64,000 nt of DNA from the NCBI RefSeq assembly GCF_964204865.1, contig NC_135250.1, positions 9,052,001 to 9,116,000 on the forward strand, in the 5' to 3' direction. Under the pieces are notes generated by a model. That model worked only from the letters and a program-made list of their open reading frames with translations. It had not been told where the DNA came from and did no database searches. A program made the translations under genes and the position numbers. Numbering within the stretch: position 1 is the stretch's first letter; each line of letters begins with the position of its first letter. Source of the stretch: Styela clava. Its lineage: Eukaryota. Below are positions 1 to 64,000 of this stretch, one piece after another.

Positions 1-896
1 ATCGATAAGTCTTCGGTTTCCAACCGATATTCTCGTTTTTCATTCGCTTAAATTATCATTATTTATTTCAACATTGGTGAATAGGTAGCTAGATTGGTGG
101 TACACAATATTTGGAATATATGTGTGAAAAACTTGTATTTGTCGACAACTCATTTAGCACACTTTTTGATTATGGAAGAAATTGGGCTTTTCTATTATGT
201 ATTCTTAGAATAAATAACCATTATTTTTTTCCGAAGTGATTTTTTTCAAAATACCCCAAAGCATATATTGTTAATATGGACTCCAAAGTTGTTTGTATTT
301 GCTGCAATATGTAATTTTTTAGACGCAAAAATCTTGTTGGTTTGGTTGTTCCCACTGTAGATTAGCTTAATGTAATTAATTTTGTCTCATATTTGTAAGT
401 GTTCTCTATCATCAAAGTGTGCTTGTGTGGATACTGCTTCTTTTAATCGATTATAAATTACGATTTGACATGAAAAAGTGTGATTTTTTATGTGTTCTTG
501 TTTTGCTGGATGTAGGTCTTTCATATTTATCCCAGGGGAGAAGGAAGCTTATAAGACTATGTAATCATAGGACGAACCACGATTATTTCACATACACAGG
601 AAGTTTGTTTGAATTGGAACTAGAAACATACAGATAATATAATTTGAATGGAGCAGGGAAAATTTAGATTCCAGCCATTTAAAAAACTTCTCCCCTCACA
701 TGGTTAGCGAAAATTTTGTCTCCAGCTTCGAACTGCGGCATATGGAAGATTTTGATATCCACAACCTTGGCTTAGGCAAGCTTCCTGTCTGTTTAGAAAC
801 TTTATTCGATGCTTATTGAGTTTCCGTAGGGAATACAGCCTTCGGTTATCTCCATTAGGGCTCTTGAAATTTCGGACTAATTCTAAATAATAATAA

Positions 897-1145
897 AGGA
901 TCAACTGAAGAATCTCCACCCCATCTAACCCTACCAAATAATTAGTCCAGGTCGAATGAAGAATCAACTGATACTCACCAGGTCAAATAAAGGATCAACT
1001 GGTATTATCGGCTTAGGTGGGTTGGGGGAAGGAGATATTTTTCAGTTGGGAAAAGGGATCAACTGAAGAATCTTCACCCCAACTAAGACCAACTGAATAA
1101 TCTCCTCCCCAAATGGGTCTGGGGGGATATTCTTCAGTTGATCTT
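897..1145. mobile_element. 249 bp MITE with TAA target duplication (PIF/Harbinger Tourist-like)
   Basis: TIRs AGGATCAACTGAAGAATC / ATTCTTCAGTTGATCTT, TAA on both flanks (894-896, 1146-1148), internal repeats of (GAT)CAACTG. Confidence 0.65.
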
Positions 1146-1405
1146 TAATAATAATAAAAATAGAACCTGCTGCACCAAGGCCCTGCTTTAAATCACTATT
1201 TTTATTATAACAAACTTTACGGCCGCACATATGGAACTGATCAGCTAACATCAAATCTTGGCATCAAATTTTGTACTTTATTTCACGCCTAATTACGTAC
1301 TACGGCTCATGCCACTGAGCGTAAAATCACATGACGGGTGGTAATCTGCACTTATATAAATATCGTTTAAATTTTAATGTACCTGTAGTTTATTTTGTGA
1401 GATTC

Positions 1406-1642
1406 TTTGACACGTAGTGGACATAACGATCGTTTCAATATTATGTTGTTGTTGTTGTTCTTGTTCTTTGACACGTTTTTAAAAAGTCGCTTTTCTCTTC
1501 GAATACTGGACCAATTGCTTTGAAATTTTCAGTGGTTAAAGATAAAAATTTTCTCCAGAATGCTATTACTTTTTTTTCGCTATGACGTCATCAAAATTAT
1601 GTGACTCTACGTGTCCATATATTTGAGCATAGCTCTCTTGTT
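1406..1642 (+). mobile_element. Non-autonomous Helentron/DINE-like element, copy 1
   Basis: T-rich start, subterminal inverted repeat GACACGTAG / CTACGTGTC, (GTT)n microsatellite, 3' hairpin GAGCATAGCTC followed by TCTTGTT. Close homolog at 29283-29548. Confidence 0.6.
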
Positions 1643-3054
1643 TCTGTTGTCTTCTTTTTAGTCCCTGATTTCATGGATGGCTCTGAGTGCTTCACGATTC
1701 ACACATCCTCCCATGCGAGGACTCTTAAAAATCGGTCTTCGATAATAAAATAGCTTTGTTTCAACAGGTTGCGGTCAGTTATTGTATTCGCCATGCACAA
1801 TGAAAAACACCAAACGAAATTAAACGAAAAATTGCATTACAGTCAAAAAAATTTAGTTAAATTACTTTACATTCAGTAGGCTACTCATCGGGGCAGCCAG
1901 AGAACCACTCCATGGCCCGTTGGAGGGCCGAGGACCCAGTCCCGCACAAACCAAAGACTTCTAGTCTTACGTAATGGTTGAACTGATTTATCCACGATCT
2001 TATCGAAGGAGAAGACGTCATACCTCTCTGAAAAGGTTGTCTTTGTCAATGTTTATTGAAACGGATGACAAATTCTCGCGTGGTATTTATTATTTAGATA
2101 TTTCGACGGAACCCGAGAGAACAATATTCATCAAAACGCATTGTTAAATGGATGATAAAGTAATAGTAATTCGAGTAGTATTAACCGACTATTTAGATAG
2201 TATTGGTTTGTGGTTAGCTTTATTTCTTAGGTAATAACACTAAAATTATATTTGGGAACCTGCCAATTCTGTTTAAAAAATGTATATGACTCATATTATA
2301 GTAGCTTTTACGTTTTTCTCAACAGTGCGTACATGACAACGAGAGAAACATTTCACGTACGAGTACGTCGTTGCGTAAATCATATGATCGTCTACGTAAC
2401 CCCATTTACAATGTAATGGGTGTCGAGGAATTTTCTGTGTGTTTACTTTTCCAGTGGAGTGCGAAGTGTTAGGAGCAAAACTTTATACTTTAGTTTGAAT
2501 TGGAAAGAGCTATAGCCAATGACAAATTCCGCGTTACTCATACTGCCATAGGCCGGATGTTTTTCTTTTTTCCGAAGCATTTTACTTTTATCATCATATT
2601 GCATCGTAGTTAGCGTCTGGCGGGTTAGATATTGTATTCAATGGAAATCAAAATATCATATAAAAATAGATAGGTCTAATCAGAACATTAGCTTAACAAG
2701 ACATAAAATGAGCAACAAGAACTAATTATTCAATCTTTATTTAGTTCAGAATTAGATTGAATAAACATTTATGATAATATGTAAATTCTTGACAGGAAAA
2801 GCGACTGAAAACAAAACATTGAAGTGGTACAGAGCATAGTTGTTTTAATTACTGAATTATCTGAGTCATTTTCTGCATTGGCAAGTGTTAGTACAAACAG
2901 CTGGTCATTTGCCAAATATTATTATAATTAACCCAAGACAGCAAGACCAGAGAACGAGATTCTATCTACTGATCTATGGATGATTGTCGCCTTTATCGTT
3001 TCCACATTTTTTGTAGATTGAATTAAATAAGCTTGAATTTTCTATCAATTACAG

Positions 3055-6000
3055 ATGAAATTTTTCGAGTACAATTGTTTTAAACCAGCACCACATACAT
3101 TTCCTGAATCTAAGGTAGATATCCAAACAACTATCATTTCAATCAAAGCATACTTTTTGGTTTGAAATAACATTCTGACACCTGATTTATTCATTTAAAT
3201 ATGACGATTTATAAAATGGATATTTGAATATTGTAGAAATTGTGTTAACTAGTCTTTAAAGTCAGTTGGTGTTTTTAAGAGGAAGTTTCATAACTTCGCT
3301 CCGAACAAGGCTTTGTATAAGAGACAACTGATTGGGTTTGAACCCAAGATCTTTAACTTGCAATGCCAACATACTTATGTTTATCACTCATTTAACCATT
3401 AAGCATGAATCAATACAATGGAATTCAATGACAGATTGAAGGAAATAAGAAGCATTTAATAAGTATTAATATAATTCCAATATTATAAAATATTTGTCCA
3501 ATTGCATAATGTTTTAACAATCCTTTTTTAAATATCTAAATGCATCAGTAGCCCACCCTTCATCTGTGATGTAACAAATTAGATAGGGTATGCCAGACAG
3601 TAAAGACTTCAGTATCTTTAAAATACTTGTTTTAAGTAAGAATGGGGAAATATTCTTAAAAACATTGACATGATTTTGTTCTCAGAATCAATCGTGTATT
3701 TGGACACCTGTGTTCGGGCAAAAACCTCAGCCTTCACAAAGAAGTCATCATGCAGTATGTGTATGCGATAATCAAATATTCATGTATGGAGGGCGTGGAG
3801 TGAAAGGAACTACAAATCAATTCTGGGTGTATTCATTTGGTAAATAAATTACTTTTAATTAACCAAGATCATCAATTATTAATTGACTTTTTCTGGTATA
3901 AGATTGTGGTCAATATTAAAGTGTTTTCGAGTGGTGAGCAGTTTTCCTCCAACTTATTAATTTTGTTTAATTTTTAATGATTTTAATTTTTAGACGATTC
4001 GAAATGGGAAGAACTTTTTCCAGTTGGGGATTCCCCTCCTCCTTTAGAAGGGCACACTATGGTCGTATATGATGAAAACATATATATTTTTGGAGGGGAA
4101 ACAAGTTTTGCTACGGCAGATGAATCTCCATTATGGTGTTACAACATTACACAAATGAAGTGGACAAAGATTGGCACAGAAGGAAAAGTGATGGTAAGAC
4201 ACTTGATCAGACAATCCATGTGGCTTCGAGACATGAATAATATATTTATTGAATTTTATTGATCAAATAATTTATTAAAGAAATATTATTCATTATCAAC
4301 AAAAAGAAACACCCACCGGCCACTACACTACCATTGAGACATACTTGATATTTATTTTTACAATACCATTCGTTTAAAAATATTCGATCAATGATTTTCA
4401 ATCAAAAAAATATATATTACCGTCGTCCACCCCAAGACTTCCCACCTTACTCACCCACGGCGTATGAAAGTGGGTCAGGTATGCTTAGTTATCAGCCAGT
4501 TTGAAGATGTCCATTCAAATTTTTCAAACTTTGCTCAATATATATATCAGATCATGTAGGCTGCATCACACTTAATTATTCATTCCAATTGCAGTAACCG
4601 TCCATGCTTTTTATTAGTTTTAGTGTTTTATTTTTCATACAAGAAAATTTGCCCAAAGAAGGGTCATGTGTACTCATTCATAAGAAAATGAGAAAAGTTA
4701 TTGACAACCACTGATGTGCCATGAACTACTGAAACTATAATAAGTTATACCAGTGAGAAAAGACTTTGTCATACTTATATTTTTGAACGCATCAAAGTGT
4801 AACAAAGTAGGCATACTTGATGATTCTAAGAAGATAGTTAACATACAAAAATGTTTTTAAACATTTTCCTATTACCACAACTCTCTACACTGGGAATTTA
4901 CAAACACTTTTGATTAAATGTAATTCCTTAAAATGACTAATGTTTAAGAAAAAGATGTTTTTTGATGAATTCAATTTATGGAAAGTCCTTTTCAATGATT
5001 TGTTTTTATTAAGTTTAGTATTTGTGCAATGAATTTTTGATTAATGTGTATTGACTAGTGACCAAGTTGGGTGAGTTTATAAAAGAATGGATACTGAAAT
5101 GTCAAACAATTTGAGTATCAATAATAATCAACAACCTGCCATAATCCACTGTAAAATATTTCAATAATCCATTATCTAAGTTCAATCTTTATTATACTTT
5201 GGTCTGAATGTCAGCGCTGTTTTGCTGTCATTTACCACAAAAGGTTCAATACTCAAATGCTTGAGGCAATTTAACTCATCAGTTAAGAAAACACAAGTAT
5301 ATATTTGATTCAAATTGTGATGGAATGAGATAATTATCTGTTTAGTCTTGTTTTTGACAAAATATCCAAGCACATGATTGCTGTAATTATTAACCAGTTC
5401 ATTGAACTGTATAATTTGCTAAGTTTTGAATGTTCAAAAACCAGATACCATGATATTATGCCTTCACTGTTCTTATACACATACAATTTCATCAATATTA
5501 GAACTCATACTAAGAAATAACCCATTTGTTGTTTACTTGAGTTCAAACAAATTGTGAACAACCATAGAAAATGTTATACTACAGTAAACACAATAGTACA
5601 TCAGTACGTGCTAGCCAGCCCACTCCATAACTCTGATTTTAATTTGTCATAATTTTTGCAGGCCCCTTGTGGGAGAAGGCATCATACAGCAGTTTTATAT
5701 ATGGATGCGATGTGTGTTTACGGAGGATATCAAGATCTGATCGGACCTACTAGAGAAATGTGGCTTTTTGATTTTGGTAAGAATATTTGTGTTCTATATT
5801 TTGAGTTATAATTTGAAAAATATGTCAAAGTTATGATAATTAAATTAAAATTGTTAGGTTAGAGTAGATATTACTTCATCTATTCCTATATAATAAATGA
5901 GCTAAAATGTTACATTACAGGCAGAGGTATACAACATTAATTTTTTGTTACTTGTAAGCAGAAAGAATATAGGCTATTTCTACAATATTGGTTTTGCCTT

Positions 6001-9000
6001 ATACAATTTTGTTTCATGTTATATTTTTCAACATAATCATATTTAATCAAACTGGGTGCGTCAACTAATGTAGAAATTTTCCATATTCTATTTATCCAAT
6101 AACAATAGGTTTGAGGGAAGAACAATAGCCTGTTTCGTTAGCACTTCCCTTCAGTGTTATAAGCACCTCACGAATACTTCGTCATAATCCCTCATGTACT
6201 TCAATAATAGTCTTTGTCCACTAAATGTCTGGATGCTATTCATTTTACCTTTTATTGATATTCCTTCAAAATTATTTGAAATATGTTATAGGCTATTTGA
6301 TAGATAATTGTTGTATTTGATTCGCTATACTGTTTTTCCAATTTTATTTCACTTTTTCAATAATGAAACATCGTAACTTTTTATTTGTATATTTTTTCTC
6401 TTTTCAGAATTTCTAAATATGAATTTTACTTTTTAGTGTATTTTTAGATTTATCCATTAACTTATTGGTTAGAAATATAGTTTAAGGAATATGTTTTTTT
6501 ATTAACTCAAGTTCTTTGAACATGTACCTCAAGTAATGTGTAATGCCTTATTAAATTCTACATAACCTGATAACCTCAATTATACATTGTAATAAGAAAT
6601 TGTAATTTTTAAGCAATCTTACAATTTACAATCTTAAATTGTATTTTTTATGTGTTACTTCGACTTGTACATTCAGACTTTAATTTGTGAACTTTATAGA
6701 AATTACTTTACTTGAACAAATAGCATCGCAAATCAAAAATCACCAAAGCAAATATTCTTTTGGGAAATGAATTCACAAGGCTCACCTATTTAGTTTTGTA
6801 CATTGTAATTGGGAGAGAACATTCATATGATTGTTAGTTGTCTGTCAAATGACCTCTACATTTGTGTCTGTCTTATCATTCTCACAAGACAAAAACAATT
6901 ACATTGGGTAGAATAAATATTTGTTTCTTGTTCAACTTGATGTATTCACGAGTATGATATGAATGAATAACACATGTCACACTCAAGGTTGATATTGACC
7001 ATTTTACCTTCAGCATACAGATGGAAGTATCGTTAATTGCCTAATCAATTCCATGCATCTAAAACAAACAACTGGTTGACTAATCCCATATGAGAGACCG
7101 TGGTTCAAGTCATCCCATCAGCTTTCTTCTCTTCCGGATAAAGATGTAAATTCTGTCCTATTTAGTGTGGCTTAGAGTAATAGCCAAAATATAAATATTT
7201 GTAGTAATTTCTTGAGGTAGGAAAAAATACAGAAAATATTAAGTCAGATACACCAAACACTTGACAAGCTAAATTCTTAACTCTAGAGCAGAATTCATAA
7301 ACTGTTCCATCACAATGCCTTCAAAAGGTTGTTGACTCTTGCTTTACATAATCTTCAAAACATGAAATTTCAAAGAATATCAATGTGGTGACACCATAGA
7401 ACAGGGGTCAGCAACCTACGGCCCGCAGAATAGTATAATCCGGTCTGCGACGCTTCACTATATTATAGTAACAAAACAGCTGTTTTGACGATTATATTCT
7501 TTACGTAACAGAATTTATTGTTAGACACGTGTAGACTAAATTAAAATAAAATCTAACAAGTATAAAATACACATTATATATAAATTACTCGTTTAATGAG
7601 CATATAATTTAATTATAATTAAACTAATGGCAACAAAACGCAGAATAGTTGATGCTAAGTGCAAAGTGTTCAATGGCGCCGAAAATATTCAAATGAAATT
7701 TTAGAGATGCAATGCAATGAGGAAATAAATTAATATTCTGTTCGAGAGATGTATCACTGCTTGATTTTTATTATGATGACCATGACCACCAAGTATCATC
7801 TGTTCGGTTTTCAACTTTCTAAAAATATGTGCGACCCGGCAATGACTTGCAACCCCTAATTCTGGCCCGTGAGCGACAAAAGGTCGCCGACCCCTGTTAT
7901 AGAACATCTTCAACCAAATGTTAAACCATATATTCAAATTGATACTCTTTAAATTATTCATCCAGCCAAGCCATGACAATATAATATTTGGAATATAATC
8001 CTGCTTCCAATGTTCACAAAGTCACATTACAATTTCAATTTTGTCAGTTTCAAATATATCTTAACCAGGTCTGTCATATATTAATATATGTTTATTTTAG
8101 TTTTTTTACTTCATAATACATCTGTAGGGGATTAACGAACTATATATGACATCGATAAATTCCCTTTGCAAATTAAAAAATTTTAAAACTTTATGAACAC
8201 CCACCCTGTATATTTCACATAAGATTCATGATCGGAATTGTAAACATTCTTTTTCAGAGACCAAGTCATGGCATTTTGATGTTGCAGCATCCTGTGATTC
8301 TGCTCCAGATGCGAGATATGGTCATTGTGCAACTGTAAACAACCAATCAATGTGGGTTTGTGGAGGACTGACGGGACTGAAACCAAATGCTGATGTATTC
8401 ATTTGGAATTTTGGTGAGTCAAGTAGCGTACTGAAATATTGCTTTAGTGTTAGTGCTTTTGTAAACTCAATTTAATGTCTAGTCATGGTGATTTATAACC
8501 AACAATTACGAACTGATATACAGTGTATTCACTAAGTGTTCAAATTTTCTAATTTACAATGGGAATTTATCAATACTATGTTGGCCCCCTTCGATATATT
8601 AAATAAAGTAATAAAACCTAAATAAACATTGTTTATAATAAAACCAATATTGTTAGGATATGTTGTGAACTGACTTCATAACAAAATTGAAATTAGAACA
8701 TGACTTTATGAAGACCCTTCAGGCAGGAATTTTTATGTCTAGACTAGAGTTCAAATAATAAAATACATTGTTAACTGACTTCATAACAAATTTAAAATCA
8801 GAACAGGACTTTATGAATACACTTCGGGCAGGAATTTTTATGCCTGGAGTTCTGAATAACAAAATATGTGTTCAATAAATTACTCCGATACCATTTTATA
8901 TATGAAAAATTGCACAAATATTTTAACAAGTAATGTTGAATATATAATTCTTTTTGATAGAGCTGTATTAGAAAAAAATATGAAATTGGATTTTTATATT

Positions 9001-11669
9001 TTTCAAGCCAACACCTATATCCTCATTGAAAAAATTAATCAGTAATTTAGTAATATCGTATTTAATAATTTCAGAATTGATGGTATGGATTCCTGTCAAA
9101 ACAAAAGGTGGACCTCCGGTATTATCCTATCATTCAATGCACACAGTAAATATTTTGTATTATATTCATATTAGTAATGAAACTTTCTGAAGTGAGAAAA
9201 ATTCTAAAGACTCCACAAGTTAATAATAACCAAAAACAGATTTTTGTTCCTCATCATATCTCCAATATTGTTAGCAAATGTCTTTATTTGTGGCCAGACA
9301 ATGGAAATATTTTAAAATAATAAGAATCAATAAAAGTTTCATCTGCCTCATCTAACAAAATTATCTCTTAAGAACAACTTTCTGTCTGTGAAGTCTTATA
9401 CTTTTAATTGTGTTAGCATCACAGATTACACATCTCAAGTTCAATCCCATGTCCACCATCTCAACCAGGGTGTAATAAATTTGGTAGGCAATGTCAACCC
9501 AAAAAGATGCTGGTACATTAAAAAAAAGTAGCTTTTTAGATAGGCCTATCAATGACTTGTGCATGGCCTTGTCAAGGTGTGAATGAGCACAATATTAAAA
9601 CAAATTGTCATTAAACAGAACAAGTTTCCATTTCATGCTTCATTGAATATTGTTGATTTTTGAATTTTGCTTCTGTTGGTTTTTCTAATACCTCTTTCCT
9701 TAAAATGCCTCAATTAGAAAATAATATACATGCTTCGTTGAATATTGTTGGTTTTTTAATTCTGTTTCCGTTGGTTTTTCTAATACCCCTTTCCTTAAAA
9801 TGCCTCAATTAGAAAATATAAGAAGCGTAATTGTTATCGTGATTTTCTAGCAATTGTATTAATCCGTGTATTACCTTTCAGGTTGGCAATTCTATGTATG
9901 TTTTTGGAGGACGAAATGTATTAGGAGATTCGTCAAATGATATGTGGTGTTTGAATATGAAAGACAAATGTTGGAAAAAATGTAATTTTAATGACACTGT
10001 GAAACCTCCTGCTATATCTGGACATTGCCTGATTAGTCATTTTACTCCTGTATTGCAAAAGAAAAATGAACCTCGCACAAGGTACAAAAATATTTAATTA
10101 TTTTATTTATACAAATTTGCGCAAAGTGTGGAAAAACACTGACAGAAGAACAGGTTTACAGCTATACAGGATTATTAGTGCGGCAATGAGAAATTTTTAT
10201 TTTCTCCCATGTTATCTTATGATTTGGCTCAATGTAATCGTATTCCCTCTTCAATCACCCCATCTAAGTCTTATATGGGACTATGTAACGCAGTTCAATG
10301 TATGGAATAAAAAATTTTCATTTGCTATCTTTGTCCTCCATTTGCGCGAGACTCCACATGCAGATGCAGGGTGACTCGCTAACATGGTAAAAATGAAAGT
10401 CTTTTATATCATGTTTACCACCAATTCACTAGATTATATGTTCATAACTTTTGTTATAATTTTTGATGTGTCCCCTTAGTAACGTGGTATCTCAAAGTGT
10501 TATGCATCTATAAATTGCTGTACTAAAAGAAATACAATTACAGTATTAACAAAATTGTTCGAATAATTGGTATCGGATTTTATGAAAATCTTAAACTGCC
10601 AGCCCAATTTTTTTCAACTAATAATTTACTCATTTTATTCAAACATAGAAATCTCTGAAAAAACTAACATGCAAAAAAACATTATCATTGCAGATCCTTA
10701 CCCAATGTAAAGAAGAAGAAAGCTAGTTTAAAGAGCACTCCGCCAACAAAACAACGAAGTGTATCTTGTGGAAAATTACCAAACAATTCACAATTTTTGC
10801 AAAAATCTGAGAGCTTTGACGCAGAAAACGAGATAAACTTTTTAGATAAAACAGTGCTGGTAACGAAAAACTGCCCAAGCGAATATGCATATGATAACCC
10901 TGCGAGTGAATTATCTGATAAAGATACTTTACCTCGTATTGATACGATTTCATCTGATAAGGTTGCAAGCTTATCTACAGAAGAAAGTGAAAGTGTTAAC
11001 GCTGCTGGTAATAAATTGCCTTCAAACACTTTTCTTGATGGTTCAAAATTCTTTCAAGTTCCGAAACCGTCAATGCGGACTAAACTACATAACAGTAATA
11101 TGCGTTATGGTTATGTTTCATCGAGGATGAAGCATGGCAGTTTACAAGCTCCCGGAAATGGATTGTCAAATTTTTCCTATAATCTAATCCAAGATTCTTT
11201 GGATAAGACATCAACTAACTCTACAGAGACTAGCTTCGTATATTTACCAGAAGATTTAAAAATGGCAGAAAATGTTGTTCATACCTCGTTTGATGATGGC
11301 AACCCAGTGCCCGTTATATCTCATGAATTCCCAGATATTACTACTGTAAAGCCTTTCAGAATAGATCCAAATATGTCCCCTAAAGTGTGGGATATGGAAA
11401 TGCAGCCAATTGAAAATGAGATGGGTGCTCAAGCTGAGGCAGCACTGATCATTGATGACACTATTGAAAGCAATCATATAGATGAAAAATCGAATTTCGA
11501 ACTCTCAAGCAATATTGCGAAACGTTTTCAAACCCAATTTTCAGCATCGTCAGAGCAAGATATCGTTATGTTAGTACTTGGTGGTAGAGTGGCAAACGTA
11601 AATCCTAATTCTATTAGCCCGTTTTGCATGTGGCAATGCAAAATACCATCAGTAGCATCTTCTTATTAA
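3055..11669 (+). CDS. Kelch-repeat beta-propeller protein without BTB (about 643 aa), with a large low-complexity insertion in the last blade
   Basis: Eight GT-AG exons in consistent phase: 3055-3114, 3686-3839, 3994-4193, 5662-5776, 8258-8413, 9075-9145, 9882-10081, 10694-11669 (1932 nt). Kelch motifs: RSHHAVCVCDNQIFMYGGR, LEGHTMVVYDENIYIFGGE, RRHHTAVLYMDAMCVYGGY, RYGHCATVNNQSMWVCGGL, LSYHSMHTVGNSMYVFGGR. The first exon is less certain. Confidence 0.88.
7402..7896 (+). mobile_element. Non-autonomous hAT (Buster-type) element in a kelch-gene intron
   Basis: TIRs CAGGGGTCAGCAACCT / AGGTCGCCGACCCCTG; TSD ccatagaa/ttatagaa. Internal ATG at 7627 reads MATKRRIVDAKCKVFN, resembling the N-terminus of GTF2IRD2/Charlie-type transposases. 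Confidence 0.85.
8668..8872. repeat. Tandem duplication, 2 x about 105 bp, intronic
   Basis: AACTGACTTCATAACAAA...GGCAGGAATTTTTATG repeated at about 8668 and 8773. Confidence 0.85.
9634..9818. repeat. Tandem duplication, 2 x about 92 bp, intronic
   Basis: CATGCTTC(A/G)TTGAATATTGTTG...CCTTAAAATGCCTCAATTAGAAAATA occurs twice. Confidence 0.85.
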
Positions 11670-13084
11670 CCCATGCTCATTATTTGATCATAATACATTA
11701 TATTGAATAATTCAATAATATATAGTTTCATACTTATTTCTAAAATTCATCATCACCATTACTAACATATCTAAATGTTATCATATGATATGCACCTATA
11801 AATCCACTATCACTGATAATGATAGTAGCATGCATTTAGACTTGTTTCTATTACTGATTACACTTTACAATGTTCCCTTTCGTATTTTGCTTTCTAATTT
11901 TTTACCTATTCTGCAGTTACTAGAGGATTTTTTAAGTAGTTCATTTGTAATTGACTCGTCACAATCATGCTTCTGTCCAACAAGGTTTGGCTTTAGCTAT
12001 TCGTACTTATTACATTTATAATAATATGCTCTCGTTAATAAAGATTATATAAGTTTAATATTACTTTTTTCTGAGATGAACAGATTTATAACCATTTACT
12101 CTCTTGTGTGTTTTATGAACATATTTAAGATTTATGTAGTTTACTTGCGAAATTTAAGTATATGTCTTGCAGCCTGAGATTTTTTTCTTAGCCGCATATC
12201 TCAAATATTTATTCTAATATATAGTTTATTTTGAGGTTCATTAGCTGTAAACTTTTAGTAATGATGATTAAAAGTATTGAGTAATATTAATATATGATAA
12301 AATAAATAAAGCTGTACTGCTTCACAGTTATTTCTGCTAGTGAAAAAACAAACGACCACTAAAAGAAATAGCTTTGTAAATAGCTTTAAATGGTCGTTGC
12401 TAATGCCTCTGCTTAATATGTAACATGACAGATATTGCAAACTATATGGATACTTAATATAAAGTCCAGTGATGCTCCCTGCCCTTATGTTTTTCTGGCG
12501 AAGATTTTTGTGAAAAGTGTTATCAGTTTATTTTGTTAAGTATGAGTAATTTATATTGATCAATATATTTTCAAGTCACGTTCTATCTATCACCATATCT
12601 TGATTTATTTTAAAGTATTTATAATATATATGGGTTGATTCTCTGGGTAAAATTTTGCAACCTAATACAACATGCCTTGCTGTTCCTGTCATCTTTTTCG
12701 TACTATTTTTTTACAAAGGGAATCAAAGAATGATTGTATATTCCCGCATTACTTTGTCTCATGAGCTAATGCCATGATATCCTATCTGGTGATGTTATTG
12801 GCTCTTTCAGAATTGTATTCTGAATCGTCTTATCAATATCATGTCAGAATATCACAGATTATCATGTGCGGAGAATGAGCGATCCTCTGAAAGGCATCAT
12901 TTACATCTGAAACGAGATGTTTGAGCGCCTAGTCACAGAAGGTTTGAAGAGATAGCATTCCTTATCACTTTTAAGTCGATTACAACCACAGTGATTTGCC
13001 TCCACGGTACCAGGACAAATATTTTAGATGAGGTTGATGCATTTTCAATTTCTCTCAGGCCCAACAGCCAGAAACAAATCAAAA

Positions 13085-13403
13085 TAGGATGGGATTTACA
13101 TATTTATCACGGTGAAGCGGAAAGCCGCTGGGACGACTTAGTCATATGGGCATGGCGAACCGCGGCCTGTCGTCCTATTCGGGTATGGGATTAGTTAGCC
13201 AGTTATCAGTTTTAGATGCATAGACTTGATGCTGGAGTAAGCCTCAACCGTCCAGTGTTTAAGTGAACCACCCTACGGTGGCGAGAAGTCCAGCGATCCT
13301 CTCGTACATGAATATCTCTCTGCTGTCATGGGATGCGAACCAACGCAGGGTAATCAGGGGTGCGGTGGCGAGCGTATTCCTAACAATGCACCGCACCGCC
13401 GAG
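13085..13403 (-). mobile_element. tRNA-derived SINE, diverged copy
   Basis: Alignable to the copies at 31303 and 52962 (GGTGCGGTGGCGAGCGTATTCCTAAC, GTGAACCACCC, GGATTTACATATTTATC tail) with many substitutions. Confidence 0.85.
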
Positions 13404-13535
13404 CAACATTTCTCTCCCACAGGAATTCTGAAGAATATGAAAAAAGTAATAACCTTCTAGAAACTTCTTATATCCTTGAGTAATGGTAATTTGAACTGAA
13501 TCGATTGACCTATCAGTCGCCTCGAAAAGCGACTC

Positions 13536-13876
13536 GGCGGTGTGGCTCAAAGGGCTAAGCGTTAGGAATACGCTCGCCACCGCACCTCTAATTACTCTGC
13601 GTGGGTTCGCATGTTCGAATCCCATGCAGGGATGGTTATGTGCGAGAGGATTGCTGGACTCCTCGCCGTCATTGGGTGGTTCACGTAACCGCTGGTCGGT
13701 TGCGGCTTCTTCCACCACCAAGTCTATGCTTCCAAAGACAAACAATATGACTAATCCCATACCCGACTTGGAATGGTAACCGGACGAGAGGCTGTGGTTC
13801 GCCATATGGATAAGCCGTCTTATCGACTTTCCTCTTCCCCATGATAAATATTAAATCATATCCTATCATATCATAT
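13536..13876 (+). mobile_element. tRNA-derived SINE, full length
   Basis: Head GGCGGTGTGGCTCAAAGGGCTAAG (A box), GTTCGAATCCC (B box), conserved body, (ATCCT/ATCAT)n tail. Confidence 0.92.
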
Positions 13877-14184
13877 GTAAATCATAAGCGATTTTCCTCA
13901 ACAACAACGTCCACCTAAAGCTTAAACAACAACAAGAATTATCTACAGTTCCATTTCGTGTCCAAACTATATAAGATTAACAGCCGGAGAACACCGAGCG
14001 TCGTGTTTTTAAATAATACATGAACAACAAAATAATCTAAAAAACCCGAAGAAATTGTAATATATTCTAGCTAGTATATATTTACGATTCTACTCATTGA
14101 CTATATGCGCGATACCGCTATGTACCCATACCGTAATATGTTTAATACTACGCTGCCGAGTTTTATCAGCATACAGGCGGGGAC

Positions 14185-14948
14185 GGTCTTACTACTTACT
14201 GAATACAGCGCGAAACACCGCAAAGAGCGCGAAACAGCGCAAAAGAGCGCGAAACAGCGCAAAACAGAGGGAAACAGCGCAAAATAGTGGGGAAACAGCG
14301 CGAAAGAGCGCAAAACAGAGGGAAACAGTGTGAAGCAGAAAAAAATTTTGTAATGAGTTCGGGGCACCTTGTTTTGAGTTGGATTACCACGGCAGCAAAT
14401 TAAAAACACAAACCAACGTATGTAGCCAGTAATGCTGTAATGGCAGGTCTGCCCCTGCTGGTGACACATTTTGGGTACTATAATTTAGAACATTTTCCAT
14501 GTGGATATGGTTGGCTTTAGGGTTAGGGTTAGGTAAAAAGGGACCTCCAGAAGTATGTGCACCAAGATGGCGCACAACCTGAAAATAGCATGTGTGTGTG
14601 TGTGTGTAGCGGAATCAGGTTGTGCGACATATTGGTGCACATACTTCTGGAGCACCAAAAAGATAGATAAAATTTCGCATGATGACCAATAATCCGGTAC
14701 ATAACCTTGTAAATATGCCGGAAATAGCGCCATAAAACCATAGCGAGAGGCGCCGTGGTTCTTTCGTGGCAGGAGGTGGTAATGACTGCGTCTCCTGTTT
14801 TGCGCTGTTTCCCTCTGTTTTGCGCTGGTTTCCTTCTGTTTCGCGCTGTTTTCCTCCGTTTTGCGCTGTTTCGCGCTATTTCGCGCTCTGTTGCGCTGTT
14901 TTGCGCTTTTTGCGGTGTTTCGCGCTGTATTCAGTAAGTAGTAAGACC
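14185..14948. mobile_element. Foldback-like element with about 150 bp inverted arms of GAAACAGCGC subrepeats, enclosing two further elements
   Basis: GGTCTTACTACTTACTGAATACAGCGCGAAACACCGCAAA at 14185 and its reverse complement ending at 14948. Interior (about 14360-14794) is homologous to the element at 32133-32579. Confidence 0.8.
14541..14656. mobile_element. Small palindromic MITE nested in the foldback element
   Basis: TIRs GGACCTCCAGAAGTATGTGCACCAA / TTGGTGCACATACTTCTGGAGCACC, AAAAAG on both flanks; same family as 55529-55640. Confidence 0.8.
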
Positions 14949-15212
14949 CTGGAAGTTCAGTCATGTATTTAGATACAGTAGATAAATAAGATAAGGATAT
15001 CTTTGATCGGCAGGTACAGGTTTATTGTAATGAATCATAAATGTTTTCATAAATGCAGAAATAGCAAATAGGGCTGTTGGGTGTCTTCAATCATATCCGC
15101 AGTACTGCAGTATGGATCTATTTTCATTGAAATTTTGAGATATGTCACTTCAGACTTTTAATACCATGAAGATGTTTTTAAAATAATGTTATACCTTTTT
15201 GGCTCTGTAATA

Positions 15213-15498
15213 CAGTGGTTCTCAAACGGTGGGGCGTGTCTCACAAGGGGGCAGGCGTAGACAATTTTTAGGGGGGGGGGTCGGGATGGGCGTAAAGCTA
15301 AATAAAAAATATTTGTTATATTTGATCTTGCCCGCCTTGTTTTGGATATTCACATTTCAAAACTTTTCATTTATTTCACTATTTACATTCCATCCATGTA
15401 TTTTCATTGTGTTTTTTGATTAAAACATACCTTTGCCTTACTATCTGTTATTTGTAGCTCGTGGGGTTGGCGCGGCTTAAAAAGTTTGAGAACCACTG
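15213..15498. mobile_element. hAT (Buster-type) MITE
   Basis: TIRs CAGTGGTTCTCAAAC / GTTTGAGAACCACTG; TSD ctgtaata/ctctaata. Confidence 0.88.
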
Positions 15499-16187
15499 CT
15501 CTAATACATTGATCATGTCATTATTAATTTTACATAGCAAATCTCAATCAAAGGATAATACCAATGTCCAAGTCTTAAACGTTTAGTTTGGTATTAGAGC
15601 GCTCTTATGCTTGCTCTATATCAGTAAGTGCACCGTATTCTTGTTCTATAAATGCAGGAGGTTCAGAGACTGTAAAATCAGAGTATTACATGTATTACCA
15701 GGGTGAAATTGACATATTCAAACAATACTTTTTCATTGAATGGCTCATTTTTTGTTAATTTTAGTTTCCAAATTGCAAAATTGTGTTGTATTCATTTACA
15801 TTAATACACTTCCATATTACTGTATTATCTGACGTCATTTGCTGATGAACTCAGCAAAAACAGTGACGCTGATGACTTTTTAGTCATTCGCGAGTCCTTG
15901 TCAAATGCAGTTAAAATATTGTATGCCTATTTCTATAATTGTTCAATTTATTTGTGTTTGTTCAAACAATTTTTCATGCATGATGAAAATTTCTTCGGAG
16001 TACTCTGAGTAGAAAGTTTTTCAATTCCCTAATCCAGCAATCTCAAAAACAAAACATAATTTACCAATTTTAGGCAAAATATTAAACTGTAAATTTAATG
16101 AATTCAGATTTGTAATAAATGAACTTAATCAGATACTGGTGGTAACCTGTAGGTACTGTAATGAGTGGATATTGAGCGCAAACGAGC

Positions 16188-18927
16188 ATGAAAATTAATG
16201 AGAAGGCTTTATCGGCGTTTGCAAACTGCAATATATGTTCAGATAAAGAAGGATGGTTATGGAAAAAGGGTGAACTGAATACAAGCTATCAAAAAAGATG
16301 GTGTGTACTACGTGGCAACTTACTTTTCTACTTTGATAAAAGGTAACATATGAATGTATCCAATTGTCCCGATTTAGGTGATGAGGTCAAAGACGTTATT
16401 TCGAATATATTTCATGCCCATGCAAAGTAGAATTATTTAATTTAAGAACAAGAGCTGAGAGATGAAGTCTCATTTTTCCAAATCAAACTTCCCTTTAATT
16501 AGTACCGATAATAAAATTTTCCATATCATTATTGTGTTTGATCGTGCCATACTGTATTGATCATTGTGGCGAATTGCAATAACAATACCAAATTAAGATG
16601 AAATGTCTCACGGTGTGCATGATATTTTCAGTACCTGACTGGCTATGAGCAAAATAAATTGAAATAAGACTAATTATATATATTTTTACTATGTTTCCCT
16701 TCGAGTGAATAGTTGTGGCTTGTATTTTTTAGCCATGTGGGACTATTGAAAACCCTTGACGGCATTAACCAATATGTATTTAGATATCTTTTTCTAATTA
16801 GTATCAAGCTATAAGTCATAGAAATTTTATTATCATAAATTGTAAACTCGCCTTTTTATTGATTTTGACTCAAGTTTAATGTTGCTCAAACCTATAGTAA
16901 TTACTCCCACCTCTTCCAGAAAGTGAGTCATCAATAAAAAAGTTGTTTAAGCTGTGTTGTTTTCATCATAGTCATTTTTTATATAACTTATAAGCTGGGC
17001 TCCATACCATGTTTAGGTGTTGAATATATATGAATTAAACTTAAGTATTAGAAAATTGTAAATGTGAATACATAATCAGATGGTTAAGAGCTGGAGCTAC
17101 CATCTAATATCATAATCTTGGCTCCAGCTCCCCAGCCCAGGTTATAAGTACAATGTATTAAATATTGATTATTCCAGTCCTACTAGATTCCACTCTATTA
17201 ATAATTATATCTAGAGATCAATGCTTCTTGTTGGGTTTCACATCAGCAACGGTTTTATTAACAGTAATATTTCGATATATTCTAATTCTTTATCCTAGAT
17301 ATGACAAGGATCCAATTGGTGTTATAGTTCTTGAAAATTGTACAGTTCAACTAGCAGAAGGTGGAGATTCTTCCTACACATTTTCTATTATATTTCTTGG
17401 GAATGGCATGAGAACTTACAAACTTGTAGCAGATGATGAAGAATCATGCAATGATTGGATAAAATCATTGTCACTATGCAGTTTTAGGTATCAATATTCC
17501 TATAAATTAAATCCTAGTTTTATTCTCTCATCATTAGAAAATTTTGGTAATTACCGGTGAGTCCTAAGTGAAAATGTTAGGATTGAGCTTTTTACTATAT
17601 CAGATTAATGTCAGATTAATGATTCCATTGGTTCTGATTTTTATTACAACTCAGTATTTTTAATCTGTTTAAATGTAGTATCCGGAGTATAGTTTACTGG
17701 TCAGACAACTCAGCGGGTCAGAGGTCGTTGAACCGCACCGATGAAAATAATCTCATCCTGGCGAACTAGCGTACGGCAGCTTGTTGCTTTCGTAGCCTAA
17801 GCTAGACTGCTGTCGAATCGTAGGAAATAAGGAACACATTTCATTATAGTTTCGAGGGAAATGAATTTACTTCCCACTTCAGCTATTGTACTATGTAAAA
17901 CTGGTGTTCTTATTTTCATCACGACTTGGTAATTGCTTCAATATTCAGTTCTCTAATTTCTTCTAGATATTTGAAAATACTGGTGGAAGAATTAGAAGAA
18001 AAATCAAATCAAACTAAATACCAACCAACATTGCTTATTCCAGGTACACCATTTTGTTGATAGTGATATATGGTGTTTTTTTGGGCGTATTACTATGCTT
18101 CTGTAAACACGCTATGCTATGAAAATATTTTTTTATAAAGAACAACTTATGATGACATAGGTATGATAGGGATATATGTTAAAGGCGTTCTGGAATAATA
18201 TTTTTAAATGTGTAATATTGGTCATAGTCAAAAACGAATTCACACAAAACCATTGTAAATTCATAAAAATAAATCTAATGAAATATCTTATTATATATAT
18301 TGAATTATATAATCCGCAATATCAAATTAGTCAACTAATTGTTTCCTCTACTAACTATTTTTCAAATGAAGATATTCCGCATTGTTCCGAAATGGATTAA
18401 TTATATGAACATTTGAATTGTTTGACATCCCTTGTTGAACCGTTCAACCTCCCCTTGTTCACAGTGTTATTCAATAAGAAGGTAATTATCTGCTTTCTTT
18501 AGTTTTAAAATTTCTCTCAATATCTTTAAATGTAGATTCCCAGCAAATTCCCTTAGTAAGGGGTCTAAAGAATGCTGCAAGCACAGAAGATATATCAAAA
18601 GGGAGAGTCAAGACTACAAAAAAGATCACCAAATCAAGTTCGGAAAAAAGTTTGCAAAATTTAATTGACACTGATGAAAAGCCTCTAAAAATAGTTAACA
18701 CTTCTTTGGACGGTGCAAAAACCAAAACAATATTTTATCCTCTTTTGTCGCAACCACATACCCTCCTCAAAGTTGAGTATGGGGGTAAAGGCAAAACTAA
18801 AAAGCAGACATTTCTAGCCTCAAACAAATCGAAAATACCTACTTTAACTTCCGCAAATAGGTCATTTGTTGCAATGCATGAGTACTTTCGTCAGGGCATT
18901 GAAGAATTAGCTGTTTCGTTGTCCTGA
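16188..18927 (+). CDS. PHETA1: Sesquipedalian / IPIP27 PH-domain endocytic adaptor (PHETA1/2, FAM109 co-ortholog), about 270 aa
   Basis: Exons 16188-16342, 17299-17487, 17967-18043, 18536-18927 (813 nt). PH domain MKINEKALSAFA...KRWCVLRGNLLFYF...DPIGVIVLENCTVQL...YLKILVEELE; C-terminal F&H motif SFVAMHEYF (OCRL/INPP5B-binding type). Confidence 0.92.
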
Positions 18928-19571
18928 CTGGTAAATAATTATTATAAAAACAATCTTTATATAAATAAATTGCATGTGAAGGGAACAAAGTGTGTTGCAA
19001 AACTCCTTCTAACCAATATGCATATATAATCAGATTACTGAACACTCCGAGACATGCCAAACGCTTGCCTCTATTAATCCTGGTTCTCAGAGGTGCAAAA
19101 TTACCTGTTTCTTTCGCATTGCAAGAATGATTTGTTTACTATCTAATATCTATTTATCTATATTATATATGCACTTTAATCAAGCTAAATGTATAATTTT
19201 GGTTTCCCATACGGATGTGGATGGGTGCTTTGTTTCATGTGTAGCAAATTTTTTAATAAATTTCGCTTGTTCAAACTTATTGAATATTATTTAACTCCAG
19301 GGTAGGATCACGTAGTGGTTAAAATGGGACTATGTTGGGATCGTTGACATCTCAGATCCCTCACAAGGTTTGGCTTCCTCCAAAAATGGTGACCGCTTAC
19401 AGTTGGTGCTTATGCAGGGGATTTCTTCGTGGGTGATTGGTGGTAGAAGAGTGATCGATTCGTTAAAAGGTATTTCCTTATTTATCCACGAGAGTGGATG
19501 CGTACAACGTAAATTTAAACAGATATATAAAACCTGTATGACCATATAATTCTATGTTAAACCTATTTGTT

Positions 19572-20263
19572 TTATGTCTGCTGATTCTCATCAATGAGTT
19601 GTTGCTGTAGACTGTGCGCTTGGTTCATCTTTGATACGATAACGATGCGTTCAATGTCACCCATGGTTTCAGCAACAACTCTTGGTTGCTGCCCGTTATT
19701 CTTTTGAAATTCAAAAAGACCAACACTGCAGAGATTAGACAAACTGTGCTTACACCACTAGATTTTTGAATTTCAACATTGCAGCCACATTCCCATATAA
19801 ATTTCTTTATTGAAAAACACTTCTCTAATATTTTAAAAAATAAAGGTTATCCATCTTTAAAGACTTTAAATTTATATTGATTGATCCATTATTTGATTAA
19901 TTACCAACGCACACAATTACCACTAGTTACTCTACTTAGGTTGGAACCCTCAAATAATTCCTAGTTTATCAGAATTACCTCCTCTTTTGAAGTATATTAC
20001 CAGATTTTGACCGGTAATCGAGGCACTGTGATGTTAGCAAATAAAAGTTTATTGGAAAGGAGTTTTATTACAGAAGCTTGACGTTTGCTATAATCTTTTG
20101 GAAACCAATGGATTCTTAGCGGAGCAGCATTCACTGTATCTTGACTTGAAAGCATCAGGGTATGATTCCGAAGATAAGGGACATTTTCTTTTGTGGGGAA
20201 TCTACTCGCGTCTGTACGGCAATGTCGAAAAGCCAGGGTCTGGTTCATAATGATCAACTCCAT
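19572..20263 (-). CDS. Candidate orphan two-exon gene (about 138 aa)
   Basis: Exons 20263-20001 and 19725-19572 join in frame via TG|gtaata and ctgcag|T; strong upstream acceptor TTCTTCTTTTCACAG near 20350; AAGATGG start context. No recognised homology. Confidence 0.25.
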
Positions 20264-20590
20264 CTTTCTACTTTACATGCTGCAATGCAATTGTTATCTT
20301 TCCAGTATTTCTAAACAACACACTAGAAACTATATTATTAAGACTAAACCTGTGAAAAGAAGAACTTGAGATAGTAAGTAGCCTAGTCGTGGAGAAAACA
20401 CTTCACACAGTGGTCACCAGCTTCACACAGTGGAAAACAGAAAAATAAAGAATGATTTTTAAGGAAAATTGGCAATATAGCAGTAGAATTTCTAAAGTTA
20501 AAGCAGCATTTTGCACTAGAAGCCCCAGTTTGGGGTTAAGTTCTAATAGATATAAAATAATGTTAATATAACGAGATAGAAATACTAGAC

Positions 20591-20971
20591 CAGGGTGGTC
20601 CAAACCCAGGCCCGCGGGCCACATGTGGCTCGCCGCTTCATTATCTGTGGCCCGCGTCACATTTCGTCATAAAATTATTCAGAAAAATCTTTTGACATAT
20701 TGTCATCACTAATGTCATTAAATAGTTTTATGGCTACCTGGGGAAATTAGCAAAGTTGAATGATGTGCTTGGCAGTCTATGTTATCTAGCTTTCTAACTT
20801 TTTGGTCGGGAATATATGATAACAATATTGGCATCATAGTAAACTAAAAATCGAATGGCTATGCCTGATGACTATGTGATTGCACAATAAAAGTGTTTGT
20901 TTTGTATTGCACTGTTTACCTACTCTTGGCACTATTGTGGCCGGCGGAGCCGACAACCTTGGACCACCCTG
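20591..20971. mobile_element. hAT (Buster-type) MITE
   Basis: TIRs CAGGGTGGTCCAA / TTGGACCACCCTG; perfect 8 bp TSD TACTAGAC; subterminal GGCCCGCGGGCC. Confidence 0.92.
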
Positions 20972-21131
20972 TACTAGACACTCATAAAATTGCCTGATTT
21001 GAAATACTTAGATTAATAGAGTAATTAATAAGGAGGTGTTGAGATGCAGTGGCTGCCAAAACTTAACCTGGAGATATTTGAAGATTGCTATTCAAATACA
21101 GATTTACTTGAAGATTTCACCCATATTTCAA

Positions 21132-22586
21132 CTATGTATGTCGTCTTCCCTGCTGATGTAATTGTCTCAAGCTTTCTTTTATTTGTGCTAATTGATCTTT
21201 CTCCCATCTTTTTCTTAAACATTTCGGTAGACAATGGCAGACATCCAAATTCAATACTTGTATATTTGTAAGACAGTAATGGAGAAGCAGTTCTAAAACT
21301 CGAGCTGAAATGTTGGTGTAGCGCACAGAAAGAATGGAAATTGACTGCCAATACATTATATCTACACAGGAATATAGTTCTGCATTTAAATCTCCATAAT
21401 TATCCAGATGGAATTCTTTTAAAGATCCACTAACATGAAGCAATAGAGTAGAGAAGCTTGATCCATAAAATCCTGATATGTCGAGAAATTCAATTTTACG
21501 ACAGTTTTCCAGAGAGGGGATTAAATGGTAAACATTCATTCTACGATTATGCAAATTGACGGTCCTTATGTTAGGACTTTTTGAAAAAATTGAGGTGAGC
21601 ATTCGATTATCTGTTTCTTTAACATAAAAATAATCATTAACAGACAAATTCAAATCTTCTAATTCTGGGAAATCAACTTCCAGACAATCACTGCTATCCA
21701 AATGCATGTTTATTAAGTGCAGCACCCTCAAAGGTTTCAATTTTTTTATATTGGATATGCGAAAAGTTCTGCCGCATTCAATTTTTAGAACTGTAAGATT
21801 CTTCAGATGGTTGAGAGAGATTTGTAAATTACGCGGAAATTCAGGATTGATCATTACAAGACGTGTTAGTTGTTCAGCCGCTCCTAAGAATGGAGATACA
21901 TACAAGGATGGTTTTCTAAAAAAGTTTAAAATATCCACATATTAACACAAAAATATATTACCAAACTAACCTGACAAGATTTTTCTGATGTCGAAGGTAG
22001 GAATTGATGTATGACATATACAAAATTCTTGGAGTGACGACAAATGTCGATCTACTATAGCTTGCAAGCAATTCTTCATAGAAATTGAGCCACATCTTTG
22101 AATTGAAAGTACCCGAATCCTTCTTGCATAATTAGATATCGTTTTTATAATAATTGGAGCAACCATGGGCAACTCATCGCATACTAAATTCTCCACAGAG
22201 CAAAAATGAGCTCCTGCCATTAATCTGAACGACTTCACATTATTTTTAAATCCCCGTTGACTTTTCAACACATATGGAGCAAAATGTAAATTGGACCATA
22301 AAAATGGTATATTTGCAGTCATTCTCCAGTGTCTGCAAACCTTGGATAACCGTAGAAGGCAAGGCAATGCTCCAGTATCTTGGTTTACTAGATATCCAAA
22401 TATTTTCACCAAAACCTCTGCAGGCAAATATGCCCACTGGCTTTGAACTCGTTTTGCACGCTTGTGACGCAATTGTGTTTCTCCAGGCCCAGGCAGTGAG
22501 ACAATGTTACACAAGTTATTTCGTCTTCTTTTCAATGGTGGTGTTTCATTATTGTTTTCATCCAGTTGAGTCCTTTTTGTATCCAT
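21132..22586 (-). CDS. FBXL6: F-box/LRR protein 6 (about 455 aa)
   Basis: Exons 22586-21971 and 21883-21132 (87 nt GT-AG intron). F-box WAYLPAEVLVKIFGYLV...ALPCLLRLSKVCRHW, LRRs, C-terminal LNLDVCHCLPKCLRK resembling FBXL6. Confidence 0.82.
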
Positions 22587-22776
22587 GGCTCTAGTCGTAT
22601 AACTAGTAACCTAAATAAAACTTAATTACAAGTACAATTGAATAATTTACCACTTCAGGTTTTGATTCAAGAAGAAATCGATTAAACTCAACTTTTTCTG
22701 GTCCACAGACTTTACAGACCCCAATGACAATTTGAGTTATGATTTTATTTTCAGTCACCTAGAGAATTGTATATAA

Positions 22777-23113
22777 AGGATAGGATTTACATATATTTAT
22801 CCCGGGTATGGGTGAGCCGATAATACGGCTTGATCATATGGTGAACCACGGCCTCTCGTCCGGTTACCAGTCCACGTCGGGTATGGGATTACTGTTAGCC
22901 AGTTATTTTGTTTTCGGAAGCATGGACTTGATGGTGGAGGAAGCCGTAACCGACCAGCGATTACGTGAACCACCCTACAGCGGCGAGGAGTCCAGCAATC
23001 CTCTCGCACATAATCAACCTTGCATGGGATTCGAACCTGTAAACCCACGAAGGGTAATCAGAGATGCGGTGGCGAGCGTATTCCTAACGCTTAGCACGAT
23101 GCGCCACACCGCC
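22777..23113 (-). mobile_element. tRNA-derived SINE, full length
   Basis: Same head, body and (ATCCT)n tail as the other copies; ends about 190 bp upstream of the FBXL6 ATG on the same strand. Confidence 0.92.
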
Positions 23114-24916
23114 GGGTAAGTAATACGGTAACAAAGTTAAATGTGGATTTAGTATGGTAGGCTACCAGTTACCCAGTCTGGATTTCATGGCCTTTTTGAA
23201 CGAGAAATCGGGCGTGCAATCAGAAATTCCCGCGTGCAAATAAGAATTCCTGGCGTGCAATTATAGCTCACGACGTGCAAAACAACTGCACTCGCGTGCA
23301 ACTGACTTTGACATCAGATACCTCTCAATACATCCGCGTAAAATTACCGGTATCGGATAAAAAATACGTTGAATCAGAGAAAAAATGGACGTTTGACCTT
23401 TGACCCCAAACATTATTTCTACTGTTTGTCGCTAATTTTGAGAGTGTTTGTGCGACTTTGGATACCGGTACTGTTCAGTACATCCGCGTAAAATTATTGG
23501 ATAAAAAATACGTTGAACCAGAGCAAAATGGACATACTTTGTCATTAATTTTGGTATTGTTTTTACGTAGAATCAATGACATTAAACAACATGATAGGCA
23601 ACTCTGACGTCACTCCGTAAGACTACAAGCGAAAGATTGTATTTCATGATACGCTCCAATGCACATATTTCTCGTCGCCCTTCGCGACCGTTTTCAGCTC
23701 GCTTTTGCTACTTGGCGCCTTCCTTACGTGTAGTACTTGCCTTTTTGCGACTGTAACGAAAGAAAATAATCTCTATATCCAAAAAGTTTTACTCACTTGG
23801 AAAGCTGGAATGGCAGACAAGCTGTAAAGAGCAATTCTGGACATCATAGACGTTTTTTATCAGAGAAGATTACAAACGCGATAGCGGAAAGATTTGTGCG
23901 GAACATTTTGCAGATAATAAAAATTTCAAGGTTAGTAATTTTAATGTTTGCGCTTAAACATTGAAATTTCATTTAAAGAGGGTGTCATACAGGACAGTAA
24001 AACTGTTTTTACTTCTCCTAACGGTGCTGTGATACAATTCCATAACACAAAGTTTGCACCTATCGAACTTGCTTTTGTAGGTGAATTAATTAGACATATT
24101 ACATATTCAGTTAATCGTAGGTAACATTGCTGGTACATAATGCCTCGTAGATAGCTTTGTTTAAATTTAGGAATTCAGCTCATTAATTAATGATGTGATA
24201 ATTAATCATTCAGCCCACTAATTAATATTATCTTCTATGCAGGAGGTTGCAGGGCCGAATTCAACTTGCAGCCTTACCGATCACCTGACCATGCTCATTT
24301 AGTTTGGCTCGAGCAAGTCTTCTTGAAAGACTTGTGTGAATGGAAACTACCTATATGTTTTGCATTCCTCCGATTTTAGAAGACAAATTTATTCTGAGGG
24401 ATTTCGCATATAATTCTCATTGGTCGTTGGCTGTTTATATTTCCTATTAATTGTGGATTCTGATTATAACAAAGAGTTAAAAAAAAATGACGTAATTTAC
24501 TGGCACCTCTTTCTTGTCCATACTCCAAGCTGAGGTAATAAACAAGACAATACATTTATGTCATCTGGAAGCAAAATATGCACACTAATTAATAGTTTGA
24601 CACATTGAGATAACACATCATCAGAAAATACAAGTTAAAGATATGTATGACCATCACATGGTATTTAAAATTAAAAAATAATTAATAGCGGCTGTGGAGT
24701 ATGAAAAATTCAAGACAAAGAAAAGAACATAAGTTTATAGCTCATGAACTCTTAATTTTGCCTCCATTGCTTTGTGAAGGCCAATATATTTCGAGTGGCT
24801 GAATTAGTTTACCTTTATGATAACAACGATTTTGTATTTAATATAGCAAGATTTTTTTCAATTTGATTGAAGTGATATTATTTCCCAAAGCAATGCTTGG
24901 ATCGTCTAGAATAGAT

Positions 24917-26072
24917 CAGTGGTGTCAAACTCATGGGTTTTCGAGAGCCGCATTGCATTTTGGAAATTGTAAAAAGGGCCGCAAACAGTTTTTGATAATG
25001 TATACTTGAAAGATATTTTTAAGATAGTTTTAGTTTGTGACATATGTTGTGATGCAACTAAACAGTTGGATTAAGTTTCATTATTTTCTTTAATTTCAAA
25101 TGCAATTACATATTAATATTTGCATTCCACTATTATTGCAAGTTACTGTATTTATTACAAAAAATCATAAACTTCTATGTACATCCATCAAAATCCTTTT
25201 TGAACAAACTTTGGATAAGGAAAGAATAATACATACACTAAAAATGACCTATTTTAAATATATGGACCTAAAATTAACAAAAATACTACAGTATGAACTC
25301 AATGTTTTTTTAATTACATTTGTCCTGACGTTTGGTATCTTTTTTGTGTCACCAGCATACTAAGGCCAGGCTGAAATGATTTTGTAGTACCAACTCTAAC
25401 TAACGAGGTCACATGATCATGGGCTAATCTGGATCTTTGCGAAAATTAATTCCAGTAATGCAAAAAAGTGATTTTTATAATTTCATGTATAGATACAAAA
25501 AAAACACATGACAGATTTTTTCGAAAAGACATTTCGCACCACATTGCGTGGCATAGGATTGCTTGAATTATTATTGATATTGATTTTTAGTAACGAAGTC
25601 GTTGTATAATTTTATTTTAATATACAAACACATGAAAATTTTCTGTTCAAAGTTGCCCTTCGAATTTGTGATATTGAGTGCTGACCTTTATGTGTTTTTT
25701 CATTGTATTGATGGAAATATGACAAATTAAACAATGTGCTTCAGAATTTTGTGAAATGCAGAAATATTGCAACTCTCATTTTCTTTGAAAATGCCACCTT
25801 CTTCATGTACTTTGCGTTTAATTTAATCACTCAAGTGTTTTATTCAAGTATTCTTTTGCTAGCTTGATGTGTATTCTTAATTGGGTCAGAATGTGAACAA
25901 AAACAAATTAATTTTCCAAAACTACAGTAAATTGTTTTCTGTGTGAATAATCAATTTTGAAAAATCTATTACATTTAGATAGAAAAAAACTTCCAAAATA
26001 TTATTACAATTATTGCTAAGCGTTCGAGGGCCGCACTGGAAGTTCTCTGGGGCCGCGAGTTTGACATCCCTG
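24917..26072 (-). mobile_element. Internally deleted Buster/Charlie-type hAT element nested in the 4.8 kb element
   Basis: TIRs CAGTGGTGTCAAACTC / GAGTTTGACATCCCTG; TSD gaatagat/gtctagat. Minus-strand transposase remnants KRKVHEEGGIFKEN-(frameshift)-ELQYFCISQNSEAHCLICHISI (about 25819-25710) and QRSRLAHDHVTSLVRVGTTKSFQPGLSMLVTQKRYQTSGQM* (25439-25314). Confidence 0.88.
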
Positions 26073-27601
26073 GTCTAGATTGAAGTTGTCCAAAATGTAA
26101 CAGATTTTATCATGAATCATGATTATACCCTTTCCTGAATTTCTTCTATAGTACTACCAAAAGTTGATGAACCAAATATAACACAGGTGTAGTGAGTTAG
26201 CCGTAATCCTCATTTTCCAACGCTGTTTTAAGTATGTCTGGCATGTTTTGTGCCTTTTTACAAATAGGACCGCTTATGCAATCTCACGCTTTAGAATTTT
26301 TTGATATTTTCCTTGAGCCCTGCAGGATGTGGGTGCCATACACAACTCTACCGGAGGGTCAAATGTCTTTGCATGCCTCCCATAGGTTGTTCTTCTATTG
26401 CAAACATTTATGGAGTACTCTAATTATATTTCTTGGAATCACACGGTCACTGATATGTCGCCAGACTTCTGATATCTCCCCTTCTGCTGTAGTTGTCCTG
26501 TGAATAAGTAATAGGAAATTGAGATTAGACGATTAGTTGAAACTTTTGCTTTATGTCGGCTTAATTTCTTGATTGATATACATACTATTTTTGCTATTGC
26601 CTCTTGTGCTGCAGGAGTCTCACAATGCTTAGACAGGTTTGTCCACATTCACATCTGAAGAAGGAGAGGAGATTTATTAATTTTCGTCAAGAATAAATGA
26701 AGCAGTCTATATGATTTAGAATGGAAAAGCTAATAAATCCAATATCTCATGTTTAATGTAAAAATGTTTTACTGAATTTGGTATATAAACCAACTAATGA
26801 AGGAATTTAGTCAGAAAATTACAAGCATTCGTGACTCCATATACTTGAGAGATCAGACTATACAATATAGACCGGTATGAATGAAATGTTAGGTGAACTT
26901 GTTAACCCTTTGATTCAATCCTCACTGATTAAAAAAAATCTAAATGGAGGTGCATGAACTATTTGAAACCATAAGGGGTAAGTAAATATGCAATTTCGGC
27001 AAATGGGCAACTACGTACCGTACTGAATTAATAACTTCGTAGTATTTGACAAAAGCTGGCTTTCCCACATGTACTGAACAGTGCGATGCCCGGGTGTGAT
27101 ATACAACAATAGTATTTACCTTACCTTTTTCCGATTTCTTTTTACCTCAACTTTCCAAAATATCATTAAAATCGACAACAACTGTCAAAGCCGGCACGAA
27201 CACCATTCGTGCTATGCTTGAAAGCAGCACACATCCGCTCGTTTTCGTCTCGTCAAGTATGTGCATTGGAGCGTGCTATCGGATACGATCTTCGGCCAAA
27301 AATGCCGTAGTTGCGCATCATGTTGTTTAATGTCATTGGTAGAATTAATGGATAAAAAATACGTCAAATTAGAGCAAAATGGACGTTTGACCTTTGACCC
27401 CAAACATTCTTTTCATACTTTGTCACTAATTTTGGGAGTGTTTGAGCAACTTTAGATACCGGTACTGTTCAGTACATTCGTGTAAAATTATTGTATGAAA
27501 AATACGCTGAATCAGAGCCGTACTTGGCCATTGGTGCGGAGGCGATCTTTTCGTCCATAACTATTCTCACGGGATTTTTATTTCCTATCATTCAACACGA
27601 T

Positions 27602-27726
27602 ATGGACCTTTCCCCGAGCATCGACTTCCTTGTTTACTTCGTGACATTGGCCAATCAGCAAGATGCAAAAAAGGACGTAACAATGAGAGGAATTTTTCCC
27701 GGGTCAAAGGTTGGGGAAAGGTCCAT
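27602..27726. mobile_element. Mini copy of the ATGGACCTTTCCCC-TIR MITE family
   Basis: ATGGACCTTTCCCCGAGC...GGTTGGGGAAAGGTCCAT; deletion derivative of the element at 51883-52384. Confidence 0.8.
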
Positions 27727-28712
27727 GGTCTTTTTGCTTCGCAATATTTCGATCAGACCAAATCTTGCAAGCTGGTATTTGTCGACAATTGTGGAGTTAT
27801 AATATTTTGGCATCTTTATATTACTGGATTATTGATTTTAAAACCATTCAAACCGATTTACATTGGTGAGCAATTGCAAATTTTCGGCGTGCAAAATTGA
27901 TTTCGCTCGCGTGCATTTTTGCGGAGCGCTAGCGCCCTCGGGCGTGCACCTGCCATGGAATCCAGTCTGGCCAGTTACAAGTTACAGTATCTGTCACTAC
28001 TGTGGGGGAAAATATCCATTAATAAATATATAAATCCACATGTATTTATGGTACTGGTATGGTGAGATTTTTCATCTCACCTGCCATATCCAATCCTTTT
28101 TTACGAGTTGAGACTTTACACACATCACTACATTAACCATTCCCAGACTTCCCTCCACCAAAGGCTATTCCTTCGTCAACGTTTCATCATTAGAATGACT
28201 TGAAACCTATGATACGTATCGCCCAAAAAAAAACGGCCACCTCCAAAGCGTATATATAATACGCCACCTCTTCTTTATTTATTTTTTTTTTAATGGGATA
28301 ATATAATAAAATATAACCAAAAGTATATAACCATTTGAGCAATCATAGGATAAATAATCCAATATTCATTTTTCATATGTCCATTCCATCAGTGTTTAAT
28401 GACGAGGTGTTGATCGCATCGGCATACAATTCATCAATTTTTAGTATATTGAATTATATTATGTACAATAAAAGTAAAAACTAAATATATTAGACATGTT
28501 CATTGTTATACATACTTAATTTATACACACTTGATTTATAGTTCAAATACAATTCCTCAGTATTTCAAATTCTTCACCTCTTCTTTATATTTATTCCATA
28601 ATACCATTAAATTGCCGACTCGTTTCCTTTTTTCCTCGTATTTATTTTTTATATATTGATATTTGATCTCATTTGTATCCACCTATGATGAACTTATATA
28701 TAGCACATACAC

Positions 28713-28872
28713 AAGGGTCGGGAGCCTAGATGACTTTAATCGGTCTTGCACACCGACCCGCACAAAGCAATAATCAATTACTGTGGAATATTTTCGTTAT
28801 TGTATTATGTTTATAATTATTAGTGTTGATTTTGTTTTTGTGGCAATAAATCTCTCTCTCTCTCTCTCTCTC
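28713..28872 (+). mobile_element. LINE-like 3' end remnant
   Basis: Stem-loop GGGTCGG...CCGACCC, T-rich tract, AATAAA, (CT)n tail; similar layout on the minus strand at about 45621-45760. Confidence 0.45.
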
Positions 28873-28999
28873 TATACATTAGGCACAGCAGCAGCTCGCA
28901 AACTTCTTGTTCGTGCGGCGCCAAATTATCAGCGAAAAAACTTACTACGCACTCACACGAAAATAAAAAGCTGCTTTCAAATAAAACTCAAATTTGGAG

Positions 29000-29765
29000 T
29001 GGGAGTGGTGACTCTTCTACGGCCCATGGGCCGGGGCCACGGTCCATCGAAATGGGCCTCGGCCCATCAGGCTATTGGCCGCGGCCCATCAAGTTGTGTA
29101 ATGGGATGAAATAATAAAGACTAATAAATATGTAAATCCTACCTAAATCCTACCCACTTCCCGAACTTATAATAGAATTATAATGTGAAAAGTTTGAACA
29201 AAATTTTGTCCTAAGTTCCTAACCCTAACCTGGTACACATACTTCAGGTGTATCCTTTTCTGTAGCTTAGTATTTTGCTTTATTTTTGGACACGTAGTGG
29301 ACATAGCGATCGTTTCAATATTGTGTTGTTGTTGTTCTCATTGTTGTTCTTAGTGTCCTTGTTCTTTGACACGTTTTGAAAAAATCGCTTTTCTCTTCGA
29401 ATACTGGACCAATTGCTTTGAAATTTTTAGTGGTTGAAGATAAAATTTTTCTCCAGAAGGCCGACTTCTTTTTTTTTCGTTATGACCTCATCAAAATTAT
29501 TCCCACTGGGTGGCGCTATGTGTCCATATAGAGCATAGCTCTCTTGTTATGTAAAGGCTTATCGTAAGAAAAAGGTTTGGTGGCATCCCGCGATTTTTTT
29601 TTTGGTTCGAATATTGACAATTTTGTAAGAATTGAAAATTTTGGTAAGACAATTGAATTTTTTCTGATGAGCCGCGGCCCATAGCTTGATGGGCCACGGC
29701 CCATGTGGCCCAATTAGATAGGCCGTGGCCCCGGCCCATGGACCTCAGAGGAGTCACCACCCCTG
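29000..29765. mobile_element. TIR element with about 95 bp GC-rich inverted arms (GGCCCATGGGCC motifs) and nested insertions
   Basis: GTGGTGACTCTTCTACGGCCCATGGGCCGGGGCCACGG... near 29005 is inverted relative to ...CCGTGGCCCCGGCCCATGGACCTCAGAGGAGTCACCACCCCTG ending 29765. Confidence 0.75.
29283..29548 (+). mobile_element. Non-autonomous Helentron/DINE-like element, copy 2
   Basis: Homologous to 1406-1642: GGACACGTAG...(GTT)n...CTATGTGTCC...GAGCATAGCTCTCTTGTT. Confidence 0.6.
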
Positions 29766-30124
29766 TAGCAAATTTGTGATCGTCAATGTGTAAAGTACTT
29801 TTGTGTAAAGTTTGTAAATATGTGGGCCTAACAAAGAATAAGGGCAAAAGGTCAACTCTCTTTCTCATGTCTGCCCGATTTTCATTTGAAATACTAAAAA
29901 TATCACTCATGTCAAAAAAAATTCGAATACAAAATATAAAATATCTATAATAAATACAATATGTAATATCGTCAGTCCTATATTGTTTTTTCTTCAGGTG
30001 AAATTTGCAAATCGGCGCCCACTGAAGTTCAGTATCAAAAACACTCTATTGCAGTTTTAAGTAGAATAATCACCACTAAAATAATTTTAGAACAAAAAAA
30101 AAACCTCAGTTTTAACCCTTAACC

Positions 30125-31260
30125 CAGCGGTTTTCAAAGAGTGCGCCGCGACGATTTGCTAAGTGCGCCCGAAAATTAACAAAATTGTGTTAAACCGTAA
30201 ATATAAACCGTAAATATATAAACCGGTTGAAGCGTAAATTAATACTACTACGGTTAAACATACCAAAGCAATTTTTATTTCTGTTACATTTTTTTCTTAT
30301 TGATGACTGTTCGTATTTTGGTTGACAAAATAATGAATATCTCTCTCTCTCTTCTATACGGAATCAGGTTCTGTGGATTTGACCCCCGAAAAGTGATTTC
30401 GGGGCTATTTCAAGAGTGCTTTTGCGAGTTGGCGCCTGCAAAATGGGGTATGTGTTTCAAACCATCATTATGATTCATCGCATACAACAATCTGTTTTTT
30501 AAAAGTAGCGATTAAGAATTTTAACCTAGTTTATCACAGCTATTTATACACTAATTTTTTATTACTGCAATTAATTTAAAACTTCTAGGAAGATAGGGTA
30601 ATCATTGAATTATCTGATTTATATTTTAAGTTTTCGAAACACACTGAAAACTAATGAATAGCGTTCAAAAACGCGAAAACGAGGTAATGTTTACGACCAC
30701 GCTTGAAAATCTGTCTGAGTGAGAAAAGTGTCTGAGCGGATGCGAAAAGGGAGAATTGTTACGTCACTTTTTGCATCTTGCTGATTTGCCAATGTCACGA
30801 AGTAAACAAGGAGGTCGATGCTCGGGGAAAGATATAAAGTGCACATTAACGATCACAACTATTAGTTTTATTTAAACGCAGCAATTTTTTTTCATGTACC
30901 GTGTTTCCCCAAAAATAAGACTAGGTCTTTTTCAACTTTCTTCCAAAAATAACACTCAGGCTTATTTTCGAGGAGTGTCTTTTATTTTCATTTATCAAAA
31001 ACAAAATTACAAAATAAAGAATTACGAGATTTTCAAATATACATAATATGGAAACCGATATCCATTCACTTATAAATAAAAATCAAAATAATAATCAAAA
31101 AATTATTTAAAAATATTAATTCGCGTTATTGACTTTCCAGGGTAGGTAAGACTTTCTTATTTTCAGGGTAGGTCTTATTTTCGGAGAAACACGGTAGGTG
31201 CGCCGAGAATTTTTTTCTGATAATTTGGCGCCGCACGAACAAAAAGTTTGCGAACCGCTG
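30125..31260. mobile_element. hAT (Buster-type) element with two nested MITEs
   Basis: TIRs CAGCGGTTTTCAAA / TTTGCGAACCGCTG; TSD ccttaacc/ctttagtc. Contains an ATGGACCT-family copy (about 30376-30830) and a TA-TSD MITE. A degraded inverted sister end lies at about 28889-28955. Confidence 0.78.
30899..31194. mobile_element. Tc1/mariner (pogo/Tigger-like) MITE
   Basis: TIRs CCGTGTTTCCCCAAAAATAAGAC / GTCTTATTTTCGGAGAAACACGG with TA on both flanks. Confidence 0.85.
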
Positions 31261-31302
31261 CTTTAGTCCTTTCGCCGCCATTGCATGGCGAATTAGCCCA
31301 CT

Positions 31303-31638
31303 TAGGATAGGATTTACATATTTATCCCGGGGGAGAGGAAAGCCGATAAGACGGCTTATCCATATGGCGAACCACGGCCTCTCGTCCGGTTACCATTCCA
31401 AGTCGGGTATGGGATTAGTTTTACTGTATTGTTTGTTTTCGGAAGCATGGACTTGGTGGTGGAGGAAGCCGTAACCGACCAGCGGTTACGTGAACCACCC
31501 AACGACGGCGAGGAGTCCAGCAATCCTCTCGCACATAACCATCCCTGCATGGGATTCGAACCTGCGAACCCACGCAGAGTAATTAGAGGTGCGGTGGCGA
31601 GCGTATTCCTAACGCTTAGCCCGTTGAGCCACACCGCC
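31303..31638 (-). mobile_element. tRNA-derived SINE, young copy
   Basis: Nearly identical to 52962-53309; intact A and B boxes and (ATCCT)n tail. Confidence 0.93.
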
Positions 31639-31941
31639 GCGCCACCGCCGGCGCACTTCAACCACCTCATCTTGCGTCAAAAGAAATTTCATCCACTTTT
31701 ACTTTTTAGTGACTTCAATCGGTCGGAAGAAATTTCACTTCTTTCTTTTAGGCCACAGTCTTTTGGGGACCTAGTCTTAAACCACTCCATCTTTGTCGGG
31801 AGAAATGTTATCAACTTCTTCAGTCCTTCAGTGTTTTGTAACTTTTCATCTTTGGGAACACTCTTTCCTCAGACCTTTTAGGTACAGTACAGTAATGGCG
31901 CACCAATCGCGGATGTCGAACACCAGAACAATCAACGATGA

Positions 31942-32600
31942 GGATAAGATTTACATATTTATCTCGGGACAGAGGAAAGCCGATTTGACGGCTCAACCAT
32001 ATGGCGATCCACGTCCTCTCGTCCGGTTACCATTCCATGTCAGGTATGGGACAAGTCAGGTATTTGTTTTTCCGAAGCATGGACTCGATGGTGGAGAAAG
32101 CCGTACCGGTAACCGACCGACGCTTAGCACGACAAGTGCAGTTTCAAGTATTTTGTGGCGTCTACAGCTGCCGCAAAACCATGGCGGGATTTCCAAACCA
32201 CGGCCACTAAGACCAAACCCACGGCGACTGACTTTTTAGCTGCCACAAACCAATAGCGAGCTGCCGTGGTTACGGCAGCAAATCGAATACCACCAATTTT
32301 ACTGCCGTAACCACGGCAGGTCGGCTGTAATAGCAGGGCTGCCCCTAATCTGCTGATGGAGATAAATATTTAGTGAGTTGGAATGTTTTTCTTATGGATA
32401 CAGTTTGGATGGATTTGGGGTTAGGGTTAGGGTTTAAGTAGATATAATTTCGCATGATAAACTTAAATATGGTACATGAATTTGTAAATGTACCGGTAAT
32501 AGCGCCATAAAACCATGGCAGGAGACGGCGTGGTACGTTCGTGGCAGGAGCTGCCATGAAGTGGTAAGAACTGCGCCTCTAGCACGATGAGCCACACATC
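31942..32600 (-). mobile_element. Old, internally deleted SINE copy interrupted by a TIR element
   Basis: Tail and body at 31942-32132; the head resumes at 32580 (TAGCACGATGAGCCACAC). Confidence 0.7.
32133..32579. mobile_element. TTAGGG-containing MITE with 8 bp TSD
   Basis: TAGCACGA duplicated at 32125-32132 and 32580-32587; imperfect TIR (GCAGTT/AACTGC); TTAGGGTTAGGG at 32421; homolog at about 14360-14794. Confidence 0.7.
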
Positions 32601-33103
32601 GCTCACATCTCACTGTATCGCACCTGATCGCGTAAGCTGAGTTTTGAGTACTGTATTCGTGCCGTATGTATACTAGTAAGTAGTATGCCGGTATGCGTAC
32701 AATTTTCGAATGTAAATTGATAGGAATCCTATATTTTTTTAAATCAAGGCAAGGAAATGAATTATTGTTATATGAGCACATGGCTGATCTGATACACGGT
32801 TAATCATAATGTAATTTCGCATGCAACGACAAAATAACAGGTATGATTAATATACTGCAATACTGTGACAGTGTGAGGGCTTTTGAAAATTATGAAAAAA
32901 AAAGTGTCAAGTAGGCTATTCTGAAAAGATCTTCATTGAATAAATTCACAGGATACGGTATATTGGCAAAAAACTTGGCGTTTTACTGTAAAAACAGGCA
33001 ATTTTGCTTAAAATCATTCATAGTCTAGTAGTCTATGTATTTCTGTATTTGAAAAAAAATGATTTGGATATGATACCGGTATAATTTTAACATTGTTGTA
33101 TAG

Positions 33104-33425
33104 CAGGGGTGAGCAAAGTTTTTTGCCCTGGGTAATAAAATCTGCACCTAGCTGCCTAGACCGGCAGCCATGTCTGCATGTACTGATGTAAGTGTGACGT
33201 ACCGGTAAAAGTTACATTTTATGAACAATATTTACAGTGTTACAAAAGCGAAAGTGGAAAACAATAAGCCTCGTGTCATACTAAATTCAATTGCAATTTC
33301 AACAAATTCTTTGAGCTGACACATGAAAATTTGGTTTTAGTTTGGCTGTGGCAGCACCAGGCGGGCAAGATTGAGTTATCCAACATGCCAGATTTGGCCT
33401 GCTGGCCGTAGTTAGCCTATGTCAG
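33104..33425. mobile_element. hAT (Buster-type) MITE upstream of DCAF1
   Basis: Starts CAGGGGTGAGCAAAG, degenerate right TIR, perfect TSD TTGTATAG. Confidence 0.72.
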
Positions 33426-33691
33426 TTGTATAGCCTGCTTATATTTATAAATTACATCTGGCCAATCTGTCAGTCAATCACTTCTACCTTTTTGTGGTAT
33501 TCCTGTTACATCCTGCCTTTTCTTATTAAGTAGCAATACTTATACTGCAGGAAAAGAGCGTAAATGACCAATGCAACTGTATGAACTTAGAATCAGTATT
33601 ATCATTGAATATTATGTGACCATAACTCATTTATAAATACATACATGCAGTCACATATATTTGATTTTCAGCATTATACTGATTATAAGTA

Positions 33692-36600
33692 ATGGAAAAT
33701 ACTACTACTAGTGCTAGAGATGCTGAAAAGCAGTTTTCTGAATTAGTTGAAGCATGGAAGTCAAATCACGAATCAAGCGATTATGATCCAGTGCCATTTT
33801 TGACTGACTGCGCAAAACTTTTCGAAGAAGAGACAATAGAATTTCATAAGGGTGATCCTGACCCTTTTGATGAGCGTCATCCTGAATATGCACAACCTGG
33901 ATGTGTTTTTGGAAAGTTACTTGTTTCTCTCTCAAAGTCGCATGATTTCATGGATAAACTTACATCATCTTACTTTCGTGTGACAACAAATCCAAAGAAT
34001 CCATCTCAAATTACGTTAGCCTCTGCACGATTTCTCTTAGCCGCTTTACCTGGATTAGAGCCTCATACGTTATTCAAAGAAAAAGAATGGTTAATCAAAC
34101 TCCTTTCTGAATGGGTAACAGACGCTGATGAGCCACTAAGGACATATGCAACAGGTTTGCTTGTTGGTGCCATAGAACCCCAGAAAACTTCTAATGATGA
34201 ATATATAAGAATGATATCAATTTTGCTCAAAAGATTATGGAACCATGTTAGACCTGGTAAATTTCCAGAGTCAGAATGTGATGGATCTACTTTTAAAGTT
34301 GATTCTTCTATCGGAGTTAAGACTTCTTCACAATCTCGCTCACAAAAACGCAAGTTATCAAACAGCTCAGATGCCCCAAAACTAAAAAGAATATTCAGTG
34401 AAAAACCGCATACGAGCACACATTCCCCAGCACCGAATGGCGAAATGCATTTTACGAGCGATTACTACGACAATGACCTGAGTAACAGTAGCTGGTCTGA
34501 GCAAATGCCTGCGATGATAGGATGCAGTTACAGCCTTGAACCTCCTCTACATTCAGAAGTCTGCCAAAGATTTATTCTTGATTTTCTAAAATGTTTGGGA
34601 GAGTATCAGGATTTGTTATCAATTTTCCTTGAACTCAAAGCACTAGAATTAATTAATATTTACATAAAAGAAAAGAAATTTGATGGACTACTAATATTCA
34701 AAGCATTAGAGTTTTTGGCATCTCTTCTGTGTCACAATAAAGTAGCCACGGAATTCATTGAATTAAATGGAATACAGAATCTTTTATCCGTTCAAAGACC
34801 ATCAATGGGTTCAACAGGTGTTTCCCTATGTATTTATTACTTAGCATACAAAAAAGATGCAATGGAAAGAGCTTGTCAGCTGCCTGCTCGTATTTTGAGT
34901 GATTTAGTGAAATATGCTCTTTGGTTGCTGGAATGCTCTCACGAAACTGGTCGATCTCATGCGGCATTGTTCTTCTCATTTTCTTTCTCATTCCGAGTGA
35001 TTTTACAGCTTTTTGATAAGATGAGTGGATTACGTTGCCTTATGAATATGATAAGTATGTCAAAAATTATTATTAATGTACTAGATGATAACTATGATCC
35101 TGATGAAGACGCCAATAGACTTTTCATGCGCCAAACAACAAGAACAGTTTGTGCAGCACTTAAAAAATACTTTGAAGCTCATTTGCAGATTAAAGTTTGC
35201 TCGGCTCAAAAATCGATTCCAAAATCCAAAGAAAGACACACCATTGTGGAATCTGTATCAAAATATAAACCAATGGTTTCCAGTCGCGAACAATTCTTTG
35301 AAAATCTTGAAGTTCTCGGTGAAATCTCAGTTACTGATGCCAGCTTTCGATCTATGAGTAACTGGCTACCTGTTCTCAATTTTTATCGATTAGATGGAAT
35401 TGCATTGATGGTGAAAGTGATTGATATTGCATGTGATTGGGTGACTTACACAGGCCAAATAGAAGTTATACGTTCAGCTTTGGATGTACTTGCCGTGGTA
35501 ACTCTCTTGCCATCACCGCAATTGACTTTGTGTAAACATCACACTCTCAATAAAAAATTTACCGGTATTAGTATAATGTTGGATATAGCAAAAGGGGGAA
35601 CTCTGTTCGCAGTTGAAGGTGAAACACAAAAGTCAGCTCTTGCTGTAATTGTGAATTGTGTGAGGGATTATGCAACTGATCATCGTAAATCAACACCTGG
35701 GCCACAAGATACACCACGTTCCAAATCTTCACAATCTAAAACAGAAAAGAGGGAAATGGTGTGGAAATATGTTCAATATAATAATGGTATTTCTGTTCTT
35801 CTCTCATTACTAGTCATAAATCAACCTGCTTTGCATGCAGATGAAGTGAGATATTTTGCATGCAAAGCGCTATTGGGATTATCAAATTATAAACCAATTG
35901 CTCAAATTATGTCAAAATTGCCATTTTTTATTGGTGGACAAGTACAATCTGTTGCTAGAGAACCAGTTCTTCACTACAAAAAACGATTGCATACAAAATT
36001 TTGCAAATGTATGGGAGCCCTTTTAGAAAAAGTTTCTGGTAGGCCAATGAATTTGGAGTTGGATTTAGATGCAATTCGTATATCACACATTGTTTCTGAA
36101 ACGCACATGCAATATGAAAATAAAGAAGTTCTTCAAATGATTCATAATCATCTAGTTTGGTCAAAGCTGCATAATGCAGCAGAAATTCTTGCTAGAGATG
36201 CTTGTTTATTCGCAGACAATCAAAAAAGCATCCTTTCGACGCCAAAATCCAGACCAAGAGCAGCTTCCTCAGGAATATCTGAGCACCGAAATAATGGCAG
36301 TGGTGATGCCAGTTCTAGTGTGAACAGGCGAATTAGTTTCACAAGAGGTTCTCATGCATTAGGAGACACACCAACTTCATCTCATATTATCAACATTCCA
36401 AACCAAAGCACCAGTAGGAGACATTTGAAAGGTAAAAGTGATCCTTTGTCTGCTTACAATGGCTCTAATGGCCAACAAAGGTTTAAGTTATCACAGAATG
36501 GGATTGTTTCGGTAAAGCCAAAGCCTTTGATCTGCCGAAGTAAGGAACCACCAAGTCCACCAACGTTGAATTCCATTATTGAAGAAAATTTTAAACATCA

Positions 36601-38002
36601 ACATGCTCAATGTCGAAATCCTGTTGCCACAGTTCCAGAATTTTCACTGTTCAGTCAACATCGTTGTCCAGATCCACGTTATAGGGTCGAAGCATCAACA
36701 AACGTCATGAAAAGATTGGTTTCTCGTGAGGGAATTTGCCCTCGCTGGGGAGGAATTGGGGGTGAAGTGTGTGACAGACAACTTGTTTACAGTCGCTATA
36801 AACCGGGATATGTTTTTAAAGGATCAGAAGACAGAAAAGTACCATTTTGTAGCGTTGCTTTCATGCCAGGTGATGAACAAATAGTTCTTGGGGATTATCA
36901 AGGAGATGTTGTTATTCATAATCTTTATTCAGCTGAAGATCAAGTAATACAAGGTGTTGCAGGAATGCCAATTTCAGCTCTGCAGCCCTCTCGTAACGGA
37001 GATTCAATACTAGTTACTGCAGAATCAATTTGGGCCAATAACTGTAGTCTTCATTCATTAGGCACACAACTTGAGCATAAGTTTACATTTGAAGACATAG
37101 ACCATGCTGAATTTTCAAAACTTCACCAAGATAAGATCATTGGGACAAAAGAACACAAGGCCACTGTTTATGACGTAAATACTGGAAGTGCTTTAGACAC
37201 TTTTGAGCGAGAAGATATGTGTTGTTATTACAAGGAAAATCGTGCGACTTTTTCTCCAGATGATAAACTTATTCTTTCAGATGGACTTTTATGGGATGTT
37301 CGTAAACCTCACACGTTGCCAATTCACAAATTCGATCAATTTAATACAACAATTAGTGGCGTATTCCATCCAAATGGTCTACAAGTTGTTATTAATAGCG
37401 AAGTCTGGGACTTGAGAAACTATCATCTTCTTCATACAATACCTGCCCTTGATCAATGTAACCTTACATTTAACAGCGGAGGAACCATAATTTACGCAGT
37501 CAGAACCAAAGACACTTATACCAGTGAAGAACAGAATATAAATAAGTCATTGATGTCAGCTTTTCGTACTTTCGATGCACTCGAATACAAGCAACTGGCA
37601 TTCAATGCTGTTAGACATCAGATCTATGATCTTGCCGTCGATAGCAAGGATTGCAGTGTTGCTATCGTGGAAACGTTAGCTCAAGATGAGGAATGGCGTG
37701 AACCGGCCATGAGCGTGTGTCGATTCTATGAAGTTGGTATGACAAGAGGAGATGAGGATGATGAAGACGTTGAGAGTCATTTTGACGATGAGGACAATGA
37801 GAGTGACGGAGATGGCAGCAGCATTTCTGGTAGTTCTAATGGTGACGATGGGTCCTCGCAAGGTGAGGATCATGATCTAGACCGGCTTAGCGATATGCTT
37901 CGTGATGACAATGATAATTCTAGTGGAGATGACATCAGTTTCGATATCATTGATTCATCAAGTGATTGGCAAACAACAGATGATGAAGAATGGGCTGCTT
38001 GA
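33692..38002 (+). CDS. DCAF1: DDB1- and CUL4-associated factor 1 (VprBP), 1436 aa, single coding exon
   Basis: Uninterrupted ORF: N-terminal DPDPFDERHP, Armadillo-like region, LisH (KEVLQMIHNHL...AAEILARDA), WD40 with WDxR motifs (LWDVR, VWDLR), acidic D/E tail. Confidence 0.97.
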   Translation: MENTTTSARDAEKQFSELVEAWKSNHESSDYDPVPFLTDCAKLFEEETIEFHKGDPDPFDERHPEYAQPGCVFGKLLVSLSKSHDFMDKLTSSYFRVTTNPKNPSQITLASARFLLAALPGLEPHTLFKEKEWLIKLLSEWVTDADEPLRTYATGLLVGAIEPQKTSNDEYIRMISILLKRLWNHVRPGKFPESECDGSTFKVDSSIGVKTSSQSRSQKRKLSNSSDAPKLKRIFSEKPHTSTHSPAPNGEMHFTSDYYDNDLSNSSWSEQMPAMIGCSYSLEPPLHSEVCQRFILDFLKCLGEYQDLLSIFLELKALELINIYIKEKKFDGLLIFKALEFLASLLCHNKVATEFIELNGIQNLLSVQRPSMGSTGVSLCIYYLAYKKDAMERACQLPARILSDLVKYALWLLECSHETGRSHAALFFSFSFSFRVILQLFDKMSGLRCLMNMISMSKIIINVLDDNYDPDEDANRLFMRQTTRTVCAALKKYFEAHLQIKVCSAQKSIPKSKERHTIVESVSKYKPMVSSREQFFENLEVLGEISVTDASFRSMSNWLPVLNFYRLDGIALMVKVIDIACDWVTYTGQIEVIRSALDVLAVVTLLPSPQLTLCKHHTLNKKFTGISIMLDIAKGGTLFAVEGETQKSALAVIVNCVRDYATDHRKSTPGPQDTPRSKSSQSKTEKREMVWKYVQYNNGISVLLSLLVINQPALHADEVRYFACKALLGLSNYKPIAQIMSKLPFFIGGQVQSVAREPVLHYKKRLHTKFCKCMGALLEKVSGRPMNLELDLDAIRISHIVSETHMQYENKEVLQMIHNHLVWSKLHNAAEILARDACLFADNQKSILSTPKSRPRAASSGISEHRNNGSGDASSSVNRRISFTRGSHALGDTPTSSHIINIPNQSTSRRHLKGKSDPLSAYNGSNGQQRFKLSQNGIVSVKPKPLICRSKEPPSPPTLNSIIEENFKHQHAQCRNPVATVPEFSLFSQHRCPDPRYRVEASTNVMKRLVSREGICPRWGGIGGEVCDRQLVYSRYKPGYVFKGSEDRKVPFCSVAFMPGDEQIVLGDYQGDVVIHNLYSAEDQVIQGVAGMPISALQPSRNGDSILVTAESIWANNCSLHSLGTQLEHKFTFEDIDHAEFSKLHQDKIIGTKEHKATVYDVNTGSALDTFEREDMCCYYKENRATFSPDDKLILSDGLLWDVRKPHTLPIHKFDQFNTTISGVFHPNGLQVVINSEVWDLRNYHLLHTIPALDQCNLTFNSGGTIIYAVRTKDTYTSEEQNINKSLMSAFRTFDALEYKQLAFNAVRHQIYDLAVDSKDCSVAIVETLAQDEEWREPAMSVCRFYEVGMTRGDEDDEDVESHFDDEDNESDGDGSSISGSSNGDDGSSQGEDHDLDRLSDMLRDDNDNSSGDDISFDIIDSSSDWQTTDDEEWAA

Positions 38003-39128
38003 AACCAGAGCTGGTTTTAAATCACAATCAGTGTATTCCAACTTTGCTTCATCTTTCCTCACGAGGGCTCCTTGAAGTTTCATGGTATGGCCAGTGATAT
38101 GGAACATCAGCCCAAATGCATTTTTGCAAAATCGTGACTCGAAGCTATGATATGGGAGTTTCAAATTATATTGTAAACTTTTGATCATACATATTCAACT
38201 TGAAACTTCTTGAAAGTTAGATTTTGAAAATATGTATACACTTGAAGGGGTTGATTGCAGTGTTAAAAAATTATAAGTGTGAGAAAATAAATGGTTAGGA
38301 GCTGAAGACACTTAGAGTATGTTGTAGCTTTCCCATCCCTGCTTGAAACAATGCATTAAATACTGAGTGCGACAATGTTGGTTCCCCTTTATTAATTATC
38401 CCTGTTGTCAGTCTTGAGTCACACATTCCTGCAATCACTGTATTTCTTATGCCAATTATCAAGAAGTTCCAAATTTTTAAGTCTGACTCAGTAGTGGGCC
38501 TGATTCTTTTCTTTGTCAGTATAATTTTAATGAATGGTGAAGGGTTTTTGAATTTAATTTCTTTCTATGTATTTGTCACTGCTGTTTTACCATCTGAATA
38601 TAAAGTGCTTTATGATCAATCATGAATAGTGTGTCTGCTAAAATTCCTCTAAACTGAAATTAAATCTTCTTGTTTTTTTCTTTCTTTTCAATGTAGATTA
38701 TCATAGTTCCTTCCTCTGATACATGCAAATGCCAAATTTGAGTCAATATTAAATTTCTTTGGGAAAAATGTGTTGCTTTATCAAACTTGGTTACAGGTTT
38801 TGAGGTGGTGTCACAAACTTGTAAATATTAGTGTTGTAATTCATCCGTCTTCGAAGTTATTTAAAATAAAGTATGGCAAGTCATCACACCATTATTGACT
38901 GACAATTTTCAAATATTGTTTCAGGAGCAATAATATTTAATTTATGTTTAATACGGTTCTTACGACTAGCAGAGAATCTTTCGTTAACTGGTTGACATGA
39001 CCCAGAAAAAGGCCATCTGGTGGCAAGTTTTAGTTAAGATTCCCTTTGAAACAAATTTTGCCCTGATCTGTCATAGTGCGTCAGCCAACGCTTTGCTGTA
39101 GATTCGTACATCTTAGCCAGAGTCATAT

Positions 39129-39289
39129 CGTGGCGAGCACCAAATTCTCTAATTACAAAGCTGCTGTACAACTGAACACTTCTAAATAAGCCCCATAAAA
39201 TATAAATCGTTAATCGTGGCGAGCATCCAATTACAAAACTGCTGTACAACCGAACACTTCTAAATAAGCCCCATAAAATATAAATCGTT
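39129..39289. repeat. Tandem duplication, 2 x about 80 bp, between the DCAF1 and HDDC2 3' ends
   Basis: TCGTGGCGAGCA...GAACACTTCTAAATAAGCCCCATAAAATATAAATCGTTA occurs twice. Confidence 0.85.
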
Positions 39290-39585
39290 ACACATCTATC
39301 AGACCCCCACAACAGAGATGCGACCTATTTCTTAAAGGGGCAGCTGAGCTTTTAAAACGGTAGGTGCTGCTAATGCAATGACAACCATAAACCCGATGGT
39401 AAGCTTCCGCTAACTGATCTAAAGTACACCAACAAAAGATCAAAACGAATACTTTATTCATTAAAAAACTGTACTATCGAGAATACCATCTCGTTGCCAT
39501 AGGTGCTTTTGATTGGAGAACTGTTGAATTCACGGCCACCAGAAGTCATGCTATCCATCGAACAGTGCTGACCTCCCAAGAGCCA

Positions 39586-42329
39586 TCATTTCGTTCCCTC
39601 TGCAGACCTCTTCTCTTTTAAAGTTGCAACAAAATCTTTCACAGTTTGGGTTTTAAAATAACCTGAAAAAATATTTCATTTTTTTATTAGTTTGAATGCC
39701 AAAATCATTAACACAACAAACGCCACATATCAAACTAGATAATTCACCTTCCGTACTGTCAAAAAATTCTTGAAGCCAACCAGGCCTTTCAGAGTCATTT
39801 TCATATTCATAAGCCTGTAAAATCATATCCAACCTATCAAGATCTTTTACGAATATTGATTCAGGTGTCTTCTGCTCTTCAAATTCCTGTTTATATCAAA
39901 ACACAAATGAAGTTAGTTAGTAAGTAGAACATATTATATCATCAAGTGCGCTGATACCTGAACAATATTAATTTTAGTATTATTAAGAGTATTGTCTAAA
40001 CTTGAAATATCATGTGCAAGCCTCACTTGAAATAAACTTTGAATCTCTTCGGCATTATGTTGAGGCAACAAATCTCCAAGTTGTTTCATTGCATTCTGAA
40101 TAAATATAGTTACCGTTTATGAGGCCAAAAAATGACAATGTGGAATCCCTAAGATAGAAGGGGCCCAACTAATATATTGTGTTGTCAATATAGTAATACA
40201 GCAGACCATAGGTGCTTGGAGAGTTGGCACTAGCACAGTAGAATTGAAATCTGGAGTTTGCAGAAGTAGAAATTTCAAAATTTTAGACCTCTCATGAAAA
40301 CTAGGGATTTTAAAATCACAACGGACTCATGCCAAAGTAAAATTTGGTCCTCTCAGAGTTGAGGGCTGGGGTCAAAAGTTCCTTTTTCTGGAGTCAGGAG
40401 CCTGAAACAAAAGGTTTCTCGGTCACGAGTTTTGTTTATTAAATGGCTCAAGAGTTGGGAGCTGAAGTGGGCAATGCCATATTGATGCAGGATTGCTGGC
40501 AAAAACCAATAGGATGTTTCACACATGCTGGTATATTTGAATTATTACTCGACATACCGTTTCTTCCGTATATTTTTGTTCTTTCGAAATCCCATCGCAC
40601 GGGGTGTAATCTCCAACAATACATTCTGCCATGTCATGAACCAAGCAAAGTTTCATACAACTAGAAAAAAGAAATGTAAGATCATAAATTACTCACAATC
40701 AGGAATGGGTAGCTAGTTTGAAACTATAATGGCTCACGTGTTAGATTCAAAATGTGGCTCCAAAGCTTTATGTTTAACCTGATGTTTTTGGTATGACCAT
40801 TACCATGAAACACTATAATAGTTGTAAATTTTAAAATTACAAACAATAATAGGCCATATGTAGATTTATTGATCAGGGCAGAGTAGATGATTAAACACAT
40901 AGGAAACAAGGACCAATTTTAGACATGGCGAATAACACAAATTTACACCTTTTTTATAAAACTATTAATTATATAAGTTCGCACATGGAGTCAAAGATGA
41001 ACTAGCAATTTATAAGAGTTCCCATACAGCAGAATTTCAGTAATTCAATGGGTTCTACTGCTTGCTTGAAAAATAAGGTTGATAGCAAAAATCTATACCT
41101 ACTGGTCCTTCCGTAAATCTGGTTCACACATTGTCATTGCCATGATTGACATTCTGCAAGAAAATGTTGAGTGGCATTTCAAAATAGTGACATATCCCAA
41201 GATTTAACCAAAGGCATGTAATGAGAGACCCACTAATTTGGTTTGTTTATGTTTATGAGAGATGTTTATGAATATCTCGAATATTTAGGCCGGCTTCATT
41301 CGATGATTTAACCGCGACATAATTTAAAATCATCACCTCAAACTGGCAGATAATAATATTTGTTTTTAGATGTATAGCAGGGCTCTCGAGTTCGTGAAAA
41401 TTTAAACTCGCCACAGACTAAAAACCTTAAAAAATGTTGACTTTTTTGACTCCAGCACCGAAATCCAAGGTAATCACATTTTGATAACAAAAACATTGGT
41501 GTGTGCAAGCTTTCTTTTTATACACTGTTAAGAACACTTATTAAACTTGATGCTTTTTTAGTTTCCGAGGGAAATTTTGACTTTTATTATCGCCATTGAA
41601 GCTTTGAAATTTTGACTACAGGCGTTTGAAAATTCGACTCCGCTGGAAGCATGTCAAACTGTGCCCAATATAAAAAAAACAAAAAATTCCTGAGAAAATG
41701 GACTAATACCTAGTTTACCCCAATGTCGTCGTTCCTTTAAGTTGTGTCTAACTTACCTATACATGTGTCCACTTATTGTTTCAGGATCTTCCACTCCCTT
41801 TCTCACCCAGCCTGACCGCTTGATTTTCTGAATACCAAATTCGTTTGTGTGTGAGATATTTGAGAACGAATTGAAGTATCATAACATTTTATGTCAGACA
41901 ACTTGAAAGCTAAAGAGGAAAGTCAAACCAGATAATAAATTTCTATTCGCAAATTGATTTGAAGAGAGATAAACAGCATGGTTGGCAGACAACATTAATA
42001 TACATAACTTTGGACGTAAAATGATTAAAATCTTTTTCGTGAAGAATAATTTCAAATGGTATAAATACATTCTGGCAATCCAACTTAATAAAATTATCTT
42101 TTTAGGAAGTAAAATATTTATTATGATCCATTTTATTTCAAATATTCGAAACGACACGGAGAAAAGGAATTTGAAACAAATATAGTGTGTTTATAAGAAA
42201 AAATCGCAATTTGATTTTAAAATCTCTCACCTTTAATCTTCCCACTAATGAATAAAATGTCATCATATCTTTATACTTATTCATATTTCGGTTGATATGA
42301 CAGAAATTTCTAGTTACTAATTTATACAT
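39586..42329 (-). CDS. HDDC2: HD domain-containing protein 2 (5'-deoxynucleotidase family), about 202 aa
   Basis: Seven exons in phase: 42329-42231, 41827-41757, 41153-41103, 40660-40558, 40095-40027, 39886-39748, 39662-39586 (609 nt). Motifs LVGRLK-KIKRSGWV, ETISGHMYRM, LVHDMAECIVGD, FVKDLDRLDMILQAYEYE, LQEFFDST. Alternative start at 42284. Confidence 0.93.
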
Positions 42330-42569
42330 TCAAGTTCAAGCAAAATTATGACAAAAATCTATGTAAGAAAAAAATTAAACAAAAAAATAATCCATAAAAT
42401 TCATAATACAAGATTTCAGAAGCAAATTATCACAACAGATAGAAATTTACAAGAAATTTGATTTTTTTTCTGCAAATAATTTTTTAAAACAAAAACTCAA
42501 AGTCGTCAAAAACCTTTTAATTGCCGATAGCTTGCAAAGCTGTGATTTCTATTTTCCAGTTTTATCTAA

Positions 42570-43415
42570 TTATTGTGTTACAGCCGGTGCTGGCTGAGCC
42601 CCTTTGAAACGAGCGTTCATAAAGCCAGGCATAGGTAGAATTTGCCCTTCCTCGGCTTTGAAAAATGTATAAGATAATACAATATCATTAACTCTAGCTA
42701 ATTGCGGATCATTATCGAATTCAGGGTCGATATAAAAAAATACAGGCATGTCCACTTCTTCATGTGGATTTAACCATTGTTCTTCAAAGCAAAAACATTG
42801 AATTTTATTGAAATAGGGTCCAGCTTGAAAAGGCAGCACATTATAGGTTGCAACCCCTACAATAGGTGTATCAGTGGGATTTTTGGCTGTATAAAATGCC
42901 AGAGCAGTTTCTCCTGGAACAACTGTCACTCGATGCTGCGAAGGCTTAAAATTCCATTGCATTGCTGCATGTCTATCTGCGTTGAAAGTTACTGTGATCG
43001 GTCTTTCTCGAATCGGTTTCATTGTGCTCACATTTTCAGTTTTGTGGCCGATGTTAGGATCTCCGCCAATTCCTGTGGCCTGACAGAACATTCTGTATAG
43101 GGGAACACTTGCATATGAAACACCGATCATGAATATTATTCCAGAAGCAATGTATAATACAACATCAACATTTGAACCACGATTTGTATGATAATATTTA
43201 TTATTAATTGAAAATCTCAATCTTGAAACATGTAGTGTCCGTCTTTTACATTGCACAGCAAAATCTTGAGAAGTTTGTAATAATAACTTCTTTGTAGGAA
43301 AAAGAATTTTCAACATGGATTTTCCACTGCAAGTAGTCGATATTCCACTGCTGGTAGAAGCCAGCCTCAATTGACATTGCAATGTTCTGCATAAACTTGA
43401 AGCAAGTCTAAACAT
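42570..43415 (-). CDS. COX11: Cytochrome c oxidase copper chaperone COX11 (281 aa), single coding exon
   Basis: Presequence-like MFRLASSLCRTL, TM helix ending SYASVPLYRMFC, VVPGETALAFY, copper motif KIQCFCFEEQ, DMPVFFYIDPEF. First ATG after the acceptor at 43434-43433. Confidence 0.97.
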   Translation of the reverse strand: MFRLASSLCRTLQCQLRLASTSSGISTTCSGKSMLKILFPTKKLLLQTSQDFAVQCKRRTLHVSRLRFSINNKYYHTNRGSNVDVVLYIASGIIFMIGVSYASVPLYRMFCQATGIGGDPNIGHKTENVSTMKPIRERPITVTFNADRHAAMQWNFKPSQHRVTVVPGETALAFYTAKNPTDTPIVGVATYNVLPFQAGPYFNKIQCFCFEEQWLNPHEEVDMPVFFYIDPEFDNDPQLARVNDIVLSYTFFKAEEGQILPMPGFMNARFKGAQPAPAVTQ

Positions 43416-43434
43416 CTTGTTTTCAAATATTACT

Positions 43435-44526
43435 GTTTCAGAACAAAACATTACAGTTAAAAATCATATTATGGATAAAAAAAATAGGTTTTCTCGCACG
43501 ACTGCATTATGTGTACTTGCATTCAGGTATGTCTTCATGTCTAAAATGAAGAAAATAATGGAATGCTTTGCAAATAATTATATTCAATACAACAGATTCT
43601 TGATGTTTGGGAAATTTAAATATACTATCTATCTAGCATTCTATCCTATCAAATTTAATATACTTTATTCGAAAATTTCAATATAATACATGTGGCCATT
43701 GAAAAACAATTAATGATTTTTTCATTATTTCTGAATATTTAATTTAAAAATATATAAGGATTTGTGCAAATTTTGAGTCTAAATATTAGAATTTGAAATA
43801 ATATTAGTTTGCACTTTGCATTAAATACTAATTTACTCGTATACTAAGTAACACTGCTCACTCATATTGTTTCACTTTCAGACGCCCAACACGCTTTCAG
43901 ACTCAGAATACAATAAAAACGACAACAACGCGGTGACAGGTATGCGACCAACTACTGGAATAAAACCTGATTTTAGTCATAACATTACCAACAACAAGCG
44001 AAGGAACCAGTCCAGAGTATCCTCATACTAAGTAATAAAAACCTCATATCGGTATTTCACGCCGAATCTGTTCTTATCATAGTAGACTGACTGATAGAAA
44101 ACTTGATGTAATATTTACAATTACAAGTTCCAACGTTTCTAATATTTCGAATTACCAAATACTTGCCATGCAGATGCGCAACACAAGAAAAACGCCGCAA
44201 TTGTCTTTGTTTTATTCGTACGATATTTGTGTGAATGAGGGGAATTGGACACATTTGAGAGGTAGGAAAATCTTTCCACTTCCCGAGATAAATATGCAAA
44301 CATATCGCCCTAACGTTTCGGCATGTCATGCATGTAGGAGGTAGACGCTTTCTCTCAGATCCCAATGTTGATAATTGATTACGTCACAATGACCAAACAT
44401 GTGATTTATGTATTTGTTTATCCTGCGTGACTACCCGGAAGATAGAGAACCTATTCCAGGATTTTTTATTCAAGCTTTTGTGAAAATCATGTGTGAAAAT
44501 AACTCTGCCTAATTACAAAATTGAAA
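43435..44526. promoter_or_regulatory. Probable bidirectional promoter region between COX11 and KLHL10
   Basis: About 1.1 kb between divergent start codons, no recognisable TE, locally CpG-richer at about 43880-44420. Inferred from position only. Confidence 0.45.
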
Positions 44527-47500
44527 ATGTCATCAAAAGCTTCCGGTGATGCTCCACAATCAGGTAATCAATAGGAATTCACAGTAAGTTTTTTAAGTGC
44601 ATTGCAACCGACAAAGATTAATCGTTATATCTAAAATGTAGTTAAAAATCAAATTTTATATGAATGGCTTATAGTAATAGCTGTAGAAATTCGTTTGTTA
44701 GAGACATAGGGCAGCCTCGCGAGCATTCTTATATTTGAGTTTATTATTCACAAATAGTGAATGGTACACGCCGTACCTAATGGTACCTAACTTTCTGAGC
44801 TTATTAGTCTGCACTAACATTTTTTCGGGATTTAAGTTAGAGATAAAGAGTGAATATGTTCTGATTAATGAAAACTGGTAAGATGAGGTGAATCTACTTG
44901 TTTATCTTTTTCAAATACAGAAACTAAACGAATAACAGAAAAGAAGGATGATATTTACAATTGGAGAATGTCTTACGAGGCGTGGCAAACATTCAACGAC
45001 TTGAGAGAGAAGGGGCTTTTCTATGATGTCACTCTTGTCACAGACGACCAGCAAAAGTTTTCAGCGCACAGGATTGTTCTGTGCACGTGTGGTCATTACT
45101 TCAGGTACTGAAAGCTTTTACTTATTTATTTCGCAGCAATCTTTCCATTTTCTTACGTTATTAATATGATAAAAAAGGAAATATCCATTGCAGTATTCAT
45201 TTTCTTAAAGCGAAATGAAAAATCGTGCGTTTCATTTGATTGAAACACTAATACAGTCAAATGTCTTTCGGCATTTTTTACAGATCATTATTCAGCGGAC
45301 GCTGGAAAAGCAGTAGTCAGAAGGAAATACGGATTCCCGGAGTAAACGCTACTATGATGAAATGTGTTATTCAATTTGCTTATACAAGAAGTGTGAGAGC
45401 CAATCTCTAGTTTGTCTATATATATTTAATTTTTGCCTGGTATCTGCTCAAATTGTTCATATTTGTTGTTACAGATAAAGTTAAATTCTATAAGCGAAGC
45501 AAAGGAGTTGCTCATTGTTGGAAACCACTTCGGCGTTGACGAAATGATGAAAATATGCGCCCACTATCTCACGCAAAAAATGAAGCCCAAAAATTGTTTG
45601 GAATTTTGGGAATTCGCCAGGTGATAGATAGATAATGATTTATTTCCGATACAAGTACATAATACAGTAAGCATGAGCAAATAACAATAAGCATAAAAAT
45701 GTATACGGAAGGGGACGGGCAAGACTTCCAAGGTCAACAAGGTCGACCGACCCCTAAGGTAAGATTCTACCAAGACAGGACACTCTAAAGCAGGCATCAT
45801 AATTACAATAAAGAAATAGAAATTTTTGAGTTTTAAGCCCGGTTAAGAGGCTCCAGAAATCAATTCCCCGAAAGTATTGGAATAGAAATAAAAATTACAA
45901 GGAACAAAAACATCACATGATTACGCAGATCATGTTTTTGATAGTAATTAAAAATGCGAGAAAGAATAAGAAGGGCGTCGGGCTGATGAGAATGAGGCAA
46001 TTTCTATGAATAGGTGAAAAATTAAAAATACCATACTTCCCAAGCTATATAGTACATATAATTATTACTTCAGACTATATATAATAGTATCTTCAATAAT
46101 TTTCACAAAGACATATAAAGAATGCATATATAAGATTGTGAATTCCTATCCATTTGATTGTTGGTTACATATACTTTAGTAAAAATCAGCAATGCTTTTT
46201 CGTTAGAGTTGAATGAATAGTCAATAGATCTTCTAATATATATATATATATATTGAAATAAATGAAAAATAGGTATAACGAACTATCACTTTTTAAATCG
46301 ATGAACGTGGCCTGCATTTGTTATGTTCTATCTGTGACCCACAATACCCAGTCTTTGTGTTTTATTGATCTAGAATTTACTATTGCAAAGAGTTGGAGAT
46401 GAAAGCCTTTTTGTTTATTCTGAGTAATTTCCAATCACTCGCGAACCTCCAAGAATCTTGTAGTGGTAAGACGTTGATGGAACTGGATGCCGATAGTCTG
46501 CGGAAAATTCTTGAAAATGATGAACTCAATGTGAAAAACGAGAAGCTGCCTCTTCGTGTCGTTTTGAGGTTAGACCAGGGGTCACCAATTTTTTTTTTGA
46601 CTGCAGACCAGGTATGACTCAAACTGTGTTGAAACGGGCCGGACAAATATTTTTGTCAATGCAATACAATAAATTTCCAAAAGTAAGAAAATCCTTTCAA
46701 TTTATTCAACAATACAAATTCTACATTTCTGAAGTCTTGAATATTAAATTCTATATCGCAGAATATAGATCAAGAACAACATGAGGTTACCTGTTAAGAT
46801 AACAATTGCTGTCATGAATATTCGCATGTAAGCAGTACAAAAGTTAATGTGACTTGTACTATTAGCGTAAAATTCACGTTCGACGTTTATTTTAGCACGA
46901 GAAACGTACACAGCAACGGCACGCGCCACGAGTGTATCCTTCGCGGAAACGCTGCGTTCCGGTATAGAATTTTAGAAAAATAGTGATTGACTTACTTGAT
47001 TCATACTTAAATTTCTAAATCACGATCAAAACTAACGAATAGCATTCAAAATCGCGAAAACGAGATATCATTTGAAACCACAACTGAAAATCCGGAGCGA
47101 ATGCGAGAAGGTCTATTGTTAGGTCACGTTTTGCATCTTGCTGATTGGTCAATGTTACGAAATAAACAAGTAAGTCGATGCTCGGGAATACATCCCTTGG
47201 AAAAAATGCACCTTGTTTTCATGTTATTGCGGGCCAGATGAAAAGATGCCACGGGCCGCATCCGGCTCGCAAGCCGTAGTTTGGTGACCCCTGGATTAGA
47301 TAGTCAAAACTTCTCATGTCTACAACACAATTATATATATATTCATTTGTAAACGGCATCGTGTCATGTAAATAATATTTTATGTCCCTTTTTATTCAAA
47401 CAAGGGGTGTATATCTACATATATATCTTAATTTTGATTCCGTCGTCTTCAAGTACATTCTATAATCCACAAGATAAGCTGCTGGTTCTCACATATGGTC

Positions 47501-50500
47501 ATTTTATATTCCACTATTTTAGCCACTAGTTTTCATTCATACACTGCAGAAGTTGTGTAGTATCTAAAAAAATTCCCCAAAATTTTTTTTCTCCAATGTT
47601 TGTGGTTTGAATTTTGAACATCCAACGCTAGCCCACCCTTTTGATTTAATGGAGTTGTTTTTGACAGCTGGGCTAGTAGTCCAATCAATCGTCATCGCCA
47701 AACGGATTTCTTCAATCTTCTGTTCTCCGTCAGACTAGGTTTGTTGAAAGCGGAATTCATTGAAGCTTTTGTGAGAAATCACGACCTCGTAATATCATCT
47801 GCACGATCGAGGTAACTTGTGTCAAGTTTTTTAAATGTTGTTTTACTAATTGTTTATCTATGAATGCTATGGTATATATATATAAGATTCTGCTTTGGAG
47901 CTCGAAATATTTGACATAATTTTTTAATCATATTATATAGTCAAGTATTAGTTTCTTGCCCTAAATTAGTATTTTTAACGCAGATCCCTCATAGAAAAGC
48001 AGATTCATTTATCGAGGATGAAGGAAAATCTTGGAGACAATAAAGCAGCTTTCACAAAATTTGCTACCGATGTTGGCACCAAGTTATTTAATGCAGACAT
48101 ATCATTTCCACCAACATCGCTAGAATGCGATATACTGCGCCTCACTTCGAGGCCTCGTTTTCCGCGAGAAGTTATTCTAGTCGTGGGCGGATGGAGCGGC
48201 AACGCTCCTACATCATCTAGCGAGGCATATGATCCTGTGACTAGAACATGGTGTGATACAAATATAGCGTTTCCGACGCTCTTGAAGGTAAGCGTCGGCG
48301 AAAATCTGTGGTTTATATTGTTAGACGCAATCTTTCTTTCTGATGTGATCCATATTTTCCATCCGACTAAGGTTCCGTAACAGCTGTCGCCTCGCAGTAG
48401 GACGCATACATACGCATGACTGGGTTTTTTATATATACATGACAATTAACGGCACAAAATACCTAATGTGTATAAAGAGTAACTAGAGTATATTTTCGAT
48501 TGCAATATCTCAAATCGTTTGACGACCTTTAGTGTTAAGTAGACTACTTCTGATTGCGTGTTATTCGGGGAAATTGAGAAACCAGGCACGCCATTTTTGG
48601 GAATTGCTCCAGAAAAAATGCTTCCCAATCAGAGAGTATATTTTGTTATAATAAATACCAATGAACTACACCTTTTTGACCACGTTTATGTTTACTAATG
48701 TGCAAAATATATACCTAATACTGGCTGTTATGAAAGGTATTGCCAGAATCTTTTTCACTATACCTATTTTAGCACCACTGAAGTACATTTCACAGAAGGT
48801 AATAGTGAAAGAAACTAGAGCAGAATCTGCAAAACTCTGCTGTCATATATAATACTGGGTGACCGTACATTTGAACCCATGTACATTTGAACCCATGTCT
48901 ATATCCGCGGGTTCAATCAATATGCAGGTGCTGAAACCCATGGGTTAGGGTTAGTATGGGTTCAACTATCCGTACAACAAAAAAATTTCAATAGGTGCAA
49001 TAGTATGCAGGTGCAATTGTCATGGGTTCAAATGTACGTGGGTTCAAATGTAATGGAACCATAATACTGTACTGATTTAGTAAAAGCAATGTAATCAACT
49101 GAAAACTTAACTATTAAATTCTATAGAAACCCCGAGCATATCACGGCGTGTGTTATCTTGATGGAATGTTATATGTTGTTGGTGGATTTGATGGTCAGTT
49201 AACATACAATTCCTGTGATCGTTATAATCTCATATCAGGAAAATGGAAGAAAATGTGTGGAATGCATCACAGGTATACTTGCGCTCCATGAGCACGAAAA
49301 CGTTGATACATATGAAGAGAGAAAGGATCAATATTTGTGACCGCGCCGTACTCGATAATATGAGCCCATAATATGGGTATTGGCGATTACTACTAAACAC
49401 TGCATATACGAAAGTATACTGTACTGGGAAATACAGTGATATGAATAAAAAATTTACCTCAATTGTTTATTATTTATTAATACCCAAGCGTATGGTACAT
49501 TTGGTGTAATTATGTGCAAATTCGGTATGTTTCAACTTATTAAAATCATAATGTCACACTTGTAGGAGATGCTACGTTGGAGTTGCTGAACTTGATAAAT
49601 TGATTTACGCTGTTGGTGGATCCGAAGGTGGAGGGGAACATTTAAGATTAAAATCCGCGGAGAAATATGATCCGAATGTTAATGTCTGGACTCGTTTACC
49701 CGATATGACTGAAAGAAGGAGCGATGCAGGTAACATCTGATCAGAGAATGTAAATCACATTTTTAACAATATAAATATACTAAAGCATGTGTAGTCGGAA
49801 CTTATCAGTCTGCATAAAGTGAACAAATCTGTTGAAATCAACGATGAGAGAGTAGCATGACGGACTATATCGTGCCAGCCAACCTTCAGTCGTTAATTAT
49901 TATATATATATAGTTTGTATGAGCGCAAAAACAAGCACACGCATTGTATTGACATGCTAACACTATAGAATTAACTTTTGCTTGTGGTAATTTAATGTTA
50001 ATAAAGTAATACTTTCATTACAATGCATTTCATTGAGTTTAAACTTTGGGAACGTTTGTATTGGGGCATTTGAAATATAATTCTCCGTTTGTTTCAGGTG
50101 TATGTGGGTTATCTGGAAAGATATACGTTGCTGGAGGTTTCACTGGACACCAATGCGTATTTTCTGTTGAATATTTCGACACAGAATCTCAACAGTGGTC
50201 ACGCATTATTCCGATGCGAATTCCTCGTTCGGGGGTCACTGTTATAGCCTACAAGAATCGCGTTCTTGCTCTGGGTGGATTTGATGGAAATTCTTCCAGG
50301 TTGAATAGTGTTGAAGCTTACGATCCACAACTCAACTTATGGACGACATGGCCCGATATGTCAACTGGCAGGTACCATTATACTGATCAACAATTTTATA
50401 TATTAACTCGGATTCGATCCACTAATTTTAAACTCACTTACGTACATTGGCAGGTCCAACTTTGGTGCGTGTGTGCTCGGAGGAAAACTTACTGTTATGG

Positions 50501-50973
50501 GTGGATTCAATGGAGTTTCCACTTGTTGCAACGTAGAATACTTTGACGATGAAGGCGACTCGGATGACGTAATTGCTGGAGGAAGTGACGCTGAAGTTCC
50601 TGGTCCGAGTAATCGATTGGCTCGGCACGGCAACGATAGCCCTTCGTATGAAGGTAATGGAAGCGGCGACAACGATGAAGATAATGCGGATGGTTTGAGG
50701 CATGTTTTAAGACTACAAAACCTGAGGCCCGAAAACTTGCCTGCCAATCGTGAAATTCCGACCGGAGTTTGGCGTCGTCTGCCGGATATGAAAATCAGTC
50801 GAAGTGCACTGAGTTGCTGTGTGGTTAAGAATCTCCCACCGCCTTTTCTACGGTCAGTGGTTGCTCCTCTTGAATCCTCGGGGCATCACCCAGTGGCAGG
50901 ATCGACGCAACAATGGGATGCTTTGGATAGACTAATGGCTGTTTGCATTCAAAATACATTTCATAACAGTTGA
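44527..50973 (+). CDS. KLHL10: Kelch-like protein 10 (BTB-BACK-Kelch), about 740 aa
   Basis: Eleven exons in phase: 44527-44563, 44921-45104, 45284-45392, 45475-45620, 46374-46568, 47668-47811, 47984-48287, 49127-49272, 49566-49729, 50098-50371, 50454-50973 (2223 nt). KLHL10-type motifs SAHRIVLCTCGHYFR, DELNVKNE, RPRFP..IL.VGGWSG, PRAYHG, RRCYV, RRSDA, RSNFG, RSALSCCVV. Confidence 0.88.
45621..46050 (-). mobile_element. 5'-truncated LINE-like remnant abutting a KLHL10 splice donor
   Basis: Minus strand shows a GGGGTCGG...CCGTCCCC stem-loop, T-rich tract, AATAAA and (TATC)n tail ending at the donor GT (45621). The 5' boundary is approximate. Confidence 0.45.
46576..47293. mobile_element. hAT (Buster-type) element in KLHL10 intron 5
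   Basis: TIRs CAGGGGTCACCAA / TTGGTGACCCCTG; TSD ggttagac/gattagat; contains an ATGGACCT-family fragment at about 46985-47190. Confidence 0.85.
48858..49060. mobile_element. MITE with 9 bp TSD (MULE-like) and internal TTAGGG
   Basis: Perfect TSD ATAATACTG (48849-48857, 49061-49069); TIRs with tandem TACATTTGAACCCA; GGGTTAGGGTTAG at 48942. Confidence 0.85.
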
Positions 50974-51882
50974 AAGTGCCATTTACTACTGGTTGCTTTA
51001 TTGCTAACGCTGTCATTTTTATGAATCTCGATTTCTTCTTTTTTCCTAACTTTTTTATTCATTCATGTTTTTGCGCCATTTCTTTGTTGTCCACTGTACT
51101 ATGAATCGTCAGTTTATTTATTTAGACATATTATGAGTTTCCGTTGCTCGTATTTTTGTTTTATACGCAATTTCATTAAACAATAATGATATAATAATAT
51201 AGAAGTATATTGAAAAAAAATGATGATTTCTGACTCAAATTTATCGATTTGATTATGCTTAATATGCGTTCCACATATATTCTTGTATTTGTCAAAATAT
51301 GTACTTTTAATTAGAGCTGTTATGTTTAAAGTTAGATCTACGTAAACTATTTATTTTTTGTTTATTTTAATAGATCTTAGGTATTTACTCGGCATTTAAT
51401 CCTATACATTTGTGATATGATTGTTTGTCATATTTATATGATATTTTTATACATATATACTTTGTACATATATAAAATATATATATATTCACATACCAAC
51501 TGGTATCAGTCTCTTTATATTTATTATTGTCTTACAATGCGAATACACTACAAAGTTATAAATTCAATATACAGCAACCTGTCGGGTAAACAAAATTTAT
51601 TTATTTCAATAACACAATTTGTACCAAAATATTAGGCGCGTACAAAATTGTTACAAACCACGCGAGATATTTTCAACATTCGTTTCAAACTTACGCTCGA
51701 TGTTATACCTAGGCGACGGTCTTTAGCATTATATCACGATTCTACTGAGTAGATAACTGAGAACACATTTCAATAAAAATTTACAATGCTGTTTTGAGCC
51801 GCTACATGTGTTGTACGTAGCAGTCCGAGGTCATCACATATAGAGAAAAATTTACTTTCAACTAATATATAATTGTCGAACA

Positions 51883-52384
51883 ATGGACCTCTCCCCGACC
51901 TTTGACCCCCGAAAAATTCTTCCTATACTTTACCATTGCAAAATTTTCGGGGTTATTTCAAGAGTGCTTTTGAGAGTTGGCGCCTGTGAAATGGGGTATG
52001 TGTTTCAAACCATCATTATGATTTATCGCATACAACAACCTGTTTTTTAAAGGTACCGTTAAAGAATTTTAGCCTAGTCTATCACAGCTATTTCTACACT
52101 AATTTTTATTACTGCAATTAAATTAAAACTCCTAGGAAGACAGGGTGACCATTGAATTATCTGATTTACATTTAAGTTTCCAAAACACAACTGAAAACTA
52201 ACGAATAGAGTTCAAAAATGCGAAAACGAGGTAATGTTTACGACCACGCTTGAAAATCTGTCTGAGTGAGAAAACTGTCTGAGAGGATGCGAAAAGGAAG
52301 CATTGTTACGTCACTTTTTACAATTTGCTGATTGGCCAATGTCACGAAGTAAACAAAGAAGTCGATGCTCGGGGAAAGGTCCAT
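51883..52384. mobile_element. About 500 bp MITE, ATGGACCT...AGGTCCAT (possible AT-TSD, ISL2EU-like)
   Basis: TIRs ATGGACCTCTCCCCGA / TCGGGGAAAGGTCCAT; related copies at 27602, about 30376 and about 46985. Confidence 0.82.
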
Positions 52385-52961
52385 GGGAATATATATACTT
52401 CGTAGAAAAGTTGAAAATTTAATATACAGCAACCAACCTACCAGTGAACAAATTAAAAATTTGTTTACTTGTCCGAGATCATTACATACAGAGAAATATT
52501 TACTTTCAGCTAATATGTTATTGTCTTATAAAGGTAATATATCTACTATAAATAAAATTTAAAAATTTAATATACAGTAACCAGGTGAACAAATCAACGT
52601 AATGTGTACTAAATAATTACGCGTTTTTATTCGCCAACCCTCTTGATATTTTAATCTTTTTCTATGACGAAATAATATAAATTTCGCTACAGCGAATTCG
52701 TTTTAAAGTCAATGAAGTGTTTCGGCGGGGATATCCGAAAAGCCTTATCTTCTGTGGGCGCAAGCATTTTGATTTGTAGACGTTTTACAGACTATTTGAT
52801 CACGTTAGTCGCGAAGGGGCGAGTGCATGCTCCATAAAGCTAGAAATTCTTAAACATTTTTAGTATTTCGATTATTTTTACGAAAATATTGTTAGAGATT
52901 AGATAAAATGTGTAAAGTCTAGTATGCTAGTGCAGCAGTGTGGGCTTTCAGTGTACTGGTG

Positions 52962-53309
52962 TAGGATAGGATAGGATAGGATTTACATATTTATCCCGGG
53001 GGAGAGGAAAGCCGATAAGACGGCTTATCCATATGGCGAACCACGGCCTCTCGTCCGGTTACCATTCCAAGTCGGGTATGGGATTAGTTTTTTACTGTAT
53101 TGTTTGTTTTCGGAAGCATGGACTTGGTGGTGGAGGAAGCCGTAACCGACCAGCGGTTACGTGAACCACCCAACGACGGCGAGGAGTCCAGCAATCCTCT
53201 CGCACATAACCACCCCTGCATGGGATTCGAACCTGCGAACCCACGCAAAGTAATTAGAGGTGCGGTGGCGAGCGTATTCCTAACGCTTAGCCCGTTGAGC
53301 CACACCGCC
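52962..53309 (-). mobile_element. tRNA-derived SINE, young copy
   Basis: Nearly identical to 31303-31638; (TAGGA)4 tail on the plus strand. Confidence 0.93.
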
Positions 53310-54504
53310 GCGCCCGGTGCAAACATTGTCTGATTGTAGAAACTTCAGATGCAACTGGCGAATGTTTAGGTCACTGATATGCAAATTTTTTTTTTTTCAG
53401 AAATGTGAAATGTGACACAATACACAATTAACATATTTTTTATATTATTGTTTTGCGTGGGCACTACTGCACTAGGCACACTTAACAGATCGAGAGACAT
53501 TGTCTCATTTCTGCGTAAAAAATACAAAGAAACTCAATCTAAAAACGTCATCGAATTCATCAGGAAAAAATAATCCGATTTATCTAAGAAAAAGTTTTCT
53601 ATCGTGACCAAAAACAGCAATTTTTGTCGCCTGACGGCCACAATTAATTTAGATTAATATCGAAACAAGCATGGCGTGATATGACGCATCTGCCGTAGTG
53701 CCAGGCGCCCCTCGTTTGTGAGACACATGGAGTGTTCGTGTTTTATTGAACCAAATCACGGGACATTCTCGCGATTTGTATAGTGTACCGTACTGTATTA
53801 TTGTCACTTATGTAATCTTTTTGTATATGCAACGATACGAAGATCGATCAGGTTATAGTAGGCAATTTCCCCTATTCTCCACAGCTGGGTCATCATGTTA
53901 CGATTTCACTCTCGTAATGAGATGACGTCAGATTTAATCTTTCTATTTTCTAGGTAGCCTATAACAGTATTAGTTGTCTTGATTTTAAAGCAAGTTCGCC
54001 TTTTCTCTGATTCAAAGCCAGAATGGAAAGTCGTTCTTTTTGAACACTAAATTTTCTTGCAGTCGTTTTGATTCTCATTCCATTCATAATTCTGTATGAT
54101 TCACTTTATTTGTCGGTGAACTATGCCGTACTGCATTCTGAATTTTACCTAAAATCATATCTTTAGAACATTGAGTATAACTAATTTTGAATGTATTCGA
54201 TTTCTTCCGGGCATTCTCGGTGTTGCATCGAAATATGTAATCAAGATCTGCAGGTCATTGAAAGAAATATAAATGAAAATTCATTTCCGTCATGTAAGCA
54301 ATAATAAGGATAAGTAGAGAAAGTAGACTCAATATAATTCTTTATCTTTTTTATGCAACCCTATAGGACATAATTCAGTAATTACCTTTATTTACCAAAG
54401 ATCAGAGTTGAAAAAAATACTGAATATTGAGTGACCGATATTTTTTTATTGAAAATCATTTTTCAACAGTTCCAGAGAGTGCTTGAAGCTGGTGTGAAGA
54501 CGGT

Positions 54505-57500
54505 ATGAGACCTCAGTAAGTGTCGAAATACATTTATAATTCATTTTATACAAATTAGCTTTCGAAGGGCTTCTTCAATTGATGACTGGACATTCGTATG
54601 CGTATCTTAACCATGTTTAAATTTTAAATTATTTGAATTAATAATTTTTTTTGTTACACAAATACCATAAATAAAAAATAAGTATAAATATTTATTATAA
54701 GAATATCATTGTATTTGATTTCAGACGAACACCAGCAAAAACTCCAAGGAGAGGAACTCCTAGATCAGGAGGTCAAATGGATCCAGTTGAGGTCGGTTTC
54801 GTTTGTTTTTGATGAAGACTTTTATAGGTGTTTGTTCTTGATATGTTTGATGGATATAGTTAGATATGGTTCCTGTTCTAGAATCCTGTTGTATTTGGCT
54901 TTCTAGCATTCTGAATGGCATCATCGCCTCATAAATTGTGATTGTGATACCAATAAAAAAGGATTTTTATTTCATTAAAAAATAGAGTTTCTCAAGTGAA
55001 TCCATCTTCACCTTGCAAAATCATTTATGGTAGTTCCTAATATTGTTAGTATCGAAACGTCTGTAGCATTTGTTGGAAGTGCCCTCTTAATTTTTTGATT
55101 ATGTAGTGCAAAATTTAGTTGCATCCTCTTTCTGGAATCGTGATTCTAAGCACTGACTTTCTTTTTTACCATAACGAGTTTGGCCCCCCAAAGAAACTAA
55201 CATTCATTATGCCCAGTTCTGCCAATTTCTAATTTGATTTAATCTTTTTTAATTGCGGTCTTTTTAATTAAGGTCTGCTGCAGAGTTCGAACACTTCCCG
55301 CTGACGCAGAAGAAAGTTGTATTGAAATTAAAGATGATAAAGCTTTACGGATGTCAGCTACTGATGGAAGAGCTGTACGTAATACTCTCATAATTTAGAG
55401 TTTTTGTTCCGAGTATTATTCCCACACACTTTCTAGTAGATAACATTTGCTATTAATTATTTCGATCCGTGTCGGAGAACGTTTTATAGAAACTGTTAAC
55501 TGAAATTTCGCCAGATAACTCAATTTTAGGTACTCCTGAAGTATGCGCACCAAGATGTCGCATAACCTGAACCCTAACCTGGTACACGACCTCTGAGTTC
55601 AGGCTGTGCGCCATCTTGGTGCGCATACTTCAGGAGGTCCCAATTTTATTTGTCTTATTCTCAACAGATTGAATGCCAATTTTCAAGGATTTTTGGTGAA
55701 AACATAGGGCAAGATGGAGTATTTAATGTTGTTGCCAAACCAATGGTTGATGGGATGCTAAAGGGGAAAAATGGTGAATATTTTATATCAATTAAAACAT
55801 GTCTCTCTCCTATTACCTTCGAAAACTGATTATTTCATTAGAGCGTTGCAAGTTCAAATCTTTTTGGAGATGCATACAAGGCTTTTAAGTATAGCATATT
55901 TAGTGGCATTTTGACTTTGATCATCAAAGTCTGAGATTTTGACTTTGACTTCGATCAACAAAATTGATGACTATAACTTCACTCCCGCTGAATACGTGCC
56001 TCCTTGTTATGTGGTTCAAACAATCCGTAGTTCGTGTATGTGAAACTATTATATTAATGGCCACTAAATTTTTTCAAGTTCATGTATACACTATGCAGTA
56101 GAGATTTTTATGTGAATATTTATTTCCGTTTCAGGCCTTTTGTTCACATATGGAGTTACCAGCTCAGGAAAGACATACACTATGACAGGGACAGTCGATA
56201 ACCCTGGCTTTTTACCAAGAAGCTTGGACATGCTCTTCAATTCATTGGAGGGAGTGCTTGCAACAAAATATGTAATTTGCATTCATTTTTATTTGAATTG
56301 CTTTCAAAACTGGATCAGAAAATTACAAAAATGATAATGTTTGTTTAGTCAAAATAAATAAATTCAATAAATAACTTTGCTTTGTAGAAAAAATATTTTA
56401 TTTGATGTGTTGTCTATTATCTTACACAAATAAATAAAGATTATGCACTGTGAAGGGGCGAACAACTGAAATATAGGCTAAGTTTGTTGAATTTGAGAAA
56501 TTTCAGATTTTGGGGAGAATTCGAAAAAGCTCTCTAGAGCTTGCCATTTGAAGCAATGAATATCTACCAATCATACTTAAAAATATACTTTGCAGCATTT
56601 TCATAAACTTGAAAACTTTATTTTTTCAGTCGTTCATCCCTGATAACATGAATGGTTTCTCCGTACAACCTGAAGCCGATGCAATGCTGGAAAAACAAGA
56701 AAGAGAAATTTTACCAAGGACAACAACACCCATGAAAACACCAAATAAGTAAGTCACAAAAAAAGTAACCCTGACTCAGTCATTTTTTTTTCTTCTTAAA
56801 ATAGAAGTGTATAATCAAATTTATTCTGTGCAATTAAATTCTCAAATGTCACTAATTATAGTAATGATGATGACTTTTTTCAATGTTTATGTATATACAT
56901 TGAAGATGCATGCTTCAGGGCAGGGGTCGGCAACCCCTGGCACGCGTGCCAATTGTGACACGCGAGAGGATTTCTCATGGCACGCCAAGTGATTTGATGC
57001 AGATCAGATATTTATTTTAGTTGTTCTACCAAAATTCTACATTTGAACAAAAATTAACAATTCGACAAATCCTTTGAAAAAACATGTAATGTTTAACTGC
57101 AACGACGGAAAGCCGAAATTGTTGCCACTTTTCGTTACTTTCGGAAAAGCGATGGATCAGAGGCCTGAATCTGTACGGGATTTCAGTGTAGATAAGCATA
57201 TGCGGTGCAGCGGTGCCAGATTTGGCTACTTTCAGAAACGCTTCACTACCTGAAACTACTCGTTCACCCACTAGCAACTTTTTATACTATTGTTGGGTTA
57301 CTTTTTGCCCTTTGATAATCGTGAAATATTGAATATTATTACATCAATTCATACCATTCCAGCAAAAAGTTGTACGAATCGCCGATTATTTTTGTCAGCG
57401 TGACGTGTTATTTTGACCGTAGACACTTTTAAGTCAGTGTTTATTCTCCCAGAATCACAAAAAGTATTTCACGTCAACGATAATAACTATTTTCTTTTTG

Positions 57501-60500
57501 TATTCGCCCAGATTTGTGAATTGGCTGAGAGTTATTACCGGTATACAATAATCGGCAGCGAGTTGCTAAAGTCCAAAAGGAGTGGAGCAGCGACACAAAT
57601 TTTTTTATTGAAAAGTGGCAATATAAAATACTGAAAATAAAACAGTAAATAATTTGTTGTACGAGGCCCGTGACAGATTAAAAAAGCTTCTTTAAGCATT
57701 GTAAATTGCAAAATTTCGTGTGCCTATTGCACACATAAGTTTGAGCGGCATTGAGAATCATAAGGCCATTAGAATAGGAACAATTACTTTAAATTGCCGT
57801 TGGGAATTTTCGTGTTAATATTATACAATTCATATTATAAGTTTGGAAACGCGACTTTTTCCCCGAGTCGTGTTGAGATATAAGATAATTAATTAAAGTA
57901 TATTCAATCAATTTTTATTGTACCAAAATAAATTTTACTCCGTGAGCTTTTATAGCAGATATTAGGATTTTTTTAACGGTTTCATCATCGAAAACAAAAT
58001 CTGGGTGGCAGCATTGCGATAGAGCGGAGTCATTTTTGCAAGTACAGCTCAGATTTGTCAAATTCGCAAAATTGGAAAAATACGGATCAAAACTAGATAT
58101 AACCGGGAAGTTTACCACACATTTTTATTTCCGCGGATTGATGTGGTATTTTAGGGTACTGATGCGTATGCGTTTATATTGTCGACGCAACTGCAGGTTA
58201 AATTGAAGACAAGTAAATTATAATATAGCAAGACATTTTAAATATGGCCGTATCGGTCATGGATTGATTACTTTGCACAACAGAAAAATCATTATATATT
58301 ATCCGTCGAAAAAGACGTGGGGATTTCGAGGCGATAAATATGTATTTTTGATTTACTGATATACTTTATATGTATTTAATTGTACTCTACGAGATTTTAC
58401 AGATCTTGAGATTTTTCTAGCGGCGATAACGAATTCGCAAGATCACAAAAAAGTATCGAAACTAAATACACTCAGGCATGTTTATCTCATATTTTATACG
58501 TCAACAGATTGAGCGGTATTTTAGACTAGTAATGTTTATATTTTGACGCAAGAAGACGCATCCGCGAGTTACGTTGGACCCAATTATATCAAGATAGAAG
58601 GGAATTTTATAGATTCTCGTAGCTGTCATGAATTGATTATTTTACGCGACTAATAAGTCGGTATACGCTAAAAAAGTCGGTTATTTTTACGAGCGTGTAA
58701 TCACGGCGACTGTTTCAGAAGGGAAAGGAAATTTCCCTTGGAAATAGGAAATATGCAAACCACATAAAAATGTTTGGCATGCGCAGGTGCTCATTATTCA
58801 TAAAATGGCACGCAGAGTTCAAAAGGTTGCCGACCCCTGCTTTAGGGCAACGGTGCACAACCTGCGGCCGTCGTGAATAAATAATGCGGCCGTCCACAAT
58901 ACTCCACATACAAAATCCTATTGACCAAAAAAAAGTCCAAAATATAGGATTTGGCGGCTATGTTGGCGTATATTGGAGCAAAACAGAGGTACTGCAAAAA
59001 AGGATGGTATATTTGCTGTTGGGGATTTTCCTTCACGGTTCAGATTGACCACGCGTTTGCCAGCATAGCAACGTAGCAAGCTAGCCTAGCAAGGCATCCG
59101 CAGCTTGAAGTACCGGGTACCTGGAGAATTAGTACCGAACCAGATTGTTAGACGCCAATCTGGAGTCTGAACAAAGGCTGATGGTATCCAGCCAGTTACC
59201 TGACTTTGCAAGTTTATCTGCCCACATGCAAGACCAAGGGAGACCAAGATTGAATTGCTACAATGCTTTGCAAACTTTATAGAATAAATTCATTAAAATA
59301 TTTGACATTTTATTATACTTTTGGGGACAAGAAAATGGGGGTCTCCCCCCTCCCGGACTTTGGTGGATTTTTTTCAAAATTGTGCAACCATTATGCAACT
59401 TGCTGCAATATATCTGCTCAAGAATAGGTCCACCGAAAAGAAAAATCCGTTTAAAATGCGATTATTATACTTCCAAGTAGTCCTACATAATTCATAATTG
59501 GGCAAACTGCACATCACATGTGTCAAATACGCGGTCATGATGTCATAAAAGCCAAAAAAAATTTGCACGCTTTGGACACGCTCATCAGTTCTCTGGAGGC
59601 CGTATTGAATAGAAATAAATGCAATGTGGCCGCCAATAGCAAAAAGGTTGTGCACCCCTGCTTTAGGGTTATGGATTATTCACAAAGTTTATATTTTATT
59701 TTTGAATATTTTAATTCATATTGGTGAAGTTAGCAGAAAGTTTGTGGCATATGCCAATTTTATACTTCATGAAATATAACATTGATTACTCTTGTCCCTT
59801 CAAAAAAGGTTTCAGTCACCCAATCCAGCTGGCTGTGAGCTGCCACTCGTATACAGTCAGTGCACCTTCCAGGCAAAATGGCAGGAACTACTTAACTCTC
59901 TCATCACTATTATTCTTTATAGTCTTAGTAGCGCTTGGTATTTTATTGGTCAACCTAACGTCACTTTTATATTTTTTTATTGTAACAAAACAATACCTTA
60001 AAATTACGCAGAGGTCAATCTCTTATGAGTGAGTGCGCGTGACCTTGTCTTTTTAAACCAAACTTTTCATGAATTTCATTCAAGCCTAATTCTTTAAAAT
60101 CTTTTTTTTCTGTTTTAGGAGCAGAAATCGTCCAGACCTTCGATACGAGATAGATTATTGCAGATCAGAACATGTGAATTCAGACATGAGATATGCTGTT
60201 TTCATTTCCTATGTTGAAATATATAATGATTATGTTTATGATTTATTGGAAGATATACAATATGATCCGTTCAGTAGACCAAAGTAAGTGATTACCTTTT
60301 GATCATTTTTTGTATACGATTTGGATTCTTTTTATATTTGATTAGTACAAATTATTGCTCAATATTTACTTAGACCTCCGCAATCCAAAAGACTCCGAGA
60401 AGACAAAAAACACAATATGTTTGTTTATGGAGTAACAGAAGTTGAAATAACAACAACAGAAGAAGCTTTCAGTGTTTTTAAAAGAGGTAAATCTATATTA

Positions 60501-63500
60501 CTGTTATTTAACACTCATTTTCTGTGATGTACTTGTTGCGTGTAGTTTTATTTTTCGTTCAAAATATGCTACGTTACTCTAAGATGCGTTGGGGTATGAA
60601 TTAGGACAGGGTTTTTATAATGGGTGCTTGGGCACCCAAGCGACCACGGAGGTTTCGCCATGTAGGCTACTTCTCAATAATTAATTTCAATCAAATTAAC
60701 TGTGAATTGTTTAATTCAAATTTGCCCATTATCAATAAACATAGAAAAAAGAATAACTGATATGAACTTATCAAAAACTAAACTAGGTAAACAGGGGCCC
60801 ACAGAGTATTCAGAGTCTTTTTATGGGAGCCATGGGTCATAAAAGTTCGAGAACCACTGAATTAGCAATCTAAACAAAAATTACTTTTATTTTACTTTTT
60901 GCAATCTTTGTGCAGGTCAAGAAAGGCGACGAATTGCACACACGCAACTTAATGCTGAGTCAAGTCGTTCTCACAGTATTTTTAACATAAGACTTGTCCA
61001 AGCACCTTTAGACCCTCTCGGAGAAGATCTGTTACAGGTACTTGCATATCTTAGCTTTAGATACTGTAAATTGTATCATATCACCATTTCACTAAGAATA
61101 ATGGAAGTTTCAGAATATTTTTGGTAACTTAGCCAAATAGCCAGTCGATAATCTGAATATTTTGCTACTTGTCATTCGCCCGATGTCAGGGACGTTTTAG
61201 GCTAAAAGTACTTTTTCCATGTAATTGTAGTTTATTACCTTAAATCTTTAAATGCAAAGCTTCTCAGTTCAATTATAGCTCTAAATTATGCAGTAGGCTA
61301 CTAAGATAACAAGCCATTTTGCTGTTTCTTCCCTTTTGGTTCACTTTACCCCATAATGGGGTGGTGGATGAACTAGCCAGGCCCCGAATCCGAGATCTCT
61401 GATATTAATTTGCTGCCTTATTCTGTTGAACCAACAATAATTCTTTATTGAATACAAATCTTCAGGACAAAAGTTTGATATGCGTCAGCCAATTATCATT
61501 GGTCGATCTAGCAGGAAGTGAACGACTTGCTCGTACTGGTGCTGGAGGAGAGAGATTAAGAGAGGCTGGAAATATTAATAGTTCTCTGATGACTTTGAGA
61601 AGGTAATTAATCAATTTTGTGTTTTATAATATTCTGCATTTTTTATCTTTATGTAATGGAAATAAAGATGTGCTTATCTGAGTAGTTTGGTAATATAGAA
61701 TATAATCTCGGAATGATCAAATGTTGAAATTTTATTTATTGAAATCCTCTAGCCATAATTATGCGGGCCTTGTATTCGATTGGCATAGGGCAGGGGTTCC
61801 CCAACCGTGGCCCGCGGGCCAAATGCGGCCCGTGTAACGATTTAAAATGGCTCACCGAGCTCAGGTAAAATAGTGTTTAACAGATTTTGTTTGCGTTATG
61901 AAAACTAGACTTAGTAAACAGACATTTTTTGGCAACGGCGGTAAATCCACTGAATCCCAGCTAAACAGTCGCGCACTTTTGGCCGCTAGACTCTCCGACC
62001 CGTGAACATCCTTCCGATTCTAATTTTGGCCCACAGCCAATAAAGTATGAGAACCCCTGGCATAGAGAATGAGGTTCCCAAACCTTCCCAACACTGGACA
62101 CATTTATTTTCTGTAATACAAATCACAAGCATTAAAAAAATCCACTTTATTTGCTTTAAATAATGACACGAGAAGTAAAATATGCAATGTGATGTGTAAG
62201 CTTGTTTTTAGCGACCATATCAGGACTGAATGTTCTTGTAGTCTTATAGCTTTATAGTACTTTTGTCTTGTTGTTCAGTTTTAAACAGCCCTGATTTTTT
62301 TTGTCAAGTTTCAAACTTGGGCAGATAAGGTGTATTTTTTAGGAATAAGTGAGTCAATATTTGGAAACACGATCAAAATTATCTTCTAATCATACTAAGT
62401 TTTGAACATGGGCAGACGAGAATTATTTTTAAGAAATAGATTGCTATTTTGCAACATAATTAAAATTATCTTCCAATTATATCTTCAATATTCTTGTAAA
62501 TTCAGATGTCTTGAGCAGCTTAGGGAAAATCAGAGAAATAATGGTCAAGAAATGGTGATATACAGAAATTCTAAAGTCACACATTTGTTCAAAATGTATT
62601 TTGAAGGAAGAGGACAAGTCAAAATGGTTGTCTGTGTAAACCCAAACATTAGGGAATACGATGAGAATGTGGTAAGTTTTAGGTTTTTTGTTAAATAAAA
62701 TTTTACCATGGCTGTAAATGTATTTGAAAATGTAATGAATCATTTCATGTTCCAACTCAAATTTGAGATTTCAATCATATTTAAAAGTTTCAAAGTACCT
62801 TGACAGGTACTAATAAACGGGAATTTTTTGAATTGTGATTAGTTTGATATAAATCATGCCTCAGTGTGGATAGCTTTTTATATGGCTTGTTTGACAATAG
62901 GATTTAACCAGCGTAGAAGTCACAGGAGGGAGGAGTCATAGTAATGTTTTTAACTATCAGACACCTCATGGACACTTCATCCCCGAAACCCTCAGGCTGC
63001 ACCCTTGAATACAACATTGTATTACCTCTCTATACAGCATGTTATGCAGTTTGCTGAAATGGCTCAACAAGTTGAAGTCGTTCGAGCAGAGGAATTCCAC
63101 CTTGACAGAGAAAGTATCAGAAAGAAAGCTGAAGAAGCAAAGAAAAAGGCAGAGGAAGAAAGACGAAGAGAGATGACGGCTGCTAGGAAATTAAACAATG
63201 AACTTGCAGGTTACTATGAATCTTGGAACTAGAGGGCTAGATATTCTGTGGCCTCAGCTCTGACAACAGAGCTTACACTGCTGGAGTAATATATGGAATA
63301 ATTTAAATCAATGTTTATTCATTTAATCATTATGAACTTGCAACAAAACTAACAAAATTTTGTTATATTTGTTCAGTGAAGTTTTATCTGAATCCGAATT
63401 AATTTTTATTAATATTAGTTAATGACATAGCAATTTCTTAATCGTGCACAATGTTCATAAAGTCCTGTATTAAATTTGCTAAAAAACTTTTTATGTGCTT

Positions 63501-63958
63501 CATGCAATTAATGGTGGGCATATGAGGGAATATTAAATGAAGTGAAAAAGCTTGAATAAACGCTGAAAAAAAAATTAAAAAAATTTGGTTAAAATATATT
63601 GGGAGAGACGTAAGGCCAAATTTTGAAATCGTAACATGAATTGTACCTGTACTTCAAAACAGTGTGTTTTCTAGCCTCTTTTTATTCTATCCAGGAAATG
63701 CATTATATCAACGTGGAAAAAAGAAATGTCGACGCAATCTTTCGGTAACTTCGCAGTCAAGCGACACTACAGATATCACAGGTATTTTTAAAAACATGCT
63801 TCTCTATTTGTTGTCGTTATTTTCGATCCGAAGAAACACCTTTTTCTTTTTTACAGAGCCAGAGACTACCCCTCTCTGGATAGCCCCCGATTTTAGCCTC
63901 GGACCGCCATTTCCAAACTTGGGAGTTGTTGACCTTGCTGATGAAAATACCATTCCAG
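54505..63958 (+). CDS. KIF23: Kinesin-6 KIF23/MKLP1, partial (continues beyond the window)
   Basis: Exons 54505-54515, 54725-54791, 55273-55374, 55668-55773, 56135-56271, 56630-56748, 60119-60283, 60374-60486, 60916-61037, 61466-61602, 62506-62671, 63038-63209, 63695-63781, 63857-63958. P-loop GVTSSGKT, kinesin-6 loop-6 insert ([14 protein letters not shown]), [42 protein letters not shown]. Confidence 0.95.
55529..55640. mobile_element. 112 bp palindromic MITE with 8 bp TSD
   Basis: Perfect TSD CAATTTTA; TIRs GGTACTCCTGAAGTATGCGCACCAAGATG / CATCTTGGTGCGCATACTTCAGGAGGTCC; internal ACCCTAACC. Confidence 0.9.
56921..58839. mobile_element. 1.9 kb non-autonomous hAT (Buster-type) element in KIF23 intron 6
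   Basis: TIRs CAGGGGTCGGCAACC / GGTTGCCGACCCCTG; TSD cttcaggg/ctttaggg. Confidence 0.9.
58848..59660. mobile_element. Second hAT element inserted at the same target site
   Basis: TIRs CAACGGTGCACAACCT / AGGTTGTGCACCCCTG; perfect TSD CTTTAGGG (58840-58847, 59661-59668). Confidence 0.88.
60607..60859. mobile_element. hAT (Buster-type) MITE, diverged
   Basis: CAGGGTTTTTATAA / TTCGAGAACCACTG; TSD aattagga/aattagca. Confidence 0.72.
61791..62059. mobile_element. hAT (Buster-type) MITE
   Basis: TIRs CAGGGGTTCCCCA / TGAGAACCCCTG; GGCCCGCGGGCC; TSD gcataggg/gcatagag. Confidence 0.85.
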
Positions 63959-64000
63959 GTGAGCAATGTTTTGTTGCTGACTGAGATGACCAAAAAAATA

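What the first reader, a model, noticed from the sequence alone, without database searches (positions are those of the whole stretch)
39586..43434. Candidate COX11-HDDC2 operon or shared transcription unit
Seen: both genes are on the minus strand, with only 240 bp between the COX11 stop (42570) and the HDDC2 ATG (42329). The spacer is very AT-rich with no promoter-like segment. It contains a possible ATTAAA poly(A) signal (42521-42516) and a long U-rich tract ending in an acceptor (...TTTTTTTCTTACATAG, 42360-42359) 30 nt before the HDDC2 ATG, with no evident exon or donor between. COX11 has its own acceptor 18 nt before its ATG. Known: tunicates resolve operons by spliced-leader trans-splicing. 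Inferred: either a dicistronic pre-mRNA, or the intronless COX11 is an alternative terminal exon inside the first intron of HDDC2 with a shared non-coding 5' exon. I know of no described COX11-HDDC2 co-transcription.
Basis: partly seen in the sequence, partly recalled or inferred. Interest (0 to 1): 0.78.

Follow-up and report, generated by a model that had tools for sequence, protein, structure and literature searches.

The report
Sea-squirt COX11-HDDC2 trans-spliced operon
Two unrelated housekeeping genes in a sea-squirt genome appear to be copied into one RNA that is then cut apart by adding a short "spliced leader", an arrangement already well known in sea squirts, so this is an ordinary new example and not a new mechanism.

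Summary
COX11 (one exon, stop at 42572-42570) and HDDC2 (seven exons, ATG at 42329) lie head to tail on the minus strand, 240 nt apart.

RNA-type contigs from three studies run unbroken from the COX11 coding sequence through the spacer into HDDC2 exon 1. In two runs they continue through all six HDDC2 introns, correctly spliced. HDDC2 intron bins have zero depth.

One contig joins a leader that is absent from the window exactly at the predicted AG (42360-42359). That leader is the published tunicate spliced leader (PMC3795323, "Chordata 1"). In this genome it is encoded, followed by a GT donor, in a tandem SL RNA gene array on another contig (at least 86 copies, many 1,634 bp apart, each behind a TATA box).

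This fits the Ciona-type operon, including a single-exon first gene and no AATAAA near the boundary. Three things were not shown: the COX11 poly(A) site, a leader on COX11, and the absence of a promoter in the spacer.

Other readers of this scan have noted many operon candidates elsewhere in this genome. Verdict: probable operon (0.68), a new member of a known kind.

The parts
43435..44161 (-). Candidate outron and promoter-proximal region upstream of COX11 (inferred). It faces a divergent BTB gene whose first exon starts near 44422 on the + strand.
   Evidence: Low-depth RNA contigs lie at 43501-43652, 43951-44078 and 44049-44161 (X1, depth 4.7-7.1) and at 43945-44047 (X3, depth 4.1), while five bins lying wholly inside HDDC2 introns read 0 (tables 2 and 8). 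Their strand is unknown.
43433..43434 (-). AG that could be the trans-splice acceptor of COX11 (not verified).
   Evidence: Sequence. RNA depth falls from 23.8 (bin 43240-43436) to 0 (bin 43437-43633) in X3, and contig 20 ends at 43418. No leader or joint was listed here.
42570..43415 (-). COX11 coding sequence: a single exon of 281 aa plus the stop codon.
   Evidence: Pfam PF04442 at 203.9 bits, E 1.6e-60. It is the only copy in the genome. The closest named relatives are tunicates.
42361..42569 (-). Spacer, most likely the COX11 3' UTR (209 nt, 23.4% G+C).
   Evidence: RNA contigs are colinear through it in X1 (record 4), X2 (record 17) and X3 (record 18), table 8.
42516..42521 (-). ATTAAA hexamer, a possible but unproven poly(A) signal.
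   Evidence: Sequence. In the X3 allele it reads ATTAAG (42515 T>C plus a 1-nt deletion at 42518, tables 3-4; this is my reconstruction).
42359..42390 (-). Pyrimidine-rich tract and the AG trans-splice acceptor of HDDC2.
   Evidence: In X1 a loose end of 23 letters is joined at 42356 (table 7). A 1-T deletion at 42353 in the RNA alleles (table 4) places the true junction at AG|A42358.
42231..42358 (-). HDDC2 exon 1: 29-nt 5' UTR, ATG at 42329, 33 codons.
   Evidence: Joint 41827/42231 in 3 of 3 RNA-type runs (table 5). Translation.
41757..41827 (-). HDDC2 exon 2.
   Evidence: Joints. HD_3 at 21.1 bits.
41103..41153 (-). HDDC2 exon 3.
   Evidence: Joints, table 5.
40558..40660 (-). HDDC2 exon 4, which carries the HD motif.
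   Evidence: Joints. HD_3 at 35.2 bits. Genome-wide HD_3 hit.
40027..40095 (-). HDDC2 exon 5.
   Evidence: Joints, table 5.
39748..39886 (-). HDDC2 exon 6.
   Evidence: Joints. HD_3 at 35.6 bits. Genome-wide HD_3 hit.
39464..39662 (-). HDDC2 exon 7, with stop TGA at 39588-39586 and a 3' UTR reaching at least 39464. AATAAA follows at 39458-39453.
   Evidence: X2 record 17 ends at 39464 (table 8). Sequence.

Best explanation
COX11 and HDDC2 form a two-gene, spliced-leader-resolved operon of the kind described in ascidians.

Inferred: transcription starts upstream of COX11, probably in the roughly 1-kb region it shares with a divergent BTB gene.

Shown at contig level: transcription runs through the intronless COX11, its AT-rich 209-nt trailer, and on into HDDC2.

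Shown once: the HDDC2 message is released and capped when the spliceosome joins the 24-nt spliced leader, donated by an SL RNA made from a tandem gene array on another contig, to the AG at 42360-42359.

Inferred from Ciona: the COX11 message ends at or close to that same boundary, so one precursor molecule may yield either message but not both. Without trans-splicing, HDDC2 could not be translated from the precursor, because the COX11 reading frame and its many AUGs lie ahead of it.
For: 1. One search, table 8. X2 record 17 (1,680 nt) is colinear from 43278 to 42231 (COX11 coding sequence, spacer, HDDC2 exon 1), then spliced through all six introns to 39464. X3 record 18 does the same from 42833. 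X1 record 4 is colinear from 43278 to 42310. That is 3 of 3 RNA-type runs, from three studies.
2. Five bins wholly inside HDDC2 introns have depth 0 in all three runs, while the two spacer bins read 78.7-108.2, 17.5-17.6 and 23.3-26.1 (table 2). The spacer signal is therefore not genomic DNA.
3. One search, table 7. A contig in X1 joins 23 letters that do not match the window at the predicted acceptor.
4. These letters are the published tunicate leader (PMC3795323 Table 1). There are 0 copies in the window.
5. There are 128 exact leader+GT copies in the genome against 0 for the reversed control. At least 86 lie on one strand of C8:4.23-4.58 Mb, many spaced 1,634 bp apart. All 16 array loci examined share a TATATAA about 32 nt upstream. 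The RNA folds with the leader paired to the start of its intron, z = -4.45.
6. COX11 is single-exon and comes first. There is no AATAAA or ATTAAA within 40 nt upstream of the acceptor. Both are traits reported for Ciona operons (PMC2760879; PMC1488885: 16 of 18).
7. Both genes are single-copy, so this locus must deliver both messages.
Against: - The leader junction was seen in one contig of one run (1 of 3 RNA-type runs).
- The tool labels these runs RNA only as a guess, although the splice joints support it.
- Contigs can chain overlapping transcripts, so a contig across two genes does not prove one molecule (the tool's own caveat).
- The COX11 poly(A) site was not seen. If ATTAAA at 42521-42516 is used, about 135 nt of real intercistronic DNA remain, unlike Ciona (median 1 bp, PMC7986045), and that could hold a promoter.
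- No leader was seen on COX11.
- In the only relative contigs I could reach (L043 and L044, about 70% identical single-exon COX11, organism unknown), no HDDC2 exon lies within 5.5 kb downstream. The pairing is therefore not shown to be conserved.
- In Botryllus fuhc, a similar 227-bp spacer with linked transcripts was judged by its authors to be more likely read-through. There, however, no leader was found (PMC3691228).
Confidence: 0.68

Rival explanations
1. These are two independent transcription units. HDDC2 has its own weak promoter inside the spacer or the 3' part of COX11, and its short outron is removed by ordinary monocistronic SL trans-splicing. The bridging contigs arise because COX11 3' UTR or read-through reads overlap that outron.
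For: In tunicates one leader serves both monocistronic and operonic genes (PMC7986045), so a leader on HDDC2 does not prove an operon. Contigs cannot show single molecules. ATTAAA lies 48 nt after the COX11 stop codon. The gene pair is not seen in L043 or L044. There is a Botryllus precedent for read-through.
Against: At most 209 nt, at 23% G+C, are available for a poly(A) site plus a promoter. Colinear RNA covers every 31-letter word of the spacer in 3 of 3 runs, with no break. The ATTAAA is altered in the X3 allele, yet the contig runs on. The single-exon first gene and the lack of AATAAA near the boundary fit the operon class.
Confidence: 0.24
2. COX11 is an alternative terminal exon inside the first intron of HDDC2, and both use a shared non-coding genomic 5' exon joined by cis-splicing.
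For: Both genes are preceded by an AG after a pyrimidine-rich tract. A leader-like copy lies on the same strand about 270 kb beyond the window's upstream end (L001).
Against: No joint to 42358 or 43432 from any upstream exon was listed in four runs (table 5). The leader has 0 matches in the window. The L001 copy is followed by AT, not a GT donor. The leader+GT form sits in an SL RNA gene array on another contig and matches the published tunicate leader.
Confidence: 0.03
3. The leader junction is an artefact: a chimeric contig, or a polymorphic insertion of one of the roughly 460 leader-bearing repeats at that site in the X1 animal.
For: The leader sequence is scattered through several repeat families. 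The junction rests on one contig.
Against: The foreign sequence ends exactly at the last base of the SL exon (...AAG), as defined by the GT donor in the array. It meets the gene exactly after the AG. In the repeat copies the leader runs on into repeat-specific sequence. A de Bruijn chimera would need about 30 shared letters, and there are none.
Confidence: 0.05

Closest known systems
Ciona intestinalis SL-resolved operons (Satou et al. 2006, PMC1488885; Satou et al. 2008, PMC2760879)
   Same: Same-strand neighbours. A single leader is used for all genes. The downstream gene is trans-spliced at its 5' end. Unresolved dicistronic RNA is detectable. The first gene is single-exon. No AATAAA lies near the boundary. 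The two genes are functionally unrelated housekeeping genes.
   Different: In Ciona the upstream poly(A) site abuts the acceptor, so there is no intercistronic DNA. Here that boundary was not seen and could lie up to about 135 nt upstream. The leader also differs: 24-25 nt here, against 16 nt in Ciona (the Ciona length is recalled, not from a call).
Oikopleura dioica operons (as summarised in PMC7986045 and PMC1488885)
   Same: One leader serves both monocistronic and operonic genes. The upstream gene does not have to be trans-spliced. Upstream cistrons lack AATAAA.
   Different: Oikopleura has intercistronic regions of 23-33 nt and was predicted with a 60-bp cut-off. The distance here is unknown, somewhere between 0 and about 135 nt.
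Botryllus schlosseri fuhc-sec / fuhc-tm pair (PMC3691228)
   Same: It is another sea squirt (I recall it as a styelid). It has a featureless spacer of about 230 bp, linked and correctly spliced transcripts across the spacer, and empty introns.
   Different: There, 5' RACE found no leader on the downstream gene, and the authors favoured read-through. Here the downstream gene does carry the leader.
Caenorhabditis elegans SL2-type operons (recalled; summarised in PMC1488885)
   Same: A polycistronic precursor is resolved by trans-splicing. If ATTAAA is used here, the spacing of about 100-135 nt would be similar.
   Different: Nematodes use a dedicated SL2. Tunicates have a single leader, and no second leader was seen here.

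Membership tests
Tunicate SL-resolved operon (Ciona type) | Neighbouring genes lie on the same strand, very close together. | tested here: met
   Both are on the minus strand, with 240 nt from stop to ATG and 209 nt from stop to acceptor.
Tunicate SL-resolved operon (Ciona type) | The downstream gene receives the spliced leader at an acceptor at its 5' end. | tested here: met
   One contig in X1 joins the leader at AG 42360-42359 (table 7). That is 1 of 3 RNA-type runs. The leader's identity rests.
Tunicate SL-resolved operon (Ciona type) | An unresolved dicistronic transcript exists. | tested here: inconclusive
   Colinear contigs span both genes in 3 of 3 RNA-type runs (table 8), but a contig is not a single molecule.
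Tunicate SL-resolved operon (Ciona type) | There is no intercistronic DNA: the upstream poly(A) site abuts the acceptor (the operational rule is under 100 bp between gene ends). | not testable with these tools
   Only contigs were served, the one read-laying run was used, and no poly(A) ends were listed.
Tunicate SL-resolved operon (Ciona type) | There is no independent transcription start between the cistrons. | not testable with these tools
   This needs CAGE, TSS-seq or raw 5' ends.
Tunicate SL-resolved operon (Ciona type) | Typical but not defining traits: a single-exon 5'-most gene, and no AATAAA within 40 nt of the boundary. | tested here: met
   COX11 is one ORF. The 40 nt before the AG hold no AATAAA or ATTAAA.
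SL RNA gene | The leader exon is followed directly by a GT donor, in multi-copy tandem genes with their own promoter. | tested here: met
   There are 128 exact leader+GT copies, at least 86 of them in one same-strand array, many spaced 1,634 bp apart. TATATAA lies about 32 nt upstream in 16 of 16 array loci.
SL RNA gene | The leader pairs with the start of the intron, followed by a single-stranded Sm-type site and a 3' hairpin. | tested here: inconclusive
   The fold shows these elements (dG -49.9 kcal/mol, z -4.45). AAUUCUCGG is only Sm-like by eye. No Rfam family matched.
COX11 / CtaG (PF04442) | A full-length match to the family profile. | tested here: met
   203.9 bits against a cut-off of 25, covering profile positions 1-148 of 148.
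HDDC2 / HD_3 (PF13023) | A profile match and the H..HD..D metal-binding residues. | tested here: met
   Exons searched singly score 35.6, 35.2 and 21.1 bits. GHMY, VHDMAE and DLDRLD are visible in the exon translations. The motif itself is recalled. The joined protein was not built or searched.

The most novel reading that the evidence does not exclude
COX11 may be polyadenylated after the ATTAAA at 42521-42516, leaving a genuine intercistronic region of about 135 nt. This would then be an ascidian operon of the spaced, nematode-like type and not the abutting Ciona type. One precursor could yield both messages, and the U-rich spacer would act as the element that recruits the single leader.
Probability: 0.2. 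Interest if true: 0.45.

Novelty: new member of a known kind. Interest (0 to 1): 0.3.

Why it matters
It adds one documented example of a chordate operon outside Ciona and Oikopleura, with the leader junction and precursor-like RNA both seen. It also locates this species' SL RNA gene array, which anyone annotating the genome needs to avoid fusing or truncating gene models.

The pairing of a copper chaperone for cytochrome oxidase with an HD-domain phosphohydrolase has no evident functional logic. That matches what is reported for Ciona operons.

The open point of wider interest is where the upstream message ends, because that decides whether one precursor can give both mRNAs.

Tried and rejected
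- **Transcript contigs encoding this COX11.** So I could not read the 5' end of COX11 in transcript contigs, nor the neighbours of the tunicate COX11 genes P0002-P0013.
- **Fused gene models as a sign of adjacency.** 0 of the 120 listed COX11 relatives also carry HD_3. Only 120 of 7,781 hits were listed.
- **Microsynteny.** In the metagenome scan, 0 of 80 loci had an HDDC2 exon at E < 0.05. For L043-L046 nothing scored better than E = 8.7. The organisms are unknown, so this is weak negative evidence.
- **COX11 start codon.** The alignment of nine relatives is too divergent at the N-terminus to decide.
- **Rfam.** 0 matches at gathering score in the window and two SL array units.
- **Tandem repeats.** None in 39000-44500.
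- **Other loose ends.** The 30-letter loose ends at 44900 and 41156 are not in the window and remain unexplained.
- **Literature.** 0 papers hold Styela plus "spliced leader". 0 hold COX11 plus HDDC2. The 15 papers listed have 0 occurrences of Styela.
- **Papers and what I saw of each.** PMC3795323, PMC3691228, PMC2760879, PMC7986045 and PMC1488885 were read as passages only, through find. All others were seen only as search listings. Supplements were closed. These include the species list behind "Chordata 1" and the Ciona operon lists, and they may already name this species or this gene pair.
- **Organism name.** "Styela clava" comes only from other agents' notes. I showed only that the genome is a tunicate.
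- **Spliced protein.** The joined HDDC2 protein was not built or searched. Exons were handled one by one.
Full report
**What is in the sequence.**
On the minus strand, a 281-codon intronless ORF runs from ATG 43415 to TAA 42572-42570. It matches Pfam CtaG_Cox11 over the whole profile at 203.9 bits. 240 nt further on, an ATG at 42329 opens a seven-exon gene. Its exons, searched one at a time, match the HD_3 domain at 35.6, 35.2 and 21.1 bits.

The spacer is 23.7% G+C, lower than the window (35.4%) and all six HDDC2 introns (25.9-39.2%).

Both genes are single-copy in the 377-Mb genome. COX11's closest named relatives are Clavelina, Phallusia and Ciona at 73-77% identity over 67-70% of the protein, so the genome is a tunicate. 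Other agents' notes call it Styela clava, which I did not test.

**RNA evidence (the single read-laying run).**
Thirteen runs hold the stretch. I laid three that the tool guesses to be RNA (X1, X2 and X3, from three studies) and one DNA-like run (X10). All are Logan contigs, so they show presence but not ends, strands or levels.

All six HDDC2 introns appear as GT..AG joints in 3 of 3 RNA-type runs and in 0 of 1 DNA-like run. This confirms the gene model and supports the guess that these runs are RNA. Five bins lying wholly inside HDDC2 introns have depth 0 in X1-X3, while X10 covers 30 of 30 bins.

The spacer, by contrast, is covered in every RNA-type run and forms part of long colinear contigs:
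- X2 record 17 (1,680 nt) runs 43278-42231 without a break, then through all spliced HDDC2 exons to 39464.
- X3 record 18 runs 42833-42231, then through the spliced exons.
- X1 record 4 runs 43278-42310.

So RNA that reads across the AG at 42360-42359 without being processed exists in all three runs.

**The leader.**
In X1, one contig fits the window only from 42356 downstream. Ahead of that it carries 23 letters that fit nowhere on the laid stretch (table 7). All three RNA alleles lack one T of the run at 42353 (table 4). That accounts for the 2-nt offset: the last loose letter is the genomic A at 42358, and the foreign part ends in ...AAG immediately after the AG.

The leader has these properties:
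- It is absent from the 64-kb window at up to 3 mismatches.
- It occurs 460 times in the genome at up to 1 mismatch, against 0 for the reversed control.
- It is followed by GT in 128 exact copies. At least 86 of these lie on one strand of contig C8 between 4.23 and 4.58 Mb, many exactly 1,634 bp apart.
- All 16 array units I read share a TATATAA about 32 nt upstream of the leader.
- 13 of those 16 units continue with an intron whose first bases can pair with the leader.
- One such unit, L038, folds into a leader-intron hairpin, then a single-stranded AAUUCUCGG, then a 3' hairpin (dG -49.9 kcal/mol, z = -4.45, 0 of 200 shuffles as good).

The same sequence is printed as the consensus chordate leader "Chordata 1" (25 nt, shared by 7 of 7 species) in Table 1 of PMC3795323. 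The species list is in a supplement I could not open.

**What this means.**
Satou et al. 2006 (PMC1488885, passages) rested the Ciona operon case on three things:
1. cDNAs of the unresolved dicistronic RNA;
2. the leader on the downstream gene;
3. complete absence of intercistronic DNA.

They also noted that 16 of 18 upstream cistrons lack AATAAA within 40 nt of their poly(A) site. Satou et al. 2008 (PMC2760879, passages) counted 1,310 operons holding about a fifth of the genes. They found single-exon genes strikingly enriched, especially as the 5'-most gene.

Here the first point is met at contig level and the second is met once. The locus also shows the single-exon first gene and the lack of AATAAA or ATTAAA in the 40 nt before the acceptor. 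The third point could not be tested, because contigs do not show poly(A) ends.

I infer that the 209-nt trailer is the COX11 3' UTR. I also infer that transcription begins in the roughly 990 nt between the COX11 AG and a divergent BTB gene (first exon about 44422-44562, spliced to 44919; BTB domain 41.4 bits). Low-depth RNA contigs at 43501-44161 (depth 4-7 in X1 and X3) look like a discarded outron, but their strand is unknown.

**Evidence against, and rivals.**
- A contig across two genes can be chained from overlapping transcripts.
- One leader serves both monocistronic and operonic genes in tunicates (PMC7986045), so a leader on HDDC2 does not by itself prove an operon.
- The leader junction was seen in 1 of 3 runs. 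No leader was listed at 43432, where the X3 contig stops at 43418.
- If ATTAAA is the COX11 signal, about 135 nt would separate the cistrons. That is far more than the Ciona median of 1 bp or the Oikopleura 31-33 bp, and it leaves room for a small promoter.
- Against that reading, the X3 allele appears to change the hexamer to ATTAAG (a T>C at 42515 plus a 1-nt deletion; my reconstruction, tables 3-4), yet its contig runs on.
- The Botryllus fuhc pair has a 227-bp featureless spacer and linked transcripts, and its authors favoured read-through. However, they found no leader (PMC3691228).
- Gene order is not shown to be conserved. The closest reachable contigs (L043 and L044, single-exon COX11 at 70-71% identity, organism unknown) have no HDDC2 exon within 5.5 kb downstream.

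No joint reaches either acceptor from an upstream exon (table 5). The nearest same-strand leader copy is about 270 kb beyond the window's upstream end and lacks a GT donor.

**Verdict.**
This is a probable two-gene SL-resolved operon (0.68). The main rival is an independent HDDC2 promoter with overlapping transcripts (0.24). It is a new member of a well-known kind.

Other readers of this scan have flagged many similar pairs elsewhere in this genome (115 notes hold the word "operon", unchecked by me). I found no paper naming COX11 together with HDDC2, and none linking Styela with the spliced leader. Supplements were closed, and 1.7 million PMC papers are not searchable.

Noticed in passing
G000:C8:4230890-4580000 (loci L027-L042): This is the species' SL RNA gene array. 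At least 86 leader+GT copies lie on one strand, many 1,634 bp apart, behind a shared TATATAA promoter. Two intron types follow the same promoter and exon: gtacaactaaattgtgg... in 13 of 16 loci, and gtttgttcttgcgca... in L029, L030 and L033.
   Followed up: partly
L001-L026 (dispersed over contigs C1-C19 of G000): The 22-nt leader occurs about 460 times, embedded in several unrelated repeat families. Some are same-strand pairs 5.0 kb apart with shared flanks on both sides, which looks LTR-like (L002/L003, L004/L005). It is usually preceded by AT or GAT. This suggests that retroelements or retro-copied trans-spliced RNAs captured the leader.
   Followed up: partly
window 44422-45108 (+): A divergent BTB-domain gene. 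Its first exon has an ATG at 44528 and is spliced from 44560 or 44583 to 44918 or 44921. It probably shares a bidirectional promoter region of about 1 kb with COX11.
   Followed up: partly
window 44900 and 41156: Contigs in both X1 and X3 leave the window sequence at these two places for more than 255 letters. Neither 30-letter consensus is anywhere in the 64-kb window. This is unexplained; it could be repeats shared with other loci, or distant exons.
   Followed up: partly
window 39506: X3 contig 18 leaves the reference sequence inside the HDDC2 3' UTR and continues for 735 nt of unrelated sequence, while X2 follows the reference to 39464. This could be a structural allele or a chimeric contig.
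   Followed up: no
window 39160-39300 (-): A direct duplication of about 70 nt (cgatttatattttatggggcttatttagaagtgttc...) lies just beyond the HDDC2 3' end. Tandem Repeats Finder did not report it.
   Followed up: no
window 42488-42531: A cluster of small indels (1-11 nt) and SNPs separates the RNA alleles from the reference in the middle of the spacer. The acceptor AG and the tract just before it show only one SNP (42374) and a 1-T length change (42353).
   Followed up: no
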